Positions 1 through 58,172 of a stretch of DNA of 58,172 nt are shown here, one piece after another. Every line of letters starts with the position of its first letter. Position 1 is the first letter of the stretch. The notes under the pieces were generated by a model that had not been told where the DNA came from, searched no databases, and saw nothing but the letters and a program-made list of their open reading frames with translations. The position numbers were made by a program, and so were the translations under genes. The DNA lies in the IMG/VR virus record IMGVR_UViG_3300028610_000686, positions 1 to 58,172 of that record; one strand, 5' to 3'. This DNA is from a virus. Taxonomy: Duplodnaviria > Caudoviricetes.

Positions 1-50506: not shown

Positions 50507-51352
50507 ATGAGCGAAGAAAAAGCACTGGTAACAAGTCACAAGAGTTTGCAAAATGTCAACGAATTTACTGCAAATGACATCAAAAAATATATCTGTCCAA
50601 CGGCGACAGAAAAAGAGTTTTTCGAATTCTGTCAGATCGTGAAAGCAAGAAACCTTAATCCGTTTCTTAAAGAGGTTCATTTTGTAAAATACGGCAACAA
50701 TCCCGGTGAAGTTGTCGTTGGAAAAGACGCAATCATTAAACGAGCAAAAAAAGTTGAAGGATACAAGGGTTTTAAGTCTGGGTGGTTTAATGAAACGGGC
50801 GAAAAACTTGAATTCCCAATTGGCAAAATTCACGGCGCTTGGTGTGAGGTTTACGCGGAAAACAAAGAAACGTTGTTTGTCCCGGTTCTAATGACAGAAT
50901 ATACTAGCGGAAAAGCCACTTGGAAAACAAAACCAGCGACAATGATCAGGAAAGTTGCAGTCGTACAAGCTCATAGGGAATTTGCACCGGAGGAGACCGG
51001 CGGACTTTATGAGGAAGAAGAATTGAGCCAAGGCGGGTATGACAACGAAGAAATTGCAATTGTAAAACTTGTTTCATGTGATAATTTGATCGAACTGGAA
51101 AGGCTCTGTGTTCAATACAAAGATGACCATGGGAGCGGTACAACCGGTTGGGCTTCTGAAACCTGGAAAAATGTCACAACGGTAATGAAAAACGTTAAGG
51201 CAGATCTTGACAAGCAATTTGCTAATAATTTTGAGCAACCGGAAGAGAAATCAACAGAGCAGAAATCGGAAGAACAGCCGCAGCAAACTGAGCCGACAAA
51301 AGAAGAACAAGTAAAAAAAGAACCACCAATGCAAGACGGGCCGGGGTTTTGA
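50507..51352 (+). CDS. Single-strand annealing recombinase (Bet/RecT family)
   Basis: ICPTATEKEF..NLNPFLKEVHFVKY, VVGKD, GAWCEVY, WKTKPATMIRKVAVVQAHREF, GLYEEEE. Confidence 0.88.
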   Translation: MSEEKALVTSHKSLQNVNEFTANDIKKYICPTATEKEFFEFCQIVKARNLNPFLKEVHFVKYGNNPGEVVVGKDAIIKRAKKVEGYKGFKSGWFNETGEKLEFPIGKIHGAWCEVYAENKETLFVPVLMTEYTSGKATWKTKPATMIRKVAVVQAHREFAPEETGGLYEEEELSQGGYDNEEIAIVKLVSCDNLIELERLCVQYKDDHGSGTTGWASETWKNVTTVMKNVKADLDKQFANNFEQPEEKSTEQKSEEQPQQTEPTKEEQVKKEPPMQDGPGF

Positions 51353-51353
51353 T

Positions 51354-51677
51354 ATGAAATATAAAAAAGAACAAATCAAAGAGGTTTTAAATCATGACTG
51401 TTTTAATAAAGCCCAATATTTTGGGGGCATGTTTTGGGAGTTTTTAGCTGGATGTCTAAAAGAATTATGGAAGGAAGGTGAGTGTTTTTCCGGTAAACGT
51501 CCAATTTGCGATTCGGGATGGGAATATATAGCAGGAGAAGCACTGGCAATATTAGAGCCAAAGATAGGTTATTATGATAAAGAGGATGGGTGTTTTATTG
51601 TTGATGACAATGAACTTTATTTAAAAACTTTTGATTGGCTCATAAATTATATTTTTAAGCAGGTCGTGAAACAATGA
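51354..51677 (+). CDS. Hypothetical protein
   Basis: LWKEGECFSGKRPICDSGWEY conserved phage motif. Confidence 0.65.
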   Translation: MKYKKEQIKEVLNHDCFNKAQYFGGMFWEFLAGCLKELWKEGECFSGKRPICDSGWEYIAGEALAILEPKIGYYDKEDGCFIVDDNELYLKTFDWLINYIFKQVVKQ

Positions 51678-52342
51678 AAATTCAGACTTTCGCCAGCGGG
51701 TCAAAAGGTAATTTACATCTGGTAGAGATAGCAGATAAAAAAATCCTAATCGAAGCCGGTTTACCAATCAGTAAAATAATGGAACATCTTGAATACGATA
51801 TAAACATTGATGCTTGTTTGATTTCACATTATCACAAGGACCACGCAAAAAGTGCCGGAAAGCTGATGCAGGCCGCTATTGACGTGTATTGCTCAGATGG
51901 CACAGCCGATAAAATAGACCACTCATGCTATCGGCTTAAACGCGTCAAAGAGCGATTCAAGATCGGTGATATTGATGTATTCACATTCCGAACGGACCAC
52001 GACACAGAAGGCTCAATTGGATTTTTAATTTCTCATGGATCAGAGCGACTAATGTTCGCAACAGACACGGGCAACATGCCTTACAAGTTTCCGGGAATGA
52101 CTCACGTCATGATCGAGTGCAATTATAGTGAAGAAAGAATAAAAGACTTGGAGCCAAAAGAGATTGGTCGAGTCCGAAAGACGCACATGGGATTAGAAGA
52201 CTGCAAACGATTTTTAAACTCTAATGACCTGTCAAAATTAAAAGAGTTGCATCTAGTGCATTTGTCAGACCGCAATAGTGATCCTGAATTGTTTAAAAAA
52301 GAATGCCAAAAAATATGTGGGGTTCCCGTGTTTATTTCTTGA
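51674..52342 (+). CDS. MBL-fold metallo-hydrolase
   Basis: ASGSKGN, SHYHKDH, HD, FATDT, IECNY, LVHLSDRN. Confidence 0.9.
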   Translation: MKIQTFASGSKGNLHLVEIADKKILIEAGLPISKIMEHLEYDINIDACLISHYHKDHAKSAGKLMQAAIDVYCSDGTADKIDHSCYRLKRVKERFKIGDIDVFTFRTDHDTEGSIGFLISHGSERLMFATDTGNMPYKFPGMTHVMIECNYSEERIKDLEPKEIGRVRKTHMGLEDCKRFLNSNDLSKLKELHLVHLSDRNSDPELFKKECQKICGVPVFIS

Positions 52343-52368
52343 CAAATTAGATAAGAGTAGGTAATAGT

Positions 52369-52560
52369 ATGGCTATGATTAAACAAAATTACAGCATAAG
52401 TAAAGAACAAGACGAAGAGCTACGAGCGTACTGCAAGGATACAGGTTTAAAAATGTCAACAGTCGTCCAAATTAGCCTAAATATGTACTTTGCCGCCGCT
52501 AAATTCAAAAAAAAGAAAAATGAAACTGATAAAAAAAACAGGACTAAAAAAAATAATTAA
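52369..52560 (+). CDS. RHH/CopG-like small regulator
   Basis: KQNYSISKEQDEELRAYCKDTGLKMSTVVQISL; TTGACA at 52339. Confidence 0.6.
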   Translation: MAMIKQNYSISKEQDEELRAYCKDTGLKMSTVVQISLNMYFAAAKFKKKKNETDKKNRTKKNN

Positions 52561-53089
52561 TTCGTATTCTTATTGTGGGATGTTTGTATGTACTTTTTGT
52601 AGTTCCGAAGTGGAAAAAACTATCAGTAATGGCAAAAAATCAAAATCGTGTGGATGTAGAAAAGGAAGTATTACACATGGATTATCCAAAACTAGAATTT
52701 ATAGTGTTTGGCGTGATATTAAACGTAGATGTTATGACCCTAGTGTAAAAGCTTATAAAAATTACGGCGAAAGGGGGATACAAGTTTGTGATGAATGGAT
52801 GAATTTTATCGTTTTTTATAAATGGTGCTTGTCTAATGGATATGACGGGAAATTAGAAATAGATAGAATTGATAATAATAAAAATTATAATCCTGAAAAT
52901 TGCAGATTTGTAACTAAAACAATTAATCTGAGAAATTCAAGGGCGACAAAATTAAACTGGGAAAAAGTAAATGAAATAAGGTCAATATATATTAATAAAA
53001 AATTAACTCAAGTTGAAATAGGTAAAATATTTAATGTTAGTCAGGTCCAGATAGGCAGGATAGTAAATAATCAATCATGGGAATCTTGA
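52520..53089 (+). CDS. HNH-type homing-endonuclease-like protein with C-terminal HTH
   Basis: KSCGC, THGLSKTRIYSVW, YGERGIQVCDEW, IDRIDNNKNYNPENCRF, TQVEIGKIFNVSQ. Confidence 0.8.
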   Translation: MKLIKKTGLKKIINSYSYCGMFVCTFCSSEVEKTISNGKKSKSCGCRKGSITHGLSKTRIYSVWRDIKRRCYDPSVKAYKNYGERGIQVCDEWMNFIVFYKWCLSNGYDGKLEIDRIDNNKNYNPENCRFVTKTINLRNSRATKLNWEKVNEIRSIYINKKLTQVEIGKIFNVSQVQIGRIVNNQSWES

Positions 53090-53129
53090 CCATGGGTCTT
53101 AATTCAAACGCATAAAATCAGGGGATATT

Positions 53130-53621
53130 ATGTCAAATTTCATCGATTTCAAAGAAGCAGTTCAACGGCAATTAACCAGGATGATTAAAACGGGACTACT
53201 TGTTACTGACGTTGATAAAGATATTATGTGGAAAACGTATTTGGAAAGTTTCCCTGAAGGAACGAACAAGATTTTCGGAAAACGGCGTGAATACGACTGC
53301 CAATGCTGTAAACATTTTGTCAGAACATTTGGGAATATAGTGACGATTACAGACGCAAAAGTTGTGTCGATTTGGGATTGTCAACCTGGTGGTTATTTTC
53401 AATATGTATCTAAGGCAATGTCAAATCTTGTAAAAACAGCCACAATAAAAGATGGGTTTTTTAATCATGGGAAAGATCTTGGGACTGATTTCAATCATCA
53501 ACATGTTTCATATCCGGGAGCGGGACAGGGTGTTATAAAATTTGATCATTTTTATTTCAAGTTTCCTGAACCGGAAATAGTTTGGGAAAGATATCAATTG
53601 CATCCTAATTTCTTAAAATAG
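53130..53621 (+). CDS. Hypothetical phage protein, possibly a truncated N-terminal fragment of a larger family
   Basis: YLESFPEGTN, RREYDCQCCKHF, SIWD; stop codon overlaps tRNA-like element 2. Confidence 0.55.
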   Translation: MSNFIDFKEAVQRQLTRMIKTGLLVTDVDKDIMWKTYLESFPEGTNKIFGKRREYDCQCCKHFVRTFGNIVTITDAKVVSIWDCQPGGYFQYVSKAMSNLVKTATIKDGFFNHGKDLGTDFNHQHVSYPGAGQGVIKFDHFYFKFPEPEIVWERYQLHPNFLK

Positions 53622-53738
53622 CGGGGTGGTGCAACGGTAGACACGCTCATGAACTGAGTTGAAAAGATGGGTGCTAAAAGTTAGAGGTTAACCAACCCTA
53701 ATCAACTTTTCGTCCGGTCTCGATTCCCGGTCTCGCTA
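53620..53738 (+). ncRNA. tRNA-like RNA 2
   Basis: AGCGGGG/TCTCGCT acceptor; TG-GTG-CAACGGTAGA-CAC D-arm; CCGG-TCTCGATTC-CCGG T-arm; short CTCA/TGAG arm plus long extra arm. Confidence 0.55.
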
Positions 53739-53745
53739 CTAACAT

Positions 53746-53906
53746 CCAGGCAACCCGGTTGAATATTGATTCGCTCCGAGCCGCGTAAGCGGGAATTGAT
53801 ATTTTTGATAGAGCTGGGCTGCCTGGTTCCAACAGTGCGGTGAATTCATAATTTAAGATAACAGTTCATTTGAGCTAATCTTATTGGGGTTATCAGTTCA
53901 CCGCAT
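53746..53906 (+). ncRNA. Two long imperfect hairpins downstream of tRNA-like RNA 2
   Basis: CCAGGCAACCCGGTT/AGCTGGGCTGCCTGG and GTGCGGTGAATT/AGTTCACCGCAT. Confidence 0.45.
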
Positions 53907-53924
53907 TTAATTTATGGGGACATT

Positions 53925-54116
53925 ATGACAGGCGAATCAAAATTTTACGAATCTTTAGGAAAGTTGTCAGAAATAGCAAGACAACAAGGGTTAACCAATG
54001 AATTTGAAGAATTCAAGGAAACTATTCAAAAACTGATCAGTTTGCTTGACGAAGGATACGGAACAATTACTTTAGGAATGCAAGACTGGAAACATCGTAT
54101 TGGGTGGGATGAATAA
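53925..54116 (+). CDS. Hypothetical protein
   Basis: GGGG RBS. Confidence 0.55.
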   Translation: MTGESKFYESLGKLSEIARQQGLTNEFEEFKETIQKLISLLDEGYGTITLGMQDWKHRIGWDE

Positions 54117-54142
54117 CAATTGGCAAAGGAATGAAATCAACT

Positions 54143-54294
54143 AATGTTTTCTTTACACAACCTGCAAAGTTTTCATTACTGGTTAGCTTGTTTTGTTGAA
54201 TTGTTTAGTGTAAAGCTTTCTTTGCAGGTATACCCTGAAAGCCAACAAAATAGTCAAAAACCTTTCTTAATACTGGGTAAAGTTTTCTTTGCTG
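54143..54294. repeat. Iteron-like imperfect repeats AA(A/T)GYTTTC(T/A)TT(A/G)C
   Basis: Copies at about 54143, 54166, 54212, 54258 (degenerate) and 54279. Confidence 0.5.
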
Positions 54295-54315
54295 TTTATA
54301 TATAGCCATACAATA

Positions 54316-54735
54316 CTATTTTTTTCTCATGAACCCAATCTTACGAACAGATTTTTCTCTAGGTTTGATTTCAAAATCGTTTTTGCCGTACAGTTTCCAC
54401 ATTTCACTTAATTCGAATTTACTATAATCACCTTGGAGGCCACCACCTAAATGAGTTTGAATAATAAACCCATGTTCAATCAAATCTGTTAACGCTTTTG
54501 AGAAAACAGGTTTTGAAATACCCAATCTTTTATTTGCTTCTTTATAAGTGAAAGAAATGTGTTTATCAGGGTTTGGAATCCATCTCTCATTATTAAGTGA
54601 CTTTACTTTTACATACTCGGTTTTCAGGTGAAAATGAATCAAAACTTTAATACCTGTCTTATTCAATTCATTGAAAGCTTTTGAGTAAAACAATTCGCGA
54701 AAGAACCACAACTTACCGTTTGAATTATTGCCCAT
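54316..54735 (-). CDS. Winged-helix/replication-protein-like HTH protein
   Basis: SKAFNELNKTGIKVL, ISFTYKEA..LGISKPVFSKALTDLIEHGFI..GG, FELSEMW. Confidence 0.65.
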   Translation of the reverse strand: MGNNSNGKLWFFRELFYSKAFNELNKTGIKVLIHFHLKTEYVKVKSLNNERWIPNPDKHISFTYKEANKRLGISKPVFSKALTDLIEHGFIIQTHLGGGLQGDYSKFELSEMWKLYGKNDFEIKPREKSVRKIGFMRKK

Positions 54736-54826
54736 CTAACCTCTAATACTTGACTTATACGTCAAACATATGTATCTGTAGAGGTACAGACAAGGCCTGC
54801 GAAGTTTCGTCTATCCTCTATAAACT

Positions 54827-54847
54827 AGCCCCTTAATCGGGGCTTTT
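54827..54847. terminator. Intrinsic terminator-like hairpin
   Basis: AGCCCC-TTAATC-GGGGCT followed by TTT. Confidence 0.55.
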
Positions 54848-54853
54848 CACCTT

Positions 54854-55054
54854 TTATTTTCCCGCTAATTCATCCAAGCTGCATTCAAGAACTTCACTCA
54901 TTTTAATGAGAAGATCTACATTCGGCTTAGACACTCCTCTCTCATATTTACTCACCTGCCCTATTTTAATTCCAATTAATTTACCAAACTCAGGTTGAGT
55001 TAATCCTTTACGTTTCCTTAGTAATAGCAAATTTTCTTTAAATATCCCTTTCAT
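54854..55054 (-). CDS. XRE-family HTH regulator (repressor-like)
   Basis: FKENLLLLRKRKGLTQPEFGKLIG..VSKYERGVSKPN..LECSLDEL. Confidence 0.9.
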   Translation of the reverse strand: MKGIFKENLLLLRKRKGLTQPEFGKLIGIKIGQVSKYERGVSKPNVDLLIKMSEVLECSLDELAGK

Positions 55055-55122
55055 AATTACCTTTATAAATAATGTTGTTTATGTTATTGACAGTAACAGT
55101 TTGATTATTATAAAGTCAAGTT

Positions 55123-55166
55123 AAACTGAAATTACATAAGGGTAAAACTGAAATTACATAAGGGTA
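55123..55166 (+). repeat. 22-bp perfect tandem duplication AAACTGAAATTACATAAGGGTA x2
   Basis: Read directly; includes the RBS of the gene at 55170. Confidence 0.9.
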
Positions 55167-55169
55167 AAA

Positions 55170-56159
55170 ATGATAAACAAAATAAAACAACACATAAAAG
55201 ATTTCGACAAGTTGAATATAATATTTCTAACCAAATTTGGTTCCCATTTATACGGGACCGATTCGGAATCATCCGATATTGATATTAAAGGCGTATTTCT
55301 CCCGACGACTGAACAGTGCTTTCTAAACGAAATTCCAAAATCACTTTCTTATTCATCTGGAAAAGATGACTCGAAAAATTCCAGTGATGATATTGATATC
55401 GAACTGTACTCACTGCATTATTATCTCAAGTTGCTGCAAAAAGGGGATACCGGCGCAATCGATATGTTGCACGCTCCAATGGCTGTTATTATACAAACAA
55501 GCGAGTTATGGGAGCAATTACATGATGATAGGAGAGAATTCTATACTACAAATCTCAGCGCATTCGTTGGCTATTGCAGGACACAGGCGAGCAAGTACGG
55601 AATAAAAGGGAGTCGTCTGAGTGATGCTAAAAAAGTACTTGACTATTTAGAACCTTTTAAAGATGAAGAAAATTCTCGAAAATTATTTGAAATATGGGAT
55701 AGTTTACCAACTGGGGAACATATACATAAAATCCCATCTAATCCTGAATTGAGAATTGATCACCCCATGTATCAAGTCTGTGGTAGAAAACTGCAATCAA
55801 CCGTGCCAATTTGGAGGGCTTATGGGTGCATTAATCATTTTTATCAAGAATACGGCAAACGAGCCAAACTAGCAGCGGAGAACAAGGGGATTAACTGGAA
55901 AGCCGTTAGTCATGCAATTCGTTGTGCATTCGAAATGCACTCGATTTATTCACAGGGAGGTCTCACATTTCCATTACGCCAAGCAGATTATATCAAAATG
56001 GTGAAAAACGGCGAACGTGATTATAAAGCCGTTGCTGAGAATCTTGAAACATTAATGGATCAGGTTGAAAACCTGGCAGCAAATTCGAAATATCCTAAAA
56101 AAGTGGATATGAAAAAATGGAATGATTGGTTAATCGATATTTACAGAAATCATGAATAA
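55170..56159 (+). CDS. Pol-beta-superfamily nucleotidyltransferase (T4 NrdC.11/RlaP-like)
   Basis: FGSHLYGTDSESSDIDIKGVFLP, GYCRTQASKYGIKGSRL, NWKAVSHAIR. Confidence 0.85.
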   Translation: MINKIKQHIKDFDKLNIIFLTKFGSHLYGTDSESSDIDIKGVFLPTTEQCFLNEIPKSLSYSSGKDDSKNSSDDIDIELYSLHYYLKLLQKGDTGAIDMLHAPMAVIIQTSELWEQLHDDRREFYTTNLSAFVGYCRTQASKYGIKGSRLSDAKKVLDYLEPFKDEENSRKLFEIWDSLPTGEHIHKIPSNPELRIDHPMYQVCGRKLQSTVPIWRAYGCINHFYQEYGKRAKLAAENKGINWKAVSHAIRCAFEMHSIYSQGGLTFPLRQADYIKMVKNGERDYKAVAENLETLMDQVENLAANSKYPKKVDMKKWNDWLIDIYRNHE

Positions 56160-56409
56160 AAATCATCAATTCCCAATCCAAGGTATTATAAGCCTAGAGA
56201 GCGGTGATTATCTCTTCCGTGGTGATGTCTATGCAGACCAAAAATATTTTGCATGGATGATCGAGCATGACAATCTGACAGACCGCGTAAAATGTCACAA
56301 ATGGACGAAGCTACCAAGACCGAAAAAGAAGCTATTAAAAGGCGATGTTATTTTATTCAATGTTGATGATCCACCGCGAACGATTCCTTGGTTACCTATT
56401 TTGGATTAG
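56152..56409 (+). CDS. Hypothetical protein
   Basis: Overlaps the upstream stop. Confidence 0.5.
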   Translation: MNKNHQFPIQGIISLESGDYLFRGDVYADQKYFAWMIEHDNLTDRVKCHKWTKLPRPKKKLLKGDVILFNVDDPPRTIPWLPILD

Positions 56410-56557
56410 AAAGGAGAATTAAAAATGTGTATTTCAAATGTTGAGGCAACAGTTATCAGTTTGTTAATATTTCTATCACTTGTGTTTTTTCTGTGTGCTT
56501 TTTGGAAAATCTTTCAAAAAGTGATAAATGTAAAAACTTTCAGATGATGTTTTAATC

Positions 56558-56587
56558 TTGACATATTAAGAACATTATAAATATACT
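56558..56587 (+). promoter_or_regulatory. Promoter of the RHH / pentamer-array / RAMP operon
   Basis: TTGACA-18 nt-TATACT; the ATG follows 6 nt after the -10 box (leaderless-like). Confidence 0.6.
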
Positions 56588-56593
56588 ATAAAC

Positions 56594-56758
56594 ATGAAAA
56601 CAAAAACCATAATGGTCATGGTGACCGAGGATTTTAAAGAAAGGGTTCGAAAAGCTGCCAATCATGACAATAAAAGCTTGAGTGCTTATGTTATCGATTG
56701 CTTGCTTGTTGATCTCAAAAAACGAAAGGTTGAAAATATTAAATCTTTCAGTAAGTGA
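56594..56758 (+). CDS. Ribbon-helix-helix (Arc/CopG-like) regulator, 54 aa, below the ORF-track cutoff
   Basis: MKTKTIMVMVTEDFKERVRKAANHDNKSLSAYVIDCLLVDLKKRKVENIKSFSK. Confidence 0.7.
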   Translation: MKTKTIMVMVTEDFKERVRKAANHDNKSLSAYVIDCLLVDLKKRKVENIKSFSK

Positions 56759-56763
56759 AAACC

Positions 56764-56863
56764 GGCCAGGCAAGACGAGACATGGCGGGTCAAGGTGCGA
56801 CTTGGTCAGACTGAACCGGACAGGACAACGCACGATTCGACGAGTCAATTCAAGGCAAGATTT
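56764..56863 (+). ncRNA. Pentamer-periodic array 1 (17 x GDY-NN plus conserved tail), candidate guide RNA
   Basis: ggcca ggcaa gacga gacat ggcgg gtcaa ggtgc gactt ggtca gactg aaccg gacag gacaa cgcac gattc gacga gtcaa | ttcaaggcaagattt. Confidence 0.8.
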
Positions 56864-56886
56864 TTTAAACAATCAGGAGAAAAAAC

Positions 56887-57378
56887 ATGGATCAATCATT
56901 ATTTGAATTAAACGTTGATACACAAATCCTTTTTGATCGGCTTTCGACAATGAAAAAAGGTGATTTCATAGCTTACGAAACTTTGACTGATCTGATCAAA
57001 AAGAACGTTCAGATAGAAGGATATCGATATCTTTATACAGCCAGAAATATGATGCGCAAAATGCACGGCATTGTAATCGATGTAATCGAAAACGAAGGCT
57101 TAAGAGCTTTAACCGATGAAGAAAACATTGCATTGACCGGCAAAAGAGCTTTGAAAGGAATCCGTAACAAAGCGAAACTAGCAGCCTCGAAAATCACAAA
57201 GATTGATGATTTCAGCAAATTGAGCGATGAATCAAAAATCAAACACAATGCCCACCTTGGAATTTTCCAAATATTCATTGCAAACACCAGCAAGAAAAGG
57301 ATTGAAAAAGTTGAGAACAAGGTGGCTGAAACTGGTGAAAAATTGCCGATGAATGGTATTTTGGAATTGTTTAAGTGA
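56887..57378 (+). CDS. Unknown protein between pentamer arrays 1 and 2
   Basis: AGGAG RBS; 163 aa; array 2 starts 9 nt after the stop. Confidence 0.75.
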   Translation: MDQSLFELNVDTQILFDRLSTMKKGDFIAYETLTDLIKKNVQIEGYRYLYTARNMMRKMHGIVIDVIENEGLRALTDEENIALTGKRALKGIRNKAKLAASKITKIDDFSKLSDESKIKHNAHLGIFQIFIANTSKKRIEKVENKVAETGEKLPMNGILELFK

Positions 57379-57386
57379 TTATCCAG

Positions 57387-57455
57387 GGTGAGGCGTGGTT
57401 AGACAAGTCGTGATGAGTTGAGACAAGACGCGACAATTCAAGACAAGGATTAAAA
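57387..57455 (+). ncRNA. Pentamer-periodic array 2 (10 x GDY-NN plus conserved tail)
   Basis: ggtga ggcgt ggtta gacaa gtcgt gatga gttga gacaa gacgc gacaa | ttcaagacaaggattaaaa. Confidence 0.8.
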
Positions 57456-57482
57456 TGGGGGAAACTTATGATTTAAAAACAA

Positions 57483-57556
57483 GACGTGACCAGACCTGGA
57501 GAGACGCGGCATGATGGGATGCGGCAAGACGGGACAATTCAAGGCAAGGATTAAAA
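57483..57556 (+). ncRNA. Pentamer-periodic array 3 (11 x GRY-NN plus conserved tail)
   Basis: gacgt gacca gacct ggaga gacgc ggcat gatgg gatgc ggcaa gacgg gacaa | ttcaaggcaaggattaaaa. Confidence 0.8.
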
Positions 57557-57591
57557 CAAAACAATTCAAAACATTAAAATCAGGGGATTTT

Positions 57592-58152
57592 ATGAAAGTA
57601 GCAACAGTACAACTAAAAAGCATGGCTTCGTATTCACAGGGTCGATACCATGATACCGAAAAACTTAACAAAGAAAGCCACGCAGATTATGAAGAAAGAA
57701 CATGGAGAAACAAACTGCACGTAAACAAAGACGGATTTGTATTCATTCCGGCGATGGCTTTTAAAAATTGCATTTCGGAGTGTGCAAAATATCTGAGTAT
57801 TCAGATACCAGGAAAAGGGAAAGCGACGTATACAAAACATTTTGACGCCGGTGTTATTGTCAGTGATGCTTTAGTTCTGGATACCAAGGCGGAAGATGTT
57901 GAATGTGAAAGACTATTCATCCCGAATCCGGGGACAACCTCAAGAGTTAAAAAATCGTTTCCAATTATTCATGAATGGAGTGGCGAAGTTAAGTTTTTCA
58001 TTCTTGACGAAACGATAACAGAAAAAGTTTTTACTGACCACTTAAAGCAAGCCGGTCAGTTTATTGGAATCGGAAGATGGCGCCCGAGAAATCGTGGATT
58101 ATACGGACGTTTTACCGTTGAAAGTGTTGATTTTGCACCTTATGAAATTTGA
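57592..58152 (+). CDS. Stand-alone RAMP/Cas7(Csm3)-like protein, 186 aa (Vipr-like candidate)
   Basis: N-terminal strand VQLKSMAS, VFIPAMAFKNCI (compare IPGSSxKG in RAMPs), C-terminal Gly-rich loop AGQFIGIGRWRPRNRGLYGRFTV. Start reassigned to the ATG after GGGG because the longer ORF runs through array 3. Confidence 0.7.
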   Translation: MKVATVQLKSMASYSQGRYHDTEKLNKESHADYEERTWRNKLHVNKDGFVFIPAMAFKNCISECAKYLSIQIPGKGKATYTKHFDAGVIVSDALVLDTKAEDVECERLFIPNPGTTSRVKKSFPIIHEWSGEVKFFILDETITEKVFTDHLKQAGQFIGIGRWRPRNRGLYGRFTVESVDFAPYEI

Positions 58153-58172
58153 TGTGGGGTTGATAGGCAGGT

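Follow-up and report, generated by a model that had tools for sequence, protein, structure and literature searches.

The end of this viral record very probably carries the VIPR system (Viral Interference Programmable Repeat) of a phage, organized as one operon. VIPR systems, only months old as a class, are RNA-guided DNA binders that use a non-contiguous code. The class was first described in 2026 as a CRISPR-related DNA-silencing device, with 667 loci in seven types (I-VII) in the original report (10.64898/2026.04.26.720920). Its loci are minimal and mostly viral or proviral, and its type II exemplar is the system of Escherichia phage SUSP1, with papers on its structures (10.64898/2026.04.26.720927) and biology (10.64898/2026.10.15.759431). 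We base our assignment on the arrays, on the fold of the effector and its homology to a Vipr that has been characterised, on the joint occurrence of arrays, vipr and vap throughout the family, and on the phage context. The sequence-only reading of this DNA had already suggested a match to VIPR; those systems are indeed in print, and by sequence the 186-aa protein is homologous to the SUSP1 Vipr, which has been characterised.

The window, by which we mean the whole analysed stretch of 58,172 nt, is a linear IMG/VR virus record estimated to be 81% complete, and it encodes portal, head-morphogenesis and tape-measure proteins (PHROG matches). The nearest cultured-phage matches of the portal protein were ~27% identical. 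The VIPR locus covers ~1.6 kb of the + strand (56558-58172) and comprises three guide arrays, an accessory gene and an effector (Table 1). The arrangement proposed earlier, with a promoter, an RHH gene, the arrays and the 163-aa and 186-aa genes, was found with all parts on the + strand, and the last 3 kb contained as ORFs only an RlaP-like nucleotidyltransferase, small ORFs, the RHH-like ORF, vap and vipr. The absence of cas1/2/3 and of a CRISPR array was also confirmed, as none of the 37 ORFs scanned in the window matched a cas gene and no CRISPR-type repeats, no Cas5/Cas6/Cas10/Cas3 or adaptation genes and no tRNA genes were found in the window.

The promoter candidate was the best among 7 sites in the region, the mean in shuffles being 6.2 sites; since the number of sites is not above that of shuffles, we consider it a consensus match only. 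At the other end the record stops 20 nt past vipr, so that the locus is possibly incomplete. An array directly follows the vipr stop in many relatives, and the final nucleotides may be the start of a further array, as in most relatives, 20 nt being too short to judge.

Table 1. Features of the VIPR locus, in window coordinates
Feature	Coordinates	Strand	Basis
Sigma-70-like promoter candidate	56558..56587	+	TTGACA-18-TATACT, 11/12 consensus matches
RHH-like ORF, 54 aa	56594..56758	+	sub-threshold Pfam match, NikA-like RHH
vrRNA unit 1 TTCAAGGCAAGATTTTTT	56764..56866	+	17 G-N-Y/NN pentamers (56764-56848) + tail
vap-like accessory gene, 163 aa	56887..57378	+	HMM matches adjoining vipr in relatives
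vrRNA unit 2 TTCAAGACAAGGATTAAAA	57387..57455	+	10 pentamers (57387-57436) + tail
vrRNA unit 3 TTCAAGGCAAGGATTAAAA	57483..57556	+	11 pentamers (57483-57537) + tail
vipr, predicted 186-aa single-RRM RAMP (Cas7-like)	57592..58152	+	fold, sequence homology, G-rich loop G159-F174
Final 20 nt of record	58153..58172	+	possible start of a further array (GGCAG GT...)

The effector and its accessory gene

The AF2 model of the 186-aa protein (pLDDT 95.9, pTM 0.89) was searched against known structures. The best Foldseek match in the PDB was the type VII Cas7 8yhe_E (E 2.8e-8), followed by Csm3, Cmr and gRAMP, and 140 PDB chains were found at E <= 1e-3, the matches listed being CRISPR RAMPs. A VIA all-against-all search gave CRISPR RAMPs at all ranks from 1 to 26, with Z 11.0-11.8 for the best ones, and the top match was Csm3 9g9a_D (Z 11.8, rmsd 3.7, 155 aligned). 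AF2, Foldseek and VIA thus agree with the RAMP/RRM fold that had been anticipated from two motifs, both of which are present (I52-P53-x4-K58 and G159-I-G-R-W-R-P-R-N-R-G-L-Y-G-R-F174), and on its model the protein is a single-domain RAMP of the Cas7/Csm3 type. Neither this protein nor the 163-aa protein was matched by Pfam or PADLOC. The stored gene call (P0001) is 213 aa long, starting at 57511 and reading through array 3; we favoured the start at 57592 because relatives are mostly 185 aa.

Cas7, Csm3 and Cmr4 backbone subunits polymerise along guide RNA at a fixed period. Window Vipr shares with this class 1 CRISPR backbone (type VII Cas7, Csm3, Cmr4) the RRM core, the G-rich loop and the thumb, with 6-18% identity in structural alignments. 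Unlike class 1 CRISPR systems, the window has no CRISPR array, partner cas genes (Cas5, Cas10/Cas14, Cas6) or adaptation genes, and the period is 5 nt, with 3 bases hidden in VIPR, instead of 6 nt with 1 flipped.

A tblastn search of a 2.3-Gb phage collection with the 186-aa protein matched SUSP1 (KT454805.2, E 1e-5) in a 195-aa gene that lies ahead of a 146-aa gene and has GGY arrays on both sides. Direct comparison of window Vipr and SUSP1 Vipr gave E 1e-12 over aa 116-177 by BLASTP and 97.7% (E 1.9e-12, 168 columns) by profile-sequence hhalign, and phrog_4652 is common to both (9.2e-14 for the window, 1.4e-96 for SUSP1). Judging from these alignments, the homology of window Vipr to SUSP1 Vipr, for which experiments exist, extends along the whole protein. 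The SUSP1 translation agrees with the residues K33, E71, M72, R138, C173, D177, W178 and R179 of the cryo-EM preprint, the exception being T175, which reads V in the translation.

The overall fold, the aligned thumb and the G-loop are retained in window Vipr. SUSP1 R179 aligns with the invariant R164, while R138 corresponds to F123, which is nearly invariant in the branch of window Vipr, and D177 corresponds to R162. SUSP1 H17 has no aligned counterpart, and an insertion makes the G-loop 4 residues longer than in SUSP1. In the structural paper, R179 stacks on Y3, R138 forms a salt bridge with G2 and H17 reads G1 (10.64898/2026.04.26.720927). The preservation of R179 (as R164) and the replacement of R138 (by F123) fit with arrays that keep a pyrimidine at position 3 but leave position 2 free. 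The insertion in the G-loop and the missing counterpart of H17 suggest that RNA recognition differs in detail from SUSP1, and the 1-nt-skip rule of SUSP1 might not carry over to the window system.

Like the SUSP1 VIPR, the locus combines a phage-borne, lone, small single-RRM RAMP, which is a sequence homologue, with an adjoining small accessory gene, no cas genes or CRISPR array, and several vrRNA units, each made of 10-17 pentamers (fixed triplet plus free dinucleotide) that run into a constant tail at the 3' end. Differences concern the triplet, which is GGY in SUSP1, as well as the tail (pseudoknotted in SUSP1, short and with no pseudoknot predicted here) and the position of the arrays, one upstream and three downstream in SUSP1 and between every gene in the window.

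The accessory gene also differs, as it lies upstream of vipr, an order shared with 6 of 76 relatives, and has no detectable kinship to SUSP1 vap1 (hhalign probability 6.6%, no reliable homology). The model of the 163-aa protein (pLDDT 93.1) has an N-terminal winged helix (~aa 7-75) and a helical hairpin (~aa 76-151). Its structural matches were weak (PurR 1o57, Z 7.8; MarR/GntR/ScpB, TM 0.38-0.45), and it also matched weakly to viral "hypothetical protein" clusters. These weak matches suggest that the helper is a winged-helix-like protein from a viral family without a name. The predicted complex of Vipr with the 163-aa protein scored 0.00 against a mark of 0.32. For the 54-aa ORF, the Pfam match to NikA-like RHH (E 1.7e-4) reached 22.1 bits, under the 27-bit cut-off. 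The RHH gene noted earlier is not a conserved part of the system, since this ORF had no tblastn match at E <= 1e-3 in 90 fetched related loci; it is probably the phage's own small regulator, outside the conserved VIPR core.

Guide arrays and their linkage to vipr

We recounted the repeats and obtained exactly the numbers reported from the first inspection, namely 38 pentamers in three in-phase arrays, with G at position 1 in 36 of 38 and a pyrimidine at position 3 in 37 of 38. The triplet was G-N-Y in 35 pentamers and GGY in only 10, the full set being GAC 17, GGC 6, GGT 4, GAT 4, GTC 3 and four others (AAC, CGC, GTT, GGA). Information along the pentamer was 1.65, 0.68, 1.05, 0.22 and 0.21 bits for positions 1 to 5, and position 2 was mixed inside single arrays (A 22, G 12, T 4). 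In each array the pattern is confined to one of the five phases. We scanned the window for tracts of ten in-phase pentamers of which at least 8 fit G..Y. Only these three arrays came up on the + strand, and on the - strand only array 1 was echoed. In 20 shuffled versions of the window no such tract arose.

A feature left unmentioned in the first inspection is the common 3' tail of all three arrays, (G[AT]CAA) TTCAA GRCAA G(G)ATT. Likewise unmentioned there, unit 3 is a copy of unit 2, in register and with 78% identity, 101 nt apart. Folding of arrays and tails gave z-scores close to 0, with no stable structure predicted for the tails (z -0.42 to 1.14), and no Rfam family was matched in six loci (the window end and five relatives), therefore showing no hammerhead-type spacers there.

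Published vrRNAs consist of ~9-16 tandem pentamers with fixed GGY and hypervariable NN (10.64898/2026.04.26.720920), although the VIPR papers allow "a related consensus" (NNNGG, YNNNG, NNNNG). A genomic language model has found 21 clusters (6,318 sequences) of 5-nt arrays beside Vipr-like folds with non-GGY triplets, and GAC/NN and CAC/NN are named there among the non-canonical VIPR repeats (10.64898/2026.10.21.760802). The claim of a GAC-dominated variant was thus right in that the arrays are GAC-dominated and non-GGY, but this is not the first sighting of such repeats. The triplets of that paper were also seen among the relatives of window Vipr; unlike its motifs, which are computational, cluster-level and have GAC fixed, position 2 of the window is mixed A/G/T. 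From sequence, the non-GGY triplet sets the locus apart from the canonical VIPR form, not from the family.

We also looked at relatives, for which 90 related loci (620,565 bp) were fetched and linkage was counted over 87. The sequence-only reading had suggested testing the flanks of homologues, and in 85 of 87 loci 5-nt periodic tracts do occur no more than 1.5 kb from the vipr homologue, at a density of 1.46 per kb in this range versus 0.034 per kb further away, a 43-fold difference. By HMM, 76 of 87 loci have a homologue of the 163-aa gene adjoining vipr, and it shares the strand of vipr every time. Six closely related prophages differ from one another in the arrays themselves or in the presence or absence of complete cassettes, and the sequences between arrays are conserved. 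Homologues occur in MAGs from many phyla.

Proposed mechanism, rival readings and target searches

From the VIPR papers we infer array transcription and processing, the filament, the 1-nt skip, silencing and the kind of target (10.64898/2026.04.26.720920, 10.64898/2026.04.26.720927). Besides Vipr, the operon would encode three vrRNAs and a vap-like accessory protein with a winged helix. By homology with SUSP1, each pentamer of the transcript would be bound by one Vipr protomer, giving a helical filament in which the fixed triplet (G-N-Y, mostly GAC) would be flipped out and held between neighbouring protomers, leaving the free dinucleotides, 10-17 per RNA, displayed for pairing with double-stranded DNA. 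The DNA target would carry the same dinucleotides with one skipped base between each, and binding would silence its transcription. The most likely target would be a gene carried by a competing phage, satellite or prophage that shares the host, and the helper would probably contribute DNA binding.

The alternative that survives best, improbable as we consider it, is a filament of the VIPR family with a readout other than that of SUSP1, using another skip, an RNA target or an informative position 2. The low information of position 2 and its mixture within the same arrays are consistent with this, as are the G-loop insertion, the replacement of SUSP1 R138 and D177, and the failure to find a 1-nt-skip target in the window, the fetched loci or the exact scans. 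However, position 2 is uniform in related loci of the same protein family (pure GAC, GTT or GGC) and therefore cannot carry target information in general, and the fold, the aligned thumb and the G-loop are kept. Missing targets are moreover expected, because the scans required exact matches.

Looking for targets, we found none in the window itself at skips 0-3 beyond the maximum of 50 shuffled guides, the best 1-nt-skip scores being 24/34 for array 1, 15/20 for array 2 and 16/22 for array 3, and the 90 fetched loci gave no guide match above shuffled guides. Public collections (viral_contigs, metagenome, genome_contigs) were scanned with exact patterns only. The 10 NN of array 3 gave 0, 6 and 6 matches respectively, where chance predicts ~1 match in 596 Gb for 20 fixed bases; these fell in various genes and frames, mostly in GC-rich DNA. 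Only one of them (L098, GC 0.36) comes near this phage in base composition. It matches in wobble phase within a 349-aa ORF that belongs to no known family, and it was rejected as a target, being indistinguishable from chance. For array 1, NN 1-9 gave 2 matches of one sequence, which extends to only 23/38 positions, NN 9-17 gave 0 matches in the exact scan, and NN 4-14 gave 0 matches in the metagenome and genome collections. The 9 NN of array 2 gave 6 matches, which form three sequence groups. One group falls, in wobble phase, within a DUF1799 tail-chaperone ORF from a GC-rich phage, a second in a frame interrupted by stops and the third in another frame of a real gene. The peptide "DVYNVE" was rejected as independent support for an array 2 target, since the pattern itself dictates it. 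Three guides of the related prophages L005/L006, scanned with exact patterns as a test of the skip rule in this branch, gave 0 matches each.

A second reading, very improbable, takes the arrays as DNA, that is, as iteron-like sites for a winged-helix or RHH protein acting in regulation or partition, with the RAMP unrelated. It would account for a predicted DNA-binding protein being encoded between the arrays and conserved with them, but the same architecture in SUSP1 produces ~100-nt RNAs co-purifying with Vipr (10.64898/2026.04.26.720920). In addition, the arrays accompany the vipr homologue also at loci with no detected vap homologue, and sites for one protein need neither a hypervariable dinucleotide in each unit nor cassette turnover. 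Finally, it is hardly credible that the locus is decaying or orphaned and no longer functions: despite the off-pattern AAC, CGC and GGA pentamers and the truncation of the record directly after vipr, vipr and the 163-aa gene are both intact and full length compared with their homologues, the residues invariant across 43 aligned relatives are all kept in window Vipr, phase and tail are kept in all three arrays, and internal degeneracy is usual for vrRNAs according to the VIPR papers.

Triplet diversity and its possible meaning

The VIPR nature of such loci and GAC/NN repeats are already known, and the new points are small. Single arrays leave the second base of the fixed triplet unconstrained, and the helper, upstream of vipr, is by its model a winged-helix protein of a viral family without a name. 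To our knowledge, VIPR experiments so far all concern GGY-type systems, namely SUSP1 and a Pseudomonas prophage. The general picture of VIPR is unchanged by this locus, which is a compact, complete-looking natural example of an uncharacterised non-GGY branch. It is convenient for asking how much of the scaffold triplet Vipr reads, whether the 1-nt skip holds outside type II, and what the winged-helix helper contributes.

Among 81 typed loci the fixed triplets were GGC, GAC, GTT, GTC, CGC, CAC, CTC, AGT, AAC and ATT, and the Vipr family members of this survey were 38-65% identical to the window protein. Counting distinct proteins, with shared ancestry ignored, the residue aligned with R162 was Arg in 37/37 that go with position-2 G arrays, against 4/18 for A and 5/10 for T; the residue aligned with S15 behaved alike (36/37 for G, 5/18 for A, 6/10 for T), with the same disregard of ancestry. 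Rival elements hijack Vipr via decoy "solo" vrRNAs, as reported in the biology paper (10.64898/2026.10.15.759431). A speculative idea, which we would rather doubt and to which the counts at R162 and S15 are an initial pointer, is an orthogonality code. In it, a changed or relaxed scaffold triplet, combined with a small number of residues in the G-loop and beta-1, would decide whose guides load. Window Vipr keeps R162 and S15, yet position 2 of its arrays is mostly A, so that this protein is possibly relaxed and broad-loading.

Layout of the locus and identity of the Vipr protein

The phage record (58,172 bp, linear, ~81% complete by estimate, G+C ~36%) carries portal, head-morphogenesis and tape-measure genes. 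No close cultured relative was found, the portal being ~27% identical to its nearest match. The promoter-like site stands at the start of the last 1.6 kb, where the RHH-like ORF, the helper gene, the arrays and vipr follow in the order of the table, and 20 nt separate the end of the 186-aa ORF from the end of the record. We favour the 186-aa form of Vipr because its relatives are ~185 aa long and a GGGG ribosome-binding site precedes 57592; the longer start of the stored gene call P0001 begins inside array 3 and is disfavoured.

Features of the phage record and of the VIPR-like locus
Feature	Coordinates	Strand	Remarks
378-aa protein	12395-13531		weak DndC/BrxP (PAPS-reductase-type) matches, E 1.3e-7
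220-aa ORF	43067-43729	-	PADLOC candidate defence family PDC-S22, E 1.9e-29
660-aa SbcC/recombinase-type ATPase	47948-49930		PHROG matches E 1.7e-40 and below; weak LmuB match, 7.3e-9
Cro/CI-type HTH gene	54854-55054	-	divergent from the RlaP-like gene
22-nt tandem repeat	55120-55163		2 copies, 95% identical
RlaP-like nucleotidyltransferase gene	55170-56159
Promoter-like site	start of last 1.6 kb	+	TTGACA-18-TATACT; 11/12 consensus matches
RHH-like ORF	56594-56758	+	54 aa
TAAGTGA region, array 1	56750-56763
Array 1	56764-56848	+	17 pentamers
Helper (vap-like) ORF	56887-57378	+	163 aa
TAAGTGA region, array 2	57370-57386
Array 2	57387-57436	+	10 pentamers
Array 3 leader	57456-57482
Array 3	57483-57537	+	11 pentamers
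vipr	57592-58152	+	186 aa
Alternative vipr start	57511-58152	+	213 aa; disfavoured

No Pfam model was found for the 186-aa protein. AlphaFold, using an alignment of 43 relatives, gave a confident model (pLDDT 95.9, pTM 0.89), whose best Foldseek matches in the PDB were type VII Cas7 and Csm3, Cmr and gRAMP subunits (E from 2.8e-8), with 140 chains matching at E <= 1e-3. In a structure search independent of Foldseek, ranks 1-26 were all CRISPR RAMPs, and Csm3 (9g9a_D) aligned with Z 11.8 and an rmsd of 3.7 A over 155 residues. The RAMP fold that a sequence-only reading had proposed for this gene is thus borne out, with Cas7/Csm3 among the best matches in both searches.

We also searched 50,697 phage records by tblastn and found matches in Escherichia phage SUSP1 and related Felixounavirus/Suspvirus phages (E 1e-5). 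The SUSP1 match is a 195-aa gene upstream of a 146-aa gene, with GGY arrays on either side, and is the vipr of the published vipr-vap1 locus (10.64898/2026.04.26.720920). A profile of 43 sequences aligned with SUSP1 Vipr over 168 columns (97.7% probability, E 1.9e-12), and phrog_4652 was matched by both proteins. At the level of sequence, the 186-aa protein is a homologue of the experimentally studied SUSP1 Vipr. The protein family has 1,110 members at E <= 1e-3, mostly of 185 aa and either called 'hypothetical protein' or nameless.

Pentamer arrays and the conserved core

VIPR was first described in April 2026: Vipr is a minimal RAMP, vrRNAs carry 9-16 GGY/NN repeats and end in an invariant tail, targets are read out through NN pairing with one skipped base, and rival phages and satellites are silenced at the level of transcription; seven types are distinguished, some with another repeat consensus (10.64898/2026.04.26.720920). 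The companion cryo-EM work places one protomer on each repeat (10.64898/2026.04.26.720927). Phage-satellite competition and decoy vrRNAs have been shown (10.64898/2026.10.15.759431), and 21 clusters of non-canonical arrays have been found beside Vipr-like folds, with GAC/NN and CAC/NN named explicitly (10.64898/2026.10.21.760802).

The arrays of the window comprise 38 pentamers in three phase-locked runs, and our recount agreed to the digit with the sequence-only reading: position 1 is G in 36/38 and position 3 a pyrimidine in 37/38, the triplets being GAC (17), GGC (6), GGT (4), GAT (4), GTC (3) and four singletons. GGY accounts for 10/38 units and G-N-Y for 35/38, and the information at positions 1-5 is 1.65, 0.68, 1.05, 0.22 and 0.21 bits. 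A pattern scan of the 58 kb returned these three sites only, and shuffles of the window contained no array-like pentamer tract (0/20). The tail TTCAAGRCAAG(G)ATT is common to the 3' side of all three runs; moreover, units 2 and 3 are in-register copies, with 78% identity across 65 nt.

The heptamer TAAGTGA lies 5-8 nt ahead of the first pentamer of arrays 1 and 2, each time containing the upstream ORF's stop codon, and also 5 nt before vrRNA1 of SUSP1 (L002 ~1945-1955), where there is no annotated gene end. Its recurrence may be chance, or a common start or processing signal. In four related loci (L028, L040, L053, L069), internal arrays are preceded by an A-rich, GAAAyAAAT-like leader 2-3 nt before the first repeat, and the leader of window array 3 (GGGGGAAAC...AAAAACAA) resembles that of L040.

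We then compared 87 loci encoding Vipr relatives (74 viral and 13 genome loci). In line with the expectation that homologues would be flanked by pentamer arrays, a motif-agnostic search found at least one 5-nt periodic tract no more than 1.5 kb from the vipr homologue in 85/87, the others being L080 and L089 (partial). Such tracts numbered 352 in the 241 kb near the gene versus 11 in the 325 kb further off; nine of these 11 lie in L041 and L056, where their pentamer periodicity is like that of the arrays. A homologue of the 163-aa protein was detected by HMM in 76/87 loci, always adjoining vipr on the same strand; it follows vipr in most of them and precedes it in six, the arrangement seen in the window. 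In 3 of the 11 helper-negative loci (L048, L055, L075), the sequence stops no more than 160 nt beyond vipr. The remaining neighbouring ORFs of the window, the RHH-like one included, did not recur in the fetched related loci. Because arrays and vap recur beside vipr and the other neighbours do not, the conserved core is vipr, vap and arrays, which is the published VIPR definition. Six closely related prophages have arrays that are not alike, or that are gained or lost from strain to strain as whole cassettes, with the inter-array sequences conserved.

Those prophages (L005, L006, L008, L010, L042, L067 (3560-4000)) have their arrays split by conserved ~50-nt spacers with a GC-rich hairpin (for example, AGGCTTAGGCCT and GGTTAGGCGAAAGCCTAACC), none of which matches an Rfam family.

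Overall, the fold, the SUSP1 homology and the arrays near relatives support the VIPR-like interpretation first drawn from the sequence, with the locus as a non-canonical VIPR system whose triplets are G-N-Y (GAC-rich). This places it in a known, very recently described class, an identity that will not surprise a specialist.

Triplet recognition and the helper protein

In the SUSP1 structure, H17 and D177 read G1, R138 and W178 hold G2, and Y3 sits in the R179 pocket (10.64898/2026.04.26.720927). In the window protein, R179 corresponds to R164, invariant in 43 relatives, and W178 to W163, whereas R138 is replaced by F123 (nearly invariant) and D177 by R162; H17 falls inside a 12-residue insertion specific to SUSP1, and the window G-loop is four residues longer. 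This alignment would fit a branch in which the position-3 pyrimidine is still caged and the position-2 guanine clamp is gone.

The scaffold triplet varies from locus to locus within the family: the 81 typed loci, not dereplicated, comprise GGC-like 23, CGC-like 21, GAC-like 12, CAC 7, GTT 4, GTC 3, ATT 3, AGT 3, CTC 2, AAC 2 and AGC 1. Across the 65 distinct proteins whose arrays were typed, shared ancestry being uncorrected, the G-loop residue aligned with R162 is Arg in 37/37 with G at position 2, 4/18 with A and 5/10 with T, and the S15 column patterns similarly in the same uncorrected tally. We take the apparent association between R162 and position 2 as a lead only. The most far-reaching interpretation compatible with the data, that the triplets diversified as an orthogonality code, in a contest over who loads whose guides, strikes us as rather unlikely. 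The locus offers a convenient natural construct for finding out how far Vipr reads the scaffold triplet.

The helper model (pLDDT 93.1) combines an N-terminal winged helix (~aa 7-75) with a helical hairpin (~aa 76-151) on its C-terminal side. Its structural matches were weak and generic: PurR 1o57 (Z 7.8), mainly GntR, MarR and OmpR-type DNA-binding domains in Foldseek (E >= 0.03), and MarR, GntR and ScpB clusters in the Atlas (TM 0.38-0.45), the closest clusters being viral 'hypothetical proteins'. No homology to SUSP1 vap1 was detected (6.6% probability). Among published vaps, those of types II, VI and VII are predicted to bind DNA, and some of these resemble winged-helix proteins (10.64898/2026.04.26.720920); the modelled helper fits them by kind.

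Target search and other features of the record

Guides were decoded by the published rule (one skipped base) and then matched. No self-target rose above shuffled guides in the phage, and the VIPR papers likewise describe no self-targeting. The 620 kb of fetched loci yielded no targets, and exact-pattern scans of viral, genome and metagenome collections gave zero matches or a few scattered over unrelated genes and frames. Three guides of related prophages (L005/L006) were likewise blank in exact-pattern scans, which is no evidence against the mechanism. Since 10-11-NN guides are too short for such large collections, where only a perfect match would stand out, and the scans covered exact patterns only, the missing match for the window guides is a blank and equally no evidence against the mechanism. 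In a metagenome contig (L098 601-629, GC 0.36, similar to the phage), 20/20 fixed bases of the array-3 guide were matched, in wobble phase, within a 349-aa ORF that belongs to no known family; this match cannot be told from chance.

Elsewhere in the record, the PDC-S22-like ORF lies on the minus strand among mostly plus-strand genes, and the SbcC/recombinase-type ATPase and the 378-aa protein have the matches listed in the table. Finally, the 22-nt tandem repeat sits between the divergent Cro/CI-type HTH and RlaP-like genes and looks like an operator.

What the first reader, a model, noticed from the sequence alone, without database searches (positions are those of the whole stretch)
56764..57537. 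Decoding the variable dinucleotides gives three testable gapped target patterns
Seen: NN strings, excluding the constant last pentamer, are A1 CA-AA-GA-AT-GG-AA-GC-TT-CA-TG-CG-AG-AA-AC-TC-GA; A2 GA-GT-TA-AA-GT-GA-GA-AA-GC; A3 GT-CA-CT-GA-GC-AT-GG-GC-AA-GG. Inference: if every third target base is skipped (NNxNNx...), the targets have codon periodicity and could tolerate wobble mutations. Read as codon prefixes they give plausible peptides such as [QH][KN][ED][IM]G[KN]A[LF], [ED]VY[KN]V[ED][ED][KN]A and V[QH]L[ED]A[IM]GA[KN]G. That plausibility is weak evidence, since most random strings also translate. I found no convincing self-target by eye, but the scan was not exhaustive.
Basis: inference. 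Interest (0 to 1): 0.85.

Follow-up and report, generated by a model that had tools for sequence, protein, structure and literature searches.

The report
Phage VIPR guide RNAs, targets unfound

Summary
Observation confirmed. The window holds exactly three phased pentamer arrays (scaffold G-R-Y plus a free dinucleotide), all on the + strand, against 0.04 expected.

Identity: a VIPR locus (bioRxiv 10.64898/2026.04.26.720920). The 186-aa ORF beside the arrays matches PDB 36pp 'SUSP1 Vipr protein' (E 9.7e-6) and folds as a Cas7/Csm3-like RAMP. The 163-aa ORF between the arrays is a conserved partner gene. GAC/NN variants are also already in print (10.64898/2026.10.21.760802).

Targets: none in the window. 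Exact 8-9-dinucleotide seeds in IMG/VR and JGI metagenomes gave only chance-level extensions for A1 and A3. A2 gave three distinct perfect 18/18 hits where about one is expected.

Positive control: a guide of relatives whose Vipr is 61% identical spells the HExxH motif of Peptidase_M78 genes under the 1-nt skip (26/26 once, 25/26 four times; hits in 15 of 301 genomes against 0 for the backwards-read control).

Verdict: a new member of a known kind. The scan has noted VIPR loci before in at least 35 genomes.

The parts
56558..56587 (+). sigma-70-like promoter (TTGACA, 18 nt, TATACT) ahead of the RHH gene; possible start of a transcript running through the arrays
   Evidence: 11 of 12 consensus matches. 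The region has 5 promoter-like sites against 3.6 in shuffles, so this is a consensus match only. No + strand terminator-like site lies between 56350 and 57650.
56594..56758 (+). 54-aa ribbon-helix-helix-like protein directly upstream of array A1
   Evidence: Weak hits only: Pfam NikA-like E 1.7e-4, below its cut-off, and PHROG Arc-like repressor E 0.008. No homologue was found beside vipr in the 87 related loci. Membership in the system is unproven.
56764..56843 (+). vrRNA A1, variable tract: 16 GRY-NN units
56844..56866 (+). A1 constant 3' tail (three AA units, then GA and a T run)
   Evidence: Shared motif matched exactly at 56846-56860. No fold better than shuffles, z 0.29.
56887..57378 (+). 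163-aa accessory gene (vap-like), probably a winged-helix DNA binder with a helical C-terminal half
   Evidence: tblastn homologues (E below 1e-3) beside vipr in 24 of 87 related loci. AF2 pLDDT 92 with N-terminal H-strand-H-H-strand-strand topology. Foldseek finds no hit at E 1e-3 or better; the weak hits (E 0.03-0.35) are mostly winged-helix regulators. No similarity to SUSP1 vap1 and no Pfam or PHROG hit.
57387..57431 (+). vrRNA A2, variable tract: 9 GRY-NN units
57432..57451 (+). A2 constant 3' tail
   Evidence: Motif at 57434-57448; fold z -0.26.
57483..57532 (+). vrRNA A3, variable tract: 10 GRY-NN units (a further AAC-AA unit may precede it at 57478)
57533..57552 (+). A3 constant 3' tail
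   Evidence: Motif at 57535-57549; fold z 0.33.
57592..58152 (+). vipr: 186-aa stand-alone RAMP (Cas7-like) with C-terminal G-loop GIGRWRPRN...YGRF
   Evidence: phmmer against PDB chains: 36pp 'SUSP1 Vipr protein', E 9.7e-6. BLASTP against the SUSP1 protein: 40% over 62 aa, E 1e-12. AF2 pLDDT 95.9. Foldseek top hits are type VII Cas7 and Csm3, E 2e-8. phrog_4652, E 9e-14.

Best explanation
The region 56558-58172 is a VIPR (Viral Interference Programmable Repeat) locus of an uncultured phage. A1, A2 and A3 are genes for three vrRNAs. By analogy with the solved SUSP1 system, one Vipr protomer (57592-58152) binds each pentamer. It buries the G-R-Y scaffold triplet and exposes the two free bases. 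The exposed dinucleotides pair with double-stranded target DNA in the pattern NNxNNx, starting from the 3' tail end, and the resulting filament blocks transcription of the target. The three AA units and GGATT at each 3' end are a handle, not guide. The 163-aa winged-helix-like gene is the accessory (vap-like) partner. The expected targets are genes of a rival phage, prophage or satellite in the same unknown host, read on codon positions 1-2 so that silent mutations cannot escape.

Shown here: the array anatomy, Vipr homology and fold, the conserved partner gene, absence of self-targets, and validity of the 1-nt skip for one guide of a related locus. Inferred: expression and processing of the three RNAs, filament formation, silencing, and the identity of the targets, which were not found.
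For: - Anatomy: three phased arrays and no others, with free NN against a constrained GRY and a shared 3' motif.
- Protein: sequence match to PDB 36pp SUSP1 Vipr. In the SUSP1 record that gene is flanked by GGT-NN arrays. RAMP fold.
- Family context: 74 IMG/VR and 13 genome loci encode homologues at 38-64% identity. 42 of the 74 viral loci show arrays by my criterion, nearly all on the vipr strand and ending in AA-GRC-AA-GG(T/A)TT-like tails.
- Partner gene conserved in 24 of 87 loci.
- No self-target: the best 1-nt-skip self matches are 22/32, 14/18 and 14/20, none above shuffled-NN controls. The paper likewise reports no self-hits of 80% or more.
- Rule in this clade: the 13-NN guide downstream of vipr in L008-L013, L045 and L070 (Vipr 61% identical to the window's). 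Full-guide scores were 26/26 once, 25 four times, 24 in 24, 23 in 54, 22 in 17 and lower in 17. Mean extension was 6.55 of 10 bases, against 2.5 by chance.
- The perfect hit lies in a Pfam Peptidase_M78 gene (E 1.4e-24), antisense to Q-R-F-T-I-A-H-E-I-G-H-Y, with NN on codon positions 1-2.
- With up to 3 mismatches, 15 of 301 genomes of one class match, against 0 for the backwards-read control.
- The four carrier proviruses have no match, 0 of 4. The three complete ones have no M78 gene, 0 of 3.
- The constant AA units do not pair: 96 of 101 distinct target flanks match neither AA unit.
- Literature: mechanism, 3'-to-5' R-loop growth and GGY contacts.
Against: - No target was found for any of the three guides.
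- The IMG/VR and metagenome searches need an exact run of 8-9 dinucleotides, so targets with scattered mismatches are missed. The host is unknown: homologues sit in MAGs of many phyla.
- There is no expression evidence. Only the probable source DNA run holds the stretch.
- The tails show no predicted structure, unlike the pseudoknot tail of the SUSP1 clade.
- The scaffold is G-R-Y with A commoner than G at position 2 (20 A, 12 G, 3 T), not GGY.
- SUSP1 contact residues R138 and D177 align to F123 and R162 here, so RNA recognition differs in detail.
- Of three homologous guides tried, only one gave a clear target. L173 g3 reached 25/32 and the L009 guide 18/22.
- An earlier unchecked note of this scan (e1-5963124) claims a contiguous code for another GGC clade. 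I did not test gap sizes 0, 2 and 3 at database scale.
Confidence: 0.9

Rival explanations
1. The locus is a VIPR system, but this clade reads targets with another register (contiguous, or a 2- or 3-base skip), so the three NNx patterns are the wrong decoding.
For: The scaffold and two SUSP1 contact residues differ. No NNx target was found for A1-A3. I searched databases only with the 1-nt skip.
Against: A guide from loci whose Vipr is 61% identical, with the same GIGRxRPRN G-loop type, has a 26/26 target in codon phase under the 1-nt skip. It also has hits in 15 of 301 genomes against 0 for the control. In the window, gap sizes 0 and 2 give nothing above shuffles either, and gap 3 finds only the arrays themselves.
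Confidence: 0.06
2. The arrays are not guides but phased binding sites for an oligomeric RNA- or DNA-binding protein that regulates the downstream genes (a TRAP-like leader with 5 nt per subunit). NN would then be meaningless spacers.
For: This was my first reading. Each array lies just upstream of an ORF. NN carries almost no information. No target was found.
Against: The neighbouring protein is a Vipr homologue with a RAMP fold. Spacers without meaning would not spell a conserved HExxH motif in codon phase in relatives. Related loci place arrays on either side of vipr regardless of downstream genes.
Confidence: 0.02
3. The system is real, but these three guides are orphaned: their targets are extinct or have drifted, or the guides act as decoys.
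For: No target in the public collections searched. The scaffold triplets of A1 are degenerate in places (GTC, AAC, CGC, GTC).
Against: The absence rests on low-sensitivity exact-seed searches and an unsampled subsurface community. vipr and the partner gene are intact, and their models are confident.
Confidence: 0.1

Closest known systems
Type II VIPR of Escherichia phage SUSP1 (Vipr ALH47069, PDB 36pp; vap1; four vrRNAs). bioRxiv 10.64898/2026.04.26.720920 and 10.64898/2026.04.26.720927 (Results and some methods read)
   Same: A stand-alone small RAMP with a C-terminal G-loop (G-x-G-x-W-R-P-R...G-R-F). Arrays of 9-16 five-base units on the gene strand, on both sides of the genes. A constant 3' tail and one small accessory gene. 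Phage-borne, with no self-target. The 1-nt-skip code with the skip on the wobble position is supported in this clade.
   Different: Only the C-terminal 62 aa align (40%). The scaffold is G-R-Y with A at position 2 in 20 of 35 units, instead of GGY. SUSP1 R138 and D177 align to F123 and R162. The tail is short, stays in pentamer register (AA units plus GGATT) and has no predicted fold, against a ~40-nt pseudoknot tail. The accessory gene is unrelated in sequence to vap1 and here lies upstream of vipr, between arrays.
Non-canonical VIPR arrays (GAC/NN, CAC/NN and others) with a Vipr-like fold nearby. bioRxiv 10.64898/2026.10.21.760802 (passages read)
   Same: GAC/NN pentamers next to a Vipr-like protein, interpreted as divergent VIPR systems.
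   Different: That paper gives clusters and logos, which I could not see (figures and supplements are not held). From the passages read it names no targets and no protein determinant of the scaffold. The window's arrays mix GAC with GGC/GGT rather than being purely GAC.
Class 1 CRISPR Cas7 backbone (type III Csm3, type VII Cas7)
   Same: RAMP fold; best structural matches at E 2e-8. One protomer per repeat unit of guide, with periodic flipped bases.
   Different: No CRISPR repeats, no cas1/2/5/6/8/10 nearby, 5-nt units with 2 pairing bases instead of 6-nt units with 5, and the guide is genomically hard-wired.

Membership tests
VIPR system | Vipr protein: stand-alone minimal RAMP (RRM core, thumb, G-loop) homologous to described Viprs | tested here: met
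   PDB 36pp SUSP1 Vipr, E 9.7e-6. BLASTP E 1e-12 over 62 aa. AF2 pLDDT 95.9 and Cas7/Csm3 Foldseek hits at E 2e-8.
VIPR system | vrRNA genes: tandem 5-nt units, conserved triplet alternating with hypervariable NN, 9-16 units, on the vipr strand in flanking intergenic DNA | tested here: met
   16, 9 and 10 units. Information per position is 1.63, 0.71 and 1.00 bits against 0.21 and 0.15. Only three such regions, all on the + strand. The triplet is G-R-Y, not strict GGY; non-GGY variants including GAC/NN are in print.
VIPR system | Invariable 3' tail after the repeat tract | tested here: met
   A 15-nt motif is shared by 3 of 3 arrays, and AA-GRC-AA-GG(T/A)TT-like ends recur in relatives. A structured (pseudoknot) tail, described for the SUSP1 clade only, is not predicted here.
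VIPR system | Accessory vap gene beside vipr | tested here: inconclusive
   A conserved 163-aa neighbour occurs in 24 of 87 loci with a winged-helix-like N-terminus, but only weak fold matches and no similarity to SUSP1 vap1. I cannot assign it to vap1-6 without the paper's supplements.
VIPR system | NN read by the 1-nt-skip rule on natural targets in rival mobile elements; no self-target at 80% NN or more | tested here: inconclusive
   For the window's guides: no self-target and no convincing external target. For a homologous guide the rule is met.
VIPR system | vrRNAs expressed as ~100-nt RNAs that co-purify with Vipr; transcriptional silencing | not testable with these tools
   No RNA run holds the stretch. 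Needs small-RNA sequencing, pull-down and a reporter assay.
VIPR types I-VII | Placement in the published Vipr phylogeny, vap class and array architecture | not testable with these tools
   The type definitions sit in figures and supplementary data (Fig. 5A, figs S16-S17, data S4), which are not held or are closed. The text names only YNNGG, NNNGG, YNNNG and NNNNG units. Y-NN-G-R is not among these words.

The most novel reading that the evidence does not exclude
In this Vipr clade the scaffold triplet may be set by one G-loop residue, the one aligned to SUSP1 D177. Loci with Arg there (the window included) accept GGC or GAC. Loci with S/F/V/Y/A use GAC/GAT almost exclusively, and this seems to have arisen more than once, which would give naturally orthogonal Vipr-vrRNA pairs. 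In addition, guides may be aimed at invariant motifs of gene classes the carrier phage lacks: the HExxH of ImmA/IrrE-type M78 peptidases in relatives, and possibly the ERF recombinase N-terminal motif spelled by the 5' half of the window's A1. That would make them broad-spectrum, silent-mutation-proof weapons rather than strain-specific ones.
Probability: 0.3. Interest if true: 0.45.

Novelty: new member of a known kind. Interest (0 to 1): 0.25.

Why it matters
On its own the locus adds one more VIPR system from an uncultured subsurface phage. It shows that a tool-less reader can recover the guide strings correctly.

The useful by-products are modest:
- The published 1-nt-skip code holds for a G-R-C-scaffold clade only distantly related to SUSP1, with a natural target at the catalytic motif of prophage ImmA/IrrE-type peptidases.
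- The constant AA units at the 3' end are handle, not guide.
- A candidate protein determinant of GGC against GAC scaffolds emerges, which could be tested for building orthogonal VIPR tools.

Nothing here opens a long-standing question.

Tried and rejected
- First reading rejected: a TRAP-like phased protein-binding leader. Vipr homology was found afterwards.
- Rfam: 0 matches. tRNA scan: 0.
- Self-target search at gaps 0-3 with 200 shuffled-NN controls per case: nothing above the controls except the arrays themselves at gap 3.
- IMG/VR, A1: NN1-8 gave 73 loci and NN9-16 gave 18. The best full score was 24/32 and the distribution ran 18-24.
- IMG/VR, A3: NN3-10 gave 26 loci, scoring 16 in 7, 17 in 13 and 18 in 6 of 20, a chance-level extension.
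- IMG/VR, A2: NN2-9 gave 17 loci, of which 6 score 18/18 in 3 distinct sequences; about 1 is expected from 17/16.
- A2, hit 1: L210/L224/L226, in frame in a 99-aa phrog_680 tail gene, but that phage has GC 0.55 against 0.37 for the window. A1 and A3 score at shuffle level on its whole 40-kb record.
- A2, hits 2 and 3: L216/L223 and L218, both out of frame.
- I reject all three A2 hits as not distinguishable from chance.
- JGI metagenomes: A1 NN8-16 gave 21 loci. The best were 26/32 (L238) and 25/32 (L236). By my arithmetic, tens of such scores are expected by chance in a collection of that size.
- All-against-all 8-NN seeds from 135 distinct arrays against the related loci and the window: one search showed 78 skip-1 hits. 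These were an artefact, because the database included loci I had fetched with that very seed. Without them there are 0.
- L008 guide at gaps 0-3 on 1.87 Mb of unrelated fetched DNA: nothing of 21/26 or more at any gap, so uninformative.
- Homologous guides L173 g3 (15 loci, best 25/32) and the L009 guide (4 loci, best 18/22): no target.
- Host inference failed. TerL is at most 48% identical to uncultured spring phages, and Vipr homologues lie in MAGs of many phyla.
- No RNA holder is listed for the stretch. Read laying, complex prediction, the protein atlas and the large protein searches were not used.
- Supplements and figures of the VIPR papers (types, logos, target tables) could not be seen. 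They may already cover this clade, its tail and M78 targets.
- Searches behind 'not in print': 'gac', 'ynnga', 'gry', 'm78' and 'imma' by find in two VIPR papers, and 'vrRNA' across the library.
Full report
WHAT IS THERE

Between 56764 and 57552 the + strand carries three tracts with an exact 5-nt period. Cut from the shared 3' motif, each unit is a G-R-Y triplet followed by a free dinucleotide.
- A1 (56764-56843) has 16 units, A2 (57387-57431) has 9 and A3 (57483-57532) has 10.
- Each tract is closed by three constant AA units and GGATT or GATTT. The 15-nt motif CAATTCAAGRCAAGR occurs exactly three times in the window, once per array.
- Over the 35 variable units the information content is 1.63, 0.71 and 1.00 bits at the triplet and 0.21 and 0.15 bits at NN.
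- A scan of both strands for at least 6 of 8 phased GRY finds these three regions and nothing else. One hundred first-order Markov simulations give a mean of 0.04 regions and a maximum of 1.
- Rfam has no match. None of the three tracts with its tail folds better than shuffles, with z between -0.26 and 0.33.

WHAT IT IS

My first guess was a TRAP-like phased protein-binding leader. A note of this scan on the same stretch used the word 'VIPR-like', which led me to three 2026 preprints.

VIPR systems consist of a stand-alone RAMP protein (Vipr), usually one accessory gene (vap), and vrRNAs made of 9-16 YNNGG units plus a constant 3' tail. One protomer binds each unit and sequesters GGY. The NN bases pair with dsDNA while every third target base is skipped. 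Targets are rival phages, prophages and satellites, often in codon phase.

The 186-aa ORF at 57592-58152 is a Vipr.
- phmmer against PDB chains finds 36pp 'SUSP1 Vipr protein' at E 9.7e-6.
- BLASTP against the SUSP1 gene gives 40% identity over the C-terminal 62 aa, E 1e-12. In the SUSP1 record that gene is flanked by GGT-NN arrays.
- An AlphaFold2 model built on 40 homologues has pLDDT 95.9. Its best PDB matches are type VII Cas7 and type III Csm3, at E 2e-8.

The 163-aa ORF between A1 and A2 has homologues next to vipr in 24 of 87 related loci. Its model (pLDDT 92) starts with a winged-helix-like topology, but the fold matches are weak, at E 0.03 or worse. It is unrelated in sequence to SUSP1 vap1.

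The rest of the window is a tailed phage with terminase, portal, capsid, RecT and HNH genes. It comes from an IMG/VR record estimated 81% complete.

RELATIVES

Seventy-four IMG/VR loci and thirteen loci in GTDB genomes encode Vipr homologues at 38-64% identity.
- By my criterion (at least 5 of 6 phased GRY), 42 of the 74 viral loci carry arrays. Almost all are on the vipr strand.
- Some are purely GGC, some purely GAC and some mixed. Most end in AA-GRC-AA-GG(T/A)TT-like tails.
- The genome hits lie in MAGs of many phyla, so they give no host.

IS THE DECODING RIGHT?

The window's Vipr is only distantly related to SUSP1's and the scaffold differs, so I tested the rule within this clade.

The test used the 13-NN guide that lies downstream of vipr in eight provirus loci (L008-L013, L045, L070), whose Vipr is 61% identical to the window's.
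Five other seeds of the same size hit 15-73, and one hit 4.
- Over all 117 loci the full guide scores 26/26 once, 25 four times, 24 in 24, 23 in 54, 22 in 17 and lower in 17. The five extension dinucleotides match 6.55 of 10 bases on average, against 2.5 by chance.
- The hits are homologous genes and so are not independent. Even so, by my arithmetic a 26/26 match in a collection of about 1e11 positions has a chance expectation near 4e-5.
- The perfect hit lies in a Pfam Peptidase_M78 (IrrE N-terminal-like) gene, E 1.4e-24. It is antisense to Q-R-F-T-I-A-H-E-I-G-H-Y, that is, the HExxH motif. NN sits on codon positions 1-2 and the skipped base on the wobble position.
- With up to 3 mismatches the full pattern occurs in 15 of 301 genomes sampled from one bacterial class. 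The same pattern read backwards occurs in none.
- The four carrier proviruses have no match (0 of 4). The three complete ones have no M78 gene at all (0 of 3).
- The constant AA units do not pair with the target: 96 of 101 distinct flanks match neither. Leaving the constant end out of the guide strings was therefore correct.

Two other homologous guides gave no clear target. I did not run gaps 0, 2 and 3 at database scale.

TARGETS OF THE WINDOW'S THREE GUIDES

In the window, the best 1-nt-skip matches are 22/32, 14/18 and 14/20. None exceeds 200 shuffled-NN controls, and gaps 0 and 2 give nothing either. This agrees with the paper's report of no self-targets.

The collection scans accept only exact patterns, so I used seeds of 8-9 dinucleotides and scored the rest of the guide in scripts.
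- A1, IMG/VR: 73 loci (NN1-8) and 18 loci (NN9-16), best 24/32.
- A1, JGI metagenomes: 21 loci (NN8-16), best 26/32 and 25/32. Such scores are expected by chance at that scale.
- A3, IMG/VR: 26 loci, with extension at the chance level.
- A2, IMG/VR: 17 loci, of which six are perfect 18/18 but only three are distinct, where about one is expected.
- Two of the three distinct A2 sequences are out of frame. The third lies in frame in a small tail gene of a 40-kb phage with 55% GC, against 37% for the window, and A1 and A3 score at shuffle level on that phage.

I therefore report no identified target. These searches miss targets with scattered mismatches, and the host community, a subsurface metagenome, is poorly sampled.

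One call needs a warning. One search seemed to show 78 skip-1 hits against 0-2 in controls. That was an artefact of including loci fetched with the same seed. Without them there are none.

SIDE OBSERVATIONS

(a) G-loop residue and scaffold.
- In an alignment of 40 Viprs, the G-loop residue aligned to SUSP1 D177 is Arg in 26, the window included. Nineteen of those 26 have arrays by my criterion.
- Among these 19, the share of GA (against GG) scaffolds runs from 0 to 0.61, highest in the window, which also has the lowest GC.
- Eight loci with S, F, V, Y or A at that position have at least 0.96 GA. One locus with Q has 2 GA to 3 GG on five units. Twelve loci showed no array by my criterion.
- On the Vipr tree the GAC-only label needs about four changes, of which at least two are forced by well-supported branches.
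- SUSP1 R138, which contacts the second G, aligns to a nearly invariant Phe here.
- This is a correlation, not a demonstration.

(b) A1 and ERF genes.
- The 5' eight dinucleotides of A1 spell Q-K-E-M-G-(N/K)-A-L, the N-terminal motif of ERF-superfamily recombinase genes (PF04404). This accounts for 24 of the 73 seed hits.
- The window phage has RecT, not ERF.
- The 3' half of A1 does not fit these genes (5-7 of 16, my count). In SUSP1 the R-loop grows from the 3' end. I therefore treat this as probably coincidence.

COMPARISON AND NOVELTY

The locus meets the defining features of a VIPR system that I could test: the protein, the arrays and the tail. The accessory gene and natural targets are inconclusive. 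Expression is untestable here.

It differs from the SUSP1 type in four respects: the scaffold (G-R-Y with A commoner than G), the short unstructured tail that stays in register, an unrelated accessory gene, and the gene order.

GAC/NN arrays beside Vipr-like folds are already in print (10.64898/2026.10.21.760802, passages read). This scan has noted VIPR loci in at least 35 genomes, including relatives with AA-ended guides and a winged-helix partner. I could not see the figures and supplements that define types I-VII, so I cannot place this clade among them.

VERDICT

No target was found. This is a new member of a known kind, of low to moderate interest.

Noticed in passing
window 57592-58152 (R162, F123); loci L006-L077: The G-loop residue aligned to SUSP1 D177 tracks the scaffold. 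Arg loci use GGC or mixed GGC/GAC (GA share 0-0.61 in 19 loci). Eight loci with S/F/V/Y/A use at least 96% GAC/GAT. The GAC-only state needs about 4 changes on the tree, at least 2 of them forced.
   Followed up: partly
L008-L013, L045, L070 at about 3602-3666; target L292:7976-8013: A conserved guide of related proviruses spells the HExxH motif of Peptidase_M78 (ImmA/IrrE-like) genes in codon phase. The carriers have neither a match nor an M78 gene.
   Followed up: yes
window 56767-56803 (A1 units 1-8): The first eight dinucleotides of A1 spell QKEMG(N/K)AL, the N-terminal motif of ERF-superfamily recombinase genes: 24 of 73 IMG/VR seed hits (PF04404). The 3' half of A1 does not fit, and the phage itself has RecT.
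   Followed up: partly
window 58153-58172: The record ends 20 nt after the vipr stop codon. Relatives usually carry further arrays just downstream of vipr, so a fourth array may be cut off.
   Followed up: no
window 9965-11041 and 12395-13531: Two paralogous phrog_2302 genes (annotated phosphoadenosine phosphosulfate reductase) lie 1.3 kb apart.
   Followed up: no
ARAGORN finds no tRNA or tmRNA anywhere in the window.
   Followed up: no
window 55170-56159: A 329-aa RlaP-type nucleotidyltransferase (Pfam PF10127 E 3.9e-17; phrog_388 E 3e-92) lies just upstream of the VIPR locus. It has no homologue beside vipr in the 87 related loci.
   Followed up: partly

Follow-up and report, generated by a model that had tools for sequence, protein, structure and literature searches.

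The three arrays of pentamer repeats near the right end of the window (the whole stretch of DNA analysed, a linear viral contig of 58,172 bases with an estimated completeness of 81%) close with the same short tail, which is very probably the invariant 3' end of three vrRNAs belonging to the VIPR system of an uncultured phage. The tail consists of conserved, unstructured repeats that stay in register with the array and in which the otherwise variable dinucleotide is fixed as AA. Compared with related loci at the sequence level, the ending found in the window, AA-TTC, AA-GRC, AA-GGA, appears as the local version of a family-wide ending. The initial annotation of this DNA had already described one tail of about 20 nt that closes all three arrays in 5-nt phase, and the sequence is as it stated.

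VIPR, first described in 2026, is a CRISPR-like mode of RNA-guided DNA silencing (10.64898/2026.04.26.720920). In the account given by the text of that preprint, Vipr is a phage-encoded RAMP of ~20 kDa, and a vrRNA is a series of 9-16 pentamers, each combining a fixed GGY with a hypervariable dinucleotide (NN), closed by an "invariable 3' extension", the tail (10.64898/2026.04.26.720920). The NN positions are described there as pairing with dsDNA, with every third target base skipped (10.64898/2026.04.26.720920).

The arrays of the window follow the in-register layout NN-G-[A/G]-[C/T], and when both strands of the whole window were scanned for G.[CT] phased at 5 nt, only these three were returned. 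The fixed triplets are mixed inside single arrays, comprising GAC, GGC, GTC, GAT and GGT, mostly GAC and GGC. All features of the cassette lie on the + strand. The sole strong promoter candidate upstream of it is a promoter-like site, TTGACA-18-TATACT (56558..56587), identified by consensus match only (11/12). The first cassette gene is a 54-aa ribbon-helix-helix-like ORF (56594..56758) with weak matches to a NikA-like family (E 1.7e-4, under the Pfam cut-off) and to an Arc-like repressor PHROG (E 0.008). Array 1 (56762-56861, 20 pentamers) comprises the vrRNA1 guide tract of 17 pentamers NN-G-[A/G]-[C/T] (56762..56846) and passes into the vrRNA1 tail, AATTC AAGGC AAGAT TTTTT (56847..56866, conserved block from 56839). 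It is followed by ORF163 (56887..57378), a 163-aa candidate for a vap-like accessory gene. Array 2 (57385-57449, 13 pentamers) contains the vrRNA2 guide tract of 10 pentamers (57385..57434) and the vrRNA2 tail, AATTC AAGAC AAGGA TTAAAAT (57435..57456, conserved block from 57427). Array 3 (57481-57550, 14 pentamers) contains the vrRNA3 guide tract of 11 pentamers (57481..57535) and the vrRNA3 tail, AATTC AAGGC AAGGA TTAAAAC (57536..57557, conserved block from 57528), and vipr itself occupies 57592..58152. From the promoter-like site to the end of the window, no terminator-like site or hairpin was called on the + strand. Since neither a promoter nor a terminator lies between them, arrays and genes are probably co-transcribed, and the three arrays probably form part of one operon transcript with ORF163 and vipr. 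No RNA run was listed as containing the locus; the single DNA run that contains it, and is possibly its source, showed no variants among its contigs, and its contig stops at 58163.

Aligned in pentamer phase, the three array ends share a block of ~25 nt, GACGNGWC AATTC AAGRC AAG(G)ATT, followed by an A/T tract. They read GAGTC AATTC AAGGC AAGAT TTTTT from 56842, GCGAC AATTC AAGAC AAGGA TTAAA from 57430, and GGGAC AATTC AAGGC AAGGA TTAAA from 57531. The position at which the initial annotation had the first tail begin, 56844, does correspond to the GTC of GAGTC; the alignment places the beginning of the conserved block one pentamer earlier. In the 58-kb window, exact copies of the 14-nt core, CAATTCAAGRCAAG, are confined to the three array ends (56846, 57434 and 57535). 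With up to two mismatches, six matches to the core were found against a shuffle mean of 1.56, and none of 100 shuffles reached six. Pairwise identity between the three arrays is 15/20, 16/20 and 18/20 over the 20-nt tail and 5/20, 9/20 and 9/20 over the 20 nt past it, while the NN dinucleotides agree at chance level (2/18, 4/18 and 8/18). The predicted fold of the tails (-0.6 to -2.3 kcal/mol) does not differ significantly from that of shuffles (z -0.06 to -0.81), and the predicted fold of whole arrays likewise shows nothing beyond shuffles (z -0.35 to +0.73). A tail hairpin formed by AAUUC and GGAUU was considered as the defining feature and set aside; it is predicted, yet no better than in shuffles.

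Behind each tail, an A/T tract gives way to a Shine-Dalgarno sequence and an ATG, in agreement with the earlier description: AGGAG precedes the ATG at 56887, GGGGGA that at 57468, and GGGGA that at 57592. Array 2 indeed leads only into a mini-ORF, ATG ATT TAA (57468..57476), which is probably the scar of a gene-leader duplication. The degenerate tail copy reported near 57561 is present at 57561..57580 as a partial copy, ACAATTCAAAACATTAAAAT, which runs on into the leader of vipr (CATTAAAATCAGGGG). With an offset of 27 between its AATTC pentamer and that of array 3, it does not keep the phase of this array. Leaders of the form CATTAA...GGGG, like that of vipr, are also found in the relatives L006, L017 and L015.

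The vipr gene encodes a protein of 186 aa without a Pfam match that belongs to phrog_4652, a group of unknown function. Its AF2 model (pLDDT 96.1, from an alignment of 40 homologs) finds its best Foldseek matches in the PDB among Cas7-family RAMPs (type VII Cas7, Csm3 and Cmr4; E 1e-8 to 1e-5, TM ~0.56), and a G-loop, GxGxxRPxNxGxxGRF, is conserved in the protein alignment. The neighbouring gene had been called a RAMP beforehand, and the predicted Cas7-like fold bears this out. In a tblastn search of GenBank phages, the protein matches the vipr of Escherichia phage phiSUSP1 (SUSP1), a 195-aa gene (ALH47069.1), with 40% identity over 62 residues around the G-loop (E 1e-12 pairwise and 1e-5 against the database), the BLAST alignment being limited to the C-terminal third. 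The SUSP1 locus carries vipr with one upstream and three downstream NNGGT arrays, matching the publication.

The hallmarks of VIPR found in the window are a small RAMP, homology to Vipr, flanking pentamer arrays on the same strand and an invariable 3' tail. The trinucleotide is not the canonical GGY but G-[A/G]-[C/T]; this does not exclude membership, because the preprints allow "a related consensus" and GAC/NN arrays have been reported. Judged by sequence and modelled fold, the locus is a VIPR system in an uncultured phage, a new member of an element type that is already known. What the initial annotation had described as RAMP protein, pentamer arrays and tail would therefore be Vipr, vrRNA repeat tracts and vrRNA tails, respectively. 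TRAP-like GAG/UAG triplet arrays, CsrA GGA sites, iterons or centromere repeats and TMV-like assembly origins were considered for the arrays and dropped. Across the whole window, Rfam gave 0 matches at the gathering score, no tRNA was found, and no tandem repeat of CRISPR-like period was detected.

Searching with the Vipr protein of the window recovered 74 homologous viral loci (38-64% identity) and 13 further loci in MAGs of bacteria and archaea from many phyla. A motif-agnostic caller identified 286 arrays in the 74 viral loci, 72 of which hold at least one. With the same caller, 534,579 shuffled bases yielded 0 arrays, and the remaining 56 kb of the window yielded a single one, an A-rich repeat in coding sequence. 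The two loci without a called array are L022 and L006, the latter having degenerate arrays that can be recognised by eye. In 42 of 72 loci, the vipr start is preceded at a distance of up to 120 nt by the end of an array (median gap 24 nt), and in 52 of 71 the vipr stop is followed within 150 nt by the start of one; in the window, positions 58153..58172 on the + strand, directly behind vipr, may hold the start of a fourth array that is cut by the contig end. The fixed trinucleotide varies by lineage and includes GGC, CGC, CAC, GAC, GTT, CTC, GTC, AGT, ATT and AAC.

Fixation of the dinucleotide as AA rises towards the array end across these loci. In a set of 228 unique arrays drawn from 63 loci, NN is AA in 60/228 third-last repeats (26%), 114/228 second-last repeats (50%) and 132/228 last repeats (58%), against 235/2817 interior repeats (8%) and 19/228 first repeats. 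Among the final three repeats, two or more carry AA in only 106 of the 228 arrays, and such an array is present in 49 of the 63 loci; automatic end-calling mis-registers some arrays, so that the true figures are probably higher. In nearly every lineage, arrays close with two to three terminal AA repeats, the last fixed triplet being altered. Such endings are AAGGC AAGGC AAGGT followed by TTT, AACGC AACGC AACGT followed by TTCTTTTGGC, AACAC AACAC AACAT followed by CCAATTTCC, and AAGTT AAGTT followed by AAGGA. The AA ending holds for the triplets GGC, CGC, CAC, GAC, GTT and ATT and is weaker for GTC, and CTC arrays more often end in GA than in AA.

The closest relative, L006 (identical to L083), shares 64% protein identity with the Vipr of the window. 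Two of its three arrays end in AATGC AAGAC AAGGC AATATTAAC and AAGAC AGGTC AAGGA ACCATTAATC, and the remaining one in GAGTC AAGGC AAGAA AACC. The pentamer AATTC is particular to the window, and one L006 array has it as AATGC. A 19-nt pattern of the exact window tail matched viral contigs twice, both times in unrelated coding sequence without arrays. Conservation of the tail at homologous loci, as anticipated by the initial annotation, is thus seen in kind, as AA-type endings, while its exact sequence was not found elsewhere. Over the 15 nt past the last repeat, the mean best identity within a locus is 0.57, compared with 0.53 at 5' junctions and 0.68 in array interiors, a measure of little discriminating value. 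As these 15 nt do not appear generally conserved within a locus, the conserved tail probably consists mainly of the terminal repeats. In L005, L029 and L063, tails lie between back-to-back arrays with no gene behind them, as is also the case after vrRNA2 of the window.

The best-described vrRNA tail is that of SUSP1, whose type II VIPR resembles the window in having an invariant sequence directly 3' of the pentamers in every array, on the strand of the vipr gene. As the available text describes the SUSP1 complex, one Vipr protomer binds each pentamer and the protomers coat the repeat tract, leaving NN exposed for gapped pairing, while the fixed bases are gripped by the G-loop, the thumb and helix-1. 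Its tail forms a 3' pseudoknot that caps the RNA in cryo-EM maps; the 3'-proximal subunits are always ordered, and further protomers and the R-loop resolve in the 3'-to-5' direction (10.64898/2026.04.26.720927). The P. fulva complex is described in the same text without such a pseudoknot marker (10.64898/2026.04.26.720927). A further preprint regards a consensus tail as rendering a vrRNA "competent for Vipr complex formation" (10.64898/2026.10.15.759431). Whereas the SUSP1 tail measures ~40 nt and is described as a hairpin or pseudoknot, the window tail extends over ~20-25 nt, is not predicted to fold significantly, keeps to the 5-nt register through repeats fixed as AA, and is unlike the SUSP1 tails in sequence. 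Given this lack of significant predicted structure, the SUSP1 pseudoknot is not a close model for the window tail. The two systems also differ in the fixed trinucleotide (G[A/G][C/T] in the window, GGY in SUSP1) and in the accessory gene, the candidate ORF163 having no similarity to SUSP1 vap1.

Triplets other than GGY are known from a survey with a genomic language model, whose text reports GAC/NN, CAC/NN, WGT/NN and TGH/NN arrays beside Vipr-like folds (10.64898/2026.10.21.760802). The relatives analysed here share this feature, with GAC, CAC, CGC, GTT and CTC triplets, although the window mixes triplets within one array, and the survey text available is silent on tails and last repeats (10.64898/2026.10.21.760802).

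We postulate that the last three repeats (AA-TTC, AA-GRC, AA-GGA), together with the A/U-rich run, form a fixed 3' handle that does not serve as guide. Terminal Vipr protomers would bind this handle and thereby set the register of the filament and its 3' boundary. The handle may also mark a cut site or an RNA end within the operon transcript, and it probably works extended and protein-bound rather than as a folded cap. Since ordered protomers and unwinding start at the 3' end in SUSP1, the tail may in addition be the anchoring end for target engagement. In class 1 CRISPR-Cas systems, the crRNA carries a repeat-derived 5' handle and a 3' hairpin, which are bound by Cas5 and Cas6. The window tail is similar in being an invariant flank beside a variable guide that would be RAMP-bound and define an end of a Cas7-type filament. 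In contrast to class 1 systems, the window system lacks CRISPR repeats, Cas6 and Cas5, its guide is noncontiguous (2 of every 5 nt), and its handle lies at the 3' end and is made from the repeat unit of the guide itself. The initial annotation had likewise proposed a loading handle comparable to that of a crRNA, a reading that agrees with the statements of the VIPR preprints on vrRNA tails.

A broader version of the handle reading is a clade-wide end code, in which two to three in-register AA repeats with an altered last triplet remain unfolded and are kept as the fixed triplet itself changes. We offer this only tentatively and consider it rather unlikely. If true, the AA repeats could be the end at which the filament nucleates or is anchored. 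Should they pair with DNA, they would read an A/T-rich target flank, AAnAAnAA, in the manner of a PAM, a feature that is absent from the SUSP1 and P. fulva systems.

Other explanations of the tail have to be weighed against an RNA handle. The likeness of the three tails could reflect shared ancestry after a recent tandem duplication of arrays, without any functional handle. The adjacent vrRNA2 and vrRNA3 in fact form the most similar pair (18/20 in the tail, 20/27 at fixed positions, 8/18 at NN), and the leader behind tail 2 resembles the vipr leader, which suggests duplication. If array 3 and the leader downstream of it were duplicated to give array 2, this leader likeness is expected, and the mini-ORF needs no function. 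However, the NN positions of vrRNA1 have diverged to chance (2/18 and 4/18) while its tail holds 15-16/20, and a duplication in one genome cannot yield AA endings in 49 of 63 loci, among clades with different triplets. As the explanation of the tail, duplication is therefore highly improbable in our view.

The tail might also act in the mRNA of the downstream gene, its Shine-Dalgarno-like AAGGA and A/T tract tuning the translation of ORF163 and vipr, perhaps under the control of array-bound Vipr. The position of the tails agrees with such an element: a Shine-Dalgarno sequence and an ATG lie within 25-40 nt downstream of each of them, array ends lie a median of 24 nt upstream of the vipr start in relatives (42 of 72 loci), and arrays and genes are probably co-transcribed, as no promoter or terminator separates them. 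Tail 2, however, precedes merely a 2-codon ORF and the next array, and the tails of L005, L029 and L063 separate back-to-back arrays without a gene. Moreover, clades with CGC or CAC repeats end in AACGT or AACAT, which are not Shine-Dalgarno-like, self-targets are not above shuffled guides, and the published systems are described as giving discrete RNAs of ~100 nt that co-purify with Vipr (10.64898/2026.04.26.720920). We regard an mRNA element as quite unlikely. The proposal of the initial annotation that arrays in 5' UTRs let the RAMP regulate its own operon is not supported beyond the position of the arrays, and it is weakened by the same failure of self-targets to exceed shuffled guides. 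A third reading holds that the U-run after AAG(G/A) forms the RNA's 3' end, by ending transcription or directing cleavage, with protein-bound repeats taking the place of a hairpin. T6 behind tail 1 would fit, as would the many relatives that end in AAGGT-TTTTAC, AAGCC-TTTTTT, AAGAT-TTTTTT or AACGT-TTCTTTT. Against it, TTAAAA instead of a U-run follows tails 2 and 3, the + strand gave no call of a terminator-like hairpin, read-through is needed for the downstream genes, and the relatives L058 and L066 carry ordinary hairpin terminators after the tail. Such a signal seems unlikely to us, and the fixed 3' handle of a vrRNA remains our preferred reading of the tail.

ORF163 is likely an accessory gene of its Vipr clade. 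Its homologs adjoin vipr in 24 loci (local tblastn of the homologous loci), and its AF2 model (pLDDT 92.5) has a winged-helix-like N-terminus, with weak fold matches to wHTH regulators. No match was found in Pfam or PHROG and no similarity to SUSP1 vap1, and of 15 matches to ORF163 as a pattern query in viral contigs, none was confirmed.

Potential targets were sought by applying the published pairing rule (NN dinucleotides with a 1-nt skip), and large collections were scanned by exact pattern only. In the window and the homologous loci, no self or locus target rose above shuffled guides or other skip lengths. The exact pattern of the vrRNA3 guide gave 0 matches in viral and metagenome contigs. 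That of the vrRNA2 guide gave 0 viral matches and one metagenome match (L082, 807-835), on a 2-kb contig of high GC. This match keeps the frame of a 235-aa ORF, which we take to be acetyltransferase-like, and its skipped base falls on the wobble position. The AA positions of the tail do not match at this site. About one chance match for 20 specified bases is plausible in such a collection by our own estimate, made with no collection size given. For vrRNA1, a seed of nine dinucleotides occurs in 2 related contigs, where it matches 23/40 overall without extension and the skip falls off the wobble position, and these were treated as chance matches. The exact-pattern scans contained no convincing target for any of the three guides that would show where guide passes into tail.

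The 2026 VIPR preprints already describe this kind of element, together with its partner protein and likely role. The text of these preprints, as far as available, makes no mention of a short in-register tail or of an AA rule, which supplementary figures may cover. The delimiting, loading and maturation of a vrRNA are documented solely for the pseudoknot tail of SUSP1, and the window locus and its 74 relatives would represent a second solution, a short unstructured tail made from the repeat unit with its dinucleotide fixed as AA. If confirmed, this ending would provide a simple rule to call the 3' ends of vrRNAs in metagenomes, a minimal handle for engineered guides, and a test of the 3' end as the seed of target recognition.

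The Vipr protein, a 186-aa Cas7-like RAMP encoded at the right end of the window, carries a glycine-rich loop (G-loop, residues 159-174). Within an alignment of window positions 57592-58149 and 39 further loci, the residue following G-x-G in this loop changes in step with the fixed trinucleotide found in the adjacent guide RNA (vrRNA) arrays, as judged from raw counts that ignore kinship. In the same counts, again irrespective of kinship, all 11 Vipr proteins accompanied by GGC-type arrays contain GxGRFRP, S, V, Y or F replaces the arginine in 7/8 GAC-type proteins, and GLL is found in each of the three proteins with GTT-type arrays. The sole GAC-type exception in this alignment is the window protein, whose repeats are mixed, G[A/G][C/T]. 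In the Vipr of Escherichia phage SUSP1, the residue aligned to this position is D177, described in the SUSP1 study as hydrogen-bonding the first G (10.64898/2026.04.26.720927).

The cassette opens with a promoter-like site (TTGACA-18-TATACT), a strong consensus match, followed by a 54-aa ribbon-helix-helix-like ORF (56558-56758). In a 170-nt contig of the sequencing run that contains the locus, 36 nt from the beginning of this ORF recur downstream of another promoter-like sequence, a hint that the sample also contained a related phage. Between arrays 1 and 2 lies a 163-aa ORF (ORF163, 56887-57378), a conserved vipr neighbour in 24 loci. Its AF2 model (pLDDT 92.5) resembles a winged helix at the N-terminus and has long helices towards the C-terminus; no match was found in Pfam or PHROG, and fold comparison returned only weak structural matches. 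ORF163 is unlike SUSP1 vap1 and is likely the accessory (vap) gene of the window's Vipr clade. The 20 nt past the vipr stop (58153-58172, ..TAGGC AGGT) may be the beginning of a fourth array, truncated by the contig end; a contig of the run likewise ends at 58163.

Vipr homologs of the window's clade also occur in MAG loci (L083-L095), labelled Dehalococcoidales, Cytophagia, Sedimentisphaerales, Korobacteraceae, Polyangiales, Coriobacteriia, Microcoleus, Alphaproteobacteria and Nanoarchaeia. One of them, L083, is identical to the viral locus L006 across the stretches compared. Only one site matches all 10 vrRNA2 guide dinucleotides exactly with every third target base skipped; it lies in a 2-kb high-GC metagenome contig (L082, 807-835), in frame within a 235-aa ORF. 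The skipped base is the wobble position, and the match ends where the tail begins. The match count is about that expected by chance, so this site was rejected as a target.

Long back-to-back vrRNA series are present in the viral relatives L058 (5124-6638), L005 (5076-5942) and L063 (4021-4491), and their spacers differ. Every unit of L058 has its own TATAAT-like box and a hairpin with a T-run, the units of L005 are separated only by AAGGTTTTAC, and the spacer in L063 is TTCTTTTGGCRATTTATC. These differing spacer sequences suggest that relatives make their vrRNA ends in different ways.
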